Shown here one piece after another: positions 1 to 64,000 of a stretch of 64,000 nucleotides of DNA. The position numbers and the translations under genes are program-made. The notes beneath the pieces were generated by a model. That model had not been told where the DNA came from. It saw only the letters and a list, made by a program, of their open reading frames with translations, and ran no database searches. Positions within the stretch are counted from its first letter, which is position 1; each line of letters starts with the position of its first letter. Source of the stretch: a virus; IMG/VR virus record IMGVR_UViG_3300036832_000974, positions 1 to 64,000 of that record. One strand, written 5' to 3'.

Positions 1-126
1 CGACGCGACGACGGCCAGTTGATCGGGTGGTACGACAACATATGGGACGCTACCGAGGCGGCGGATCGGCTCAACTCATTTGATCCACCCCCACACGCGG
101 ATACGGACATGGGAGGGAGAGAGTGA
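1..126 (+). CDS. Hypothetical protein, 5'-truncated by window edge
   Basis: Frame 1 is open from the edge (RRDDGQLIGWYDNIW...PPPHADTDMGGRE*); its TGA overlaps the GTG of the next gene. Confidence 0.6.
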   Translation, partial: RRDDGQLIGWYDNIWDATEAADRLNSFDPPPHADTDMGGRE

Positions 127-370
127 GCGCACTACCGAGTTGCATGATCGGGCCGTCCGAGCCCTGCGAGATGTTCCAGGAACAGATAGCCACCATCTCC
201 CAGCAGATCGCCGAGATCGAACGCCTCCGGGCGCGGGAGAAGGTGCTCGTAGAGGCGCTGGGCCGCATTCGAGAGAATACGTCAGACGATTGCGCCGCCA
301 ATGCAGCCCGCGCCGCCCTCGCCTCCGTTCAGGGAGAGTCGACCCCGCAAGCGGATACGGACATGGGAGG
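97..370 (+). repeat. Perfect 20-bp direct repeat GCGGATACGGACATGGGAGG at 97-116 and 351-370
   Basis: Read directly; each copy lies at a gene 3' end and carries the RBS of the next gene. Confidence 0.9.
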
Positions 371-374
371 ATGA
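123..374 (+). CDS. Hypothetical coiled-coil protein
   Basis: GTGA overlap with upstream stop, GGAGG RBS, heptad-like QEQIATISQQIAEIERLRAR. Confidence 0.65.
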   Translation: MSALPSCMIGPSEPCEMFQEQIATISQQIAEIERLRAREKVLVEALGRIRENTSDDCAANAARAALASVQGESTPQADTDMGG

Positions 375-378
375 AGTG

Positions 379-558
379 ATGAGATACAGCGATTGGGAAC
401 AGCGGAAGATGGACGCCGATTACGGCTTGCGACTTGACAGCCTTGCGAGCAAACAGCCCTGCAAAGACAAGTCCGCAGAATGCGGACCACGCGGGGAGTG
501 CCTGCGTTGTGGTGCGGACCAAGGTGAGGTTTGCCGCATTCCACCCCCGCACGACTGA
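379..558 (+). CDS. Small Cys-rich hypothetical protein
   Basis: ATG after GGAGG; C-x5-C-x5-CxxC-x7-C pattern. Confidence 0.6.
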   Translation: MRYSDWEQRKMDADYGLRLDSLASKQPCKDKSAECGPRGECLRCGADQGEVCRIPPPHD

Positions 559-562
559 TTCT

Positions 563-603
563 CGGGGCGGTCTCCGAACGGTTGCCGTCTCGGGACCGCC
601 CCG
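563..603. terminator. GC-rich hairpin between convergent gene blocks
   Basis: CGGGGCGGTC (563-572)/GACCGCCCCG (594-603) plus inner stem; no clear U tract. Confidence 0.45.
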
Positions 604-850
604 CCTGCGCGCGGCGGCGTCGTCCGGACTAGCCACGTCAGGGAACCTTTAAGGGGTGCCTTCGCCACGCTCGCCAGGACGTCGCTGGGAGGTTTTTCCG
701 GATTAGGGCAGGAAGGTAGCCCCCCCGGCACCAAAACAGCGCTACGGGTGCCCGTAGGGGTGGCACAGAGGCATATTTTCAGGGAACTTGACGCACTCCT
801 CCAAACCTCGGGCGCGTACGCGCGAAGGGAACCACCATTCCGTGGAACCG

Positions 851-1282
851 TCAAGGCGTATCGCCACGCTTTTTGGCGTGCTCGGCAAGATAATCATAGC
901 TCGCAGCAATTCGTTCCATGGTCTCCCGCGCCATTCTTGCGGTCATGTGCTCGGCCAGCGCCTTGGCTTCCTCGGCCTTGGCGCGCCAGAAATGCTCATC
1001 ACGATCGAGCAGCACCGGACCGCGGCCTAAACGCCGTGCCGTCGGCGTCCTGTCATCCTGCGGCGGACGGAACACGAAGTCCCAGAACTCGTTGATGCCA
1101 CCGACCTCGCCGCTTTCGTTGGCGATCTGCACCGCCAGATCGAGCTGCTCGCACGCCGTCTTGTAATCGGGGAAAGGCCGGCCAGCCGCCGCCGCCGCGC
1201 GGCGGCGCTCGCGGTACTTCAGATTAAAGTCCGATTTATTCCCGTTCCACGCCTTCGGCGACAACCCGCGCGTCGTCGGCAT
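851..1282 (-). CDS. Hypothetical protein with C-terminal Rhizobiales-type small helical domain
   Basis: C-terminus HFWRAKAEEAKALAEHM...MERIAASYDYLAEHA resembles a common Rhizobiales small-protein motif. Confidence 0.6.
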   Translation of the reverse strand: MPTTRGLSPKAWNGNKSDFNLKYRERRRAAAAAGRPFPDYKTACEQLDLAVQIANESGEVGGINEFWDFVFRPPQDDRTPTARRLGRGPVLLDRDEHFWRAKAEEAKALAEHMTARMARETMERIAASYDYLAEHAKKRGDTP

Positions 1283-1314
1283 TCCAATTCGCCCCGCTTA
1301 AGGTCCATGCCAAT

Positions 1315-1863
1315 CTAAAACACCGGCAGCTCTTCCCGCCGCAAGCCCTCGGCAATGAGATCTAGCCCACGCTGATTGCGATGACGTAGCAGATTCGTCG
1401 AGCACTTTGGCTTGGACTTACGTGCAATGCGATCGAGATCAAAGCCACGCGACCTGAAATACGCAACCTCATTGACGACGACACATAACAACCGCTCAAG
1501 GCCAAGGAAATGCCCTGGCCACGCCAGCGCGATTTCCATGCGGTGAATGTCCTCGGCGCTAGCCGCCAGCCGCACCCGGTTGCGCGCGCCCTGGACGTCG
1601 GCAACGATATCGCTGTCGGCGCCGATCAGCGCCGCGTAGTACTCACGAACGTCGTACTGGTACAACGGCCAGATCGTCTTGTGGCCACCCGGCGACGGCG
1701 TCGGCATCCGCGCCAGGGTACGGAACGCCTCGACCAGCCGCTGGCCGACATGCCAGCCGTACCACACCAGCGGGACGTACTCAGGCGCCTCAGCGGTATC
1801 GAGCGGTGACCAATCCGGATCAAGGATCTCGCCAATCAGTGACGACCTCAGCAACCTGCCCAT
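1315..1863 (-). CDS. DUF6362-like putative late-transcription regulator
   Basis: W...VGQRLVEAFRTLARMP...WP and C-terminal helical HTH-like segment; lies at the end of the replication operon. Confidence 0.55.
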   Translation of the reverse strand: MGRLLRSSLIGEILDPDWSPLDTAEAPEYVPLVWYGWHVGQRLVEAFRTLARMPTPSPGGHKTIWPLYQYDVREYYAALIGADSDIVADVQGARNRVRLAASAEDIHRMEIALAWPGHFLGLERLLCVVVNEVAYFRSRGFDLDRIARKSKPKCSTNLLRHRNQRGLDLIAEGLRREELPVF

Positions 1864-1865
1864 GG

Positions 1866-1994
1866 TCACAGCCCTCCGAAAACTTCGAGCACAGCAATCG
1901 CCATCCGGTCCGGCACAATCCAAATGGCGATCTGAACCACGATCAGAACAACGGCAACGGCGAGAAAGGCGAAGCTCTTCGACCTCTCCGACAT
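1866..1994 (-). CDS. Small membrane protein
   Basis: MSERSKSFAFLAVAVVLIVVQIAIWIV hydrophobic segment; coupled to upstream stop. Confidence 0.55.
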   Translation of the reverse strand: MSERSKSFAFLAVAVVLIVVQIAIWIVPDRMAIAVLEVFGGL

Positions 1995-2179
1995 CACAGC
2001 TCTCCCTTGCTCGCCATGTCCTCTTCCATGGCTGACGTAAGATGGCGGACGAGGCCGAACCCAATCTGCTCGGCACGTCTCTCCATCAAATCCTGCGACC
2101 TGATGCGCCACTTGGCGATCAGCTCATCCGTGACTCTCGGATCAAGCGATCGCGTCGCAATGATTTCCTGATAGGTCAC
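1994..2179 (-). CDS. Hypothetical protein
   Basis: GTG start overlapping upstream TGA; fills the operon. Confidence 0.5.
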   Translation of the reverse strand: MTYQEIIATRSLDPRVTDELIAKWRIRSQDLMERRAEQIGFGLVRHLTSAMEEDMASKGEL

Positions 2180-2394
2180 GATGACCGCACCGCCCTGGTG
2201 TAGGGCCGCTTCGGCCGATTGGGATCGGGCGGCCGCTTCGGCAACAGCTTGCGGCGCAGGTGGTGGTACTCGCCGCAGCACTGCGACGAGCAGAACGTCG
2301 CCCGAGCAGGCCGATTGATCATCTCACCGCTGCACTGCGGGCACACCCGCACAGAGCGGCCGTCGGAACGAATGAGATATGCGGACTCGATCAT
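2176..2394 (-). CDS. Small zinc-finger protein
   Basis: CPQC...FCSSQC motif, basic tail. Confidence 0.6.
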   Translation of the reverse strand: MIESAYLIRSDGRSVRVCPQCSGEMINRPARATFCSSQCCGEYHHLRRKLLPKRPPDPNRPKRPYTRAVRSS

Positions 2395-2402
2395 GCTTCA
2401 CC

Positions 2403-2897
2403 TCAGAACGGGATATCGTCGTTCATGTCATCTTTGAGCGGCGGCCGCTCGTCGCTGCGGTGTGAGCCGTAGCCGCCATTAGCGCTGCGATCGACCTGCT
2501 TCGGCGGCCGCTCGTCGTCGTGGCCGTAGTCACCGCGCTGACCACCGTCTCGGCTGTCGAGCATGATCAGCTGGCTCTTGAACTGCCGCAGCACCACGTC
2601 AGACGAGATGCGATCCTTGCCGTCGCGATCCTGCCACTTGCGATATTCGAGCTGCCCCTCGACATAGACCCGCCGACCCTTGCGCAAATACTGCTCGGCG
2701 ATCTTGACCAGCTGCTCGGGCCAAACCGTGATGTTGTGCCACTGGGTGCGCTCGCGCTTCTCGTTGGTGCCCTTGTCGGTCCATACCTCTGACGTCGCGA
2801 TCGAGAAGTTCGCCACCGCACTGCCATCAGCCGTGCGACGGATCTCGGGATCCTTGCCAAGATTTCCGATCAGGCAAACTCGATTGAGAGTCATCAT
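2403..2897 (-). CDS. ssb: Single-stranded DNA-binding protein
   Basis: LNRVCLIGNLGKDPEIR, QWHNI, YLRKGRRVYVEGQL, acidic DDIPF tail. Confidence 0.97.
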   Translation of the reverse strand: MMTLNRVCLIGNLGKDPEIRRTADGSAVANFSIATSEVWTDKGTNEKRERTQWHNITVWPEQLVKIAEQYLRKGRRVYVEGQLEYRKWQDRDGKDRISSDVVLRQFKSQLIMLDSRDGGQRGDYGHDDERPPKQVDRSANGGYGSHRSDERPPLKDDMNDDIPF

Positions 2898-3217
2898 TGG
2901 GGAGTCCCTTCTTCTTGTAGCGGCGCTAGCGCCGCCTTCTCAGCTTCCAGAATCGCAATCCGCTCGCGCATCCTGGCGATCTCTGCCTTGATCATCGGCG
3001 ACGCCTTCGCCAGCATGGCGTCCATCTGCGCGAACAGCGTCTTGGCAATGCGCTCGTAATGCTCCAGCGGCATCGACAGCTGCTCCAGCAGCTCGATCTC
3101 GCAGTAGATGTCGCCCGCATGATCAGCCAGCCACTTGGCATCATCCCAGCGCATCACGCCGTTCGCTTGCCCGGTCGACTTCACGATCAGCCGCAGCCGG
3201 TCGATGTGCTTACCCAT
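2894..3217 (-). CDS. Hypothetical protein
   Basis: ORF track; coupled to ssb; coiled-coil C-terminus. Confidence 0.65.
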   Translation of the reverse strand: MGKHIDRLRLIVKSTGQANGVMRWDDAKWLADHAGDIYCEIELLEQLSMPLEHYERIAKTLFAQMDAMLAKASPMIKAEIARMRERIAILEAEKAALAPLQEEGTPQ

Positions 3218-3262
3218 TGTTCGCCCCGCATGAACGCGTGGTGCGGCGAAACCTCATGCCAC

Positions 3263-3727
3263 TCACCAACCTGCTTGACCAAGCCGGACAACGAGACGGC
3301 CGACGCGAACCGTTTCCTCCCCCTTCTGAATCAGGTACTCACCGGCTTCGACGCACTCATCGTGCGAAATCTCGTCAGGCAACAAGTCGACAAATTCGTT
3401 GCGAGATGGAACGAAGACCCTCGTGCGATCGATGTCCTTGATTATTTCGCGCTTGTCTTCAGGCCAAAGCGCCAATTGATCGGGACCGGGACGATCCTCG
3501 TAGACACCCTCTTCGATGGCCTTGAGATATTTCCTGATCTCCACATCGAGACCACCGGACAAGAGCCTGCGTTTTATTTCAATGTCGTTATCGATTCTTC
3601 GATAGAAACGACCTCGCAACATGGCGTGCCTGACGTGAGGCGCGGAATTGGGATGATCACTGGCTTTTCTGGCTTCGGTGATCATCGCATGCAGTGCATT
3701 AAGCAGCCGAGTCTTTGGTGTTGCCAT
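3263..3727 (-). CDS. Hypothetical protein
   Basis: ATG at 3727 after GGAGA; overlaps end of upstream gene. Confidence 0.65.
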   Translation of the reverse strand: MATPKTRLLNALHAMITEARKASDHPNSAPHVRHAMLRGRFYRRIDNDIEIKRRLLSGGLDVEIRKYLKAIEEGVYEDRPGPDQLALWPEDKREIIKDIDRTRVFVPSRNEFVDLLPDEISHDECVEAGEYLIQKGEETVRVGRLVVRLGQAGW

Positions 3728-4355
3728 TTGATCTCTCCAAACAGGACTGCCACGATTTGAGATTCCTGATCGCATTCGCACATTCTTCGATCAGCTGCTC
3801 AGCTGGATAAGGGCCGCGGGTTGCCAGCACTTCGAGACCGCAAGCTGGCAATGCAGCAAGATGCGCCACTGCATGAGCCCAATCGAGATACTCGTTGCGA
3901 TGTGGTTCCGGTTCGACCTTGCGTTTGCGCGTGCCTTCGTCAGCAAGCTCTTTGACACTCGCTGGCCGCGGCCGCTCGACCATGGACTCGAATGTGTCTT
4001 CCGGAACGCTAGCAACGCGCAACATCGTCCTGGCTTGCGCTGGCGTCAGATCAGCGGAAGCGGCCATTTCGCTGCGAGAACTGAATTGCACCTTGGTGCC
4101 TTTCAGCTCTTTCGGACTTGTACCCCGCTTATTTGGATTCGCTTTCTTCACCTGCGCCAGCAGCTCGCCACCGCGCCGGATCGCGCGATCGAGAATGCGC
4201 TGCGCCATGTGGATCATTTCCTGATCCTTCATCTGCCGCCCATAGCTCGCCAGCGCCGAGGCTTGGCTTTTCCATTTCACACACTCGTCGACGCGCACGC
4301 ATTGCGCCAATGCGCGCTTGGCGCTCACGTAATTTGTCGGAAGCTTTGCTTTCAT
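3699..4355 (-). CDS. Putative DNA-binding protein sharing its N-terminal domain with the MT-A70 gene
   Basis: KLPTNYVSAKRALAQCVRVDE...RAIRRGGELL aligns with KLPARYSAARKAMANLVRVDE...RATRRIGELM; HTH-like RSEMAASADLTPAQARTMLRVA. Confidence 0.7.
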   Translation of the reverse strand: MKAKLPTNYVSAKRALAQCVRVDECVKWKSQASALASYGRQMKDQEMIHMAQRILDRAIRRGGELLAQVKKANPNKRGTSPKELKGTKVQFSSRSEMAASADLTPAQARTMLRVASVPEDTFESMVERPRPASVKELADEGTRKRKVEPEPHRNEYLDWAHAVAHLAALPACGLEVLATRGPYPAEQLIEECANAIRNLKSWQSCLERSNGNTKDSAA

Positions 4356-4549
4356 GCGTCCGGCCCCTCGACCCAGTGCACCTTGCCGCATTGCGTGCAG
4401 CGATACTGCAGATCGACGTAGCCGCCGCAGTGCGATTCCCAGTACCGATACATCATCCGCGCCGCGCCGCACTTCTGGCAGATCGCGCCAGCGCTCAACG
4501 TCCAGCCGCCGAACGTGCCTTCGCTGTCTTTCATCTCGCGGGTGTGCAT
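4352..4549 (-). CDS. Zinc-ribbon protein
   Basis: CQKC...CTQC; ATGA coupling to next gene. Confidence 0.65.
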   Translation of the reverse strand: MHTREMKDSEGTFGGWTLSAGAICQKCGAARMMYRYWESHCGGYVDLQYRCTQCGKVHWVEGPDA

Positions 4550-4711
4550 CACGACACCATTGCCAGCTTGATGTGCTTGCCCATTGCTCGCCCCGCATAA
4601 AGAGCCGGGCGCCCCAATCCCGGAGGCGCCCAGCTGTGGCATCTGATTCTCGTGTCGCCCAGCTGGGCGATACTGGATCGTCTCGGGCCATCTCCCTGTG
4701 TGCGAACTGGA

Positions 4712-4945
4712 CTAGCCCAGCTCGATCGGCGCCTCAGCGCGGATAGCGAATTCCTTGATCTGCTCGCGATGATCCTTGAGCCAGCGCAGCGTGCCCAGCA
4801 CCGCACGCATGCGGCTCTCGTGAAGATCCAGCTCGCCGCGCCGATATCCACTCTTCGCGGCCAGCCGCGGATACACCACGCGACGCTGCGCTAGCTCGTA
4901 TTCCACTTCCGAAATCTGCGCGTCGATGGTGCACCTGTCGCTCAT
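4712..4945 (-). CDS. Conserved phage hypothetical protein
   Basis: TIDAQISEVEYELAQRRVVYPRL pattern typical of a common phage family. Confidence 0.7.
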   Translation of the reverse strand: MSDRCTIDAQISEVEYELAQRRVVYPRLAAKSGYRRGELDLHESRMRAVLGTLRWLKDHREQIKEFAIRAEAPIELG

Positions 4946-5070
4946 CGCCCATGATCCCACATGCTACGGCGGCGACGACGGCGACGATCCTTGCGCACCG
5001 ACATCACACCGCCGACGATCGACACCGCCAGCAACAACACTGCCAAAAGCAGGGCGGCATCCTCGATCAC
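4942..5070 (-). CDS. Small membrane protein (not in ORF track)
   Basis: GTG at 5070; IEDAALLLAVLLLAVSIVGGVMSVRKDRRRRRR; overlaps both neighbours by 4 nt. Confidence 0.55.
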   Translation of the reverse strand: MIEDAALLLAVLLLAVSIVGGVMSVRKDRRRRRRRSMWDHGR

Positions 5071-5294
5071 ATCCACACCTCGATGATCTTTGGGTCGTCA
5101 TTCGGGTGGCGCATCATCCGCACCAGCCCTCGCGGCAGCAGCTTGCGAATCTCATCGAGCGTGTCGGCGGTGAACATGTCGTCGGACTGAATGACCACGC
5201 CCGCACCAATCACCTGTTTGCGCGCGACGAAATCACCAGGGTAGTCGCTGGGGTATTGATAGATCGTCCACATCTCCAGCTTGTCGTTATGCAT
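5067..5294 (-). CDS. Conserved phage hypothetical protein
   Basis: WTIY..PSDYP..FVAR...TLDEIR..LP.GL...DDP.IIEVW pattern. Confidence 0.7.
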   Translation of the reverse strand: MHNDKLEMWTIYQYPSDYPGDFVARKQVIGAGVVIQSDDMFTADTLDEIRKLLPRGLVRMMRHPNDDPKIIEVWM

Positions 5295-5511
5295 ACTCGG
5301 CCCTCACGATCCGGATCGCGACCTTCGCCGCGCTCACCATCGTCGAGCACGCCGGCATGTCCGCACGCTGGCCGCAGGCACACACCGGCACGCCGTACAC
5401 CGCCATGCAGATCTCCGTCGCCAGCCGCCGCGTCAGCGGATCCGCAGCAAAGTCCGCGCCCTCCACATGCGCGGCACGCCGACGTAGCTTCCGCGGCTTA
5501 GCCGTCGTCAC
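5287..5511 (-). CDS. Hypothetical protein
   Basis: GTG coupled to upstream stop; Cys cluster. Confidence 0.5.
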   Translation of the reverse strand: MTTAKPRKLRRRAAHVEGADFAADPLTRRLATEICMAVYGVPVCACGQRADMPACSTMVSAAKVAIRIVRAEYA

Positions 5512-6056
5512 GCGCGCACCCGGATATCGGGAAACCGCGTGCGCCACGCCCCCATCAGCGCACTACGCACCGCAAACGACGATACCGAGATCGGCGACGC
5601 CGCATAGAGCAGCTGCAGCGACCCGGGCGCGTCGATCAGCACCACGCCGCGCCGATCGTCCTGCAGCCATTCCAGCGGCGTGTCGTGAACGCGAAGCGAC
5701 TCGCCAACATGCGGCGCCAGCACGTTCTCTTCGCCGAGCATCGTCACCCGACCAAGCCACAACCCAAGCTGCTTGGTCGACGGCTTCCACGCAGCAAGAT
5801 CCGCCACCACGCGATCCTCGTCGAGGCACACGAAGATCAGCGCGGAATGCGTGCCGGTTGGATCGAACTCAAAGTGCGGGCCGCTGAACAACACAGCTCC
5901 CGCCATCACCTGAAATAGCTTGCGCTCCGAATTAAACTTGAGCAGCTCCGGCGCTACCCCGAGCTTGGTGATCTCGGCTTCGCGCAGCGCGCGGCAATGG
6001 CGCCCATACGCCGCGATGACATCGTTGAGCATGACATGATCGACGACGCTATCCAT
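5508..6056 (-). CDS. Conserved alphaproteobacterial phage protein, possibly primase-associated
   Basis: DLAAW.P....LWLGR...LGEE...LRVHDTPLEWL...RRGVVL; directly downstream of helicase. Confidence 0.6.
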   Translation of the reverse strand: MDSVVDHVMLNDVIAAYGRHCRALREAEITKLGVAPELLKFNSERKLFQVMAGAVLFSGPHFEFDPTGTHSALIFVCLDEDRVVADLAAWKPSTKQLGLWLGRVTMLGEENVLAPHVGESLRVHDTPLEWLQDDRRGVVLIDAPGSLQLLYAASPISVSSFAVRSALMGAWRTRFPDIRVRA

Positions 6057-7716
6057 GGCGCTCGCACTCCTTCTGCCGCGCGTACGCAATGTTGCGGCTC
6101 TTCACGAACGCATAGACCTCGGTGGTGATGAAATCGGACGGGCCAACGTGGTGAAGCAGATTCGGCCACACCCCAAACTTGGCCTTGTAGGTGTGCGCCT
6201 CCCAGCCCCTGCTCTTGTTGTAGTCGATCTGATAGCGCAGCAGCTGCGCATAGAACTCGGCCTTCTCGCGCATCGTGTAGACACGCGGCCCGCCCTTGTT
6301 GCCCATCGTGATCTTGCCGCGCTCGACCTCGACCAGCTCGCCGTCGGACTCAATGATCGGCGACAGCACCTTGAACTCATGGCCGCAGTGCGGGCAGCAC
6401 TGGCACTTCTTCTCGATCAGCATCGCGCACTTGCTGCACGTCTTCGGTAGCGGCTTCTTGTTGTCCTGCCGCTTGCGTTTGCGATCGCCGTCATCAAGCT
6501 CGTCGTACTCGATGTCGGTCACAAACCCGAGCCGCGAGGTCGTGTCCGAGTGGTCGAGGATGATCGCGTACGGCTTGCCAGCTGCAGTGCGTAGCGCGCG
6601 ACCAATGATCTGCTTGTAAAGCATCTCCGATCGCGTCGGTCGCGCCAGGATCAAACACCGCACATCCCAATCGGTGCCGGTCGTCAACGTACCGACATTG
6701 CACACCACCTCGATCTCGCCGGAATGAAACTTCTCACGGATCTCACGCCGCCCTTCCAACCACTCGATCGAGCCGCCCCTCGCTTTCACCTTCTCGGCGT
6801 CCTTGGTTAACATGCCGGTGCTGGCATCCTGATAGGCCGCTCGAACGCCAGCCTCCCTGAAACGAGCTGCCAACGTCTGTGCATGCGCACAGTCGACACC
6901 AAACACCAGCGTTTTGCCCTTGCCCCAGCGCTTCTTGTAGGTGTCGATGATGTCGGCGGTCAGCGTGCCTTGCTGCATCCGTTTCGCCGTCTCGCCCTCG
7001 TCGAAATCACCACGCACGATCTTGACGCCTGTCATGTCGGGATGCCCGGTTGCAAACGTGCGGAACGGGCACAGAATGCCAGCGTCGATCATCTCCTGCG
7101 TCGTGCCAGTGCGAATCAACGTCTCGAACACACGGAACGGCTGAAACGCAACGTCGTCGTGCTTGCGCTTCCAATCGTCAAGAAAATCTTGCGGATACTC
7201 CTCAAGCGGACCGCCGAGACCCTTGGTGTATGGCGTCGCCGACAAGCCAATGAACAACCGACCGCGATCGACCACCGCGTAGTTCTCGTCGCGCTTCGGA
7301 CCGTACAGCTTGAGCAAATGCCGATGCGCCTTGTGCAGCACATGGCATTCGTCGATCACGAACACGTCGGCATCGGGAAATGTTTGGCGCTTCGCCGCGG
7401 TCTGAATCGACACGATCTGCACCGGCTTCGACCAATCGGTGAGCTGGTGATTTTGCTGAACCACTCCGATGTCGGTGAAGCCCTCGTTCGCAAACGCCTC
7501 CACGGTCTGGTCGATCAGCGACAGGTTCGACACCACGAACGCGACCCGCTTCCACACCCCCTTCGATAGCGCCGCATCGAAAATCCCGGCAGCCAAGTGC
7601 GTCTTGCCGCTGCCGGTCGGGCCCGAAATCACCATGCGGCGAATGCCCGAGCGGTACGACTCCCGCATCGCGTCCAAGGCGATCGCGTTGTGGCTCCAGA
7701 GGGTCCGCGTTAGCAT
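6049..7716 (-). CDS. SF2 DExH helicase (RadD/UvsW-like) with C-terminal zinc finger
   Basis: GPTGSGKT, DECH, LSATP, TGTDW, QIIGRALR, CSKC/CPHC. Confidence 0.93.
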   Translation of the reverse strand: MLTRTLWSHNAIALDAMRESYRSGIRRMVISGPTGSGKTHLAAGIFDAALSKGVWKRVAFVVSNLSLIDQTVEAFANEGFTDIGVVQQNHQLTDWSKPVQIVSIQTAAKRQTFPDADVFVIDECHVLHKAHRHLLKLYGPKRDENYAVVDRGRLFIGLSATPYTKGLGGPLEEYPQDFLDDWKRKHDDVAFQPFRVFETLIRTGTTQEMIDAGILCPFRTFATGHPDMTGVKIVRGDFDEGETAKRMQQGTLTADIIDTYKKRWGKGKTLVFGVDCAHAQTLAARFREAGVRAAYQDASTGMLTKDAEKVKARGGSIEWLEGRREIREKFHSGEIEVVCNVGTLTTGTDWDVRCLILARPTRSEMLYKQIIGRALRTAAGKPYAIILDHSDTTSRLGFVTDIEYDELDDGDRKRKRQDNKKPLPKTCSKCAMLIEKKCQCCPHCGHEFKVLSPIIESDGELVEVERGKITMGNKGGPRVYTMREKAEFYAQLLRYQIDYNKSRGWEAHTYKAKFGVWPNLLHHVGPSDFITTEVYAFVKSRNIAYARQKECERHG

Positions 7717-7943
7717 GACGCCCACCCCCGGTTCGTTCTGCTTCGACGCTGGTGCGACAACTCGCCGCGGCCGCCCCTGCCTCTTGAACAAGCATCCCTA
7801 TAGGTAATGGAGAACTTACTTACTTTTCTTACTTCTCTTGAAAGCCTCTTAATTTCTAAACATTGCACCTCTGAGAACACGTAACTGCGCGCACGCGCCC
7901 GCACGCGCGAATCCTCCTTTACTCCATGACAATGCAATGGCAT
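7710..7943 (-). CDS. Short ORF resembling a replication-initiator linker fragment; AT-rich, possible origin
   Basis: GGGAGG RBS, RVRARAR motif, AT-rich 7800-7865 with CTTA repeats. Confidence 0.35.
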   Translation of the reverse strand: MPLHCHGVKEDSRVRARARSYVFSEVQCLEIKRLSREVRKVSKFSITYRDACSRGRGGRGELSHQRRSRTNRGWASC

Positions 7944-7983
7944 AAAGCCTCCCGTTCCTAGCGTTTTGGTGAGACAAACGATT

Positions 7984-8010
7984 GGGGCGGCCGCTTAAGT
8001 CGGCCGCCCC
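7984..8010. terminator. Perfect 10-bp GC hairpin
   Basis: GGGGCGGCCG-CTTAAGT-CGGCCGCCCC followed by TTAT on the plus strand. Confidence 0.5.
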
Positions 8011-8293
8011 TTATCGTTTGCTATCGTGCGTTACGTGCCTGCGATGGCGTCTCCGTGGTGATCTCGAAACGGCCGCGGCCGCGCGGTGTCATCGATCCGC
8101 AGCGTTGCTCGGCTATGGTGGGATTTGTCCGCGATGGTCCCTGCGCCTGTTGCGCGGGAACCTTCGGAAGAGTATCTAGATTCTTACGCATGGTCGTCCG
8201 CTTCCACGGGTGATCATGAAGTCGACGATCTCGGGGGCTCAAACCCTTGATCACCGGCGGACGGGCCAAGCCCATCCTTGGCGCCGAATGGAC

Positions 8294-8380
8294 GGTCAGG
8301 GTCCGAAAACTATCTGACCGTTCGACGGTTTTCCCGTCTCAGACCCTGTCATCTCCTTCGGGGATGGCAGGGTCTTTCGA
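8294..8380. ncRNA. Candidate structured RNA or attenuator (three consecutive hairpins)
   Basis: GGTCAG/CTGACC, GACGG/CCGTC and a 15-bp stem 8341-8375 followed by T residues on the plus strand. Confidence 0.4.
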
Positions 8381-8391
8381 TTCGGCGGCTG

Positions 8392-8429
8392 CGACACTAA
8401 GCCCAGATCAGTGTCGTAATCAAGTGTCG
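8392..8429 (-). promoter_or_regulatory. Putative leftward promoter overlapped by three CGACACT boxes
   Basis: Minus-strand TTGATT-N18-TAGTGT; CGACACT at 8392-8398, AGTGTCG at 8410-8416 and 8423-8429. Confidence 0.45.
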
Positions 8430-8474
8430 CCGATCAAACACAAAGGGACGGATTGTGGCGCCCATTGCGTTTGC

Positions 8475-9089
8475 CTATACGCACACCCCGACTTGCGTAA
8501 TACGTCGCAGCATCGCCCCGGGGCGCAGCTTGGCGGACTGGTAAGCCCATAGAGCCGCCGCATCCCCGGCATTGTGATCGGGAACGTTCCAGCCGAGCTG
8601 CCGACAGCGCCGCATCACCGCTTCCTTGGCGATGGCAGACGGCAGTCGCTTGTGGCCAATGAAGAGGTTGCGAATGTCGCGAACGTCGTGGATGCGGTGG
8701 TCGCGAATGCCGCACTGCTCGGCGGTACCGAGAATGACTGCGGCGAGGCCAAACAGCAGCCACCCTTCCTGCTGCGACTTGAATGCCTTCACCGAGATCG
8801 GCGCTTCAACGGCCACGAGATCGGGTGCGTGATCAGAACGGAAGATCTCGATCGACCAGCGCAACGCGGCGGCGAAGCGTGCCCCGTTGCTGGCGCCATC
8901 CTTGCCGAACTTGATCGAGCCGAACTCGGGGGCGTCGGCTCCGAGCGGACCGCGGGCCCATCCGGTACGGGTCGCTATGTCGAGCGCGATTATATCGATC
9001 AGCTTGACAACCCCAACTTTGCAACCACTTATTGCATAGACGCCCCGGCCCGCCTCTCCTAAAGGCGGACCGGGACTTGACAACAGCAA
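8475..9089 (-). CDS. RuvC-like Holliday junction resolvase (start uncertain)
   Basis: IIALDIATRTGWA, LVAVEAP, HNAGDAAALW acidic catalytic motifs. Confidence 0.82.
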   Translation of the reverse strand: MLLSSPGPPLGEAGRGVYAISGCKVGVVKLIDIIALDIATRTGWARGPLGADAPEFGSIKFGKDGASNGARFAAALRWSIEIFRSDHAPDLVAVEAPISVKAFKSQQEGWLLFGLAAVILGTAEQCGIRDHRIHDVRDIRNLFIGHKRLPSAIAKEAVMRRCRQLGWNVPDHNAGDAAALWAYQSAKLRPGAMLRRITQVGVCV

Positions 9090-9106
9090 CCGCTAGGACG
9101 GCCGCT

Positions 9107-9799
9107 ATGCCCGACAAGACTTCTACCACAACAGCCAAGGTTGTCTCCTTGCCGGTTCGGCTTGTGTGCTCAGCTTGTGGAGCAGACGGCCAAGGATCGT
9201 GCCAATGCGGAGCGCCCTACATTCCAAAGTCCCAGCGGGCCGCCGAGGCCATCGCCGCCAACCCGGAAAAGTCTGACCGCGCCATCGCGGCAGAGATCGG
9301 GGTGAGCCATGAAGCTGTCAGTAAGGTTCGACGTTCAACTGTCAACTTGTTGACAGTTGATGCCAAGCGCACCGGCCGCGATGGCAAGACGCGCAAGGTG
9401 CCAGAACGTGCACAGTCGCAGCGCAAGGCTGGCCCCAAGCCCGGCCAGAAACAACACCAAGCTTCGGTGAACTCACGTCCCGAGGATTGGGAGCGGTTCA
9501 AGGCCGTCGCAGCAAAGGAAGGCATATCGGCTGCCGACAAGCTAGGCCGCTACGTCGAGAGCGTTGCAAACGATCACACAGAAAAAACGGTCAGCATTCA
9601 CGAGCTGATCGAAAAGCTCGTCCCACTGGCAGAGCAAATCCGCGACCAAGGAAAACGACACGCCGCACTTGTCTCACAAGGTGCGCTGGTGATCGTCGCT
9701 TCCGAAATTCGCAGATTGCTGGACAAGTGGGCCGAAGGCGACGCGTCCATTCGTCGGGTTAATGGTCACGTCGTCCCCCCGAAGCACCCGGCAAAATGA
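9107..9799 (+). CDS. Zinc-finger plus HTH DNA-binding protein
   Basis: CSAC...CQCG, NPEKSDRAIAAEIGVSHEAVSKVR HTH, KRTGRDGK motif. Confidence 0.8.
   Translation: MPDKTSTTTAKVVSLPVRLVCSACGADGQGSCQCGAPYIPKSQRAAEAIAANPEKSDRAIAAEIGVSHEAVSKVRRSTVNLLTVDAKRTGRDGKTRKVPERAQSQRKAGPKPGQKQHQASVNSRPEDWERFKAVAAKEGISAADKLGRYVESVANDHTEKTVSIHELIEKLVPLAEQIRDQGKRHAALVSQGALVIVASEIRRLLDKWAEGDASIRRVNGHVVPPKHPAK
9335..9360. repeat. Perfect 12-bp inverted repeat with 2-nt spacer inside the HTH gene
   Basis: TCAACTGTCAAC-TT-GTTGACAGTTGA. Confidence 0.92.
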
Positions 9800-9812
9800 A
9801 AGGACGGTTCCC

Positions 9813-10688
9813 ATGGGAGCCCATTTCAAACTGATCAACAGCGAAACTGTGGACGTCACTCCACAGCTCGCTGCTGATTTCGCAAGCATGGCCGCTTCGC
9901 AAACAGAGCGAGACCTCTCGTCGAAGCGGCTTAACTACCTGAAGGATGCTATCCTCGGCGGCACTGCCATCGCCTTCACGTGGGCGAAGGCAAAGATCGC
10001 CGAGACTGGCGAGACGTACCGAGTCAACGGTCACCATAGTTCGACTATGCTGTCACGTCTTAACGGCGAAATGCCGTCTGGACTAAAGGCACATATCGAC
10101 ACTTACGAGGTGCCTGACAAGGAGTCTCTCGGTCGGCTGTTTCAGCAGATCGATAGTCGCCAGAGCGCCCGCACAATAGCGGACATCTCGGGAGCTTGGC
10201 AAGGACTTCAGGATGATCTTGTGGCGGTGCCAAAAGACGCCGCCCGCAAGGCAATCGAGGGCCATATCTGGTTTCAGAAAAACAAGGTCGGCAACGAGGT
10301 CCCTACCGGGGACAGTCGCTTTTCCTTGTTCTCTGACCAAACCCTGCATCCGTTTATCAAGATGGCGGGCCGGGTGCTGTCCCTCAAGACCCCGGAGTTC
10401 ACCACTCCGGTCGTTGCAGCCATGTTTGGAGCTTTCGAACGTAACCCAGAGGAAGCCGAAAAGTTTTTCGGCGATGTCGCAAAGCAGGGTGGCGGCAACG
10501 ATGCGCATCACCCGGCCAGCGTTCTCGATGCGTGGCTGATCGATGCGCGTGAACAGCGGGAGGATAAGCCAAAAGAGCAAGAGGTCTACTACGCTGCCGC
10601 TTTGGCGTGGAATGCCTTCCGCAACCACAGAGACCTCGACCGCATCCCGAAGTACAACAAGAAAAAGGGCGCACCTGAACTCGACTGA
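9813..10688 (+). CDS. ParB/DGQHR-like N-terminal domain protein
   Basis: VTPQLA...ERDLS.KRL...YRVNGHHS resembles the ParB/Srx (D/N)GxHR motif, with the Arg replaced. Confidence 0.6.
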   Translation: MGAHFKLINSETVDVTPQLAADFASMAASQTERDLSSKRLNYLKDAILGGTAIAFTWAKAKIAETGETYRVNGHHSSTMLSRLNGEMPSGLKAHIDTYEVPDKESLGRLFQQIDSRQSARTIADISGAWQGLQDDLVAVPKDAARKAIEGHIWFQKNKVGNEVPTGDSRFSLFSDQTLHPFIKMAGRVLSLKTPEFTTPVVAAMFGAFERNPEEAEKFFGDVAKQGGGNDAHHPASVLDAWLIDAREQREDKPKEQEVYYAAALAWNAFRNHRDLDRIPKYNKKKGAPELD

Positions 10689-10693
10689 CCTTC

Positions 10694-10915
10694 TCACAAA
10701 TTGAGAAACATCTGCAGATCGTTATCATCCGCCGCCGGTGCCTGTGGTGCCGGCGGCGGTGGCTTTGGTTGCGCCCATGGGGATACCTGCTCGGCCGTGC
10801 GCAAAACCTGCAGGCACTTCCCCATCTCGTCCAGCTCAATACTGCCAGGGGGCAACCAACCAACTTTGGTCAATTGCCCCGGCAATACCAACCCGATCTT
10901 TGGTGTCTTGGTCAT
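10694..10915 (-). CDS. Hypothetical protein
   Basis: ATGA-coupled to the methyltransferase; Pro-rich tail. Confidence 0.55.
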   Translation of the reverse strand: MTKTPKIGLVLPGQLTKVGWLPPGSIELDEMGKCLQVLRTAEQVSPWAQPKPPPPAPQAPAADDNDLQMFLNL

Positions 10916-12048
10916 TCAGCGGCCACCGTATGGTGCTCGACCGGCGCGGGCGCTGGCGGCGGCACTGGCGTTGCCTCAACCGGCGGCGCCGCTGGCGCAG
11001 GCTGGGCCTCGTTACCGTGCGCGTCCCACCCGGGTCGTGCCGGGCCGCGGCGGTTCAGCTCGATCTTTGGCAAATCGGGATAGGACTTCTCGATCATCTC
11101 GATGAACTCGACCGGCTTCTCGCTGTGGGCACCGCGATCGGCGACAATCACCGATGATGGCGCGATCTGAGTGGGCATCGCAGGCTTGCCCTTGGTGCCG
11201 ATCAGCAGCAGCTCGTGCTGATTGCGGGCCCAGTAGCCGGTGCCGATCCGCGTCTTCACCCACACCATGCTGCTGACGTATTCGAACTCCCAAGCGGCCA
11301 TGACGTCGAGCGCATCGTGCAGCATCGGTACCGTTGCCCACAGGTACAGCACGCAATCATCGGCTGCGATCTTCGCCACCGGGATCGCCCGGATCTCTGC
11401 GGTCGTCTGGACGAGATAGTGATTGGCTGCAGCGCGGTCCTGGCCGGTCTCCTCGCCCCACGTCTCGAACTGCCAACCCGGGTCGGCGAGGATCACGCCG
11501 TACTTCTTGTCGGGCAGCGCCGCAATCCGCTTCGCCAGATCTTGCTGCTTCTTGATGCGCGCTGCGGTCTTTGCAGCGTTGCGTTCAGCCTTGGCTTCCT
11601 TGAGGAAGGCCTTGTCACCATCAACCGATGCTGTCGCAAGCCTGATGGCCTCGCTGACCTTCTTCTCGAATTCCTTTTCCGGAATCACCGACATCTTACG
11701 CGCAGCTTTTGCGAGATCCTTGTCGATTTTTCTATCGATCAATTTGGGGGCGGTCGCCCCTTTTTTCGGTCGCCCCTTTTTGGCCCGTTCGTTGGCCTTC
11801 TTCATTTCCTCCATCAACTCACCGATACGGCGGGTCGCTCGCATCTTTACTTCAGTCGCCTCAGCAAGGAGTTCACGATCCTTTGCCTGAAACGAGTACA
11901 CTTCCATCGCGAGTGCCTTGTCACGAATGTTCTTCACCTCATCAACTCGAACTAGGTTCGCCATCGCCTTACGGGCCGCCGAGTATCTCGCCGGTAGCTT
12001 TATTGTTGGCTTCATCCCAGCCTTGTCATACGCAGTCAGTTGTCTCAT
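10912..12048 (-). CDS. MT-A70 family adenine methyltransferase with N-terminal DNA-binding extension
   Basis: YGVILADPGW, HY, LYLWAT, WVK, GTGYWARNQHELLLIG, HSEKP, IEL. Confidence 0.92.
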   Translation of the reverse strand: MRQLTAYDKAGMKPTIKLPARYSAARKAMANLVRVDEVKNIRDKALAMEVYSFQAKDRELLAEATEVKMRATRRIGELMEEMKKANERAKKGRPKKGATAPKLIDRKIDKDLAKAARKMSVIPEKEFEKKVSEAIRLATASVDGDKAFLKEAKAERNAAKTAARIKKQQDLAKRIAALPDKKYGVILADPGWQFETWGEETGQDRAAANHYLVQTTAEIRAIPVAKIAADDCVLYLWATVPMLHDALDVMAAWEFEYVSSMVWVKTRIGTGYWARNQHELLLIGTKGKPAMPTQIAPSSVIVADRGAHSEKPVEFIEMIEKSYPDLPKIELNRRGPARPGWDAHGNEAQPAPAAPPVEATPVPPPAPAPVEHHTVAAE

Positions 12049-12093
12049 GGTGTGGTTTCCCCAATGTTAAAGCCGCAAGAAGAAAGACCCCAA

Positions 12094-12498
12094 ATGGGTA
12101 AGCATTTTGATGCCGAGGCCGCCGAGGAAGGCAAGCGCGAAGGCATGGCCCGAGCAGAACAAGGGTCTGATCTGGATTGGTGGCATGTGATGCTGGCGTG
12201 CATCAAGGCGGTGGCGGAACGCAGGCCGTGGTTCATCTTTGACGCCGTCGAGAAGTATCGGATTGAGCACTATCCGCACCACTTCACACCAGAGAACCGA
12301 GCCCACGGCCCGCTAATGAAAGAAGCGCAGCGCCTTGGCTATTGCGAGCCAACCGACGAATGGCACGAGTCCAAGCAGAGACAGAATCACCGACGTCCGA
12401 TGCGGATGTGGGAAAGCTTGATTTACAAGGGACCCACTCCTCGCGTGCGGCCGCGCCGCCGCCGGATCGATCCGCACCAGTTCGATATGTTCAGTTAA
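12094..12498 (+). CDS. Hypothetical protein in inverted orientation
   Basis: GKREGMARA...RAHGPLMKEAQRLG...NHRRPMRMWESL, a phage-type small DNA-binding-like protein. Confidence 0.65.
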   Translation: MGKHFDAEAAEEGKREGMARAEQGSDLDWWHVMLACIKAVAERRPWFIFDAVEKYRIEHYPHHFTPENRAHGPLMKEAQRLGYCEPTDEWHESKQRQNHRRPMRMWESLIYKGPTPRVRPRRRRIDPHQFDMFS

Positions 12499-12901
12499 CG
12501 GCGGCGAGCTGATCGATCGGGTTTGCCCTTCTCGTCGGCCGTCGGGTCGCACGCTCGCGGGTCTCGCGCTCGACAGCAGCGATGCCGAGCGGCAGATCCT
12601 CCAGCCCCTCGACCGCGGTGACAATCTGATCGTGCGCCGCCATCAGATCAGACTCCAGTTCTCGCCGGTTGGCGTTGAGCTGGCGCTGTAGCTTCAGGGT
12701 CTTGATCGCCCTTTGCATAGCCTCGCGCGGAATACCGTAGTCGGCGGCTTCCTTGATGACGTCTTTGATGTTGTTGCGGTAGCCGCGACATGTGTTCATG
12801 TAGGCGCCCTTCTCGGACTCCATGTCGCGGTAGTAGCTTTCGATCCGCCGCATGAACGGCTCGACCTGCTCGCGGCCGATCTCGTTGGTGGTGTCGACCA
12901 T
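12491..12901 (-). CDS. GapR/DUF2312-like nucleoid-associated protein
   Basis: QVEPFMRRIES....EK......IKDVIKEAADYGIPREAMQRAIK matches the GapR pattern. Confidence 0.65.
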   Translation of the reverse strand: MVDTTNEIGREQVEPFMRRIESYYRDMESEKGAYMNTCRGYRNNIKDVIKEAADYGIPREAMQRAIKTLKLQRQLNANRRELESDLMAAHDQIVTAVEGLEDLPLGIAAVERETRERATRRPTRRANPIDQLAAVN

Positions 12902-12912
12902 GTATTTCCCCC

Positions 12913-13191
12913 TCAATCGCGGAAGATGTCCGGCCGCATCACTTCGCGCTTGATGCCAAATTTACGTTCAAGGCTGGAGCAATGCTCGACCGGGATTCGG
13001 CTCCACTGTAAGACAGCTTGACGCGTGATTCCACCACAAACCTTGCGAACAATGTCGTGATTTTCTGGCGTCTGGAAGAAGATCAGCGCGTCTTTGTGCG
13101 ACTTGATTCGCCTCGGATTCGACATCAGCTCCTCGGGCAAGACCTTCCTTTTGCTCGGGCGGGCCATCAATGGATTCCTTTGCTGCTTCAA
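12913..13191 (-). CDS. Cro/YdaS-like HTH regulator
   Basis: GITRQAVLQWSRIPVEHC..LE...GI....MRPDIF. Confidence 0.85.
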   Translation of the reverse strand: MKQQRNPLMARPSKRKVLPEELMSNPRRIKSHKDALIFFQTPENHDIVRKVCGGITRQAVLQWSRIPVEHCSSLERKFGIKREVMRPDIFRD

Positions 13192-13229
13192 TGACGTTCC
13201 CTGGCACCTACATAGGCATCCACACTTTT

Positions 13230-13279
13230 GTTTGCAACGGCGCCTTGCCAGAAGCTTTTATAAATGCAAGGTTGCAAAC
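13230..13279. promoter_or_regulatory. Symmetric divergent promoter/operator region
   Basis: GTTTGCAAC (13230-13238)/GTTGCAAAC (13271-13279) and CCTTGC/GCAAGG around an AT-rich core, between divergent operons. Confidence 0.55.
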
Positions 13280-13365
13280 CGTGGCCCAGCGCCACTCGGG
13301 CCCGGCCTCTCTCATTTCGTTCCCGGTTGGATTGGTCGGGCCCTGACCATCAGAAGGACATCGCC

Positions 13366-14328
13366 TTGAAATCTGTACCTTGGGACGGCAACCCAATTGC
13401 GCGGGGCGGATGCTATTCGGGCATCACGCTCGATCAGTACCACGCCGATCTCTGCATCGGTCCGTCGACGTCGTCGAGCGCGCTGCGCCAGCTCTACCTC
13501 AAGTCGCCAGCTCACTACTACGACGAGTCCTACCTCAACCCTGACCGCTTCGTCCCCGACGAAGCAAAGATGGACCGCGAGTGGGCAGCACTTGGAAGCG
13601 CAGCCCATCACCTGCTGGTCGGCGGCGTCGGGTCGTTTCAGAATGCGTTTGTGCTGCGGCCGGACCGCGCTCCCGATGGCACCGGAAGACTTTGGAACAT
13701 GAATAACAAGAGCTGTCGAAGCTGGGTCGTCGACCGCCACCGCGAAGGCAAGATCGTTCTGACCAAGGCGCAGCTCGAAACGGCAACGCGGATGTCGACC
13801 AACTTGGGTGCCGAGCCCATTGTCACGAACGGTCTGCTCGATGGACTGGTTGAGCGCAGCTTGGTGTGGCGCGATTCCGAGACCGGCATCTGGCTCAAGG
13901 CAAGGCCGGACGTGCTGCTGCCAGCCTCGGCCGAGGTCGTCGACCTCAAAACGACGCGTTCCACCCAGTTGCCAGATCTCGTCCGCACCACCGATGAGAA
14001 TGCCTACCACATGCAGGCGGCACTGGTTGCCGACGGCATGAAGACGGTCTTCAACCTCAACATGGTCACATTCATTTTGGTGTGGCTCGAAAAACCGCGA
14101 CCGAATTGCGTGCGAATCACCACTATGAGCCAAGACGACATCGAGCGTGGCCGCAGGATGTACCGGGTGGCGCTGCGCACGTTGGCGGACTGCATTGAGA
14201 TGAATTACTGGCCCGGACCGGGCTATGACGCAGATGTTGTGGCTGAACTGAAGTTGTCGGTGGCGGCCCGCGAGCGAATCGATCAAAGGCTAAAGCGCGA
14301 ATATGGACCGAAGCGTGAGGCAGCATGA
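13366..14328 (+). CDS. PD-(D/E)XK exonuclease VIII (RecE/DUF3799-like)
   Basis: YHAD, SSSAL, SPAHY, GSAAH, ERS..W.D..TG..LKARPD, DLKT, YHMQAA; TTG start after AGAAGGA. Confidence 0.88.
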   Translation: MKSVPWDGNPIARGGCYSGITLDQYHADLCIGPSTSSSALRQLYLKSPAHYYDESYLNPDRFVPDEAKMDREWAALGSAAHHLLVGGVGSFQNAFVLRPDRAPDGTGRLWNMNNKSCRSWVVDRHREGKIVLTKAQLETATRMSTNLGAEPIVTNGLLDGLVERSLVWRDSETGIWLKARPDVLLPASAEVVDLKTTRSTQLPDLVRTTDENAYHMQAALVADGMKTVFNLNMVTFILVWLEKPRPNCVRITTMSQDDIERGRRMYRVALRTLADCIEMNYWPGPGYDADVVAELKLSVAARERIDQRLKREYGPKREAA

Positions 14329-14618
14329 GCGATATCATCGTGCTGCAAGAGCCGGAGATCGTCGTGGACTGGACCACCAAGGAACCGGCCCTGCCAGCCG
14401 ATCCGTTCGACATGCTGGCGGGGTGGCCGAATAAAGGACCGACCGCGCTGCTGAGCCTGCGCCGCGGCGATTGCAAATGGCCGATCGGCGATATCCACGA
14501 GCCCGGCTTTCATTTCTGTCGGCAACCCCGGCAGGCGATACCCGGCAAGGACGGCGAACGGATGCTGCCATACTGCCCCGAGCATTGCCGCATAGCCTAT
14601 GGGGGGCGCAAAGGATGA
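14325..14618 (+). CDS. GcrA-like protein, C-terminal DNA-binding domain only
   Basis: LLSL....CKWPIGD....FHFC.....PYCPEHCRIAY. Confidence 0.85.
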   Translation: MSDIIVLQEPEIVVDWTTKEPALPADPFDMLAGWPNKGPTALLSLRRGDCKWPIGDIHEPGFHFCRQPRQAIPGKDGERMLPYCPEHCRIAYGGRKG

Positions 14619-14791
14619 CCTTCAAGCTTGACGAGGCTTTGACCAAGCTGCGGGCCGATTACAACTGGCGGTCACCCCATGGCAAGGCGCAGCGCTCGCT
14701 CGTCATCGAGCGCCAGCTCGCCCGGCTAATCCTTATGAAGTTCGAGCCAGATCGCGCTGACCCCAACGACAAGGAATTCAACGATGGGTAG
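14615..14791 (+). CDS. Hypothetical protein
   Basis: ATGA coupling. Confidence 0.55.
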   Translation: MTFKLDEALTKLRADYNWRSPHGKAQRSLVIERQLARLILMKFEPDRADPNDKEFNDG

Positions 14792-14990
14792 CCCAGCGGA
14801 AGCCGAGGAATTGACTCTCCAACTGATCGAATGGATGCGCGGGAAAGAGTTAGCCAACATCATTCCTGCCTTGGTCGTGACAGCCGCCAAGGCAGCGGTT
14901 TACGCAGACGTGCCGCTCGGCCACCTCATCGCGCTAATAGACGCGGTTTATAAAGACGAAACGGGGCGCCGCAGCGCCAAAGGAAATTGA
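14784..14990 (+). CDS. Hypothetical protein
   Basis: AAGGA RBS, operon continuity. Confidence 0.55.
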   Translation: MGSPAEAEELTLQLIEWMRGKELANIIPALVVTAAKAAVYADVPLGHLIALIDAVYKDETGRRSAKGN

Positions 14991-14993
14991 ACG

Positions 14994-15998
14994 ATGACCG
15001 ACGAATACAATCAAGATCCCAGCATTGAACGGCGCCCGCCGCCGCGCACCGCCGAGGACCGCGAGCAGCACCGAGTAAACCTGCTGGAACAGAGCCTCGA
15101 CACCGAGCGCATTCGCGCCATCACCGTTCCCACGAGCGGCAACATCGGCGCGCTGCTGCCAACCAACGCTTTGCAGGCGGCGGATTGGGCAAAGATGATG
15201 GCAGTGAGCGGCTCGATGGTTCCGCCATTCCTGCGCGGCAATGCCGGTGGCTGCCTTGGTATCGTTTTGAAGGCGTGCCGCCTGATGATGGATCCGTTCG
15301 AGGTCGCGAACTGGGCATATGAGGTCGAACAATCGATCAAGGGATCGGATGATAAATACTACAAGGTCAGAAGCGTCGCCTACATGTCCGGATTCTACAA
15401 CGCTGTGATTCTGTCGCGCGCGCCGATCAAGGGGCGGCCACGCTATACGTATTCTGGCGAAGGGGATCAGCGTCGCTGCACAGTCTCGATCCTCATCCGC
15501 GGCGAGACCGAGCGAACCGAGATGACCACCAACACGTTGGGGGCGCTGCGGCCGGCCGCAAACGATCGAGGACAAACGCGCGGCTCGCCGCTATGGGTGA
15601 AAAAGCCGGATCAGCAGCTCGCCTACAACGTGATTCGCGACCTCGCCAAGCTGTATTTCCCCGACGTCGTCGCAGGCATCATGACCATAGAAGATCTGGA
15701 AGAGACGTTTGATGAGCCGGTCGACGTGACTCCACCGCCACTAGCGCCATCGCCGCAGCCGGAGCCTGAGCCGCAGCCGGAGACATCATCGCTGATCTCG
15801 CGGCTGCGCCCGCGCGCCACCGGCGAGGGATTCAATCACGCCAAGGAAAAGATCGAGGCCGAGATCGCCATGGCTGTGGCAGCCGCCGAAGAGGCTGGTC
15901 GCAAGAAGGAGGATGCAGGCGCCGCCCAAGCAACGGCGCCTGAGCAGGTGACGGACGATTCGGCTGCCGGGTCGTCCGTCACCGACAGGCTTCTATAA
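14994..15998 (+). CDS. RecT/Red-beta-like single-strand annealing protein
   Basis: VPPFLRGN...C......MDPFEVA, SPLW...PDQQLAY...R..A..YFPDV..GI; near RecE-like gene. Confidence 0.8.
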   Translation: MTDEYNQDPSIERRPPPRTAEDREQHRVNLLEQSLDTERIRAITVPTSGNIGALLPTNALQAADWAKMMAVSGSMVPPFLRGNAGGCLGIVLKACRLMMDPFEVANWAYEVEQSIKGSDDKYYKVRSVAYMSGFYNAVILSRAPIKGRPRYTYSGEGDQRRCTVSILIRGETERTEMTTNTLGALRPAANDRGQTRGSPLWVKKPDQQLAYNVIRDLAKLYFPDVVAGIMTIEDLEETFDEPVDVTPPPLAPSPQPEPEPQPETSSLISRLRPRATGEGFNHAKEKIEAEIAMAVAAAEEAGRKKEDAGAAQATAPEQVTDDSAAGSSVTDRLL

Positions 15999-16008
15999 AA
16001 ATACGGGA

Positions 16009-16449
16009 GTGACCATGAGCATGTTTGGCAAGGACGCGCCGCTGCCGCCGCGACAGATCAGAGCTGGGCGCCCGGATGGTAGCGTTCCGCTGGCGCATCC
16101 ACGCGATCTCGATCCCGATCCGCTGGCGCCGCTCGAAGATGCGCTGCGAACGCGGGCCGCAGAAATCAACAATCAGAAGGAGGAAACCACCGTGGCAACC
16201 GACATGATGCCGCGCAACGAGCGCCTCAATCCAGCGGTCTATCCAACACGAACGTCCACCGACTCGGAATTTAAGTTCGAGTTGAGCGGCGGGACGCTGC
16301 GCCTCACGGCCACTGCCATCAATGCCGACGATGTTCAGCACATCATCGAGGTGCTCAAGGCGCACGTGTCGTTCTTCACCGCCAAGTCGCCCACCCTCGG
16401 CGCGCCGACACTGCGTGAGAACCCGCGCAAGGAATCGCCCAATGCTTGA
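16009..16449 (+). CDS. Hypothetical protein
   Basis: ORF track, operon continuity. Confidence 0.55.
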   Translation: MTMSMFGKDAPLPPRQIRAGRPDGSVPLAHPRDLDPDPLAPLEDALRTRAAEINNQKEETTVATDMMPRNERLNPAVYPTRTSTDSEFKFELSGGTLRLTATAINADDVQHIIEVLKAHVSFFTAKSPTLGAPTLRENPRKESPNA

Positions 16450-16603
16450 CGCAAGAGCCCTGGTGGCCATCGACGATCACTGGAAATCGCTCGACCGGCA
16501 CAGTGATCCGCATTGCCACACGTGGCAAACCGGGCGCCACATCGACACGCTGGCAAGGGATGGGCCGGAGCGTCCGCGTGAAACCCCGCGCAAGGAGTCG
16601 CCC
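16413..16603 (+). repeat. 28-bp direct repeat (25/28) at 16413-16440 and 16576-16603
   Basis: GCGTGAGAACCCGCGCAAGGAATCGCCC vs GCGTGAAACCCCGCGCAAGGAGTCGCCC; both contain the AAGGA RBS. Confidence 0.8.
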
Positions 16604-16624
16604 TGGTGTCAGATGCAAACTTAG
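16442..16624 (+). CDS. Small hypothetical protein between the direct repeats
   Basis: ATG just after first repeat; ends RETPRKESP, like RENPRKESP of the upstream gene. Confidence 0.4.
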   Translation: MLDARALVAIDDHWKSLDRHSDPHCHTWQTGRHIDTLARDGPERPRETPRKESPWCQMQT

Positions 16625-16779
16625 CAGCGATCGCCCGCGATCTGGCGAAGGCGCTCACCAAGTATGCGCGCGAGCGCGATCCTATGGTGCAGAAAGATAT
16701 TGCGCGGCTGCATACCGAGCTGTGTGCGGCCTACCGCGATGAACTGGCGGATACCGCATCAGAGCCGGAGAAACCATGA
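16606..16779 (+). CDS. Small hypothetical protein (not in ORF track)
   Basis: GTG after AAGGAG; VSDANLAAIARDLAKALTKYARERD...; ATGA-coupled to next gene. Confidence 0.6.
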   Translation: MSDANLAAIARDLAKALTKYARERDPMVQKDIARLHTELCAAYRDELADTASEPEKP

Positions 16780-17039
16780 CCAGCCTCACCGACGAAGAGC
16801 GAGAAGCCATCGCCCAGGAAGCCCAGAAGCTAATGGACGACGTTTCTAAAATGTTGATGGGGCACAATTACGAAGCCGTCGGTCAGGCACTGTGTTACGT
16901 GGTGGCAATATGGATCGGCAACCTTCCCGATCCAGACATGCGCGCGAAGAAACTCGCGACTTTCATTCAATCGTTAACGATTGCGGTGCCTGAAGTTGTG
17001 AGGCAGATCGACGAGCAACGGGAGCCACGCGAGCAATGA
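16776..17039 (+). CDS. Hypothetical protein
   Basis: Coupled ORF. Confidence 0.6.
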   Translation: MTSLTDEEREAIAQEAQKLMDDVSKMLMGHNYEAVGQALCYVVAIWIGNLPDPDMRAKKLATFIQSLTIAVPEVVRQIDEQREPREQ

Positions 17040-17350
17040 CCCACCCGAGCTACACCAGCGATATTACCGACTGGCAACTGATCCCCGAGCACATGATCGG
17101 CGGCCTGCGCCGCTACATCGAGGACGGCATTCCGCCCGGCTCGTTTCTGCGCGCAGTGCTGTGCAACGATCTGCGCCGCGCCGTCGAATGCGCCGACAGC
17201 GCCAACATCCACCGACTGCCGGACTACATCCGCTTTCTCTACGCCCACGCGCCGGTGGGTTCGTGGGGATCGACCGACGACTATGTCGAGTGGATCAATC
17301 ACAAAGGCCTGCGCACGATGGGATGGACCGGTGACGTCTGCGGCGACTAG
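17036..17350 (+). CDS. Conserved phage hypothetical protein
   Basis: IPEHM..GLRRYIE.GIPPGSFLRAVL.NDL..AV..AD..N...AP..SWGS. Confidence 0.75.
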   Translation: MTHPSYTSDITDWQLIPEHMIGGLRRYIEDGIPPGSFLRAVLCNDLRRAVECADSANIHRLPDYIRFLYAHAPVGSWGSTDDYVEWINHKGLRTMGWTGDVCGD

Positions 17351-17419
17351 GAGGAAAACCGTGGGCTAGACCGAACCGATGTACCGAGAGCGACTCACCA
17401 TGAAGCAAGGACAATCCCA

Positions 17420-17713
17420 ATGAGAACGATGACCACATACACCCACTATAATTTCGTCGACAAGGACCCGGTGTTCGATCGCCTGTGGTCGATCATCGAC
17501 GGCCACGGCTTGACGCTGCAGCAGGTCGCCGACGCATCGGGCATGACCTACCAGACGCTGTGGGGCTGGCGCTACGGTAAGACCCGGTATGCGTACTATT
17601 CGAGCGTCATGCGCGTCGTGATCGGACTCCGGCAATGGGACTTCAAACTGATCGACGAGAAGCTTACCCCGCGCGGCAAGTTCAAGGTAATCAGCGGGAA
17701 ACGAGCCGCATGA
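17420..17713 (+). CDS. XRE-family HTH protein
   Basis: GLTLQQVADASGMTYQTLWGW..GKT. Confidence 0.8.
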   Translation: MRTMTTYTHYNFVDKDPVFDRLWSIIDGHGLTLQQVADASGMTYQTLWGWRYGKTRYAYYSSVMRVVIGLRQWDFKLIDEKLTPRGKFKVISGKRAA

Positions 17714-18018
17714 AGCCAATCTGCGTTGCCTGCGAGCGCTTCATGCGCATGCGCAAAGCTGGCTATCTCTTCATCGAAGGGATGCCAAAGCCCGGCCATG
17801 GCGGCAAGCCCAAGGCTGCCGTCCCTGGCAAGACGACGCCCGAGCGCTGGCAGCCCTACAAAGCATGGTGGGGCGATCTGTGGGAGTGCCCGGACTGCCG
17901 CGCCCAGATCATCAGCGGTGTTGGCAATGTCGCGGCCAAGGAGCGCCATCAGGACGGCTTCGACGACCTCGTTAAGGAGGTTGAACACACCACCAAGCTT
18001 ATGATCAAGGATTGCTAA
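17710..18018 (+). CDS. Zinc-ribbon protein
   Basis: CVAC...WECPDC. Confidence 0.65.
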   Translation: MKPICVACERFMRMRKAGYLFIEGMPKPGHGGKPKAAVPGKTTPERWQPYKAWWGDLWECPDCRAQIISGVGNVAAKERHQDGFDDLVKEVEHTTKLMIKDC

Positions 18019-18470
18019 CCATGATCAACCTTCGCACGACAATCGAGGCATTTTCCCAACTGGCGGAAACGGTATTCGACCATAAGGGCAAGATGGAGCC
18101 GACCTTTTTCATCCACTGCCAGGGCGAGTGGACGGTGATGCCGCACCCTCCCTTTCCAAGAGAGATGGTCATCGAGATCTTGCGTAGCCTGCTCAAGGAT
18201 ATGGAAGCCGATGCCTACGTCTTTATCAACGAAGCGTGGTGCGTCGAGGTCAGAGAGATTCCCAAGATACCGCCTTCAGAACATCCCGACCGTAAAGAGG
18301 TTGTGGTGATCAGCGCCGAGAATGCAAACCGTCAGCTGATCGGCCGCCGTGCGATCTTGCGCCCAGCTGGCGACAAGCCGTCGCTGGCACCATTGGAGCT
18401 TAATACCAAATGGACACCGGTCGACGGCGACATGGTCGGGCTGATGCGGCCCGCAAAAACAGTTCACTAA
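18012..18470 (+). CDS. Conserved phage hypothetical protein
   Basis: YVFINEAW...PPSEHPDRKEVV pattern. Confidence 0.65.
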   Translation: MLTMINLRTTIEAFSQLAETVFDHKGKMEPTFFIHCQGEWTVMPHPPFPREMVIEILRSLLKDMEADAYVFINEAWCVEVREIPKIPPSEHPDRKEVVVISAENANRQLIGRRAILRPAGDKPSLAPLELNTKWTPVDGDMVGLMRPAKTVH

Positions 18471-18483
18471 CGGAGAAGACCCA

Positions 18484-18681
18484 ATGGCAAAGATCAGCTT
18501 GAATCGCTACCAGCGCGCTCGCGCCATGATCGAACTCAACGGCGGCCCCATCAAGATCGAGGATCTCAAGGCGCACATGAAGAAGGTCGGCAGCGGCAAG
18601 GTATCGAAGGTGGTGAAAGTTCTGTCCAAGGCTGGCGTGGTCAAGGTCAGCGAGGATGGCAAATGGCTGCAGCCAGCATGA
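18484..18681 (+). CDS. Small basic, winged-helix-like protein
   Basis: GGAG RBS; Lys-rich helices ending V.VSEDGKW. Confidence 0.55.
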   Translation: MAKISLNRYQRARAMIELNGGPIKIEDLKAHMKKVGSGKVSKVVKVLSKAGVVKVSEDGKWLQPA

Positions 18682-18857
18682 CACCAGAGCAGCACACCAA
18701 GATCCTCGGCGCGCTCGCCTTCATTCGCGATATCGCCGAGGAGGAATACCCACGTGCCGCGACGGCTGCGCGCGTCAGCCGCTACATGGGCGCCGAGGTG
18801 GCGCTGCGCCATATCCTGCGCCGCGCCAAGGAAGCATTGGAGGGCATCGATATCTGA
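18678..18857 (+). CDS. Hypothetical protein
   Basis: ATGA coupling. Confidence 0.55.
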   Translation: MTPEQHTKILGALAFIRDIAEEEYPRAATAARVSRYMGAEVALRHILRRAKEALEGIDI

Positions 18858-19252
18858 TGCGTGACCTGACTGAACTGGACAAGTACCGGGTTAAACCAGA
18901 CGCAGTCGACCCGCGCTACGAGGGCGCCTTCGTGGTGCCGCGACCAATGGTGGTCACCCATCCTATGGCGAAGCAACTTGGCGGCGACGACTTTGTCCTT
19001 ACCGTCCAACTGTGCATTATTGCATCCAACGACGGCGGCTGGGATCACGTGTCGGTCAGCGTCAGAGACCGCTGCCCGACGTGGGACGAAATGGAGCACA
19101 TCGCCAAGCTGTTCTTCAAGGAGAATGAGGTGGCGATGCAGCTCTACGTTCCGGCCACCGACCACATCAACAACATGCCATTCTGTTTGCACTGGTGGCG
19201 CCCCCATTCCAAGCTCAAGCCGATTCCGCTTCCACCGAAAAGGTACGTGTGA
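18857..19252 (+). CDS. Conserved phage protein (GWDHVSVS family)
   Basis: GWDHVSVS...RCPTWDEM..I..LFF...HIN....CLHWWRP. Confidence 0.8.
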   Translation: MRDLTELDKYRVKPDAVDPRYEGAFVVPRPMVVTHPMAKQLGGDDFVLTVQLCIIASNDGGWDHVSVSVRDRCPTWDEMEHIAKLFFKENEVAMQLYVPATDHINNMPFCLHWWRPHSKLKPIPLPPKRYV

Positions 19253-19695
19253 TGCCAGCCTTGACTGACGGCCGCCAGCTGACAATCGACCAAGATGACA
19301 TCAACGAAATCCTCGTGGCGATCAAGCGCGCCTACGCAAGACGATTCACCGCCGCTCAGGTCGAGAAGTTCGGTCTTGAAATCCCGCAACGGAAAACACT
19401 CATACGGCTGATCGATCGCCCCAAGAAGTGGAGGCGACCGGCATTCGAGAAGGTGATGCTGCGCGAGGGGTTCCGCTGCTTGCTGGCGTTCGAGACCCAT
19501 CCGCAAGGGCTGTGCCGCCATCTCGCAGTTGCGATCGAAAGCAACGTTCCGCACGCCACGCCAGAGAAGAAGATCGTCGAAGAAAAGATCTGCCCTCACT
19601 TCGGAATGAAAAACATCATCGCGGTTTGGCCCGAGGAATATGAGCCGAACAAAATCGAGATCAACATAATATCACTTGAACCGATCCTGCAATGA
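19252..19695 (+). CDS. Hypothetical protein
   Basis: TGATG coupling; E.HP.GLCRHLAVA motif. Confidence 0.65.
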   Translation: MPALTDGRQLTIDQDDINEILVAIKRAYARRFTAAQVEKFGLEIPQRKTLIRLIDRPKKWRRPAFEKVMLREGFRCLLAFETHPQGLCRHLAVAIESNVPHATPEKKIVEEKICPHFGMKNIIAVWPEEYEPNKIEINIISLEPILQ

Positions 19696-19988
19696 CCGGC
19701 ACCATCGCACTTCTTGTCATCGCAGCCGTCATCGTCGTGGTGATGGGGATCGGAGCGCTGTCCTTTCTGGGCATCACCCAAATCATCGAGCCCAGCAACA
19801 ACACGCGTCGCAATCAAGCGATCAGGGAATTCAATCGCAATCACCAAGGCCGCATTTCCACCACCGGCTTCTGCACCGACTGCAATGGCGAATGGTGCCC
19901 GTGCTGGGATCTAGAGCAGGTTAAGCGCCGCTTGGACTACGAGACGGAGCAACGCTGCCATGAAGAAGCCAGCACCAACCCTGGCTGA
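19692..19988 (+). CDS. Membrane-anchored Cys-containing protein
   Basis: N-terminal TM helix; CTDC..WCPC. Confidence 0.6.
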   Translation: MTGTIALLVIAAVIVVVMGIGALSFLGITQIIEPSNNTRRNQAIREFNRNHQGRISTTGFCTDCNGEWCPCWDLEQVKRRLDYETEQRCHEEASTNPG

Positions 19989-21135
19989 TGAAGTTCTGCG
20001 CCACAGCTTCGCCCTTCGCCATAGTGCAACATGGGCGATCAAGGCGGATGTGGTTCAGAAGCTGTTGCCAATGGCGCGCAAGTTCGTGCTCGACGACAAG
20101 ATGTCAGCGTTCTTGGGCCATCTCGGCTTGGCCTGCTTAGCGGCAGCGCGAACCGAAAAAAAAGCGCTCGTGATACTCGACAGCATGCGCAAGCTGGCCC
20201 GGCTGCCGCATCGTTTGATGTGGGTCGAGTACAACAACACGGAACGAATCAAGATGATCCGTGACACCTATGACATCAGCACGATTATGGACATGGGAGA
20301 GTTCGCACCGGACGAGCAGTCACCACGCTGTGGGTGGCTGTTGGAGCAGCACGACAAGATCGAGACGGCATTTCGTGCGACGTTATATTCATCAGAGGTG
20401 ACGACAAGTTCAGATTCCTTCGATTATCCGCACCCAAGCGTCTACAGCGCTTTATGGTGCAGTGAAGATCATCCCTTGCCCTGGCCCGACATCATCGACA
20501 TGCCAAGAGCCTCGATGCTTTTGACCGGCATCTACACGTACCATTCGCCCTACGTCGGTGTCGGCATAGCTCCCACAGCAACGCGCAAAGGCTTCGAGCT
20601 TTTCAATCAATTTGTTGAAAGCAAGGAAAAAGAAAAGGGATTCGATTCAAGCAAAGGACACGACATCGGCAAGCTTAGCACGATCATCGGTGAGCTGCGC
20701 TATATCTGGGCATTGCTGTCGACCATCAACACGCTGCCGATCAAAACCAGCTTCACCACCGCGGCGAAGGGATTTGTCGCCAAGGGGCGCTATCGCAGAT
20801 TCGTCGACCACACCACGGTCACACTCAACATCCCAGAGACACGCTACCGGCGCATTGCCGCTCACGCCATTGCCTCAGCACGACGGCGTGCCCACGAGGT
20901 GCGTGGTCACTGGCGCGACAACTGGCGTCTACCCAAAGGCAACAAATCGATCTGGGTGCCGGAGCATCAGAGCGGTGACGCCAGCCTCGGCTTTGTGACC
21001 CACGACTACGAAGTGAAGCATGATGAGGAAACGCGCCCACATTCCCTACCCCCAACGCTTGGCGGCGGCGCTGGCGTGCCTCCTCACCCAGGAGCACCGC
21101 GACAACCTTCGCCGCCGAAAAGTCCCGGCCGATGA
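19960..21135 (+). CDS. Conserved phage protein with C-terminal RxHxVRGHWR motif
   Basis: RRRAHEVRGHWR...IWVPEH..GDASLG...DYEV. Confidence 0.75.
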   Translation: MKKPAPTLADEVLRHSFALRHSATWAIKADVVQKLLPMARKFVLDDKMSAFLGHLGLACLAAARTEKKALVILDSMRKLARLPHRLMWVEYNNTERIKMIRDTYDISTIMDMGEFAPDEQSPRCGWLLEQHDKIETAFRATLYSSEVTTSSDSFDYPHPSVYSALWCSEDHPLPWPDIIDMPRASMLLTGIYTYHSPYVGVGIAPTATRKGFELFNQFVESKEKEKGFDSSKGHDIGKLSTIIGELRYIWALLSTINTLPIKTSFTTAAKGFVAKGRYRRFVDHTTVTLNIPETRYRRIAAHAIASARRRAHEVRGHWRDNWRLPKGNKSIWVPEHQSGDASLGFVTHDYEVKHDEETRPHSLPPTLGGGAGVPPHPGAPRQPSPPKSPGR

Positions 21136-21448
21136 GGTGATCGGCTTGTTCCACTTCGATCACATCGCGCTCCACGCGTTCGAGACGCCGGACCGCGACG
21201 AGTGGCACAATCTCACCCCCCTGCTGGCTGCCGCACATCTGGAGAAAACAAGGCGTGATCTCAAAATAATTGCCAAGGTTCGTCGCATCCGCGCAACACT
21301 TCCGCCACAAAACACCGCCGAAGACCTCGTCGACGTGATCATCCGCTCGCAAAAACCTTGGACCAAGCGCAAAATTGCCAAACGAATCAATCCGTGGCCG
21401 CCTCGGGGGAGCCGCAAACTAAGGAGCCGCCCCCGTGCAAAATCATGA
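21020..21448 (+). CDS. HNH endonuclease-like protein
   Basis: HFDH.....NL.PL...AHLEKT..D...IAK..R. Confidence 0.7.
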   Translation: MMRKRAHIPYPQRLAAALACLLTQEHRDNLRRRKVPADEVIGLFHFDHIALHAFETPDRDEWHNLTPLLAAAHLEKTRRDLKIIAKVRRIRATLPPQNTAEDLVDVIIRSQKPWTKRKIAKRINPWPPRGSRKLRSRPRAKS

Positions 21449-21789
21449 CGCGTGCGGCTTTGCTTGCTCGTATCCATGCTGTCGGCTGGTGGGGGAGTGC
21501 TGCGGCTGTTGCCGCAAAAGGGGGCGGGGCGATGATCGACGACGAAAACCTAATCGATTCACTGTGGGCCTATACGGGGATCAACCCCGACGGCAGCGAG
21601 GGCGTGGTGGCGTACCCGTTGGAAGGAATCAGATTGCCCCTGATCGCGTCAGACCGCGTGCTGCTCAATGAGCTGCGGCCCTACGCCCAGCGCGTTGCGG
21701 ATCGCCTCGGGATCGTCTTGATGGTGGTCGAGTTCATCAGAGGCGGTGAGATCGACAGGATCTACCCCAGCATCGCCGGACACACATAA
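21445..21789 (+). CDS. Hypothetical protein (alternative start 21532)
   Basis: LWAY......GSEGV......PLIASD; ends at terminator. Confidence 0.6.
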   Translation: MTRAALLARIHAVGWWGSAAAVAAKGGGAMIDDENLIDSLWAYTGINPDGSEGVVAYPLEGIRLPLIASDRVLLNELRPYAQRVADRLGIVLMVVEFIRGGEIDRIYPSIAGHT

Positions 21790-21822
21790 AAAAGACCCCG
21801 CCAATGACGGCGGGGTTTTCAG
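21788..21822. terminator. Bidirectional intrinsic terminator
   Basis: A-tract, GACCCCGCC-AATGAC-GGCGGGGTT, T-tract; between convergent early and late operons. Confidence 0.88.
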
Positions 21823-21896
21823 TTTCCCAATGACCTGATCCGAAGACCTGATCCACGAAGCTGGCTTTAGCTGATCAGCGCTGCAGCGTCAAACCG

Positions 21897-22343
21897 CTAA
21901 GGCTTCGGTGACTCCGGATTGGTCGGCAACAGCGGCGGTATGATCGGCACAGACTGATCCGACTGAAGCCGGAACGGCGGCTGCTGTGCCGGCGGTAGCG
22001 GCAATCCCCGTGCCTTCTGCTCGTCGATCGCCCTCAAGACTTCCGGGGTGATGCACACCATCATCTTTTCGGTCAGCTGACCCTGATCCTTGACGATCGA
22101 GCGCATGTTGTCTTGCTGATAGTTAAAGACCTGCCGCCACTGCTCCAAGATGTCCTTCTGCGACTCGAACAGCTGCTGCAGGTTGCGATCGCGCGTGTCG
22201 AGCTGGCGTGTCTGGATGTAGAACACATAGGTCATGATCACGCCAACCAGAATGATCAGCACGATCGACAGCGGTTGCACCCGCAGCGCATCGATGACAC
22301 CACGCGCCGTCGAGCCGACCTCTTCGGTGATCCCGGCATTCAT
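21897..22343 (-). CDS. Membrane protein of lysis cassette (holin- or i-spanin-like)
   Basis: One TM helix then coiled coil; directly downstream of endolysin; paralogous N-terminus to 23834-24058. Confidence 0.55.
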   Translation of the reverse strand: MNAGITEEVGSTARGVIDALRVQPLSIVLIILVGVIMTYVFYIQTRQLDTRDRNLQQLFESQKDILEQWRQVFNYQQDNMRSIVKDQGQLTEKMMVCITPEVLRAIDEQKARGLPLPPAQQPPFRLQSDQSVPIIPPLLPTNPESPKP

Positions 22344-22353
22344 GGCTTCACCA

Positions 22354-23469
22354 TCACGTCCGCTTGAGACCGCCGAACCATTCCAGCAGCTGCTTGATCC
22401 AAGCCACGGTTTCGGTCGATGGCGGCGGCGGCGGCGGATCGGGCGGCGGCACGGGATGCTCGCCCTCGGCGACCTCATCAAGCGGCGGCTTGACGAATTC
22501 CCACTCGACGGTCGCCGACCGCGTGCCTTCCTTGCCCGCAATGCCCAGCTCGTCGAACACCGCGGGCGTTGAATCCAATCCGGCAGGATTGGTCGGCACC
22601 ATGCGGTTGTCGGCTCTGGTGCCCTCGGCCTTCTGCTTCACCGCCTTCGGCACGCCGGTGCCGTTCCAGTAATCATCCCGGATGTTCCACGGACCGACAT
22701 CGTTGATGCGCGAGATGCACTCCTTGCCCCGGTAGTAGATCGTGATAGTGCGCTGCTGCTCGTTGGTGATCTTGCACGGCAATGAGGACTGGAACGCGCT
22801 CGGGTTGACGACGCCGCCATAGGCCGAGTCCTGTGCGTCGCCCTTGCCACCGAATTCGGTCATGTAGACGCGGAAGCGATCGGCGCCCAGCTCGTCGGGC
22901 GGCGGTGGCACCGGCGAGGCCATCCGCGCCTGCACCTCAGAAATCACCGTGGCCTTCACGACATGCTTGCCGGGGCAGTCGTGGGTCGTCTTGCTGTCCT
23001 CTTTGTGCAGCCGCAGGTTCGTCGAGTTGCACGGCTTGCCGAGCTTCTTCAAGAGCGCGGCGATTGCGCCCTCGGCGTTGTGGCGGACGCCGAGACCGAA
23101 CCCGGATTCAAACGATTCCACGTCGTAATCGCCGACCATCTCGATGCCCCAGGCGACACCGTTCCAGCTCGGTGAGTGCACGCCCTTCTCGGTCAGCGGG
23201 GTGAACAGCCAGATCGTGGTGTCATCGATGAACATGTGCGGTCCGGCGTGCCAGCCAAGACCGCGATAGTAGTCGGTGAGATTGCGTAGCCGCTGCTGGA
23301 TCGGCGACGACTGCCACTGCTTGCTGCTCGGTGCCGCGGTGTTATGCAACACCACGAAATCGGGGTGCCAGTCGGCGAGCTTGAGGTCGGCAACGTACTT
23401 CTCGAATTCCTCGACGGTCATGCCGCGGCCGTCGGTACCACGCCACGAAGAGCTTGGGGAAACGAGCAT
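22354..23469 (-). CDS. Endolysin: N-acetylmuramoyl-L-alanine amidase plus second C-terminal domain
   Basis: VVLHNT, GPHMFID, GIEMVGDY, LHKE, HDCPG zinc-amidase motifs; C-terminal INDVGPWN..DDYW...GLDSTPA. Confidence 0.88.
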   Translation of the reverse strand: MLVSPSSSWRGTDGRGMTVEEFEKYVADLKLADWHPDFVVLHNTAAPSSKQWQSSPIQQRLRNLTDYYRGLGWHAGPHMFIDDTTIWLFTPLTEKGVHSPSWNGVAWGIEMVGDYDVESFESGFGLGVRHNAEGAIAALLKKLGKPCNSTNLRLHKEDSKTTHDCPGKHVVKATVISEVQARMASPVPPPPDELGADRFRVYMTEFGGKGDAQDSAYGGVVNPSAFQSSLPCKITNEQQRTITIYYRGKECISRINDVGPWNIRDDYWNGTGVPKAVKQKAEGTRADNRMVPTNPAGLDSTPAVFDELGIAGKEGTRSATVEWEFVKPPLDEVAEGEHPVPPPDPPPPPPSTETVAWIKQLLEWFGGLKRT

Positions 23470-23483
23470 GGCGTTCACTCCTT

Positions 23484-23828
23484 TTAGTATATTTCAGAAA
23501 ATGAGATGACGCTGGGATTGGTCGCTACGCACCAGATGTCGCCCTGGTAATCGATATCCTTGTGCGATCCGATGCCCTGGTTGGTGGTCCCCTGCAGCAC
23601 GTCGCCTGTCGTGGCCGTCACGGTGCTATCGGGACCGCACCACACGTTGTTGTTGGTGCCGTTGGTAAGCGTGACGCGGATACGGTACTCACGCAGCGGA
23701 ACGACCTGTGTCGCGACGGTACCCACGAGGATCTGACCAACGACGAGGTGAACCGCGCCGTGGTTCTGAGCATTGGCCGGGAAGGACGCAAGACAGGCGC
23801 CCACGATCGCACTTGTCAGGTATCTCAA
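23484..23828 (-). CDS. Small beta-rich protein with signal-peptide-like N-terminus
   Basis: TTG start after GAGG; LRYLTSAIVGACLASFPANA/Q. Confidence 0.6.
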   Translation of the reverse strand: MRYLTSAIVGACLASFPANAQNHGAVHLVVGQILVGTVATQVVPLREYRIRVTLTNGTNNNVWCGPDSTVTATTGDVLQGTTNQGIGSHKDIDYQGDIWCVATNPSVISFSEIY

Positions 23829-23833
23829 TTGCC

Positions 23834-24058
23834 TCACTCCTTCTGCGGCAGCACCGCTGCCGGGCACGCCGCCAAATAATGCGTCAGCTCTTCGATCAGC
23901 TTGTCCTTGCGAACCGCCTGCTCGTGCATGCCAAACCACAGCATGGCAACGAACAGGATGTTGATCAGCAGCAGCACCAGAACAAGCGGTTGCGCCTTGA
24001 GCGCGTCGACGACACTGCGCGCGGTCTGACCAGTCTCTTCGGTCACGCCGGGATTCAC
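23834..24058 (-). CDS. Holin-like small membrane protein
   Basis: Single TM QPLVLVLLLINILFVAMLWF; upstream of endolysin. Confidence 0.55.
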   Translation of the reverse strand: MNPGVTEETGQTARSVVDALKAQPLVLVLLLINILFVAMLWFGMHEQAVRKDKLIEELTHYLAACPAAVLPQKE

Positions 24059-24477
24059 GGCCGCGGCTTTCCTAACGACAGGCCGAGAGCGAACACTTTC
24101 GGCGCCAGCGACAGCGGCGTGTCGACCGCGGCGAAGCGGTTGGCGTTGACGAGAATGGTCCCATACACCGTCGTCTGACGCAGACCGGTCAGGATCACCC
24201 GCAGCGCATCGAGATAACGACCGGGCCCGAGATCGACGGTGACGACGTGCGGCAGCTTTACAGTCACCATGCCGGTCGTGGGATCGTCAGCGACGACGAT
24301 GGTGGCGCTGAGCTGTGGGATCGCTGGCAGACCGTCGGGCCCGAGCAGCATCCATTGAATGTTGTCGGCACCGGTTAGGTCGAGCGGCGAGGAATCGTCA
24401 TCGAGCAGGCCGCACACGATCGACCAGTCATCGCCAGCGAATCGTTCGAGGTCGTTGTGATGCACCAGCTGTGCCAT
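24055..24477 (-). CDS. BppU N-terminal-like Ig-fold tail/baseplate protein
   Basis: GDDW.I...D....PLDLTGA...G.V.V.L....T..L.PG.Y.D......G.I.V. Confidence 0.7.
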   Translation of the reverse strand: MAQLVHHNDLERFAGDDWSIVCGLLDDDSSPLDLTGADNIQWMLLGPDGLPAIPQLSATIVVADDPTTGMVTVKLPHVVTVDLGPGRYLDALRVILTGLRQTTVYGTILVNANRFAAVDTPLSLAPKVFALGLSLGKPRP

Positions 24478-24577
24478 GCTTGCTCCATGGAAAGGGCGCC
24501 GACCCGGGTGTGTTCGGGCCGGGTCGGCTGATGAACGGAATCCCCAATGTCAGGGCGATGGGGTGGTGCCGCTCATG

Positions 24578-27478
24578 TCAGAAGTGAAGGACTTGGCAGC
24601 GCGGATTCTGGAACGACGGCGGAAACACCGTGACACCGAGCGGCTTGGGCAGCGGCGTCGTCATCAGCGGCTTGCCGATTTCTGGCGATGCGACGGTGAA
24701 ATTGGGAACGCGCGCGCCGACCTTCATGACCGGCACGCCAAACGATGGCGGCCCGAGGATGAAGTTAACGTTGTAGGTCGGTATGATGGAGAGACTACGC
24801 GTCGTCGGATAGGCGCCGAACGCTCCCGCCCGCGCAGCCAGAACACCTGACCAGTCGGTGGTGCCGTCAACATTGGTGCCGGGCGGGAATGAAGCAGCCC
24901 AGTTAACCGTCGCCTGATATGTGTAGCTCACCTGCGCCTGCAGGTCACTGATCTCGATCTTCTGAAAGCTGATCTGCGAGGAGTTGGCCGAAGCGCGCTT
25001 CTCGACCGCGTCCATGCGGCCCTTTAGCTCGGCAATGTCACGCGCGATGCCGCCGAGCGTGGTGGTGGTGGTGGCCGCCGCGCCGCTGATACCGAACAGC
25101 GCCTCGTTGATCTTGCCGAGCAGCGCATCCTGATCGATGACGAGGCTGCCGTCGCCGTCGATGACGAGCGGCGCCTTGATCTCGACCGCCAGCGATCCAT
25201 CCGGCTCGACCACCAGCGGATTGGCGAGATCAAGGCCGAGCTTTTGCTCGGCCAGGGCGAGCGGTGGCTGCGCCCAGATGATCTGCGCCGGGCCACGGCC
25301 GGGATCGGTGCGGCCGACGAGATTCGGCCCCGGCCAGCACTCCAGCTCGAAGAAGGCGTTGTAGTTGGCGTGGATCGACGGCATCGAGGTCGGATCATCG
25401 CGGTCGACGAGACAGATGACCTCGGGGTTCTGATCGAACGCGAAGAACACCGGCAGCGGGGGCAGGTTTGGCGGCCCACCGAACTCGGGCGAATGCACGG
25501 TGAGATTGGCCGACCTGATCCGCTGCACCTGCGTCATCGTCGGCCCGCCAAGGTCCGGCCGGGCGATCAGGATCGACAGCGGGTGAAACACCGGGTTGGT
25601 GCCCACCAGCGGGCTTCCCAGAACCGGGCCGACCGTCGGCGCCAACGACTGCGCCGTCATGGCGTACATGAAGCGCGCTTCGAGCGGCCGCCCCAGCACC
25701 GGCGACCCCACCGTCAGCGGCTGCGCCGACAGCCCCACCACCCGTTTCATGGCCGGGGTACCAAGCGCGGGCGGCAACACCGCCACGTCGATGGCGGTCA
25801 TGCCGTAGACCAGCCGGGCCAGTGCCGGCTGCCCGAGCGCGGGCGGCGCCACCACCTTGTCGAACGCCAGCATGTAGTGGTGCTGCCGCAGCGTCGGCGC
25901 CGTGAAGGTGGGCGGCCCGACCGTCAGCGGGATTGGCGCCACGTAGGGCAGCAGCAGCGATGGCCGGTCAATGACCGGCGGGGCCACCGCGAAGCCGATG
26001 GCAGTAAACTTCGGGGTGACCGTCAGCACCGGTGCAACCGGAGCGATGTCGGGGCGCCCGAGCGAGAGGTCGAAGGCGGTGAGGTGCTGGACCGGTGCCG
26101 TCGACGGTGTGCCGAGCACGGGTGAGCCAACCGAGAACCCGAGCGGCGAGGGAAGGGTCTGCTTTCCGCCTACCCTTGGGCTTCCTATCGCCAGGGCGGT
26201 GGGTGCCAGCGAGATCGCGGTGATGTAGTGGTGCTGGCCTAGCGCCGGGCTATCCAGCGCCGGCGAGGCCGGTATCAGCGGCAGCGGCTCGATCTGGTCG
26301 CCGACCACAAAGCCGGTGACGTCACCAAGCGCCAGGGCCCCGATCGGGGCGTCGGCCGCCGAAGCGAGGGCAGGCGACACCGCCACGACCTCGGGCGCCG
26401 CCACGGCGCCGACCGCGCTGGAACCCATGGCTGGCGAGCCCAGCGCCAGCGACGTCTTCCCCGGGAAGACGGCCGCTCGCCCCATGACCGGGCCGCCGAT
26501 GACGGGCTGGCCCGCGGCCACGGGCACCGCCGCCAGGGCTGCCTTGGTGCTCTTGGCCAGCACCGGCACGGCAAAAGCCGGGTGGCCGACCGTCAACCCG
26601 GGGGTGGCTACAGCATGCCGCTGCCTCAGCGCCGGGGTGCCAATGACGGGCGAGGCCGTCGCCAGCACCGACACCGCCGTCAGCTTGACCGTCGGCAGCA
26701 GCGTCGGACCGCCGAGGACGGGCGGCGGCACGGCAAAGCCGATCGCCGTCATCCCGTAGCGCTGTGCAAACACCGGGGCGCCGAGCCCAAGGGCAGCGGT
26801 TGCAAAAGCGCCAGCGCCCAGCACATCTGGCGCCACCGGCCACCCCACCATGAAGGCGGCCCACGGATTGGTGGCGATGGTGGCGCTGAAGATCTTCGAC
26901 GCTGTGGTGGTTGAGGCTAGATTGCCGCCGCGAACGCGCGCAAACCCGGAGTTGGTCGCATCGGTAAACGGCGGCGTCGCGGTCAGGTTGCCGGTGATCG
27001 TGAAGGTGTCGGCGGTCGCCGCCCCAGCGATAGCAGCACCGCCAAGCAGCGCGGTGAGAACATCGGGAATAACTCCCGAGGCCACCGACGGTGTCGTTCC
27101 AGTCCCGGTCGCGTTGACGCTGACCGTCGGCGCCACGTCCTTGACGCCGGTGATGTACGCCGCCGACATCACGCAGCGGCCGCTGGCCTGCTTGTTATAG
27201 GTGAGCGTTGCGCCGGTCAGTGCTGCCGAATTGCGCCGATAGTGAATCTGCGCATAGCCGTTGGCAGTCAGTGCGTTGGGATTGGCCCTGAGCGTGGCAT
27301 CGCTGGTATAGTTGCCAGCGTTCACGCCATCGGTAACGGTGCCCGCTACGGCACTGGTGTTTCGCTCATAGATAAAAACAACGATGTGGGCGCCAGCCGG
27401 GACGGTGACGCCAGTGATGGCTAGCGTGGCGCCGCTGTTGTTATTGTTGGTGCCGAGGCTGGTGAAGACAGCGGCCAT
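24578..27478 (-). CDS. Repeat-rich fibre scaffold protein (966 aa)
   Basis: About 20 repeats of roughly 23 aa (hTAxxhxVxxPxhGxPxh), beta-spiral-like PLVVEPDGSL/PLVIDGDGSL, coiled coil. Confidence 0.75.
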   Translation of the reverse strand: MAAVFTSLGTNNNNSGATLAITGVTVPAGAHIVVFIYERNTSAVAGTVTDGVNAGNYTSDATLRANPNALTANGYAQIHYRRNSAALTGATLTYNKQASGRCVMSAAYITGVKDVAPTVSVNATGTGTTPSVASGVIPDVLTALLGGAAIAGAATADTFTITGNLTATPPFTDATNSGFARVRGGNLASTTTASKIFSATIATNPWAAFMVGWPVAPDVLGAGAFATAALGLGAPVFAQRYGMTAIGFAVPPPVLGGPTLLPTVKLTAVSVLATASPVIGTPALRQRHAVATPGLTVGHPAFAVPVLAKSTKAALAAVPVAAGQPVIGGPVMGRAAVFPGKTSLALGSPAMGSSAVGAVAAPEVVAVSPALASAADAPIGALALGDVTGFVVGDQIEPLPLIPASPALDSPALGQHHYITAISLAPTALAIGSPRVGGKQTLPSPLGFSVGSPVLGTPSTAPVQHLTAFDLSLGRPDIAPVAPVLTVTPKFTAIGFAVAPPVIDRPSLLLPYVAPIPLTVGPPTFTAPTLRQHHYMLAFDKVVAPPALGQPALARLVYGMTAIDVAVLPPALGTPAMKRVVGLSAQPLTVGSPVLGRPLEARFMYAMTAQSLAPTVGPVLGSPLVGTNPVFHPLSILIARPDLGGPTMTQVQRIRSANLTVHSPEFGGPPNLPPLPVFFAFDQNPEVICLVDRDDPTSMPSIHANYNAFFELECWPGPNLVGRTDPGRGPAQIIWAQPPLALAEQKLGLDLANPLVVEPDGSLAVEIKAPLVIDGDGSLVIDQDALLGKINEALFGISGAAATTTTTLGGIARDIAELKGRMDAVEKRASANSSQISFQKIEISDLQAQVSYTYQATVNWAASFPPGTNVDGTTDWSGVLAARAGAFGAYPTTRSLSIIPTYNVNFILGPPSFGVPVMKVGARVPNFTVASPEIGKPLMTTPLPKPLGVTVFPPSFQNPRCQVLHF

Positions 27479-27497
27479 GTCCCAGGCCCACCCATCC

Positions 27498-30128
27498 TCA
27501 ACGGAACATCATGAAGATGTAATTCGACGGCACCGACAATGTCGTATCAGCCGTAAACACCCCTCCTACCGTGCTTCCAGCAAACGTGTTCGGGGTTGAC
27601 GTCGTGTCCACATTCTTGGAGTGGGCCACGAAGATCGATTGTTGAGATGCTGTCTTCGAAAGGCACCAAGGCTGGCCAGCCCCATCGGCTTGCCCGCCCT
27701 GCGAGTGCGTCCCGCAGTACGTTGTATCGAACCCAGCTATGAACGGCTCGGTGTTGTTGTTAACGCAATCGTTCCCAGTCACTGATGCGGTGTCAGCGCT
27801 GATCAGCGTTATGCATAAGCCAGCGGCGTTGGTTATGAAGTTGTTGGATATCTGCAAATTTTTGAACGGGAAACCGGATGGCGAGAACCCGCCATCTTGA
27901 GTGGTGCCCCACACGAAGATGGCCGCTCCGTTCCACCCCGACGCACCTGCCCCGTTAGAGATAGATAACGGGTCCCAGACATGCGAGAAGTCGCCGCCTC
28001 CTACCCCCACGATTGAATTGTTGCGGACAATGATGTTGCTTGAACCTGAGCCGGCAAGGGTCTCCAGAGACGGAGTGTTGAAACTCCAGCTCATTTCAAT
28101 CGGCCCATAATAATTATTGCCAAACACATTGTTCTCGATAAGGACGTTTTCATTGTAAGCAAGAATACGTCCATGGTTGTCATGGAAGCACGAGTCACGG
28201 ATGATGACATTCGGAGAAGACAGCCCCGGGAACGCTATCGCCGGAAGCTGTGTGCCGGTAAGCCCAATGTACGGGGTTAGCTCCGGGACTGATGGATAGG
28301 TCACGGTCCAGGTCCATATGCCAGTCCCCGCATTATACGACTGGGAGAATGATCCGATCGTTCTGCCGATCTCTGCATAGGTGTTCGGATCGATGAACTT
28401 GATCGTGTTGCCGACCCCTGTCGTCATCGGATATTGAAATGTCGTGTCCAGCGTGAAGCCGGTGGTTGACGTAAGAGACGTCAGGTTCTTCACCATGAGC
28501 CCACGCATCCAGAAATCGTCATCATCTTGGAAACCAAAGTCGCTGTTCTCGATCAGAATGTTTCCGTAATTGAACGCCGAATCGGAATCGCCAACGAACG
28601 AGACGTAACGCGGCTGCTCCCCAGATGCGAGGGCAGAATCCGGCTTCCGGGTCAGTGCGATATTACTCAGCCTCACATTCGAAGACTGCGAACCAACTAT
28701 GAGCCCGGTTCCTCCACCACCATAGCAGGCAACATTCTCGAACGTGGAGTTGGTCGCGGCCGAGCCGATATCGATGCATCCGGCAGTCTTGACGAACAGA
28801 ACAGCTTCGGTCCCATCCGGCAGATTGAAACCACCTGACAAATTGTAATAGTACAATCCATCCGAGGCGAAGTTGGAATTGAACCCGGTGCCATTTGGTC
28901 CTGTCGCAGTAGGTACAATCCCAACACGAGCGCCACCACGAAAGTCATAGGTGTAGTTGGACAGACGGTAGCCGTCCAATGTCTTGAGCGTAGGCGGGTT
29001 GGTCGGATCGGGAATGTAGTAAGAAGGATTGTTGACCGTGAACCGCTGCGATGAAACAGCTGTCATCACCGTAGGCGTCGATACATTCGTTGATGGGTTT
29101 ATTCCATAGGTGAGATTATAGGTCCCCGTTCCGCCGGTCCCCGTTCCCCCGGGATAGATACGAGCCCAGCTGCCAATCGCTCCTGACGCATCATAGATGT
29201 ACTGATCGTTGGCAAGCGCGCCGCTCGTCACACTGGACACTGTCAGGATGCCGCTGCCAGCATTAGGCGGCCCACCGGCAGCAATGGTGCCGGTGAACGT
29301 TGCGCCAACCACATTGTGAACAACTCCGGGGATTGCGGCGCGAAAGTCCCGGTCGAACTGAATGTCCCTCACGAGGGTCCGGTTGGTGAGACCGACCACA
29401 AGTCCCTGAACAGCCCCAATCGTCGACGGCGTCTGATTGAAGAGGACGCGGGTCAGCGGAATGATGTGCCCCTTGGCATCGGTGGTGTGACCAGCGTCAC
29501 CGATCAACGAGGTGTCATTGGCGGTCATCATAATGTTGTAATTGAACGTACTGGTGCTCCACGACGGATTGTTCAGATGATAATCGCCAGCAGCGAGATG
29601 CACCGCGGTGCCGGCAACCTTCAGGGCATTGTCTATGTTGGTGAAGTCACTACACCCTACCGCGCCATTGCAGGGCGACAGCATTACCGTTGACGTGGTG
29701 ACAGGGACCTGGACCGTGAACGATATCGTGTCACCATTGGCCGCTTCGAATGATTCCGTCCGGTCCACCCCGAGCTTAGGCGCCGGGATTTGCTGCATCG
29801 GCGGACAATTGAATGGCAATGTCATGTCCGAGATCGCGGCACGCATTGGGTTGGTTTGACTCGCGCCATTCACGACCTGATAGACGTAAACCGTATTCAC
29901 GACCGCCGTTGTGTCGGTGAACGTCGCGCCCGCTGTCGTGCCGATCGTAGTGGTGGAACCCGGCACACCGAACGCCGAGCGCTGCACCGTGTTGGTCCCG
30001 GACGGTGACGATCCCCAGGACAATGCAATGTTGGTCCCCGACGGTATTGCTGACAGCGTTCCGAACGACTGCCCGAAAGCGCCGGATGTTGGGATGACAA
30101 GGCACGCCAGCGCGAGCAGGTGTTTCAT
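27498..30128 (-). CDS. Beta-helix glycosidase/depolymerase (GH110-like) with signal-peptide-like N-terminus and FN3-like domain
   Basis: GNILIENSDFGFQDDD, NVIIRDSCFHDN.GRIL...NVLIENNVF; MKHLLALACLVIPTSGAFG/Q. Confidence 0.7.
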   Translation of the reverse strand: MKHLLALACLVIPTSGAFGQSFGTLSAIPSGTNIALSWGSSPSGTNTVQRSAFGVPGSTTTIGTTAGATFTDTTAVVNTVYVYQVVNGASQTNPMRAAISDMTLPFNCPPMQQIPAPKLGVDRTESFEAANGDTISFTVQVPVTTSTVMLSPCNGAVGCSDFTNIDNALKVAGTAVHLAAGDYHLNNPSWSTSTFNYNIMMTANDTSLIGDAGHTTDAKGHIIPLTRVLFNQTPSTIGAVQGLVVGLTNRTLVRDIQFDRDFRAAIPGVVHNVVGATFTGTIAAGGPPNAGSGILTVSSVTSGALANDQYIYDASGAIGSWARIYPGGTGTGGTGTYNLTYGINPSTNVSTPTVMTAVSSQRFTVNNPSYYIPDPTNPPTLKTLDGYRLSNYTYDFRGGARVGIVPTATGPNGTGFNSNFASDGLYYYNLSGGFNLPDGTEAVLFVKTAGCIDIGSAATNSTFENVACYGGGGTGLIVGSQSSNVRLSNIALTRKPDSALASGEQPRYVSFVGDSDSAFNYGNILIENSDFGFQDDDDFWMRGLMVKNLTSLTSTTGFTLDTTFQYPMTTGVGNTIKFIDPNTYAEIGRTIGSFSQSYNAGTGIWTWTVTYPSVPELTPYIGLTGTQLPAIAFPGLSSPNVIIRDSCFHDNHGRILAYNENVLIENNVFGNNYYGPIEMSWSFNTPSLETLAGSGSSNIIVRNNSIVGVGGGDFSHVWDPLSISNGAGASGWNGAAIFVWGTTQDGGFSPSGFPFKNLQISNNFITNAAGLCITLISADTASVTGNDCVNNNTEPFIAGFDTTYCGTHSQGGQADGAGQPWCLSKTASQQSIFVAHSKNVDTTSTPNTFAGSTVGGVFTADTTLSVPSNYIFMMFR

Positions 30129-31081
30129 CGGCACACCTCCAGCTTTTCGAGCCGGGATTTCAGCTCCCTTACTGCACCAACCAGCTCGGCGATCATCCCA
30201 GGTTGCGACCACCCTCTGGGTTTTCCCTCAGTATCATACGCGACCAACCTGGACTCGACGGCTTCAACATCCTCGGCGATCAGCCCGATCTGCTGACGAT
30301 TGGAAACATCATCGTTCCGCACAAACGTCTTGGGCTGCAGCGCAGCGATGCGGTCCAGGGAGCCACCGAGCGGTGCGATGTCGTGCTTGACCCTGGCGGT
30401 CGAGGTGAGACACCCAAGCGTCGCATCGTAAGTGATGGCACCGCTGGTGCCGAAACAAACCGTGCCGAGCTGAGCCGCTGCCGTCTGAGTCATGGCCGGA
30501 ACGAAGAGTTGGCCCACAAAATGAGCCGATTGAGAAGTATCTAAGGTCAAAGCCAGATTTGGGCCACCAGTGCCAAAAGCAAGTTGGCCATTACTACGGA
30601 ACGCTAGATCAGTGCCGTATGAGCCAGTAACGAGCGCTCCACCACTTCCTATGTAGCCGAAGGTCCCAAAGGGAGCGTTTGCCATCGAAAAATAGGTGTC
30701 AGCCTGCGGAGACGTCAGCACCAAGACTTGCTGCCATCCGTTCGAAATCACGCTTGGCTGGGTGCTGGACCCACCGACATTGATCCTGTCACCAACTCCG
30801 AGCCCCTGATCGATGATGACGGCCCCGGTTGTTGGCGACGTCGATGCTGTCCCATTGGTGAAGTGAAACGGCTGCGAGAGATCAAGCGACAGCGTTGGCG
30901 GCGCCGTCCCGGTTACCTGCAAGGGAGACTGCGTAGCCGTTGCCGGACATGGTTGCAGCGCCGCTGGGGTACCTGTCGGATTGCAGAAGATGCTGAATGG
31001 CGGGACCTGACCGGGAAAAGTCTGCGCAGCCGCAGGAATGACGAACAGCGCGAGCAGCGCCGCGAGCAGGGAACGTCTCAT
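30125..31081 (-). CDS. Fibre protein with peptidase S74 intramolecular chaperone domain
   Basis: TSTARVKHDI..L...LDRI..LQPKTF...GLIAEDV...LVGAVRELK; N-terminal MRRSLLAALLALFVIPAAA/Q. Confidence 0.82.
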   Translation of the reverse strand: MRRSLLAALLALFVIPAAAQTFPGQVPPFSIFCNPTGTPAALQPCPATATQSPLQVTGTAPPTLSLDLSQPFHFTNGTASTSPTTGAVIIDQGLGVGDRINVGGSSTQPSVISNGWQQVLVLTSPQADTYFSMANAPFGTFGYIGSGGALVTGSYGTDLAFRSNGQLAFGTGGPNLALTLDTSQSAHFVGQLFVPAMTQTAAAQLGTVCFGTSGAITYDATLGCLTSTARVKHDIAPLGGSLDRIAALQPKTFVRNDDVSNRQQIGLIAEDVEAVESRLVAYDTEGKPRGWSQPGMIAELVGAVRELKSRLEKLEVCR

Positions 31082-32439
31082 TGGATGCTCCATCCAGCGT
31101 TCACGCCGTCATTGAAAGGCACGAGCGTGATGGCTGCATAATTGTTGCTGAGGACAAAACTTGGCAGCCCGTCGATAAGGTCCGGCGACGTGGTGGTGAT
31201 CGTAATCGGGTGAGCCGCTGCTTGCCCCAAGTCCTTGAACGTCACCGGTCTGCCGGACCGGCTCGACGCCAGCGGCAGCGTGCAAGAAGCAGTCCCAGCA
31301 ATGTTGCAGTTGATGATATTGTCGGTTGGGTTGACGACAATCGGTGACGCCGTCACCGCGCGCTGCTTCCTAACACCGAGCACCTGCGTCGCACTACCGA
31401 TCCGAACGTTGATGGCAGCACCGTCATTCCACACGTCGCCATCAACCGGTGACGTCGGCGCCGCACCCGAAGGAATGCTGATCCCCGATCGCGCCGCCGT
31501 GCTTGGCGATGTCCTGACCTGCCCGCCGAACCAGCTTGGCGTATCACCGGCAACGTAGACCCCCCATGAGTTGGTCGGTGCGTTGGGGGCAGGCGGCGGA
31601 TCGACATAGACGCCGTACCAGTTCGTGATCGCACCGCCTTGGTTGAATCCAGTAGCAGCATAAAGGCAGCGGGCGTCGTCAATGGTGCCGCTGGCATTGA
31701 GGTTCTGTATGCCGCCTTGCGTGGCCCACGCCTGAACAATCCTGCCCGCGCCAGTATTGTAAATAGTGCCTATGACTCCGTACGCAGTGAAGACAATCCC
31801 GGTACCTCCCGGTTGAACCTGACCTTGAAGCGCGGTCAAACCTTGCTGGTAGTTGTAATCGCCTCCGGGATTGATGCCGAAAGATCCACCAGTGACACCG
31901 GCGTTGCAAACCGTATCAATGTAGGGGACGACGAGAAGATACTGGGCCGTGGTCCAATCTGTAGGATTATAAAGGGCAGACTGCATGTGCAGCCTGACGG
32001 CGGACTGCGGCGCCTGATTGCCAATCGATACAGGCACATCACGAAACCACGTTGGTGCGTGATACACCCAAGCGTCAGGACTCGTGATGTTGTAGTCGGC
32101 GTGGTCGAGCTGGGTGAGCAGATTGGTTCCCGACGACAGGCTAGCAAGATCCTCGGCCAGGAGCACGAGAGCAACCCGGGCATTGCCGGAGAGCGCGAGC
32201 GCGGCGCCGCCGCTGCTCGACCCGAGCGGGCCGCGCGTCAGCGTGGTGCCGCTGCCACCGATGGTGCCGTGGCCGTACTCGTAAGCGGTGCCGTCAGAGA
32301 TCGAGTAGGACACCGACGAGCCATCGGGGACCGAAGCCTGCGCGGGCGTGCGCCGCCCCGGAATCGCCGCGCCGACGGTGATGGTGCCGGTGCCGGTGGT
32401 CGGCGTCGAGAACTCGACGAGATTGAACAGTGCTGTCAT
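31078..32439 (-). CDS. Tail fibre/receptor-binding protein
   Basis: N-terminal STPTTGTGTITVG adaptor; GAAPTSPVDGDVW; C-terminal TLP.A..SGR..FKD..G.A....ITI....DLIDG domain. Confidence 0.8.
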   Translation of the reverse strand: MTALFNLVEFSTPTTGTGTITVGAAIPGRRTPAQASVPDGSSVSYSISDGTAYEYGHGTIGGSGTTLTRGPLGSSSGGAALALSGNARVALVLLAEDLASLSSGTNLLTQLDHADYNITSPDAWVYHAPTWFRDVPVSIGNQAPQSAVRLHMQSALYNPTDWTTAQYLLVVPYIDTVCNAGVTGGSFGINPGGDYNYQQGLTALQGQVQPGGTGIVFTAYGVIGTIYNTGAGRIVQAWATQGGIQNLNASGTIDDARCLYAATGFNQGGAITNWYGVYVDPPPAPNAPTNSWGVYVAGDTPSWFGGQVRTSPSTAARSGISIPSGAAPTSPVDGDVWNDGAAINVRIGSATQVLGVRKQRAVTASPIVVNPTDNIINCNIAGTASCTLPLASSRSGRPVTFKDLGQAAAHPITITTTSPDLIDGLPSFVLSNNYAAITLVPFNDGVNAGWSIQ

Positions 32440-35400
32440 CAGTGATACCGCCGCGTCGAGATGTAGATGGTCACCGACCCGTCAGTCAGTCCGGTAAGGG
32501 CAGTCGCCCCAATGAATCGAACGCTCATCTGCATAGTACCAGTCGGCCCGTCCCATCCCGGGCAGAATCCATCTGCAGTGGGCATCGTCGCCTTGGCGAG
32601 GTTAACCCCGTAGTCGGCATCGGCGATACCCTTGACGTTACCCTTCGTGCCGCCCCTCACTACGGTCGTGCAGTCGAACGCCTTGAGCAGATCGGTTCCA
32701 CCCGAAGTGGTGCCGACCTGCATCGTGCAGGTGCCCGCGCCGGTGAACACTCGTGCCACATCGGCAACGATACCGGTGATCTTCGAGCGCATGGGTATGG
32801 CGCCCAGTGAGATATCAACGGTTGTGACCCCGGCGGAATTGATGGAGGTGAACGGTATTGTTATGGATGTGACGCCATCGGTCAGGATGCCCTGCGAGTG
32901 CGCTATCAGCCCGCTGCCCTGAACATTCTGTCCCAGGCCAGTCGAGAGGGTCTGAAGAGCACCGAACGATGTAGGAATTTTACCGGTGTCTCCGTAGTCG
33001 TTGATCTGCTGCACAGCCCACTTGGAGTGAGGGAATGTCGATGTGGGGAACTCATCATTGGGATCGTAGGGATTCATGGAGCCATCGTAGTAGACCGGCA
33101 CACCCTGCGTTCCACCGGTGTTCGCAAAGGAATTGCCGATGGACGTCACCCCTCCAGGCTCCTGCGCGCCTAGTATCTGCACGACCGTCATCCCCTTGGA
33201 CGATACAGTGCCCATGTCCCGGTCGAGAGTGTATGTCCCAACCCCTCCGCTCCCAGTTCCGTAGTTGGAAATCTGGGCGGTCTCCATCGAGTTCCCTGAC
33301 CCAGGAGACCTGTAGAACCTGATCTGCCACGTAGGACCGAACCCCGGGAAGCCAGCAGCGACCGCCGTGACGTTGAGAGTCGACACCCCTCCCGTCGTCG
33401 ATATAGATGCGGTGATTGGAATAACTGGATGCGAGTTCAAACTGGAAATATCAGTGCAAACTATTTTTGGTGACATTCCAACGGCTGGGTTCTCAAGAAA
33501 GCAAGCGTCTCGTGCCCCATTCATGAAAACGTTGTTGATCATGGTCAGATTGCCCGGCCACTGGATGACAACACCATCGGCTGGCATTGTGCACTGATAA
33601 GAGTTCTGCACCAGCGTCGCATTGATCTGCCCGGCGCCACCAACGGCCGTTAAGAACATGCCGCAGCTCTCTGTCTCCGCGGACGTGATGTGGATGTTCG
33701 ATGCACCATTGGCACGGATGTCAGAGAGCGTGTCGCCAGCGAAAGATGGGAAGAACAGCTCGCAGCTCCCCGACACTGGGTCACCATCAAAGCCGTAGTC
33801 CAAGTGTCCGAACACAGTGTTGAAGATGAAGAAATTCTTGATGTTGCCACCGACGATGGTTCTGAAACCGGAGTGGCCCTTGATCGACCGAACTGTGGTT
33901 CCCGACCTCGTGGTGCCAACAAGCGGCACCTTACCGGCAAAGACTTTATGATTGCCATATTGCGTGCCAGTGAAGTTGATGCTGGCGCCGCCGGGCGTCG
34001 CCGACACCTGGAACGTGTCGGTAGCGAGTCCAGTGGCGCTGACGTAGTAATTATTGCCGTGGGTAATATCGGTCGAGTACAGCGGCCCACCGACGATGGT
34101 CGATGGCAGCGATCCGTCAGTCTGAAACACCACCGGAGTATTAGCCGCTAGTCCATGCCCGGGCCAGTGAACCACGCCGGGACTAGCGTTGGGCATCAAC
34201 GTCGCGAACGCGTCAGTGATGGTCGGGAACTGGAAGTTGTAGACCGGGAGAGCGAGGTGATAGTGGTCGGCATCAATCGGGATGGCATAGTATGTCAGGC
34301 CAGAGTTGGCATCGTCGATCTTCACGGCACGACCCATGGTCAGCCCGTGGGCCGTGTCGGTTACGACGAGGGGATTGCCAGCGGCGATGGTCACCGTCGC
34401 ATTCTTGATGCCGCCCAGCACCTCGCAGGAGTCAAAAATGATCTGAGCCGCTTGAACTGTCTGCTGTATTTGGTTGCCGCACAATACAGCAGTACTGTTA
34501 TGAGCTAACACCCCAGTCGCAAACACGCACCTGTTGAAAGTGATGTTGTTGCACGGCGTCCCGCCGCCGACCTTCTCGCCCACAGCATGGTCGTTGACGC
34601 AGTCGGCAACGAATGCATATTGGCTGACGATCGCCTTCACATAGACAATCTCGAACGCGGCGGTGCCGAGACCAACGCCGACACTTGCACCCGGTTGCAC
34701 GCCAGGAGACGTCCACGGGTGGTCGTTGATCATCATATCGCAGGTGAAGGTCCGATTCGTACCAGCCGTCACCGCGGCGGCAAGATGGATTGCCCCGAAG
34801 TTGTTCATCGTGTTGTCGGCGGTGATGTGGACCGTGTTCACGAGGTCGCTGAAGGTCGTGTAGTCCATGCCGATGGAGACAAAGTTGACGGCTTCGATGA
34901 TGATCTGGTTGGCGCCATAGATGATGAACATCGATGGGTAGCCAGACCCCTGCCACGCGAAGCAGCTGCTGACCGTACCGCCGGATGCTGATTGAGACTG
35001 GCCGAGTATCTTGATGCTGATGCCGTTGTTGCCGCACAGGATCACTGGGTGCTTCAACATCATGACAGAAGGTGGCAGCAGCAGCGTCGCCGTTAGGCTA
35101 CCGCCGTTCAGGATGGTGCCGGGGTCCTGGAACGGCAGAAGCGCGGCGTTCAGGGTAGCCGAGTCGTCAGTGGACTGATCAGCGTAGACGCCCGCCACCT
35201 TGGCGTTCCAGCCGATCGCCTCCGGGATGTACTCCCAGTGCGCGCCATCGGCGCTGGTGAATGAGTAGGGCGCCTTGGACGGGTTGATCGAGGAGACCCT
35301 CTTGTAGTTCGCGCCGCCGCCGTCACCGACGGTGCGGTAGCCAGAGGTGTGGATCGCGTTGAGAGAGGGCGCGATGTTTGCGGCCATCGCCACGGTTCGC

Positions 35401-38303
35401 GTGTCAAAGGTCGATGCCATCAATGACGATGATGCACCGCCACCACTGCCCCTGAGCTCGTACGGGAAGATCGGAAACACACCGCTGCATATCGCTGGCG
35501 TGTCGAGCGTGATCGTCCCCGGCGAGCCCACCGCCCCGGCAGTTACGGAAGCGATCCGGGTCCCGTCAGCGATCGGCCATCGCGCGTCGTCGCCCGCATT
35601 GTAGCGCGGCGAGAAGAACGGGTCGCCCGCCGCGTAGTAGGTGGCAAGCTCGCCGCCGTTGCCGTCGCCAAGATTGACGTTAGTGACGCTGGTGCTGCCC
35701 TTCTCGAAGGTGCCGAAGAACAGCTTGAGCGGGATCACCGCGCCGGTCTTGACGAGGACAGTGTATCCCGACAGCGCGAGATCGGTGTTCGCGTTGGAAA
35801 GGAAGTTGTAGGCGTCAGAGCCGTAGCCACCCACCGTCCTGATGTTGTTCTGCTGCTGGGTCGTGATGACATAGTGATTGTCTGCACCGGTCGGGCCAGC
35901 CACAGCGGTGACGACAAAGCTCGTGCCGGTATTGATATGGTAGAGAATGTCGCCGACATCGATCCGGTACATCGCACCGACCGAAGTCTGATAGGCGCCG
36001 AAATAGCCGAACGTCATCACGTCACCAGCGTAGGATGGAGCTACTGGCGTCGCGCCGCTGTCAGTCATCGCGATGAGCGCTTCCGACGGCACCGTGATCT
36101 GCCACTCGCGACCCTGGCTGTCGACGTAACGCTTGACATATTGGGACATCGGCGTCCGAAAACCGGTCGCAATAGAAACTTCGTCCTTGTTGAAGAACTG
36201 AACGCTTCCGCCATCCGCGGGATAATAGCTTGATCGCATCGCCTCACTGGCGTGGGAGACGTCATTAAAGTTGGCATAGTTGCCAATGGTGCTGTTGAAG
36301 CGGCCACCGCCCAACAGCATGCCACCGCAGTAGTTGATGGCCTGCCTCAAGGCTGGCGTTGAAAAATTCTGCGTCGCCCCGTACTGCAAGCCACCGCGGA
36401 ACGACAGCGCCGCGCCTTGGGCAGCGAGAGTTGAGATGCGGGAATGGCCAACCCAAGTCGTGCCGATGAAAGTGATCGAAGTGTAGGAAGTGGACGTGAG
36501 GATCGATGGTGGTATGAAATTCTGCACGCCATCCTGAAGATCGATCAGCCCACCGGTGAAGACGACGCTGCTACCTACCGGTGAGCCAGCCATTAACGTG
36601 CCAAGACGGACCGTCGACTCGCAGTAGAGCTGGTTGATCACCAGCGGACCGGAAGACATTCCGATATCGAAAATCTGATAGGAAGCGCCGCCCGAGCAGT
36701 TGTCGATCGGCCCACCAAGGATACCGTTCGCGACACCGAAATGGGTGTTAGTTAGGAAGGTGTGACTCACATTGAAATTGTTGTTGCGTAGCTCGACGTT
36801 GCGCGACTGCGTGTGGCACACCGCGATGTGATAGACGTTCCCCCACAGATTGTTGTTGCGGATGCGGGTGAAGTCGGCGTTGCCGTCGGCGTTGGGCTTG
36901 ACGCAGATGCCGACGCCGAAGCCCTCGATGCTGCATTCTTCGATCGTCACGTCAGACGACGCCCCGTCACCATACTGCGTGGTTCGTCCCGTCCATGCAG
37001 GGTAGATGCGGTCAGGGTAGTGGTCGGTCGGCTGAGACCCGCAGTAGGCGTCGATGGTCACGCCAGCGTAGGGCGAGTGCTGCTGCAGTCCGCCGGGATT
37101 TGATCCCGACGGCGTCAATCCCGGCGCCAGCCAATCGTCGCGATTCGGCGAGAGCGGATACGGGACGAGACCTGTTTGGGTCTGAGTAGCCCACAGGAAA
37201 TTTCTGCCCTTGATGCGGAAGCCGCGAAGCAGCCCCATCCGCATGCCCATGAAATTGATGCAGGGCCGATCGGTCTTCGACGGGATCAGCAGGGTGCCAC
37301 CGCCAACGTAGCTGCCACGTAAATTGGCAGCAACCAGTTGCAGTGAAGTGAGACCATTCCAGCCGAGATGGATAGTCTCATCGAGCCTGAACGGCCCATC
37401 TGGCACTCTCACCACGTTGTGGTAATTCTGCAGCGCGAAGTCGACGGCAGCCTGCAGCATCGGCGCATTATCGGTGCCGGTCACTGTATCGCGCCAGCAC
37501 AAGAACTTCAGGTTAGTGCCAGCCGGAACGGCGCGCGAGACCGTGATGCTGGTGTTGGTGACAACGCTGACAACGGTGGCGTCGGTCGCCATCGCGTTGG
37601 CACCCATGCTCGCCCAGTTGAAGTTGCCGATGTGCATGCCGGACACCACACCGGTGGTGTCCGAAGTGGTTATCACCGTGGTGCCGTTAGCCGTCGCCGT
37701 GATGATGCCAACACCCCAGTCCATCGTCTGGGCGCCGTCCGGCACCATGCCGAACTCACCGGCGTTGACCGGACTGGTCGAGTACATCGGCGCGAACAGC
37801 TGCCCGCCGACCGTGACCTCGCCGTACAGCCCGAGCGTCGATGCCACCGGCTTGAAGCTTAGTGGCACTGCCTCTTGGTATGCCGGCGGCGGCCACGTCC
37901 CCATCATGTTGCGGATGCGGACCTCGGTGACATTGGCCGGAATGGTGCCTGACGCCAGAAAGTCGGCCTTGGTGTTGAACGCCATCACCGACGACGACAG
38001 GCTGGTGAGATCCTCGGCGAGCAGCACGAACGCCACCCGCGCGGCACCTGAGAGCACGATCGCTGCGTTGCTGTTGCTGGACCCGATCGGGCCCCGCGTC
38101 ATCACCGTGCCACCGCTGCCAATGATGCCGCGCCCGTACTCGTAGTTCGATCCGTCGATGATGGAATAGGAAACCTCGGTGCCGTCAGCGACGCCAGCTT
38201 GCGACGGCGTCCGCTTGCCGGTGAGCGGCAGCCCAACGGTGAGCGAACCGGTGCCCGTCGTTGGCGTACTGAACTGAACCAGATCGACGAATGCGGACAT
38301 CAT
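32439..38303 (-). CDS. Giant tailspike/depolymerase (1954 aa) with two beta-helix regions
   Basis: Same N-terminal adaptor; GTDNAPMLQAAVD and DQSTDDSATLNAA pectate-lyase-type starts; TSGYRTVGDGGGANY motif. Confidence 0.8.
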   Translation of the reverse strand: MMSAFVDLVQFSTPTTGTGSLTVGLPLTGKRTPSQAGVADGTEVSYSIIDGSNYEYGRGIIGSGGTVMTRGPIGSSNSNAAIVLSGAARVAFVLLAEDLTSLSSSVMAFNTKADFLASGTIPANVTEVRIRNMMGTWPPPAYQEAVPLSFKPVASTLGLYGEVTVGGQLFAPMYSTSPVNAGEFGMVPDGAQTMDWGVGIITATANGTTVITTSDTTGVVSGMHIGNFNWASMGANAMATDATVVSVVTNTSITVSRAVPAGTNLKFLCWRDTVTGTDNAPMLQAAVDFALQNYHNVVRVPDGPFRLDETIHLGWNGLTSLQLVAANLRGSYVGGGTLLIPSKTDRPCINFMGMRMGLLRGFRIKGRNFLWATQTQTGLVPYPLSPNRDDWLAPGLTPSGSNPGGLQQHSPYAGVTIDAYCGSQPTDHYPDRIYPAWTGRTTQYGDGASSDVTIEECSIEGFGVGICVKPNADGNADFTRIRNNNLWGNVYHIAVCHTQSRNVELRNNNFNVSHTFLTNTHFGVANGILGGPIDNCSGGASYQIFDIGMSSGPLVINQLYCESTVRLGTLMAGSPVGSSVVFTGGLIDLQDGVQNFIPPSILTSTSYTSITFIGTTWVGHSRISTLAAQGAALSFRGGLQYGATQNFSTPALRQAINYCGGMLLGGGRFNSTIGNYANFNDVSHASEAMRSSYYPADGGSVQFFNKDEVSIATGFRTPMSQYVKRYVDSQGREWQITVPSEALIAMTDSGATPVAPSYAGDVMTFGYFGAYQTSVGAMYRIDVGDILYHINTGTSFVVTAVAGPTGADNHYVITTQQQNNIRTVGGYGSDAYNFLSNANTDLALSGYTVLVKTGAVIPLKLFFGTFEKGSTSVTNVNLGDGNGGELATYYAAGDPFFSPRYNAGDDARWPIADGTRIASVTAGAVGSPGTITLDTPAICSGVFPIFPYELRGSGGGASSSLMASTFDTRTVAMAANIAPSLNAIHTSGYRTVGDGGGANYKRVSSINPSKAPYSFTSADGAHWEYIPEAIGWNAKVAGVYADQSTDDSATLNAALLPFQDPGTILNGGSLTATLLLPPSVMMLKHPVILCGNNGISIKILGQSQSASGGTVSSCFAWQGSGYPSMFIIYGANQIIIEAVNFVSIGMDYTTFSDLVNTVHITADNTMNNFGAIHLAAAVTAGTNRTFTCDMMINDHPWTSPGVQPGASVGVGLGTAAFEIVYVKAIVSQYAFVADCVNDHAVGEKVGGGTPCNNITFNRCVFATGVLAHNSTAVLCGNQIQQTVQAAQIIFDSCEVLGGIKNATVTIAAGNPLVVTDTAHGLTMGRAVKIDDANSGLTYYAIPIDADHYHLALPVYNFQFPTITDAFATLMPNASPGVVHWPGHGLAANTPVVFQTDGSLPSTIVGGPLYSTDITHGNNYYVSATGLATDTFQVSATPGGASINFTGTQYGNHKVFAGKVPLVGTTRSGTTVRSIKGHSGFRTIVGGNIKNFFIFNTVFGHLDYGFDGDPVSGSCELFFPSFAGDTLSDIRANGASNIHITSAETESCGMFLTAVGGAGQINATLVQNSYQCTMPADGVVIQWPGNLTMINNVFMNGARDACFLENPAVGMSPKIVCTDISSLNSHPVIPITASISTTGGVSTLNVTAVAAGFPGFGPTWQIRFYRSPGSGNSMETAQISNYGTGSGGVGTYTLDRDMGTVSSKGMTVVQILGAQEPGGVTSIGNSFANTGGTQGVPVYYDGSMNPYDPNDEFPTSTFPHSKWAVQQINDYGDTGKIPTSFGALQTLSTGLGQNVQGSGLIAHSQGILTDGVTSITIPFTSINSAGVTTVDISLGAIPMRSKITGIVADVARVFTGAGTCTMQVGTTSGGTDLLKAFDCTTVVRGGTKGNVKGIADADYGVNLAKATMPTADGFCPGWDGPTGTMQMSVRFIGATALTGLTDGSVTIYISTRRYH

Positions 38304-40261
38304 CCCTCCAGCGCGGCCGACACCGCGTCAATCACCGCTGGCCAGTCGCGGAAACGCGGCTGCCGGAAGATCTTCATTCGCGGATACCAGATCGTGGTTT
38401 CGCCGCTGAGCCCCCACCGGAAGTCAGGATCGTAGGAAAGCAACAGCCACGTCGGCACGCCGAGCGCTCCGGCAAGATGCGCAATCACGGTGTCGACGGT
38501 GATGACGAGATCAAGCGCCTTGATCGCCGCCGCGGTGGTGGCGAAGCTTTCAAACTGCCCGGTGTTCTCCAGCGAGAAAAACGGCCCGTGCTTCTTGACC
38601 AGTGGCGCCAGCAGCTTCTGCGGAATGTCGCGGGTGTAGGGCCGCTCGCTGGTGGCGCTGCCGACGCCGCACAGCCCGATCCTCGCCTCGTTCATCGGGT
38701 GGCGACCGAACGCAAACGAATGGTTGCCCTGGCCGCGCCAGTTGTCGACCAGCATCGGATCGACCTTGAGATAGGGCGCATCAATCCGAATGAGATCCTC
38801 GTCGGCATCAAGCACGCTCGGCACCGACGGCAACGGCAGGTGGAAACCATAGCGCGGCAGCGATCGCCGCAGCCGGTGGATTGCGTACTGCGGCAGGCCG
38901 AGCAGACCGCGCGAATCCTCGAACAGCTCGTAAAGCTCGGGCTGCACCTCAAGAACAGCGTTCGGCGCACGCTGCAACACGTAGCGCATGAACCGCGCAA
39001 ACATGATGGTATCGCCATAGCCCTGTTCCGACCAGATCAGCACCGGCGCTTGCGTCGGCGTGCCGTCCCACGGCGGGCAATCGTGCACGCGGTTTGCCCC
39101 GATCAGATGCGGATGCGGCTGGCCACTGCGCAGCTCGTAGCCCTTCCAGCCCTGCCGCCAGCGACCAGCTTGCAGATCGTGCAACGCTCGCACGTGCAGG
39201 GTCGGCTTGTGCTCTGGATTGATCCGCAGATTGGTCTCGATCAGCGCCGCCGCCTTGTCGGTGCGCTGCATCAGCTGCTCGTAATGCGCCACCAGCAGCC
39301 GCGACATCAGGTCGTTCGGATCGCGCTCGATCACCCGGCTGAACCGGGCGATTTCGCGGTCGAACATCTGATCGTCCTGGCGGATGTCCGCGACCTCATC
39401 GAGATTGTTGACGCTCCACGGCTTGCCGTCACTAGCGCCCTCCTCGGGAACGCACAGCATCATGATCGACATCAGCACGCCGAAGATGTTGCGCTTCTCG
39501 CCGCGGAAGTTGCCGGGATTGAAGTGATACGGCCGGTGCCAATACATGCGATAGCCGTACTCGACCAGCTGCGCGATCAGCGCTTCGGACAGGTCCGGAT
39601 CCTCGTTCTCGATGTAGATGATCGGCCGGCAGCGCTTGATGGTCTGCTCGGCGCCGCGCAGCACCTGCAGCTCATGGCGATCGACATCGATCTTGATGAA
39701 CTGCAGCCGCTGCAGGCCGAGGCTGTCGATCGTCATGCAGTTGATTTCAAAATCGCCAGTGTTGATCTCAGGGCGGCAGTAGGCGTGCAACGCGTCCTGC
39801 TTTGACACCTTGATGGTGCCGGTATGGTCGCTCGCCGCACACGGGATCACCCGCGCCTGCCGCAGATTGTTGTTGGCGAGGTTCGACATCAGCAGCGGCA
39901 CGTTGGTCGGCGACGCCTCGAATGCAATCACTTGCCCGGTCCATCCGACCAGCTTCGCCATCGGCACCGTGAATGCGCCGATGTTGGCGCCGACGTCGAT
40001 GGCAACATGGCCGGGCCGCAAGCACTTCTTGAAGACGACGACCTCGCCCTCAGAGTATTCGCCATAGGTCGCCAGCGAGAGCCCGACCAGCTCGTCCTCG
40101 TCATAGATCGAGAAGGTGCCGTGGCGGGCCTCGATCTTGCGCGGGGAGAAGAACGTGGTCGGCAGTGGCTCGGGCTTCTGTCCCGGCCCTGGCAACACCC
40201 CCATGGTGGGGATATCGAACACCGCGCCGCCGTTGACATACTCGACCTGTGGTTCCGACAT
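38300..40261 (-). CDS. FkbM methyltransferase-TPR-GT9-like glycosyltransferase fusion
   Basis: IDVGANIG, FEASP, FIKIDVD; VLIWSEQGYGDTIMFARF; LDLVITVDTVIAHLAGALGVPTW. Confidence 0.88.
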   Translation of the reverse strand: MSEPQVEYVNGGAVFDIPTMGVLPGPGQKPEPLPTTFFSPRKIEARHGTFSIYDEDELVGLSLATYGEYSEGEVVVFKKCLRPGHVAIDVGANIGAFTVPMAKLVGWTGQVIAFEASPTNVPLLMSNLANNNLRQARVIPCAASDHTGTIKVSKQDALHAYCRPEINTGDFEINCMTIDSLGLQRLQFIKIDVDRHELQVLRGAEQTIKRCRPIIYIENEDPDLSEALIAQLVEYGYRMYWHRPYHFNPGNFRGEKRNIFGVLMSIMMLCVPEEGASDGKPWSVNNLDEVADIRQDDQMFDREIARFSRVIERDPNDLMSRLLVAHYEQLMQRTDKAAALIETNLRINPEHKPTLHVRALHDLQAGRWRQGWKGYELRSGQPHPHLIGANRVHDCPPWDGTPTQAPVLIWSEQGYGDTIMFARFMRYVLQRAPNAVLEVQPELYELFEDSRGLLGLPQYAIHRLRRSLPRYGFHLPLPSVPSVLDADEDLIRIDAPYLKVDPMLVDNWRGQGNHSFAFGRHPMNEARIGLCGVGSATSERPYTRDIPQKLLAPLVKKHGPFFSLENTGQFESFATTAAAIKALDLVITVDTVIAHLAGALGVPTWLLLSYDPDFRWGLSGETTIWYPRMKIFRQPRFRDWPAVIDAVSAALEG

Positions 40262-40282
40262 ATGACCTTGTCCCTGACGCAC

Positions 40283-40306
40283 AAAAAAACCGGCTCAAAG
40301 GCCGGT
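40283..40306 (-). terminator. Intrinsic terminator
   Basis: Minus strand ACCGGC-CTTTGA-GCCGGT followed by a T run. Confidence 0.75.
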
Positions 40307-40335
40307 CGAATGTCACAGATTGAGTTTGAGCTAAG

Positions 40336-40710
40336 TCATTGAGACGGTATGCGTATGTCAAAAGGCGTGAGCGTGAAGGTGTTCCCGGCGGTGACCACTT
40401 GGGTTGCGCTCAACGTCCCGTGCGCGTGCAGGGTGCCTGCGGCATAGACCGCCCACCATGACGCCGTGCCGGACGTGGTAATGGTGCCGTCGCTGACCGC
40501 CGTCGCCGTCACCCGGCGCCCGTTGGGCGTTCCAGCCGATGGCGCGCCGAACACCGCGCCAGCGCCCCAGCTCTTGAAGCCAAGCAGGCCGGTGGTTGCC
40601 GCGATCGCGATCGTGGTCGGCTCAGCCGAACAGACCGACAAGAATGCGCTTTCGGTGTCGAGGACATTGAGACCGAAGTCGAGGACACGATCTTCAAGCG
40701 AAGCAGCCAT
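40336..40710 (-). CDS. Small beta-rich virion/fibre subunit
   Basis: G.LS..QVVTAGNTFTL..FDI.IP C-terminus; strong AAGGAG RBS; followed by terminator. Confidence 0.7.
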   Translation of the reverse strand: MAASLEDRVLDFGLNVLDTESAFLSVCSAEPTTIAIAATTGLLGFKSWGAGAVFGAPSAGTPNGRRVTATAVSDGTITTSGTASWWAVYAAGTLHAHGTLSATQVVTAGNTFTLTPFDIRIPSQ

Positions 40711-40731
40711 GGTGTTTGCTCTCCTTGTGGA

Positions 40732-40899
40732 TTACGCGCGGCCAGCCAGCTCTTGCTCGGCCGCTTTGACCGAGGTGCCGACCTTGTTGACTACAGCCCT
40801 CAGCTCGTCCGGCGTGATGCCGAACTTGTCAGCCCAGTAGCGCAGATCATGCGGCTGATTAATGTTGATGTGCGCGCGCTTCGATAGATCATCAGGCAT
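40732..40899 (-). CDS. DUF3606-like small protein (not in ORF track)
   Basis: MPDDLSKRAHININQPHDLRYWADKFGITPDELRAVVNKVG.SV. Confidence 0.8.
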   Translation of the reverse strand: MPDDLSKRAHININQPHDLRYWADKFGITPDELRAVVNKVGTSVKAAEQELAGRA

Positions 40900-40911
40900 G
40901 GGCTGCTGCTC

Positions 40912-42153
40912 CTATGGAACGTTGCCGAATACAGGTGGCGTCGGCGGCAGCGGCACGCCGCCAGGAAATTCTTTCTGCAGAAACTTCTCGTTCATGGTGT
41001 AGGGCGGGGAGACGCCGTCCATGCCGGTGAGCTGCACGGCCTGCACGTCGAGCCACGTGATGTAGCCCTGGCGCGAATAGATGTGCTCGGCGACCTTGCA
41101 CCAGTACACACCGTCGACCCCGGGCCGAGCACCGACGATCTGCACCGCGCAATTGCCCTGCGCGGTCGGCTCGCCGTTGATGACGATACGGCCGGTCCCT
41201 TGCTCTTGCCCCAAGCTTTCGTCGACGCCTTCGTTGTCGCCGCCAGCCTGCTGCTTGTTGGGCGCCGGGACTGGCAACCTGAACTTGGACGTACCGAGGT
41301 TGAACGGCGCGTTCTGGGTGACCTGCTGGGCCACCTCGTTCCACTTGCCAGCACCGACGTCGAAGAAATGCTGCGATGCTTCCTTCCACATCGACGCCGC
41401 CGACAACGGCCTCAATCGCCAGCCGATCAGGTTCTTGCCCCACACCGCCTCGACCGACGGCGTAAAGGTGCCGTCGACGTTCTGGAAGTTTTGGGTGAAC
41501 TCGCCGTTGGTGCCGCCCTTGACCCGAAACAACGCGCCCATCTCCTTCGCCAAGCGAGTGGCGAAGTGGTAATACGGCTCACCGGCTTGCTGCCAGTAAT
41601 CGCGCTGCAGGTTCTTCCCATCAAAAAAAGAATGCACTTCGATGGTGTGGCCAGCTTTCTGTGCGGCCTCCTTGAGCACCTTCGAAACCGGAAGCGTTTC
41701 GCCCTGCTCGCCCTCTTTGGCACCTTCGCCCCAGCTTCTGTTCTTCTGCTCCTTGCCGCCGCGGAATTGCTCGGCGCCCCTGCCGTGGATCCACATGCGG
41801 CGGCCACCCTGCTTGCGGCCAAAGCCGTGCTCGACGTCATGCACGACACCGTCCCACACCAGCATGTTTGTGCTGCTCTCACCGACCCAGCCGAAGAAAA
41901 TCTTGAGGCTGGAGTCGAGCGGCGGAATCGGCAGGCGGCCATCGCGATCGTCCAGCTCGATCTCGGCTTGGTAATCAGCAACGTTCATGCCGGTCATGGC
42001 CCGCACCTGAATCAAATGCGGGTCGAGCTTGTGGGTAACGTTGAGGCCGTTGACGACGATGGCGCAATACGCGCGCAAGCGGTTGCTCTGAACCTGATCG
42101 CCAATGAAGGGATCGTAAAGCTGGCCGAAAGCAGGGTCGCTCAGCGTTGGCAT
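40912..42153 (-). CDS. Late control protein D-like baseplate hub (P2 gpD)
   Basis: IELDDRDGRL.IP, QAGE.Y.HF.TRLA.E.GA.F.VK, G.RPGVDG.Y; follows gpX. Confidence 0.82.
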   Translation of the reverse strand: MPTLSDPAFGQLYDPFIGDQVQSNRLRAYCAIVVNGLNVTHKLDPHLIQVRAMTGMNVADYQAEIELDDRDGRLPIPPLDSSLKIFFGWVGESSTNMLVWDGVVHDVEHGFGRKQGGRRMWIHGRGAEQFRGGKEQKNRSWGEGAKEGEQGETLPVSKVLKEAAQKAGHTIEVHSFFDGKNLQRDYWQQAGEPYYHFATRLAKEMGALFRVKGGTNGEFTQNFQNVDGTFTPSVEAVWGKNLIGWRLRPLSAASMWKEASQHFFDVGAGKWNEVAQQVTQNAPFNLGTSKFRLPVPAPNKQQAGGDNEGVDESLGQEQGTGRIVINGEPTAQGNCAVQIVGARPGVDGVYWCKVAEHIYSRQGYITWLDVQAVQLTGMDGVSPPYTMNEKFLQKEFPGGVPLPPTPPVFGNVP

Positions 42154-42160
42154 GATGACC

Positions 42161-42433
42161 TCATAGACGATATCCAAACTTGTCGGTCCACAGCGTGTCC
42201 TGCGCCATCGGTATTGGCTTTCCGGCAATCAAGGTTGGGTCGATGGGAACGCGAAGGTAGGTACCGACAGGAATGAACGGCGTCACCCGGTGGGCGAACG
42301 CCAGCTGCGGATTGAGGTCGAGCATCTGCTCGACAATGCCCGGCGCTTTGTTTCTGTACCGTTTCCACGCAATAAGATCGGCGGTGACGTATTCGCTTTC
42401 GACCTTCCATAGCTCGAAGCTGGTGATCGCCAT
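42161..42433 (-). CDS. Tail protein X (P2 gpX, LysM-like)
   Basis: DLIAWKRY.....VEQMLDLNPQLA......PVGT.LRVP. Confidence 0.85.
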   Translation of the reverse strand: MAITSFELWKVESEYVTADLIAWKRYRNKAPGIVEQMLDLNPQLAFAHRVTPFIPVGTYLRVPIDPTLIAGKPIPMAQDTLWTDKFGYRL

Positions 42434-42975
42434 CAGCTGCCAGCTCCCGTGGTGCGCCAGATCTGGTTGAGATAGCCGTCAGCCTCTGGCACCGGCACCC
42501 GCGCCATCGTCGCCTCGAACGCGATCTGCTGACCAACACCTTCGGACGACAGGAATGTATGGGCGCGCACCAACCGCTCGCAGATGAACCAACCGAGAAT
42601 CTCGCCGTTGCCGCGGACCAGCTGGTGAGCAACACCAGCGCGGCGCATGGCGTTGAAGTGCTCCAGCTCGTTCATGCCGCCGATGCGATATGGGAAAATC
42701 TTGCCACGTAGAAAAATCTGCTCGTCGTTCTCGCCAACCCACTCACGATAGATCGCCGCGCCAGCGATTTCCTTGTGAGCCCAATCCGATGCGGTCTCGT
42801 GGTCCAGCTCATGGATGTTGAGGGGAAAGACCTGAATCTGGACCGTTCCCCACTGGTACAACGTCGAGATATCGCCGCCCTCGCTGGTCGTGGTCGGCGC
42901 ATACCAGCCGCTGCCATCCGGCTTGGTCGATTGGTAGTTCGGCTTGGTGGTGGTAGGGGTTGTCGTGAGCGCCAT
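42433..42975 (-). CDS. Tail tube initiator (P2 gpU-like)
   Basis: WA...IAG.....EWVG...E.I.L.G.IFP; LVRGNG..LGW. Confidence 0.85.
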   Translation of the reverse strand: MALTTTPTTTKPNYQSTKPDGSGWYAPTTTSEGGDISTLYQWGTVQIQVFPLNIHELDHETASDWAHKEIAGAAIYREWVGENDEQIFLRGKIFPYRIGGMNELEHFNAMRRAGVAHQLVRGNGEILGWFICERLVRAHTFLSSEGVGQQIAFEATMARVPVPEADGYLNQIWRTTGAGS

Positions 42976-45900
42976 TTATGCAAACCCCAGATTAGCTGCA
43001 CTGTTACGCCGGTCGGCCGCATCCTGCGACATGCGGTCAATCCGCGAGCTATGCCGGGTCGACGAGCGCCGCTGAGCTGGAGACGGATGCTCAATCTCGA
43101 TCTTGGTCTTGATCGGCTTCGACAGCTCATCGCGTGCCGCACGCACCTGAGTGTGAAGATTGGATTCGCCGATGTCACCGCTGACACCAGTGGTAGCGCT
43201 GCCAGCAGCGCCAACGATATGGCCGGGACTCTTGGTCCAGTCGATCGCCGTCTGAGTGGCTGGCGCACTAGGACGTGCCTGCCCTTCGCCGGGCGGATGG
43301 CGGAAAGTGTATCGGTCGATGCGCTCTTGCCGACGCCATGGCCCCTGATTGCCGCCGAGCATCGTGAACTTGCCGGTCTTCGGATCGACGCTCTCGGCAA
43401 TAGCAACATGCGATCCTGGTTGACCAACTTGCGCGCCGCCGCCAAAGCGGCTGCTCTTGCGCACGACGATGTCGCCAGCATGCGGTGCGCCGCCGCCTGT
43501 TCCATACCTGAGCCAGTTGGAAGCCACCGCCGCGCCTTCCACAGGCACGCCGCCGGACCGCTTCACGGCCGCGGCAACGAAGTCGCCGCACCAGTTGTCG
43601 TCCATGCGGTAGCCCTTCGCCGCCAGCATGCGCTTGACCGCGCTCGGGCTACCCATGGTCGCCAATGCAGCAGCCTCTTTGAGAATATCGCTCGGAACAT
43701 TGCTGGCCGTCGCCTGCGCTGGATCCCATGGCTTGTAGCCACCAGCGCCTACGGCGCCGGTAGCGCCCGTGGTCGTGTCGCCAGCCCGCATCCGCTGCGC
43801 CCATTTGGCAGCGCCTGCCCCCATGTCGCTGTACCACTCGCCACCGATGTTCGCGAGCCGCGCTCCCGCTGCGCCGACCTGCTTGGCGTAAGGGTGCTCA
43901 TAATGCCCCGGCTGCCACATGCCTTGATCAGTGCGGTAGTCGATCAAATTGCTGCCGCCTCTGACAGCCTCGTACGCCGCCAGCGCCGCGGTCCGCTCAG
44001 CACCGCCGAGCGGCGTCGTCTGACCGCGATTCACCGGCCCGAAAAAACCACCATAGAGAATCTTCGATGCCGACTGTCCGGTCATGGCGGCGCGGTTCGC
44101 TGCGGCTTCGAGCGGCCCCTGCGCATGACCACGCAACTCGGTGTTGGTCGCCCGCAGCATCGCTTCCTTCAGCTGCGGATTAGCATCCAGCTCCTTAAAG
44201 AATTTGGCGCGCGCCGTTGCCAGATTGGTGCTGCCGCCGGGTCCAGCACCGCCAGCACTGGTTTGCCCCGCACCGGTGCCGCCGGGACCTCCAATGTAGC
44301 CTTCCGGCAACGTCCCACCACCCGCCTTGAGATCCTCGGTCAAGAGCCCGAGCGGCTTCTTGAAGTCAGCAGTCTCAGAGCCCTTGAGCCATTCTGGCGA
44401 TGAGCGGTCCTCGCCAGAGCCGCCCGCGCCAGTGCCACCATCGCCACTACCGCCCGCACCGGTACCACCACCACCGCCACCGCCGCCACCGCCGCCACCA
44501 CGACCACCACCGCCGCCGCTGCCCGGTCCCCAACCGCCGCCACCGCCAGCGCCAGGAAGCCCGCCCATCACGGCGGTCGGATCGATCCCCGGCCGGTAGC
44601 CGCGGTTGCGCGAAAGCGCGCGCCACAGCCCCGCCATCGCCGGATCGGGCTTATCGATGTACTGCGTCGAGCCGCCCGGCCCTGGCGCTGCACCTTCGCC
44701 TGCGCCCATCGCCTGACCAAGCGGCACCACGGCCTCGGGCCCGGCCTCGCCGATCATCGCCAGCGTCGGCGAGGTGACGACACCGCCAGATGCATACGGC
44801 TTAATCCGGCTGGTCCATGGCACACTGGTCGCTGGCTTGTTGCCACCACCACCCTGGCCGTAAACGTCATTGAGGTATTTGTTGATGGCCGATCCGGCCC
44901 GGTTTGTGCCGATATTGTTGGGGTCGCCGGTCTTCTTGCTGGGGTCGTATCCAATCAAGGTGTTGAGGTATTCAATTCCCTTGTTGATGCCTTTGACCGC
45001 TGCATCGATCGACTCGAACTCACCGGCAAGCGTATGAATCAATTCGCTACCACCAAGCAGGTGGAGAAGCTTGCCAAACTCCTCATAGAGCGTTTTGACA
45101 CTGGTCCCTAAGTGGTCAAGCGCCTCTGACGCTTGCGCCTTAAACAGCGCGCTGTCATCGACCGCCTTGTTGAGCCGCTTTTGCTCCTCGATATTCGCAA
45201 CAAGCTGGCTCCGTATCCGTGGGTACAGATGCAGCCACTCGCGCAGCTCCGGCAGCTCACCGAACATCTGGCGCCGCGCTTCTTCCGATTTTGGCGCGCG
45301 CTCAAGCAAAGTGTCGGAGAACTGAACAATGTCGCTTCTGCCTTGCTGCCAGCTGCGCAAGGCGTCCTCGATCGGAAGCGCCGACTTCATCCGATAGGCT
45401 TGATCGATGATGTTGGCGAACAGCCCACCGCCTCGACCGGGATCGCCGCTGATCTGAGCCAGCGTCTGAACCAGCGCGGCTGATTGCTCGTCGGCGTCCT
45501 TGGCGGCGATCCCAGCTTCTCTGAACGCCTTGGACAGATTGCCGTGCACCTCCAGCGCACCGCTGCCCAGGTTCTTCAATGAGCCACCAAGCCGGTTGAG
45601 ATATTCCGGCATGTCATCGAGATCGATCCCGCCAGCACTGCGCGCAACGTTGACGACCTTCATGACATCGCCAAACGTCGAGCGCGTGACGGTGGAAAAG
45701 CGCTCCATCGTCGGGAACAGCTTTTCCAGCTGCTCGTTGGTCATCGCGGTGTGGCTGCGCAGGTCGACGAAGTCTTTGGTTAGCTGCTCGACCGGCTTGC
45801 CGACCGTTGGTGCCAGCTTCTCAAAACTTTCGACCAGATGATCGGCTTCGTGGGCGGTCAGCTTGCTGGTTGCTTCCAGCGCTTTCAGTCCCTTCTCAGC

Positions 45901-46137
45901 TTCGGCAAACGCCTTGTAGGCTTCCTTGCCGAACTCAACGACTTTATCGCTTGCCTTCCCAAGACTGGGAATGAGGGTGGACCCGATACCAGCCGCGAGG
46001 CCGGTCATTGCCGCTTGGGTCAGACCGAAGCCCTTGGTCATGGCATCGGAGGCGGCCTTGGCATTCTTCGCTGCGCTCTCGAACCCCTGCTTGGTTTTAT
46101 CAGTTACGCCTATATTCAGGTTGACGTCGTCGGTCAT
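42976..46137 (-). CDS. Tape measure protein with poly-Gly linker and C-terminal cell-wall hydrolase domains
   Basis: Helical N-terminal half; NWCGDFV...GDIVV...HVA...LGGNQ CHAP/NlpC-type domain; position after chaperone. Confidence 0.85.
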   Translation of the reverse strand: MTDDVNLNIGVTDKTKQGFESAAKNAKAASDAMTKGFGLTQAAMTGLAAGIGSTLIPSLGKASDKVVEFGKEAYKAFAEAEKGLKALEATSKLTAHEADHLVESFEKLAPTVGKPVEQLTKDFVDLRSHTAMTNEQLEKLFPTMERFSTVTRSTFGDVMKVVNVARSAGGIDLDDMPEYLNRLGGSLKNLGSGALEVHGNLSKAFREAGIAAKDADEQSAALVQTLAQISGDPGRGGGLFANIIDQAYRMKSALPIEDALRSWQQGRSDIVQFSDTLLERAPKSEEARRQMFGELPELREWLHLYPRIRSQLVANIEEQKRLNKAVDDSALFKAQASEALDHLGTSVKTLYEEFGKLLHLLGGSELIHTLAGEFESIDAAVKGINKGIEYLNTLIGYDPSKKTGDPNNIGTNRAGSAINKYLNDVYGQGGGGNKPATSVPWTSRIKPYASGGVVTSPTLAMIGEAGPEAVVPLGQAMGAGEGAAPGPGGSTQYIDKPDPAMAGLWRALSRNRGYRPGIDPTAVMGGLPGAGGGGGWGPGSGGGGGRGGGGGGGGGGGGTGAGGSGDGGTGAGGSGEDRSSPEWLKGSETADFKKPLGLLTEDLKAGGGTLPEGYIGGPGGTGAGQTSAGGAGPGGSTNLATARAKFFKELDANPQLKEAMLRATNTELRGHAQGPLEAAANRAAMTGQSASKILYGGFFGPVNRGQTTPLGGAERTAALAAYEAVRGGSNLIDYRTDQGMWQPGHYEHPYAKQVGAAGARLANIGGEWYSDMGAGAAKWAQRMRAGDTTTGATGAVGAGGYKPWDPAQATASNVPSDILKEAAALATMGSPSAVKRMLAAKGYRMDDNWCGDFVAAAVKRSGGVPVEGAAVASNWLRYGTGGGAPHAGDIVVRKSSRFGGGAQVGQPGSHVAIAESVDPKTGKFTMLGGNQGPWRRQERIDRYTFRHPPGEGQARPSAPATQTAIDWTKSPGHIVGAAGSATTGVSGDIGESNLHTQVRAARDELSKPIKTKIEIEHPSPAQRRSSTRHSSRIDRMSQDAADRRNSAANLGFA

Positions 46138-46604
46138 GACACCCGCCTAGCAGCTGGGTCTGGCATATCGAGCGCCATACCTGGACCGCCCTCCGGCGGC
46201 GGCCGTATCGGCAGCACTGTCGTCTCAGCTGGGAAGCGCGGGTCGTTCTGATCGACAGCCCGGGCGCCCGGCTCCTCCGGCGGTACTGCATCGGCTGGCG
46301 TCGCCATCGGCCGCACCCCGTTGGTGAGGTCGTCTTTGAGCGCCTGCGGCACCACGTTGTAGAGCGCCAGCATGACGCGGTCGGCATCGGGATAGGAGAT
46401 CTGGCGCAGCACCATCTCGGGAATGCCGGACAGCTCGGCAAGCAGTGCCAGCGATGACGGAAACTGGCCGCTGCTCCACCGCACCATGGTCTCGATCGTG
46501 AGCGGCCTGATCTCGACGACCTCGATGGTTTGGTTGGCGTGCTTGATCGGTGTGGCCAGCTCCACCGCCCAGCCGCCGGTGCGCCGCATGATATCGAATG
46601 CCAT
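46134..46604 (-). CDS. Tail assembly chaperone (gpE/gp41-like)
   Basis: VEL..PI.......EIRP...LLAELSGIP...L..I..PD; between tube and tape measure. Confidence 0.75.
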   Translation of the reverse strand: MAFDIMRRTGGWAVELATPIKHANQTIEVVEIRPLTIETMVRWSSGQFPSSLALLAELSGIPEMVLRQISYPDADRVMLALYNVVPQALKDDLTNGVRPMATPADAVPPEEPGARAVDQNDPRFPAETTVLPIRPPPEGGPGMALDMPDPAARRVS

Positions 46605-46615
46605 TGGCTACACCG

Positions 46616-47206
46616 TTACGGGATCGTGCCCTGCAATATCCCCGCTGGCAGCACTGGCGCCGCGCTCGGCGTCGGGATGTTGAGAATGCGGTTAATGTCG
46701 GCGTTACGGTCGTAGGTGCCGACGATGAATCGATTCTCGAAGAACGACCAGTCATAGATCGGCGTCACACCAATCGAGAGCTGGTAGAGCGTGATTCCCT
46801 TGATGCCGTAATTCCAATGCTGGGCGGCGCCGAGATTCCAGTTCTGCGGATCGGCAAGACCGAGACGCCCTCTCATCTTCGCAGTAACGCGCGACGTCGC
46901 CGCAGTCATGCGATCACGCAGCAGGCCGTAGACCCAGAACACATTCTGCTCGGCGATCCACGACGCAATCAGTGTCGCCACCTGCGCATTCCATCCCATC
47001 AGCTGGAATGTCGCTTCCATCTTGGCAAACTGGGTATCCACCTCGATGCCGATCGGCGTGCCAGCAGCGCGATGATCGACATATTGCTCGTTCATCGCCG
47101 GAAGCTTGAACTCGGTCAGCTCCAAGTAAAGACCAGCATTGGTGTCGGTCGGCTCACGACCGCAAAACATGTTCGCCTTCTCAAGCGTGAGGATGGTGTC
47201 TGACAT
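46616..47206 (-). CDS. Major tail tube protein (P2 FII-like), copy 2
   Basis: LTLEKANMFC, LTEFKLP, DHRAAG, DWSFFEN. Confidence 0.85.
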   Translation of the reverse strand: MSDTILTLEKANMFCGREPTDTNAGLYLELTEFKLPAMNEQYVDHRAAGTPIGIEVDTQFAKMEATFQLMGWNAQVATLIASWIAEQNVFWVYGLLRDRMTAATSRVTAKMRGRLGLADPQNWNLGAAQHWNYGIKGITLYQLSIGVTPIYDWSFFENRFIVGTYDRNADINRILNIPTPSAAPVLPAGILQGTIP

Positions 47207-47286
47207 TGCCTTGCTCCTGATAGATTGCGAAATAGCTCGACGCACGGTCAGACGACCGTTTCATCGACGTTGGTGATGCGGGGTGG

Positions 47287-47793
47287 TTAAGCTGCGTCGC
47301 GCGCGACGATCAGTCGGTTCTCGAAGAAGTTCCAGTCAAAGACAACGGTTTCATCGACCGTCAGTCGGTAGGCGATGATGCCTTTGATCTCGTAAGTGAT
47401 GTGCTGCAGGGCACCGAGACTCCACGGCTCTGGCTCGACACTGCCAAGACGGCCGCGTAGCATCGCTTCGATGGTCTTTGGTTTCCTAGACATACGATCG
47501 CGCAGCAGGCCATAAATCCAGAACACGTTCTGCTCAACCTTCCACGCATCGATCAGGGTCGCCACCTCGACATTCCACCCGAGCAGCCGGAACTGAGTTT
47601 CCAGCTTGCCGAACACAACATCGACCTCGATCCCCATCGGCGCGCCGCCGGGCCGATGATCGACGTAGTTTTCCTTGAAGGCCGGCAGCTTAAAATCGGT
47701 AAGCTCAAGATAGAGACCGTGGCTTTCGCGGGTGGGCGCGGTCATGCCGCAGAACATGTTGGCCTTCTCAAGGGTGAGAAGCATGTCGGTCAT
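47287..47793 (-). CDS. Major tail tube protein (P2 FII-like), copy 1
   Basis: LTLEKANMFC, LTDFKLP, DHRPGG, DWNFFEN. Confidence 0.85.
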   Translation of the reverse strand: MTDMLLTLEKANMFCGMTAPTRESHGLYLELTDFKLPAFKENYVDHRPGGAPMGIEVDVVFGKLETQFRLLGWNVEVATLIDAWKVEQNVFWIYGLLRDRMSRKPKTIEAMLRGRLGSVEPEPWSLGALQHITYEIKGIIAYRLTVDETVVFDWNFFENRLIVARDAA

Positions 47794-48002
47794 TTAGGCA
47801 CCCCGACGATGAGCGTGTGAAGGCGCTGGCTCGGCATGGTGGTCTGCTTCGGCAGTGGACCGTAGCAGTCAGAGCAGCGCCGCTTGATGCGGGTTTTGTC
47901 GTTCTGCTCGCAACCGCGTCCGGTCATGCGACAGCCATACAGCTGGTAATCGTCGGCCGCGCCACTCGGGCCGTACACGACGATCGTCCGCATCTCGGTC
48001 AT
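47790..48002 (-). CDS. Small Cys-containing hypothetical protein
   Basis: Coupled ORF between sheath and tube. Confidence 0.5.
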   Translation of the reverse strand: MTEMRTIVVYGPSGAADDYQLYGCRMTGRGCEQNDKTRIKRRCSDCYGPLPKQTTMPSQRLHTLIVGVPK

Positions 48003-48337
48003 CAATCCGGATCCTTGCAGTACAACGAGTTTACGCCCGCGCGATCGGCCAGCTCGCGGACGTCGTAGCCATAGAGCGGGTCACCATCGGGATCGTCGAC
48101 CACCGCGCGCGCATAAGCTTGAAGTGCAGCCAGGGCGTACCTGTCTTTGAGCATGATCACGAAAAACTCGCCGGGCGTTTTCGGCACGCCCCATTCCAGC
48201 ATGCCGTGGCGCTCCAACGTCGCAAACGCATAGTCAACATCGGCACGTGCGCCAGGATCATCTGGCAGCTTGGCCATGCGGACGACCGCGTACTTGCCGC
48301 GGCCGTCCTTGGTGATGTTGCGGATGAGGCGGGTCAT
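48002..48337 (-). CDS. Conserved phage hypothetical protein
   Basis: GKY.V...EFFVIMLKDRYA.AAL.AYA. Confidence 0.65.
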   Translation of the reverse strand: MTRLIRNITKDGRGKYAVVRMAKLPDDPGARADVDYAFATLERHGMLEWGVPKTPGEFFVIMLKDRYALAALQAYARAVVDDPDGDPLYGYDVRELADRAGVNSLYCKDPD

Positions 48338-50244
48338 CCGACGAAGGTGAGCTGCTCTGCGAGCTGAGCCACCATCGCATCGATGGCTGGCTTGTAGCGC
48401 GCGCTCATGGTGGTGATGCGCTTCAAGACCGGAGGCTCTTCGGCCGCGAAGCTGACAGTGAGATGGCCCAGCCGGATCTCTTCGGCGCTGTTGAGGTTGC
48501 CTTGGAAGCTGACCTTGTAGCCGAGGATCTGCTGCTGCGCCGTGAGCTGGCCAAGGAAGTTGGCGATCGTCTCTTCGATGTTCGCCACGGTTTGACGATC
48601 GATGTTGGTTCGGCCAAGATAGGTGCGCAACGCCGGCATTAAACTCAAGTGAATATAGTCGCGCCCTCTTTTCACATTATACATTCTCCAGAGTTCATCA
48701 TCTCCCATATTATCAGTGGCAATGAGGATAAACCCACCAGAACTAATTGCCGTTTCCACACCCACCAATCCGCGCACCATGACACCGAGGTTTGCTGCCA
48801 GCAGCAGCTGGCCTTCGGTAGCGCCGTCGGTGAGCGAGAACGCGATGCTGCGCGCCGGCCCGACGATGCCCTGCACCGCGCGGTTGGCAAACGAGTGGAA
48901 CGGAAAGCCGGTGCGGAAGTCCTCCGCGACCATGCAGCCCGCCGCACGCGGCGCCAGCGGCATCACCATGATGTTGCCGCTTGCGGGATCAATCACCTTG
49001 CAGCCACCGGACAGACCGATCAGCCGCTGGCTGTTCAACGTGTCGCGCCAGTTCTCATCAGCAATGGTCGAGGTGCCAGAGCTTTCCACGATCGCATGCG
49101 CAATCAGGGTGTCGAGCACGCCGGTCAGCTCGGCACAAACCGGATTGGCACCAAGCGCCATGGTGGCGGTGAGTGTGCAGTCGGCTGCCACCTGCGCATC
49201 GACGCCACCGGTGAGATGCGGTGGCCACGACGCGCCGGTCACGGTCGATCCGATGGTGAAGCTGTTGCCAGCCACGCCGGGCATCTGTGCAGTGATATTG
49301 AGCGCGAATAGCGTACCCAGCACCTTCTCATAGCTGCACAGCCCAATGTTGGGATCGGCCTGCGCGGTGGTGCCTTCCAGATACGCCACAAGGTTATCGA
49401 GCGTGTCTGACAGGTTGGCGCCAAGCTTGACCTGATGCGCCGCGGGCGTCCCGGTCGCGGCAATGAAGGTGACGTCCTGCGAGTTGAGGGTAATCTTGGA
49501 TCCGACCCCGGGCATGCCCTGGAACAGGATCTGGCCGGTAGCCGCCTGTGCTTCCTGCGCTTCGCCGTCGTGCGCTGGCAGCGTCGCGGTCGGTGCCACC
49601 GTGAACCACGCACCCCAGCTGTCGATGAAGATATCGCGATCGTGGATCTCGCCATTAGCGTCGGCAACCGCGTGCGCCTGCGGCAGCACCACGTTGGCAC
49701 CGTTGGTCTCGCCGCCGCCGAGCCCGAACGTCACCGTGTAAGTCTGGCCAGGGATGTAGCCAACACCGACAATATCGGTCAGCAGGGTATCGAGTGAGTT
49801 CGCCATCTGCCCGGTGTAGCCGGGCGCGATGATAATCCGCGGCGTGCAGTACAGCGTGTTAGGCGCCTTCAAGAACGCATGCACCCCGGTGCCCTGCACG
49901 CTGTTGCCCATGATCCGCGCGATGGTCTGCTGCAGTTTGAGGTTAGCGTCGCTCTGGCTGCCGTAGTCGGTGCGCACGATCACCAGCTGAGCCGCGATCT
50001 CAAAGTCCGCCAGCTGGTCATTGATTGCATCAATAGCATCTGGGATGTAACCGTCTGTGCCGAGCTTCTTGAGGGTAGGTAGGTCGTTCGAGAAGACGAG
50101 GACAGGCGTGTCGAGCGGAAAGATGGTCGGATCAGCCTGCGCGGCCGGGCCGATGATTCCCACCACGTCCATGTTGGCGCCGAGGATCGGCTGGGGTTGA
50201 TCGTCAACTTGTATAAACTGCAGGCCAAACGTGGGGTTCGCCAT
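48334..50244 (-). CDS. Contractile tail sheath protein (P2 FI-like) with inserted domains
   Basis: VVGIIG.A..AD...FPLDTPV, TG.HAFL.A, PRIIIAPG, SFANRAV.GI, N...I..G.L...F..EEPP. Confidence 0.92.
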   Translation of the reverse strand: MANPTFGLQFIQVDDQPQPILGANMDVVGIIGPAAQADPTIFPLDTPVLVFSNDLPTLKKLGTDGYIPDAIDAINDQLADFEIAAQLVIVRTDYGSQSDANLKLQQTIARIMGNSVQGTGVHAFLKAPNTLYCTPRIIIAPGYTGQMANSLDTLLTDIVGVGYIPGQTYTVTFGLGGGETNGANVVLPQAHAVADANGEIHDRDIFIDSWGAWFTVAPTATLPAHDGEAQEAQAATGQILFQGMPGVGSKITLNSQDVTFIAATGTPAAHQVKLGANLSDTLDNLVAYLEGTTAQADPNIGLCSYEKVLGTLFALNITAQMPGVAGNSFTIGSTVTGASWPPHLTGGVDAQVAADCTLTATMALGANPVCAELTGVLDTLIAHAIVESSGTSTIADENWRDTLNSQRLIGLSGGCKVIDPASGNIMVMPLAPRAAGCMVAEDFRTGFPFHSFANRAVQGIVGPARSIAFSLTDGATEGQLLLAANLGVMVRGLVGVETAISSGGFILIATDNMGDDELWRMYNVKRGRDYIHLSLMPALRTYLGRTNIDRQTVANIEETIANFLGQLTAQQQILGYKVSFQGNLNSAEEIRLGHLTVSFAAEEPPVLKRITTMSARYKPAIDAMVAQLAEQLTFVG

Positions 50245-50371
50245 TTACATCTCCATGAGTTTGATAGGTTAACCGGTCGACCTCACCGTCACAGTGACGA
50301 GCTGCACGTAGTCAGGCCGTCTCGGCCGCCGGTACGACCGCTTCGAAGCCGGACAAGCACGGGCCTCGGAG

Positions 50372-50608
50372 TTAGAATTCAATCCCCGACGGTATGAGGA
50401 TTTCGAGCTGGGTTTTGTCGTTAACGGTTTGATCGCCGCCGTAAACCGCGATCTCCAACACAGGTCGTCGGTTCGTGGTGGTCGGCGGGTCGGTGTAGAG
50501 CTGGATCAACCGCACATACTGCGTGCCCGCTTGGTCGGGCTGGATCGGCGAAATCTCGATGCTCTGCACGCCGTCGATGCGCAGATTGCTGCGGTCGAAT
50601 GTGAACAT
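50372..50608 (-). CDS. Hypothetical protein
   Basis: GGGGA RBS; operon continuity. Confidence 0.6.
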   Translation of the reverse strand: MFTFDRSNLRIDGVQSIEISPIQPDQAGTQYVRLIQLYTDPPTTTNRRPVLEIAVYGGDQTVNDKTQLEILIPSGIEF

Positions 50609-50617
50609 GCTTTCCCC

Positions 50618-51292
50618 TTACAGATGGAAGGCTGCGATATTGGCCCGACCAAGCTTGATCGCGCTCAGAACTGGCGTGAAGGTGACGGCGCTTGCCACGG
50701 CATTGACCCGGCTCCCCGCCGTGAACGGCAGAACATTCGTCGATGTGCCGGTGACGAAGCCGTCGTCTTCCCATGCCGGATCGCAAGTCGGCGTCGTCAC
50801 GTTTGACGGCCCTGCCCAGAACGCAAAGAACAGCCGTCCCGGACCGCTCGGCGTGCCCGACGTGATCGTCGGTGCGACCGTGCCCGAGTTGGCGGCCGTG
50901 GCATAAGCCGCCGCGTCGTAGGGCGATGGCGCAGCACCCGCGGCCCACATGCCGCCAGCGCTCATGATGGACGTAGAGCCAGAGCGCGCCGTGGCGGTGA
51001 TTGTCCCACCCACCAGAAGATTGGTGATCCGCGACCAGAAGATGCTACAGCCGCCCGCGCTGTTGTCCGTCCATCCGGTGTTATTCCAGGTATTGCCGGA
51101 TGTATCTGATACGACACCCATCGCCGAGGTGGCGCTCTGGTCAGCGACGCCGATCGCAACCAGTGCTCCTACCGGAATGATGAGGCCGGAGAACACCACG
51201 GAGCCAGTGCTGTGACGCGCCGAGAGCGCGGTGCGAGGTCCCCATGCCTGCGCGCCGCCGATGAAGCCGCGCGCCGCGGGTAGGATGATCAC
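50618..51292 (-). CDS. Fibre-associated protein similar to the N-terminal domain of the 966-aa scaffold
   Basis: IPVGALVAI...VSDTSGNTW...GT.APTITSG vs VPAGAHIVV...VTDGVNAGNY...GTTPSVASG. Confidence 0.65.
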   Translation of the reverse strand: MIILPAARGFIGGAQAWGPRTALSARHSTGSVVFSGLIIPVGALVAIGVADQSATSAMGVVSDTSGNTWNNTGWTDNSAGGCSIFWSRITNLLVGGTITATARSGSTSIMSAGGMWAAGAAPSPYDAAAYATAANSGTVAPTITSGTPSGPGRLFFAFWAGPSNVTTPTCDPAWEDDGFVTGTSTNVLPFTAGSRVNAVASAVTFTPVLSAIKLGRANIAAFHL

Positions 51293-52662
51293 GCGGTGTC
51301 GCCGCCGAGCACGAACACCGCATTGGTGCCAGTGGTGTTCGACATGCACATGATACTGACCATGGCGTACTGGCCTGCGGTCTTGCTCTGGCCCTGGCGG
51401 TTGCGCAAAGCCGCACCAGTCGCGGGCGCAAAGCTGATCTGCCCGGTGCCGCCCTGCCACACAATCGCGTTCCAGCCTTTAGCGATGTTGTTCGGCAGGA
51501 TCGCATTGATGGCGGAAGCATTGGTTATCGTTACTGCACGGCCGTTGTCACTTGGCGCGAAGGTGTAGTTCGTCCCGGTCTGGTCATCGAACATGGCGCC
51601 GATCTGCGACGAGGCGATCAGCGCCGAGCTGAGCGCATTGGTGATCGCAGTGTTGACCTGATCTGCAGTCTGATACGGCGCCACTGCGGTGGCGACGCTC
51701 GCCGGTGTGGCAAAGTCCGAGGCCGGATGCACCGCGGCGTCGCCGAGCCCGAGCGCAGTGCGCACGCTCGCGGCGTCGGCGCAGGCGTCGAGCGCCCGGG
51801 CAAACGCCGTGTAGGTCGCCAGCGTCATGGCACCGACGCCGGTGAAGTATGGCAGGCGATCCGTCGCGCCGCCGAGGCCGGCGAAAGTCGTCAGCAACGA
51901 GCTTATTGGCTGCTTGCCATTGAGCTGAGTATTGAACGTGGTGGTCAGCACCCGAGCTGCCAGCGCATCGCTGAGCCCGACCACGTCGGCAAGCTGCAGA
52001 ATCACAACGCCGGTCTTGCCAGCAACACTCGCCACCGGGCCCGACTGCACCGCCGCGATGAGCGACTCAAGATCGCCAATCTGTCCGGAAACGCTAGTCT
52101 CAGCGGCTACCGCGGCGTTGGCTGCTGTCTGCGCCTGCGTGAGCAGATCCGCCATCGCTGATGGCAGCGCGCTGTTGCACGACAGTGACCATTGCGTCGA
52201 CGACTGGGTCTTGGTGCAGAACACGCAATGGCCGGCAAACACACCGGTCGTGCCGGAATAGGCATTGAGCGACAGCACACCCCAGTTGGTGCTGTCGAGA
52301 ATATCGATCGCCAGTATGTAGGGTGTCGGCGTAAACAGCGACTTGCCATCCGAGGTTACCGTGAACTGGGTGTCGATCCCAACCACCAGCGACACCGGCG
52401 GCCCGGACGCCTCGGCAACAAGGAAGCCGATCTGTGCCGCCTCTTCGAGCACGGTAAGCAGCGGCCCGAGCACATCGTTGATGCGCGTCAGCCCAACTTG
52501 CACCAGTGTCGCTTCGGTCTTGTCGAAGGTGTCCTGGCGCGCAGCAACGCCGTTGATGGCGTTGACGATGTTCGCGAACCGCTTGTTAAAAAAGATGTAG
52601 TCGAGATCCTCGCCGCGCGGCGCAACCTGCAGATCCTTGAACTGGATGACCTCGCCTGACAT
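51289..52662 (-). CDS. Tail fibre protein
   Basis: VASVAGKTG, DRLPYFTG, RTALGLG, QTGTNYT....DNG..V...Q.G.GQ fibre motifs. Confidence 0.8.
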   Translation of the reverse strand: MSGEVIQFKDLQVAPRGEDLDYIFFNKRFANIVNAINGVAARQDTFDKTEATLVQVGLTRINDVLGPLLTVLEEAAQIGFLVAEASGPPVSLVVGIDTQFTVTSDGKSLFTPTPYILAIDILDSTNWGVLSLNAYSGTTGVFAGHCVFCTKTQSSTQWSLSCNSALPSAMADLLTQAQTAANAAVAAETSVSGQIGDLESLIAAVQSGPVASVAGKTGVVILQLADVVGLSDALAARVLTTTFNTQLNGKQPISSLLTTFAGLGGATDRLPYFTGVGAMTLATYTAFARALDACADAASVRTALGLGDAAVHPASDFATPASVATAVAPYQTADQVNTAITNALSSALIASSQIGAMFDDQTGTNYTFAPSDNGRAVTITNASAINAILPNNIAKGWNAIVWQGGTGQISFAPATGAALRNRQGQSKTAGQYAMVSIMCMSNTTGTNAVFVLGGDTA

Positions 52663-52673
52663 CGATCAATGCC

Positions 52674-52853
52674 TCATGGACTGGTGTACGCCTCGTTTGC
52701 CGTGATGCAGTGACTGGCAAACGTCGAGCCGTCATCGAGCGTCGAGTTATAGATGTCTGGCGATACCCAGTAGGTCTTGCCCGGCACGAAGTCCGTTTGA
52801 GCAACGGTAAATGCCGTGTTCACCGTCACTAGGTAATAGAGTGGATCGGCCAT
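52674..52853 (-). CDS. Small tail-associated protein (59 aa)
   Basis: AGGAGGA RBS; MADPLYYLVTVN...PGKTYWVS. Confidence 0.65.
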   Translation of the reverse strand: MADPLYYLVTVNTAFTVAQTDFVPGKTYWVSPDIYNSTLDDGSTFASHCITANEAYTSP

Positions 52854-52867
52854 TCAGCTTTCCTCCT

Positions 52868-55342
52868 TTATGGCGAAGCGTAGGCGATGCGCTGGCCGAC
52901 AACAAAATCATCGCCGGTGCCATCGGTGGTGCCATCGATCTCGATGTAAAAGCCGTCGGGGATCGATGCGGTGTTGAACGTCCACGTGCGTTCAACACTG
53001 CCGTCGTCGAGTGTCACGTCAGCAACGACGTCAGCCGACTTGTGAACCGTGGTCAGGTAGTGCAGCGACGCGGTGCAGGTGTGATGCGCGGTGACGAACT
53101 GATACAGCTTGCAAATCACCTTCACGTGGGTGATCGCGGAAGCAACCGGGATGAAGGTCGAGATGTGGTGGTAAGTGTTCGAGCGAATGCCGTGAAGAAT
53201 GACCTGCGATCGTGACTGCAATGCCACCCCTGGCATCAGATCGGTGGTCCCCATGAACACCACCTTGAACGGCATCATCGGCGGGCCGCCGGTGAAGGTC
53301 ACCGACGCGTTCGGATCAGCGTCGAACTTCTGCCAGACGCCCGCGACCTGCACCTGATAGGACAGGCTGGTCGCGGGCGGCTCGACCGCCTCGGCCAAGA
53401 TGTCGATGCCACCAATGCCGCCAGCGAGCTGCAACGGCTGCATCTGCACCTCGGCGACCACGGTGCCGCCCGCCCCTTGGTTGTTGCCCTGCCACTGTCC
53501 CCACGTCGCATAGTGCAGCATGAAGCGCAGCGATTTCGGATTGGTGGTCGACGGCCAGCGATACAGCCCGGTGTTGCCGCTGACCCAGTAGACGCCCTGA
53601 TGCACCGCGAACAAGTCCCACTGGTCGCTGATGCAGAAACGGTGATCAAACGCAGACAGGAAATGCAGCCCGTAGCGCTTGCCGCTCTCAAGAAACACCG
53701 GCGGGAACGTGATGCGGCACGGATAGACGTAAATCGGCGGACCGGTCTTGATGGTGACACGCGTGACCGTGCCAGTTCTGTTGGTTCGCGACGTCACCGA
53801 TTCCAAGTCGCCGATCAGCACCGGATTATCGAAACACGCCTGCACCCCCGGCCCGTCGAGCGCTACCTGCCGGATGGTCTGATGCAGATGGTCTGGCGTA
53901 CCGTCGTCCAGCGTCCCCGCGATCAGCACCGCCAGCGGCTGCGCTAAAGGCGACATCATGTAGATGGTAACGCCCGACAGCCAGCCGTCCTGCGCGTTGA
54001 GGAATGTCTGACAGATGTGCTGACCCGACTGGGGATAAAGATCGACAATTTTGGCCCAGTGATAGACGTCGACACGATCGAGCCAATAAAACCGCAAGCG
54101 ATCAAACTTATGCTGCGGATAATCCGGCGAGCCCTCGGGATGCTGGGCCACGTCCCGCAACGTCGTGACCGCCCATGACTCACCGGTAAAGGCGAGAATC
54201 CCAAGCGTCGGGTCGAGCTGCGCTTGATACCAGAGCACCTGCGCCAGCGGCGATGGCAAAAACGGAAAACCGAACCGGCGCCGCAACCTCGCTATGCGCA
54301 GATGGCGAATCGTGAAGCTGCCGTTGAAGATGTACTGCAGAATGCGCTCTTCAATCCACGGCAACGAGTTGAACGAGCAGTCGAGCCGCACCCGTGCGCC
54401 CGATGGCGTCGGCAGCATGAATCCGTCCAGTGAAATGGTAGCGCCAGGATCGCTCGGATTGAGCAGCTGCAGCGTTGTGGTCGACGAGGTGTTGCTGCCG
54501 GGAAACCGCAGACCCTCACGAACGCTGGCATTATAAGCGCCGTCGACGTTGCCGGTGAGGAACGACTGGCTGTTGTCGAGGAAATTATCGGTGCCATAGA
54601 ACATATACGCCGCTGGCTGGTGAATGAGATCCCAGATCTCTTTGACCAGCGTGACCAGCTTTTGATAATCGGCGAGCAGCACATAGTTACGCAGCTGATC
54701 CGCCAGCGCCGCAAGTGCGGTCGTCAGCGTTGACACCTGCCCGGCAATCTGAGCATCAAACACCTCGATCGACGACACCCGGTCGGTGAGATCACGCAGG
54801 TTGTCGATCGCGTTGACGGTGACCTGCTGCACCGAAACGATGCCAGTAGGGTCGACCAGCACGTAAGCAATCAAGAGATCGGTGGCATCGATAGCCGGAT
54901 ACTGCGGTGATGGACCTTCGACTCCCGGCACCACATCAACGTTGCAGTAGCGGGTCGTCGTCATCGCTACCGATTGCGGCTGCGATTGCCCGGTGTCAGC
55001 ATCAATGATGAAGTCACGCGGCTGAATATCCTGCGTGATAGTAGAGCCCCAGCACACCACCGCAATCTGCTTCTTCTGGGTCACCGGCAGGCTGTTGAAC
55101 AGGTCGATGGTCACAACATCGTTGCGCGCGTAAACCTGACCGGCGTTGTAAAGCCGCCCCGCAGAGACGTTAATCTGGGTCGGCGCCACCTTCGAAACAG
55201 TGAAGCCGTAATAGGACATCTGCGGTTCGATGGCGTCGTTGACCACATGATCCAGCGAACCGCCGAGATAATCCTGCATATTGTTGAAATCTGCAGCCTG
55301 CGTTTCCTGATTGTCACGGAAGATGACTGCGTTCTCGGCCAT
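52868..55342 (-). CDS. Baseplate/proximal tail-fibre protein
   Basis: F.D.QE..A.DFNNMQ, V.AGRLY..G; follows gpI-like gene. Confidence 0.7.
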   Translation of the reverse strand: MAENAVIFRDNQETQAADFNNMQDYLGGSLDHVVNDAIEPQMSYYGFTVSKVAPTQINVSAGRLYNAGQVYARNDVVTIDLFNSLPVTQKKQIAVVCWGSTITQDIQPRDFIIDADTGQSQPQSVAMTTTRYCNVDVVPGVEGPSPQYPAIDATDLLIAYVLVDPTGIVSVQQVTVNAIDNLRDLTDRVSSIEVFDAQIAGQVSTLTTALAALADQLRNYVLLADYQKLVTLVKEIWDLIHQPAAYMFYGTDNFLDNSQSFLTGNVDGAYNASVREGLRFPGSNTSSTTTLQLLNPSDPGATISLDGFMLPTPSGARVRLDCSFNSLPWIEERILQYIFNGSFTIRHLRIARLRRRFGFPFLPSPLAQVLWYQAQLDPTLGILAFTGESWAVTTLRDVAQHPEGSPDYPQHKFDRLRFYWLDRVDVYHWAKIVDLYPQSGQHICQTFLNAQDGWLSGVTIYMMSPLAQPLAVLIAGTLDDGTPDHLHQTIRQVALDGPGVQACFDNPVLIGDLESVTSRTNRTGTVTRVTIKTGPPIYVYPCRITFPPVFLESGKRYGLHFLSAFDHRFCISDQWDLFAVHQGVYWVSGNTGLYRWPSTTNPKSLRFMLHYATWGQWQGNNQGAGGTVVAEVQMQPLQLAGGIGGIDILAEAVEPPATSLSYQVQVAGVWQKFDADPNASVTFTGGPPMMPFKVVFMGTTDLMPGVALQSRSQVILHGIRSNTYHHISTFIPVASAITHVKVICKLYQFVTAHHTCTASLHYLTTVHKSADVVADVTLDDGSVERTWTFNTASIPDGFYIEIDGTTDGTGDDFVVGQRIAYASP

Positions 55343-55354
55343 CGAGATGATCTC

Positions 55355-57010
55355 CTAATCGTTGATGTACTGACCGACGGTGTAGTTGCCGTCGACCGGC
55401 AGGCTGTCGTTGGTAGAGATGACGCGCTTCACCTTGGTGTCGATGCCAACGGTATCGCGCACCGCCATCGACGCGGTGACAGCGCGGCGCAGCTTCTGAA
55501 TTGTCTTGGTGTCAGGCGCGCGCAGAAAACCGCGCAGGTAGCCGGTGGTGTTCAAAAACCATGGGCGCCATGGCCTGAACATCTGGATCTTAAGCTCGGC
55601 GCTGTAGCGCTTGATCCCGAACCGCGCCACGCCCATGAAGGTGTAGCCCTTGCGATAGTCAGGCGCGCGATTGCGATCGAGGATGTACCAGCGCTCATAG
55701 ATGAACTGCCACGCCGTTGAGGTCGGTAGAAATTTGCGGGTGAGATAATTCGGATTGCCCGGCGGTACCGGCAGCGTGTCGGGCGCGTTCGAACTGAGGA
55801 ACTGCTTGGCGGGCCGCTTCGCCGCGTACAGCTTGCGCTTCGACATCGGATGAACTTCTGAAACATATTCGGGCTGCAGATTGATCAGCTCGCCGCCCGG
55901 CACGAGGGTCTGGTAAATCGCCTTCGCCTGCGAAAGATCGAGGCGGCCATCACGCGGGATACGAACCAAGCGCGCTTCGGTGCCATCATCGGCGCCAAGG
56001 AAGATGCCGTGCTTGTTGCTCGCCAGCGGATGGTCCTTGGGCAGCGGCCACTTGCCTTCCTCGCCCATGTAGTAGTGATTGTTCAGCCGCGCGGGCAGCA
56101 TCACCTCGTCGTAAGTGGTGGCGCCGTACTTGGTGTTCAGGTCAGTGACGGTGCGAAACGTCAGCGGTGTCTCGATGCCGCGATCCCACAGTGTCGCGGT
56201 GCGGGTGAACTTGCCGCCAGCGGTCTGGCTGGTCGGATAGAACTTGCGGGTCGGCCCGGTGAAGCTGCCGTTCTTGGTGAACTTCTTGACCGTGTCTGGC
56301 GGCAGACCACTGATGAATTTAGCCGGATAGCACAGCCACGGCAGCTTCACCCGCTCAACAAACGGATAGAGCCGCAGCTGCGGAAACCGCGCCACGTACG
56401 CCGCGCGCTCGTCGTTGGAGTAGCTCTTGGTCGGAAAGAACTTCGCGGGCGGCACGATCGCCTTGACGACCTTGCCGCCGACCGCCTCGACGAACCGCTT
56501 GGTGCCGAGCAGGCTGCCGCGCTGCGATTTCAGTTCCCACTGGTTGGCGGTCCACCAGCGCCGAAACGTCTCGTCCCAGTCGTCTTCCCACAGGTTGACG
56601 CCCATCGCCCACGCCAGATAGGGCAGGTTGGCGTAGCGGATCGCGTACGGATCCCACTGGTCGCGAATGATCTCGGCATAGGTGACGGTGAGCCGGTAGG
56701 CGTCGACGTCTGCCAGTGCCTTCTCCAGGCCCGTGGCTTGGCGGTACAGCACGTCTTCGCCCGCGGTGACCAGAATGCCGGGCGTGATCGGATCGGCTTG
56801 CTGGAGCAGCGGCACGCCGAACACGGGGCGTCCTGCGGCCACCCCGAGGGCGAACAGATCGCGGGTCGGCCCGGTCGGCCTGCCGAACTCCGGCTTGTCG
56901 ACCGCAAAGCCCTGCGCCCGCAGACTAACGGTGACGCCATACGCTGGATCAGGCGAAACGAACGGCCCGCCAATGGCGGCGCCGCCACCGAGGAAATCAC
57001 GACCAAGCAT
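55355..57010 (-). CDS. Baseplate wedge protein I (P2 gpI-like)
   Basis: WDP......LPYLAWAMGV.LW..W...R.......RGSL. Confidence 0.82.
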   Translation of the reverse strand: MLGRDFLGGGAAIGGPFVSPDPAYGVTVSLRAQGFAVDKPEFGRPTGPTRDLFALGVAAGRPVFGVPLLQQADPITPGILVTAGEDVLYRQATGLEKALADVDAYRLTVTYAEIIRDQWDPYAIRYANLPYLAWAMGVNLWEDDWDETFRRWWTANQWELKSQRGSLLGTKRFVEAVGGKVVKAIVPPAKFFPTKSYSNDERAAYVARFPQLRLYPFVERVKLPWLCYPAKFISGLPPDTVKKFTKNGSFTGPTRKFYPTSQTAGGKFTRTATLWDRGIETPLTFRTVTDLNTKYGATTYDEVMLPARLNNHYYMGEEGKWPLPKDHPLASNKHGIFLGADDGTEARLVRIPRDGRLDLSQAKAIYQTLVPGGELINLQPEYVSEVHPMSKRKLYAAKRPAKQFLSSNAPDTLPVPPGNPNYLTRKFLPTSTAWQFIYERWYILDRNRAPDYRKGYTFMGVARFGIKRYSAELKIQMFRPWRPWFLNTTGYLRGFLRAPDTKTIQKLRRAVTASMAVRDTVGIDTKVKRVISTNDSLPVDGNYTVGQYIND

Positions 57011-57013
57011 GGA

Positions 57014-58336
57014 TCAGCCGATGACCCAGGCCGAAGCGGTGCGATAGACCGGCACGAAGTTGGTGCCGCCGCCGACCACCGTGGTGCCGAACGTGGTCAC
57101 CGTGGCATCGGTGACGAATGCCCGTGTGCCAGCGCTGGCCGTGGGAAGGTTCGCCACCGTCACCCCCGCCATAAGCGACGCCACGATAGCGCTCGGGGCA
57201 ATGATTCGACTACCGCTAGGGAGAGTCCCACCGGCATTATCGAGGATGGAGCCGGTGGAAACACTGTAGGCGGGGCCGTTGATGGTCCCAGTGAAGCTGC
57301 TGAAGAGCAAGAACAATGCGCCATCGGAGAGGAGTATGAAGGCAGTATTATAAGTCGGGTTGCCTACGATGGTGATGGCAGCTTGACAGTTGATCTCCCC
57401 GAATCCAGACCCAGAGGCAAATGCATACTGACCTGCCGCTCCGGGCGTCATAGTCATGTTGCCATTCAGCACAATTTGCGCTCCTACCGCCGTGGCCTGA
57501 AACCCGGTTGCGTGGTTGGCGAGCGTTCCCAGGATGACGTGGCCGCCGTACTTTCCGACGTTGACCTTGCACTCAGAAACCACAGATACATAGCCACCCC
57601 AGGCAACCGTGGGAGACACCAGCGTCACTTCAGCAATGGTGATTGGTGAGAGTATAGGTATGCCGCCAAAATAGAAGCAAAGCCCCCAGCCAAGACTGGC
57701 AGCGCCTTCGGCGTCAGCGTCGATGACCACTTTCGTTGCGTCAGCGGAATTGCCAAGGATGAAGATGTTGCCAGACCCGATCGGAGTCACCCACACGGTG
57801 CTCCATTGGTCACCTGACATGACAACCGGCCCGTAGTGCGCCGTCGCGTCCTGAAGCTGGACGGTGATGTCGAAGCCATTCAAGTCGTATGAGCACAGGG
57901 TGTTCCAGGCTTTCGCCATCGTCTTGAACGGAGCGGTACTGGTGCCAGCGTTGCTGTCGTTGCCGGTATCGGCATTGACGTAGATCGTCAGCGCTGCCTG
58001 CAGCAACGGCCGCGACGGCGCGGACGGCGGTGGTGCAAAGTCTTCCGCTAGCGCGTCGATCATCACCGTCGGCGGCGCCGAGAAGTTCACCTTGGCGTTG
58101 GCGGCCGACGACATCAGCACAGTGGTGCGAGCGAATACCGGCCCGGTGCTCGAATAGGTGCCGCGGCCGATCTCCCACTGCGAATTGTCGTTCGATCGAG
58201 CGTTGTAGCTGTACACCCCGCCGGTTACTGCGCCCGACTGCGCTGGCGTCAGTGACCCAACCTTCGCCGCCGCGATGCCGAAATCTCCGGTGCCGCCCGC
58301 AACCGCAGCGAACGCGACGTTGTTGAGAAGACTCAT
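57014..58336 (-). CDS. Tail fibre/receptor-binding protein with shared N-terminal adaptor
   Basis: GGTGDF...WEIGRGTY...RTTV..SS; TIYVN..TGNDSN.G...PFKT..KA; TVANLP.A.AG.RAFVTDA. Confidence 0.8.
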   Translation of the reverse strand: MSLLNNVAFAAVAGGTGDFGIAAAKVGSLTPAQSGAVTGGVYSYNARSNDNSQWEIGRGTYSSTGPVFARTTVLMSSAANAKVNFSAPPTVMIDALAEDFAPPPSAPSRPLLQAALTIYVNADTGNDSNAGTSTAPFKTMAKAWNTLCSYDLNGFDITVQLQDATAHYGPVVMSGDQWSTVWVTPIGSGNIFILGNSADATKVVIDADAEGAASLGWGLCFYFGGIPILSPITIAEVTLVSPTVAWGGYVSVVSECKVNVGKYGGHVILGTLANHATGFQATAVGAQIVLNGNMTMTPGAAGQYAFASGSGFGEINCQAAITIVGNPTYNTAFILLSDGALFLLFSSFTGTINGPAYSVSTGSILDNAGGTLPSGSRIIAPSAIVASLMAGVTVANLPTASAGTRAFVTDATVTTFGTTVVGGGTNFVPVYRTASAWVIG

Positions 58337-59346
58337 TCGCCTTGCCCCATGTAACGCAGCGTTGCGCTGACGATGTTCACGCAGCCATCGACATCAACGA
58401 TGGTGTCTGTGGTCGGTGATGTGATCTTGGTGTTGTAGACGCCCGCCTGCGCCAGCGCGCCCTGCAACGTCAGCATCGTGAGATCGGCGCCGAGCCAGCG
58501 CAGCGCCTCGATCAGATCGGCGATCGCCTGCGCCACCGTCGCCATCAGCGTGTTGCGATCGACGCCGTTGAACAGCCAGATCTGAATATCGAGCATCACC
58601 GGCGCGACCTTCGGCGGGATCACATTGATGACGTCGGTGAGTCCCTTTCGCGCCGTGTCAGGCTCGGTAATGTACTCGTACACGGCTTCAATCTGCGTTG
58701 GCGTCGGCACCGGATGGGTGCCAGGAACGAGCGTCCATACATTGCCGTCGAGCGAGACCGACCACACGTAGTCAGGATTGTCGATCGCCGACGACAGGAT
58801 CGGAATGTAAACGTTGCCGGTGTACGGCTTGGTCAGCGCCGCGGCATGCTTCAGCCCGACATCATTGGGAAACATCGGCGCCGACAGCGCCCAGAACACA
58901 TAGCTTTCGAACGTGCCCATGCCGGGCCCGCCGAGGCTGAGAATGTTCGGCGACAGCCACACCCGGCGCCGGTACATCTCGTCGCTCTCGCCGAGATTGC
59001 GCGGCATGCCGTAAGGATAGCGCGAGCCGATCGCATCGAGATCGCTACCAACCGCAAACGCCAGCGTTACCGCGCGGCACGCCTGATTGACCCGATCGCG
59101 CACCAGCAGCTCAAAGAAAGCGTTCAGCTCCTGATTGATCCGGATCGGATCGAATTCGAGCGCGCCAACATCGTACTGCGCCGCATGGGGCGGATCGTGC
59201 GCCGCCCAGATCTCGACCAGCTTGGTCATGCGCTGGTCAATCAGCGCCTCGGTGTCGATCCGCTGCAGCACCGCCATCGGCGGCAACAGCTCGGGACGAA
59301 TGACGCTGAACCTCGACGGCGTAGTGGTGACGAGGTTCGTCGGCAT
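58333..59346 (-). CDS. Baseplate protein J (P2 gpJ-like)
   Basis: R.RVNQA..A..LAFA.GSDLD.IG....R..GESDE.YRRR. Confidence 0.9.
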   Translation of the reverse strand: MPTNLVTTTPSRFSVIRPELLPPMAVLQRIDTEALIDQRMTKLVEIWAAHDPPHAAQYDVGALEFDPIRINQELNAFFELLVRDRVNQACRAVTLAFAVGSDLDAIGSRYPYGMPRNLGESDEMYRRRVWLSPNILSLGGPGMGTFESYVFWALSAPMFPNDVGLKHAAALTKPYTGNVYIPILSSAIDNPDYVWSVSLDGNVWTLVPGTHPVPTPTQIEAVYEYITEPDTARKGLTDVINVIPPKVAPVMLDIQIWLFNGVDRNTLMATVAQAIADLIEALRWLGADLTMLTLQGALAQAGVYNTKITSPTTDTIVDVDGCVNIVSATLRYMGQGE

Positions 59347-59356
59347 CGTGCTTCCC

Positions 59357-59971
59357 TTACGTGAACGGCTGGACGTCCCACAGCTGATCGCCGCGTCCGA
59401 TCAGCCCGGATTGCTTTTGCATGTACTGGGTAAAGTCGCCGAGATGCGCGCGCGGGCGGTAGATCCCCTCGTTGCGGAAGATCGCCTGCCCGAGACGGAT
59501 CATGTCGGCGGCGCTTGCCGTGGTCAGCGGCGACCACTGCTGCAGCGCATCACCCATGTAGTAGATCTGCTTGATGCGGTAGTTCGGCTCCCACAGATCG
59601 ATCGACGACGCGATCGCCCAGTAGAACCGGGTGACGATGCGGGCGACGTAGGTCTCGCCGAGCAGCACCGGCACGAATGACCCGACCCAGCGCCGCAGCA
59701 CCCGCTCATGAAACGGGGTGGCGAAGATCACTTCCATCGATTGCTGAACGTGATCCCAGCCCTGCTTGAGCTTCCCGGTCCGACGATCCATGCCGTTGCG
59801 CGCTGGCGAGATGATGACCTTGCCGCCGAGCAGGTCCGGCCAGATCGCGTTAACCGAGCGATAAAACTGGTTGTCGACCACCGGAAAGTCGACACCCGAC
59901 CTGACCCGCAGCTGCTGCGACGCCAGCACATCGGCGGGCAGCGGATCAGGGATGACGTCGCCATTACCCAC
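59357..59971 (-). CDS. Baseplate protein W/gp25-like
   Basis: GMDR.TG....WDH..QS...I..TP...RV.RR..GS, WEP.YRI. Confidence 0.88.
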   Translation of the reverse strand: MGNGDVIPDPLPADVLASQQLRVRSGVDFPVVDNQFYRSVNAIWPDLLGGKVIISPARNGMDRRTGKLKQGWDHVQQSMEVIFATPFHERVLRRWVGSFVPVLLGETYVARIVTRFYWAIASSIDLWEPNYRIKQIYYMGDALQQWSPLTTASAADMIRLGQAIFRNEGIYRPRAHLGDFTQYMQKQSGLIGRGDQLWDVQPFT

Positions 59972-59974
59972 CGC

Positions 59975-60223
59975 TTAAGCCGCCGGCTCTTCCGGCGCTT
60001 CCGACAGCAGCGGCTTGATCGCACCAGCATCAAGATAATACTTGGCCTGCTTGTCGGTCAGATCGACCAGCTGCTGCAAACCCATCTTGCGCACCTTGGC
60101 GCCCGCGAACTCACCGCGCATGTCGGGCCGATGGTACGGATCGGTGATGACATAGGTCTTGCGCTCCGGTGGCTGAGCCCCGGCCTTCTTGGCGGCGCGT
60201 TGATGACGTGGCGATAACGGCAT
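59975..60223 (-). CDS. Hypothetical baseplate-region protein
   Basis: AGGAG RBS; LTDKQAKYYLDAG. Confidence 0.6.
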   Translation of the reverse strand: MPLSPRHQRAAKKAGAQPPERKTYVITDPYHRPDMRGEFAGAKVRKMGLQQLVDLTDKQAKYYLDAGAIKPLLSEAPEEPAA

Positions 60224-60233
60224 GATTGCTCTC

Positions 60234-60380
60234 CTATGTTGGAATGATGCTTGCGATCCATTTCACGATCACGACAACGCCAATCCAGAACGGCACACAG
60301 AAACCGATGGCGATCGCATAAAACAGCGCACGCGAGCGCTTCTCGCGGCGGTAGTCATCGAGCTGATAAACCACGGCCAC
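60234..60380 (-). CDS. Small membrane protein
   Basis: ALFYAIAIGFCVPFWIGVVVIVKWI TM segment. Confidence 0.45.
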   Translation of the reverse strand: MAVVYQLDDYRREKRSRALFYAIAIGFCVPFWIGVVVIVKWIASIIPT

Positions 60381-60387
60381 GGCGCGG

Positions 60388-60615
60388 TCAGCTTTTGGCG
60401 ATCTTGATCCAGTCATTGGCAAGCAGATCGCCATGACGAGGGCACCACGGGACCTTGCTGCCGTCGGAATAGTGAATGTAGATGTACTGCTCAGTCATCT
60501 TGGAGTTGGTGCCCGGCTCCAAGATTCCGATCCACACATCCTTGCCCTTGTTCTCGCGATAGCACGTGCCACCGCTCTTCATGTGTTCGAGCGCACCACC
60601 AAAGCTCATTGCCAT
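60388..60615 (-). CDS. DUF2829/Tad2-like nucleotide-sponge anti-defence protein
   Basis: MSFG.ALE.MK.G...R...YIYI....G..VPW.P...DLLANDW. Confidence 0.78.
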   Translation of the reverse strand: MAMSFGGALEHMKSGGTCYRENKGKDVWIGILEPGTNSKMTEQYIYIHYSDGSKVPWCPRHGDLLANDWIKIAKS

Positions 60616-60624
60616 CGCCAGCCC

Positions 60625-61254
60625 CTATTTGTAATCGTCGTCAAACTTCAGCATGTTCTTGTCGATCTTGAGCGGTTCAGTGCAGAACAGCCCGTCCTTG
60701 GTGATCCAGATCGACTTCTCGCCTTTGCCCTTGCTGATGTGCACACCCTTGTCGGTGGCGGCAAAACGAAACGAGTTGCCGCCGGTGCCAACCCGGCCGG
60801 TCAGGAAGCCGTCCTGCGAAGCGCGATAGATCATCGCTGGCTGCCCGCCACCATCGAGCCACACATTGTGCGATCCATTCTCATCGATCGTGGTGCGCAC
60901 CGGGCCCGATGCCAGTGTCTTCGAATCAGGACCAGCATTGTCAGCCTGTGGTGGCGGACCGAACTGCTTGTTGGGCGCATAGGGCGACACCGTCGCCTGC
61001 CGGAAATCGCCGCCAACCGCGGACAGCCGGACGTTCTGACCCGGCTTGTAGTTGTCGCGCTCGGTGGTGCCGCCGCGGTGGTCGGTGGTATGAAGCCACG
61101 GCGATAGCCACGGCTGGCCATCGTCCTGCAGCCCCATGTTCACCCGCATCTTGTCGCCCTTGACCTCGTGCACTGTACCCATGCGGTCGCTGATCGAGGT
61201 CTTGCGGCGATGCTCTGCCAGCTCGAACAGAATCTTCTGCATGGGGTCGAGCAT
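60625..61254 (-). CDS. Baseplate spike protein V (P2 gpV-like)
   Basis: G.V.EV.....RV.......LSPW.......G.......GQ.V.L....GD OB-fold. Confidence 0.85.
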   Translation of the reverse strand: MLDPMQKILFELAEHRRKTSISDRMGTVHEVKGDKMRVNMGLQDDGQPWLSPWLHTTDHRGGTTERDNYKPGQNVRLSAVGGDFRQATVSPYAPNKQFGPPPQADNAGPDSKTLASGPVRTTIDENGSHNVWLDGGGQPAMIYRASQDGFLTGRVGTGGNSFRFAATDKGVHISKGKGEKSIWITKDGLFCTEPLKIDKNMLKFDDDYK

Positions 61255-61859
61255 TATTCTTCCTCCTTCTTGAAATCGCGGGCGGTCAGCGTGGTCTTCA
61301 GCTCTTTGGCGACCGCATCACCGAGCTGCTTCATGGTGAACAGCTGCACCGGAGCGCCCTTGCCGAACGTCACCGGCATCTGACGCGTCGCGTGCCACGT
61401 TTCGGTCCAGCAGTGGCAGTTCGGATGCACGAGGCCGTTGTTGTACGGATTCATCCCCATGAGTTCTTCGAGCGTGTAGGGCGAGTGCGCCGCGACCTCG
61501 ATGCACTTGTCGCACACAGTGCCGTCATCACGGGTGATAACCTTGAGCAGCGTGCGATCGTCGAAGCCGGTGCGCTTGTCCCACGGCCGGGACCAGTCCA
61601 TCTGCTCCGACTGAAACACCTTGCTGGTGTCCATCGACCAGTTGAGATCATCGGGCGTCGCTTTCTTCACCCCGATCAGATCGAACACGTCGTTGGGATC
61701 GAGCCCGGTCTCTTGCGCCACAGCATGTGCGGCTTCGTGGAGAATGTTGTCGCCAACTGTGTTGAGAGCGCGCGCGATGGCAGCGCCGGTCCGTCTCGGC
61801 ACGCGATTCATATAGCGCGCCCACTTCAGCAGCTCAGTGGTATCTAATGAGACGTCCAT
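61254..61859 (-). CDS. gpZ-like tail completion protein with MuF-type Cys/His motif
   Basis: AIARALN N-terminus; D..VCDKC....HPNCHC. Confidence 0.6.
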   Translation of the reverse strand: MDVSLDTTELLKWARYMNRVPRRTGAAIARALNTVGDNILHEAAHAVAQETGLDPNDVFDLIGVKKATPDDLNWSMDTSKVFQSEQMDWSRPWDKRTGFDDRTLLKVITRDDGTVCDKCIEVAAHSPYTLEELMGMNPYNNGLVHPNCHCWTETWHATRQMPVTFGKGAPVQLFTMKQLGDAVAKELKTTLTARDFKKEEE

Positions 61860-62083
61860 GGTCGCGACAGCATGTCGATGATCAGTAAAACCAGCATCAC
61901 GAACAGCGCGAAACCGGCAAGCGCCACGGCGCGGCCGAACCCCCAGCCCGGCGGTGGCGGCCGCAGCTGCGGTACCGCCTTGAGGTACCCACACGCCGGA
62001 CAGGTGCCATTGTGATGGGTGATGGTATGGCCGCCGCAGCCACGACATGGCGTAGCGCGCGGCGGGAAGTTGTCTTCAAACAC
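61844..62083 (-). CDS. Zinc-ribbon plus TM small protein
   Basis: CRGC...CPAC then hydrophobic helix. Confidence 0.5.
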   Translation of the reverse strand: MFEDNFPPRATPCRGCGGHTITHHNGTCPACGYLKAVPQLRPPPPGWGFGRAVALAGFALFVMLVLLIIDMLSRPWTSH

Positions 62084-62198
62084 GTTGCTTCCGTCGTAAC
62101 TGCAAGCCCCGGAAAATCCAGCGCCATGTCACGCGCCGCCAGTAGCCTCGGCCGGTTGGCTTAATATACCAGTAGTATGTTTTGCCCAGCATGCGGCA

Positions 62199-62438
62199 TC
62201 AGTGAAAGAAACGCGGCAACGCCGGGCCGCCGAGCAAGCACGAGATCAGCTCAAAGATCAGATAGACAACGACGATCGCCATGACCGCCCACAGCACGAT
62301 GTTGATGATCTGTGGCAGCGGACCGGGAAGCACGCTGGTCAAATACGGAACCAGAACGCGGATGATCGCAAAGATCGCCGAGACCACGATGATGTAGACG
62401 ATCAGCTGGACAAGAAATGCGGTGCTCAAGCATGCCAT
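62199..62438 (-). CDS. Two-TM small membrane protein (holin-like)
   Basis: Two hydrophobic helices separated by LPGPL. Confidence 0.65.
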   Translation of the reverse strand: MACLSTAFLVQLIVYIIVVSAIFAIIRVLVPYLTSVLPGPLPQIINIVLWAVMAIVVVYLIFELISCLLGGPALPRFFH

Positions 62439-62440
62439 GA

Positions 62441-63325
62441 TCACGGCCCTCCAAGGTCATCTTGGTCCGACGGATTAGCTTGCGGTGTCGTCTGCGGCGC
62501 CATGTCGGCGTCGTGCAGCGTGATATCGGTGAGCGGCGGCACGAACTCATTCGGGTCGGAATAGTCGAGCGGCGGCTCTTCGATGTACGGATCGGGCAGC
62601 GGTACCGCCGCATTGATCGCCTCGATACCTTCCTTGGTCAGACCGAGCTGGCCCTGGATCACGCGCCAATCCGGCGCCGCAGTTGCCACCACCAGCAGAC
62701 CCTCGATGATACCAGCGTAGTCAATCTGATTGCTCAACGGCTGCGAGCGCGCCAGCGTAACAAAGTCGTAGACGGGATGACCGACCTTCGGTATGAGACC
62801 GGGCGAAAAGTCGTACATCGGCTCGACCACGAAGATGATCCGCCGCGCCGCATAGCGCACACCCTGCGATGCCTGTCCGCCACGCCGCGACGGCACCCGT
62901 CGAATGTTGACGGTGAAGCGCTTGAACAGCTCGCCCCACGCGCTCTTGTAATCACCCGACAGCGCCGCGAATACCTGCGCGCTGACAACGTCGCATGCCC
63001 ATTCCATGCCGACATCGGTGGCGGCGAACTTCAGCACCAGCGGCGACAGCGGATCGCCTTTCGTGGCACGCACCGCGCCCGCAATGCCAATCTCAACCGC
63101 GAGCGACAGCGCGCGATTACGACCATCGTAGATTTCACCAACACCAGTAACCGGTTGAACATCGTCTTGATCCGTATAAACCACGCAGTACGGTTTTGCC
63201 GGACCACCATAAACCGCCTGTGCCAGAGGCGTTAAATCGCTATCATAAACGCGTTCCTCGGCCCACGTCTTGTCGCGCAGCGCGCCGACCGCGCAGGCTC
63301 GAATCATCGCGCGCAGCAGACTCAT
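62441..63325 (-). CDS. Tail terminator/completion-like protein
   Basis: A..AL..T.AEERVYDS...P...P.VVYTD; position after head-tail joining gene. Confidence 0.65.
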   Translation of the reverse strand: MSLLRAMIRACAVGALRDKTWAEERVYDSDLTPLAQAVYGGPAKPYCVVYTDQDDVQPVTGVGEIYDGRNRALSLAVEIGIAGAVRATKGDPLSPLVLKFAATDVGMEWACDVVSAQVFAALSGDYKSAWGELFKRFTVNIRRVPSRRGGQASQGVRYAARRIIFVVEPMYDFSPGLIPKVGHPVYDFVTLARSQPLSNQIDYAGIIEGLLVVATAAPDWRVIQGQLGLTKEGIEAINAAVPLPDPYIEEPPLDYSDPNEFVPPLTDITLHDADMAPQTTPQANPSDQDDLGGP

Positions 63326-63436
63326 AATAGAACTCCCTCACTGCGCGCTCGATCGCGTGGCGCATGCGGCGATGGCAATGGTCCTCGCGCATCACACTGG
63401 TGAGATGACGAAGGAAGCGGCGCAGTTCACGCGCTG

Positions 63437-63880
63437 TCATCGCGGCGGCGTCCACGTCTCCGGCTCGGCCTGCCAGCCCGGGCCCTGCTGCAGCCGGATC
63501 AGCATCACGTGGTAGCGCTTGGTCGCATCAGGGATGACCGATTGAATGGTGTGCCATTGCTGGTTCGGCAGCTGATCAGGCAAGAAGACGCGATCGTAGG
63601 CGTTCCAGTTGCCGGGATCGCCCATGTTGTATTCGGTGATCTCGACCCACTCCTGTGCCACTTGCGTATTCGCATTGATGCCGGGCGCCTCGACATCAGC
63701 CGTCGGCGCTCCCGAGGTGCGATAGACGCCAACAGTGCGGATCACGACCCGCTGCGAGTCCTGTTGGCCCTCGTCGGACACCCGCTGCCCGCCACTCCAG
63801 GGTATCAAGTGCACCGGCTCGGCGAACTGATCATCAACGATACCGTCCATGCGCTGCTGCAGCACCCGCCAGTCCAGCAT
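63437..63880 (-). CDS. Head closure/head-tail joining protein
   Basis: D..VD..FAEPV...P...D.V.L......I..V.PD; gene order. Confidence 0.6.
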   Translation of the reverse strand: MLDWRVLQQRMDGIVDDQFAEPVHLIPWSGGQRVSDEGQQDSQRVVIRTVGVYRTSGAPTADVEAPGINANTQVAQEWVEITEYNMGDPGNWNAYDRVFLPDQLPNQQWHTIQSVIPDATKRYHVMLIRLQQGPGWQAEPETWTPPR

Positions 63881-64000
63881 CACACCACCATGATCGGAAT
63901 GATGTTGCGATTACGAAGGTTCAGAAACATCTGGCCGTACAGCGTCAGCGGCAGCGTCTCTTCACCGGATCCCGCCATGCCCTTGATCGTTCCCCAGTTC
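63880..64000 (-). CDS. DUF4054-like head-tail adaptor, C-terminal part (cut by window edge)
   Basis: ...LPLTLYGQMFLNLRNRNIIPIMVV*. Confidence 0.6.
   Translation of the reverse strand, partial: NWGTIKGMAGSGEETLPLTLYGQMFLNLRNRNIIPIMVV

Follow-up and report, generated by a model that had tools for sequence, protein, structure and literature searches.

A palindrome lying within the coding sequence of a zinc-ribbon/helix–turn–helix (Zn-HTH) gene of an uncultured phage is retained among homologues of that gene, and there is next to no doubt that an in-frame palindrome, conserved at the DNA level and with compensating changes, exists here. Based on comparisons among homologues, we consider it reasonably likely that the palindrome is under selection as double-stranded DNA and serves as the dyad binding site of the same protein whose interdomain linker it encodes. 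The phage genome is a complete record of 88,795 bp with direct terminal repeats, and the window analyzed here is its first 64 kb. The features of the Zn-HTH gene and its site are as follows.

9107..9799, plus strand: Zn-HTH gene encoding a 230-aa protein, with domains read from sequence, alignments and Pfam
9167..9208, plus strand: zinc-ribbon cysteines C21, C24, C32 and C34, invariant or nearly so in family alignments A1 and A3
9305..9340, plus strand: predicted recognition helix, residues 67–78, SHEAVSKVRRST, whose exposed positions 1, 2, 3, 6 and 7 covary with the core
9335..9360, no strand assigned: perfect 12-2-12 palindrome, with its axis between codon positions 1 and 2 of Leu81
9336..9341, no strand assigned: left outer box CAACTG, conserved in the family and containing a Thr codon
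9342..9353, no strand assigned: variable inner core and centre, TCAAC-TT-GTTGA, with compensatory differences between homologues
9354..9359, no strand assigned: right outer box CAGTTG, conserved in the family and containing a Val codon
9368..9403, plus strand: conserved RxGxDGKxRKxP motif, R88–P99, whose variants covary with the outer-box variant
9431..9559, plus strand: ribbon–helix–helix (RHH)-like segment, residues 109–151 (Pfam ParG, E = 4.8e-4, scoring 20.7 bits and so just short of the 21.4-bit cut-off; RHH_10, E = 0.007)

The sequence at 9335–9360 is TCAACTGTCAAC-TT-GTTGACAGTTGA, in which perfect 12-nt arms flank a 2-nt spacer, and it is the longest perfect inverted repeat of the window. 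The palindrome is located 228 nt inside the gene, begins in the last residues of the predicted recognition helix and is translated in frame as the peptide STVNLLTVD (S77–D85), confirming the first-pass annotation, which had described a perfect in-frame palindrome beside this helix. In this phage the GTTGA of the outer box is repeated in the core, and the half-site consists of two TCAAC units located 7 bp apart. The 12-mer half-site is present in a single copy in the 88,795-bp record and the pattern CAACTG-N10-16-CAGTTG has its sole instance at 9335–9360. Taken by itself, the palindrome is improbable only to a modest degree: one 12/12 palindrome with a spacer of 0–4 nt is observed, compared with 0.15 expected from composition-preserving shuffles of the window. 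Because a single instance is just mildly improbable, the case for the palindrome rests on the homologues.

The 230-aa protein is composed, in order, of a CxxC-x7-CxC zinc ribbon, a predicted HTH (KSDRAIAAEIGVSHEAVSKVR), the palindrome-encoded linker, the RTGRDGKTRKVP motif, the ParG-like RHH segment and a helical C-terminal domain. In an AF2 model of the N-terminal part (pLDDT 67), helices are formed by residues 41–51, 57–64 and 68–78, and the linker is a coil. A Foldseek search with the N-domain returned weak winged-HTH rows (FapR, DeoR and MarR), and the Pfam HTH_AsnC-type model matches the protein with E = 0.048. No ParB domain was found in the protein with Pfam or NCBIfam, and a profile search of PDB sequences gave no relative. 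The dimer prediction for two N-terminal modules (alignment A3) scored 0.21 against a mark of 0.42, a value that speaks neither for nor against a dimer.

The N-terminal module, of about 100 aa, belongs to a large family: a profile search returned 7,090 clusters (50% identity) at E ≤ 1e-3, of which 1,811 reach E ≤ 1e-10. The family has no name in Pfam, NCBIfam or PHROG, and a literature search found no description of it or of the motif. The module is fused to many unrelated C-termini, among them Dam-type methyltransferases (PF05869). A tblastn search with the N-terminal 102 aa against 50,697 GenBank phage records gave no match and a single-sequence scan of the viral collection found no homologue; alignment-based scans did recover homologues. 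From viral, metagenome and genome collections, 117 homologue loci were assembled, representing 78 distinct DNAs for the stretch from the HTH to GxDGK.

A palindrome of 20–28 bp is present in 75 of the 78 homologue DNAs, located between the recognition helix and the RxGxDGKxRKxP motif. Three classes are evident: (i) in 66 of the 78, at least 9 of 13 pairs form at the same codons, with the axis falling after the first base of the centre codon; (ii) nine have the same boxes with an odd spacer and in another phase and (iii) three are without a convincing palindrome. The consensus is nCAACTG-nnnCA-NN-TGnnn-CAGTTGn, with a variable core of about five bases and two centre bases. Among 65 distinct sequences, which together contain 39 distinct cores, the pairs located 3–6 positions from the axis are Watson–Crick in 94–98% of cases, compared with 27–47% expected from the composition of the columns. 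At the four variable pairs, both sides have changed in 24–41 of the 65 sequences and one side alone has changed in none. The symmetry is therefore kept while the core varies, a positive outcome for the first of the comparisons proposed in the first-pass annotation. The axis was taken from the best palindrome in each linker, so that pairing is partly imposed by construction, and the 92.3% of paired cells is to be read against the 67.6% obtained on shuffling (0/500) and the 19–37% obtained when the partner is slid; the corresponding covariation scores are 0.596 and 0.142. Throughout the homologues, the axis falls at a constant codon, 21 ± 2 after the SDR anchor.

Codon choice and reading frame in this region indicate that the constraint acts on the nucleotides and not on the peptide. 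The Thr of the left box is encoded by ACT in 49/49 homologues, compared with 16% elsewhere in the same ORFs, and the Val of the right box by GTT in 49/50, compared with 19% elsewhere. Third positions are 74% A+T within the palindrome and 34% A+T in the remainder of these ORFs. In several homologues the CAACTG and CAGTTG boxes are read in a different frame, as Gln-Leu. Residues at paired positions of the linker (T-V, G-P, A-A, S-D/E, N-L/F and Q-C) form combinations that are sensible solely as reverse-complement codons. A similar pattern is found in an independent set of 100 representatives of the 50%-identity clusters, where 69 have at least three reverse-complement-compatible residue pairs grouped about a single centre residue, a number reached by just 0.7% of shuffled linkers.

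The variable core also tracks the recognition helix, as the first-pass annotation had suggested it might, and the signal is specific in each of three comparisons (Mantel, mutual information and pairwise), none of which is phylogenetically independent. Core distance is correlated with helix-3 distance (r = 0.30, partial Mantel p ≤ 0.0005), whereas for any other 9-aa block of the domain r ranges from −0.14 to 0.007. Mutual information with core pairs 3–6 gives z values of 6–13 at helix positions 1, 2, 3, 6 and 7, which constitute the exposed face, compared with z ≤ 3.9 for other columns and z ≤ 3.3 for equally near variable columns downstream of the palindrome. When scored against pairs 9–10 from the axis, downstream columns and the residue preceding DGK are instead found to track the outer-box variant (CAGTTG, CACCTG or an inverted box), with z values of 5–16. 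For pairs of homologues in which the rest of the domain is <65% identical, those with the same helix (at least 4/5 residues) share a core in 20/22 cases and those with different helices in 34/1273.

Several pairings of helix and core recur: HQTV with GGACC, SNTV with GGCGC, KDTV with GCGCC, [FY]ETV with GTGTC, EATV with GACGC, HTTV with TTGCC, DKTV with TCCGC and HKTV with TCCCC. The mapping is not one to one, since a GGAC core is found with HQTV, KNTV and TMTV helices. In phage L004, two family genes are arranged in tandem, and both their helices and their palindromes differ. It is conceivable that part of the covariation arises from intramolecular helix–linker contacts, because the palindrome itself codes for the linker peptide, and co-inheritance of adjacent codons could also contribute. 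We favor direct reading of the core by the helix, because the covariation signal is specific to the exposed helix face. For the Zn-HTH gene, this comparison of homologues gives good support to the earlier proposal that the site and the protein's specificity travel together as a unit.

Other explanations of the palindrome differ in what they leave unaccounted for. The probability that it arose by chance, or as a by-product of constraint on the peptide, is negligible; the expectation of 0.15 such palindromes per window means that a lone instance is not decisive, but its retention in 75/78 homologues, the fixed rare codons, the reading of the boxes in two frames and residue pairs such as G-P, Q-C and N-F together refute this explanation. 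We regard an mRNA hairpin, functioning in ribosome pausing, RNase III processing or attenuation, as very improbable. An 11-bp stem is possible and it would be located at a protein domain boundary, but the pattern of substitution does not resemble that of an RNA: mismatches comprise 10 G:T and 11 A:C, with no excess of G:T, and no sequence has a one-sided change of the G-U type at the variable pairs. Complementarity moreover continues into what would be the loop, with pairing beside the 2-nt centre enriched (0.68 versus 0.48). No terminator-like T-run follows the palindrome and no Rfam match covers the site. Because G:T and A:C mismatches are equally frequent, G-U intermediates are absent, pairing extends to the centre and neither a T-run nor an Rfam match is present, the symmetry points to a duplex-DNA dyad or a DNA hairpin rather than to mRNA structure.

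A DNA hairpin or cruciform could act as a signal in replication, recombination or processing, with some other factor recognizing a conserved base formed by CAACTG/CAGTTG and with an inner stem that drifts by compensation. Conserved outer arms enclosing a freely varying, complementary inner stem are indeed a classic signature of structure, and the palindrome strand is predicted to fold as single-stranded DNA (−11.5 kcal/mol, z = −3.0). The gene is also located within a replication/recombination module (SSB, helicase and RuvC-like gene) and a helicase homologue is found just upstream of the family gene in four homologue loci. We nevertheless consider such a structure unlikely, since it would leave unexplained why, among the variable parts of the domain, the exposed helix residues alone covary with the core, and why pairing is enriched right up to the two centre nucleotides, where a loop would need none. 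There is also no AT-rich unwinding region within 300 bp on either side of 9335–9360, where GC content is 0.52–0.73, and the adjacent paralogues of L004, each with its own palindrome, would be odd for an origin. Alternatively, the palindrome could be a duplex site for a reader other than the HTH: the ParB/Srx-fold protein encoded next door, the protein's own RHH segment or a host factor. The two TCAAC units with their 7-bp separation recall the heptad arrays read by ribbon–helix–helix proteins, and the protein has a ParG-like segment and is followed by a ParB/Srx-like gene. A different reader nonetheless seems distinctly unlikely, because the palindrome belongs to the whole family of N-terminal modules, with its many unrelated C-termini and neighbours, whereas the RHH segment and the ParB-like neighbour are limited to a small subfamily, and because the covariation indicates the HTH helix.

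Two functional assignments for the site were rejected. An origin of replication is not consistent with the absence of both iterons and an AT-rich region, nor with the presence in L004 of two adjacent genes having a site each. A recombination site for domain shuffling would not account for the homology between family members, which runs about 12 codons beyond the palindrome, through RKxP.

The surroundings of the Zn-HTH gene include the following features.

9003..9011, plus strand: first CTTGACAAC repeat, upstream of the Zn-HTH gene; its TTGACA is common to the palindrome arm
9076..9084, plus strand: second CTTGACAAC repeat, 25 nt upstream of the start codon
9810..10688, plus strand: downstream partner gene encoding 291 aa, with a weak ParB/sulfiredoxin/DndB-like N-terminal fold

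Genes 9107–9799 and 9810–10688 form a plus-strand pair within a minus-strand replication/modification module, which contains SSB, helicase, an RuvC-like gene and an MT-A70 methyltransferase. The AF2 model of the 9810–10688 product has a pLDDT of 92.5, and its Foldseek and VIA rows are weak matches to ParB/Noc/Srx/DndB proteins (Z of about 5). Within homologue neighbourhoods, assessed over flanks of 1.5–2 kb, the ParB/Srx-like neighbour is co-inherited with this Zn-HTH subfamily, which is a small one, and is confined to it. No ParA was found among the genes scanned, within about 1–16 kb.

TTGACA is present at 9004 and 9077, upstream of the Zn-HTH gene as originally described, in each case within a CTTGACAAC repeat. 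This hexamer is depleted in the window (14 copies compared with 26 expected), and 4 of the 14 copies fall within 9004–9355. The upstream copies may be promoter elements (−35 box) or auxiliary half-sites; a sigma-70 promoter scan of 8700–9900 found none. Extra half-sites near homologue genes do not exceed the cross-control rate, and upstream 8-mers show only a faint excess across homologues (4 compared with 0.86 expected). A classical layout with the operator at the promoter is therefore not seen.

In the binding model that we favor, two N-terminal Zn-ribbon/HTH modules would sit on the two half-sites, with the recognition helix of each reading the variable inner core, 3–6 bp from the axis. At 12 bp, the half-site is rather long for a single HTH, and the model has to include another reading element; the basic RxGxDGKxRKxP tail could fill this role by reading the conserved outer CAACTG box. 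The 8–9 codons that join the two reading elements would then be the site itself. Since the site is encoded between the elements that read it, reader and site would be inseparable by recombination and would diversify together. The outcome would be a portable, self-addressed cassette that can be fused to many different C-terminal domains.

Given a single genomic site, situated 228 nt inside the gene, and no extra half-sites above control, the cassette probably acts in cis on its own locus. Two forms of in-cis action can be envisaged: (i) negative feedback, in which the bound protein would act as a roadblock and transcription through the gene would be blocked and (ii) a parS-like loading point for the neighbouring ParB/Srx-fold protein. 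Roadblock autoregulation would be a good match for a module that recurs on many genes.

Several known systems invite comparison. The binding sites of the lambda O protein lie inside its own gene (ori-lambda), in a stretch that codes for the linker following the N-terminal DNA-binding domain, and among related phages the sequence of the sites and the specificity of the domain differ together. The Zn-HTH site is likewise located where its own gene codes for the linker, with specificity covarying among relatives. Lambda, however, has at least four iterons and an AT-rich region and its site functions as an origin, whereas the Zn-HTH locus has one palindrome, no repeats and no AT-rich region, its protein is of a different fold family, combining a Zn ribbon with a predicted HTH, and there is no evidence of an initiator function for it.

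For ParB/Spo0J proteins, a parS site can also lie inside the gene for the protein. The likeness here is the embedding of a palindromic site of an HTH protein in coding sequence, with binding predicted in our case, together with a ParB/Srx-fold protein encoded next door. parS is a 16-bp palindrome that is usually present in several copies, and partition modules include a ParA-type ATPase. In contrast, the Zn-HTH protein has no ParB N-terminal domain, the CAACTG…CAGTTG site is unrelated to parS and occurs once in the 88.8-kb genome, and only a small subfamily has the ParB-like neighbour.

Some methyltransferases and controller proteins of restriction–modification systems control their own expression by means of an N-terminal HTH that acts on a palindromic operator, located in the promoter region. 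Here too, a predicted HTH module is fused to or located beside a DNA-modification enzyme (Dam-type methyltransferases in some members) and is associated with a putative dyad site in cis, but the site is found within the coding sequence, as part of the module, and not in the promoter region. As for a generic HTH regulator and its dyad operator, the Zn-HTH site is dyad-symmetric and its sequence tracks the recognition helix. The locus is set apart from its closest analogues by its fold family, by having a single site, by the identity of that site with the linker between two reading elements and by the absence of origin or partition hallmarks.

It is possible, though we would stop short of calling it probable, that the family of phage and prophage DNA-binding modules, with its 7,090 clusters, writes its own operators into the codons of its linkers, giving rise to private protein–site pairs, a natural recognition code and an orthogonal library, and that the design recurs in a methyltransferase/ParB-like N-terminal family. 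If so, the family would clearly exemplify, in nature, the inheritance of a DNA-binding domain and its site as an inseparable unit, which would account for the ability of phages to shuffle such modules among effector domains with no loss of the address. Dozens of co-evolved pairs of helix and site would then be at hand for reading and testing the rules of HTH recognition, and the same pairs would be candidate orthogonal regulator/operator parts. Strong selection at the nucleotide level, with rare codons fixed at 98–100%, can hide within ordinary-looking coding sequence, which bears on annotation and on models of codon usage.

Two other genes of the window had been described as paralogous and proposed to have the same architecture as the Zn-HTH gene. 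Their palindromes are as follows.

4077..4110, no strand assigned: 13/16 palindrome with a 2-nt spacer in the linker of gene 3699–4355 (minus strand), possibly analogous
11741..11766, no strand assigned: 6+6 GC-rich palindrome, GGGGCG-GT-CGCCCC, in the linker of the MT-A70 gene, at chance level

Genes 3699–4355 and 10912–12048, both on the minus strand, share an N-terminal domain (39% identity over 102 aa, phrog_33995) and are paralogues of one another, but neither is paralogous to the Zn-HTH gene. The shared architecture stands on weak ground for these two genes themselves. Three palindromes of the 13/16 type are present in the window, compared with 0.45 expected, which is moderately unusual, and no homologue DNA was found for gene 3699–4355. 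Palindromes of the 6/6 type with a 2-nt spacer number 27, compared with 22 expected, and the nearest relatives of the MT-A70 gene have not kept a palindrome-compatible peptide.

What does survive of this proposal is found among relatives of the shared N-terminal domain, many of which have a palindrome preceding the HTH. Of 44 distinct relatives, about 30 have such a palindrome 3–10 codons before the HTH, its arms measuring 10–21 nt. The best-palindrome score has a mean of 6.65 for the linkers of these relatives and 4.97 for control stretches of the same genes, and scores of at least 8 are reached by 14/51 linkers compared with 5/153 controls. On the basis of these palindromes and scores, the design seems to recur in a second family, defined by the phrog_33995-type N-terminal domain.

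Self-encoded palindromes beside HTHs seem not to be confined to the Zn-HTH family. Of 44 members of a second HTH family, which is unrelated to the first and serves as N-terminal domain in MT-A70, Dam and ParB-like phage proteins, about 30 have a palindrome 3–10 codons ahead of the HTH, with 10–21-nt arms. These loci (L128–L207) are relatives of the window genes 3699–4355(-) and 10912–12048(-). The inner TCGCA...TGCGA part is frequent among their palindromes, and the outer arms are variable. Such palindromes may represent a general phage design.

The long ORFs of the two window paralogues, 3699–4691(-) and 10912–12048(-), probably have their true starts downstream of the first start codons. For 3699–4691(-), homology begins only at Met113 (MKAKLP...), which places the start at 4355; for the MT-A70 gene 10912–12048(-), the database protein has 350 aa, versus 378 for the long ORF.

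Features within and around the Zn-HTH gene, and in related phages, are as follows.

9003–9090: two CTTGACAAC repeats, 73 bp apart, on either side of a GC-rich hairpin
9044–9074: the GC-rich hairpin, just upstream of the Zn-HTH gene and between the CTTGACAAC repeats
9431–9559, +: ParG-like ribbon-helix-helix segment in the Zn-HTH protein (Pfam, 20.7 bits)
9810–10688, +: ParB/Srx-like gene, the next after the Zn-HTH gene
Positions 1–900 of the related loci L015, L019, L022 and L024, same strand as the Zn-HTH gene: helicase homologue

The ParG-like segment scores slightly under the Pfam cut-off of 21.4 bits; with it, the Zn-HTH protein would contain two different DNA-binding modules. The half-site in the window phage consists of two TCAAC units, 7 bp apart. 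The hexamer TTGACA is under-represented in the window, at 14 copies versus 26 expected, yet 4 of the 14 fall within 9004–9355. An Rfam PtaRNA1 row over 9038–9083 on the minus strand is sub-threshold (E = 0.12).

The 291-aa product of the ParB/Srx-like gene has a confident predicted fold (pLDDT 92.5) and includes an RVNGHHSS motif. Its first ~120 residues weakly resemble the N-domains of ParB, Noc, sulfiredoxin, DndB, SspE and BrxU (Z ~5). Homologues of this gene (63–75% identity) accompany the closest Zn-HTH relatives, and one follows a tandem pair of Zn-HTH family genes in a related phage contig (L004:1850–2950), where both the recognition helices (SHGTVSRAR versus SDRTINRAR) and the palindromes differ between the two genes. 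In four other phages, the Zn-HTH gene is preceded at a distance of ~1.2 kb by a same-strand homologue of the window helicase (6049–7791), suggesting a recurrent link of the Zn-HTH gene to the replication module.
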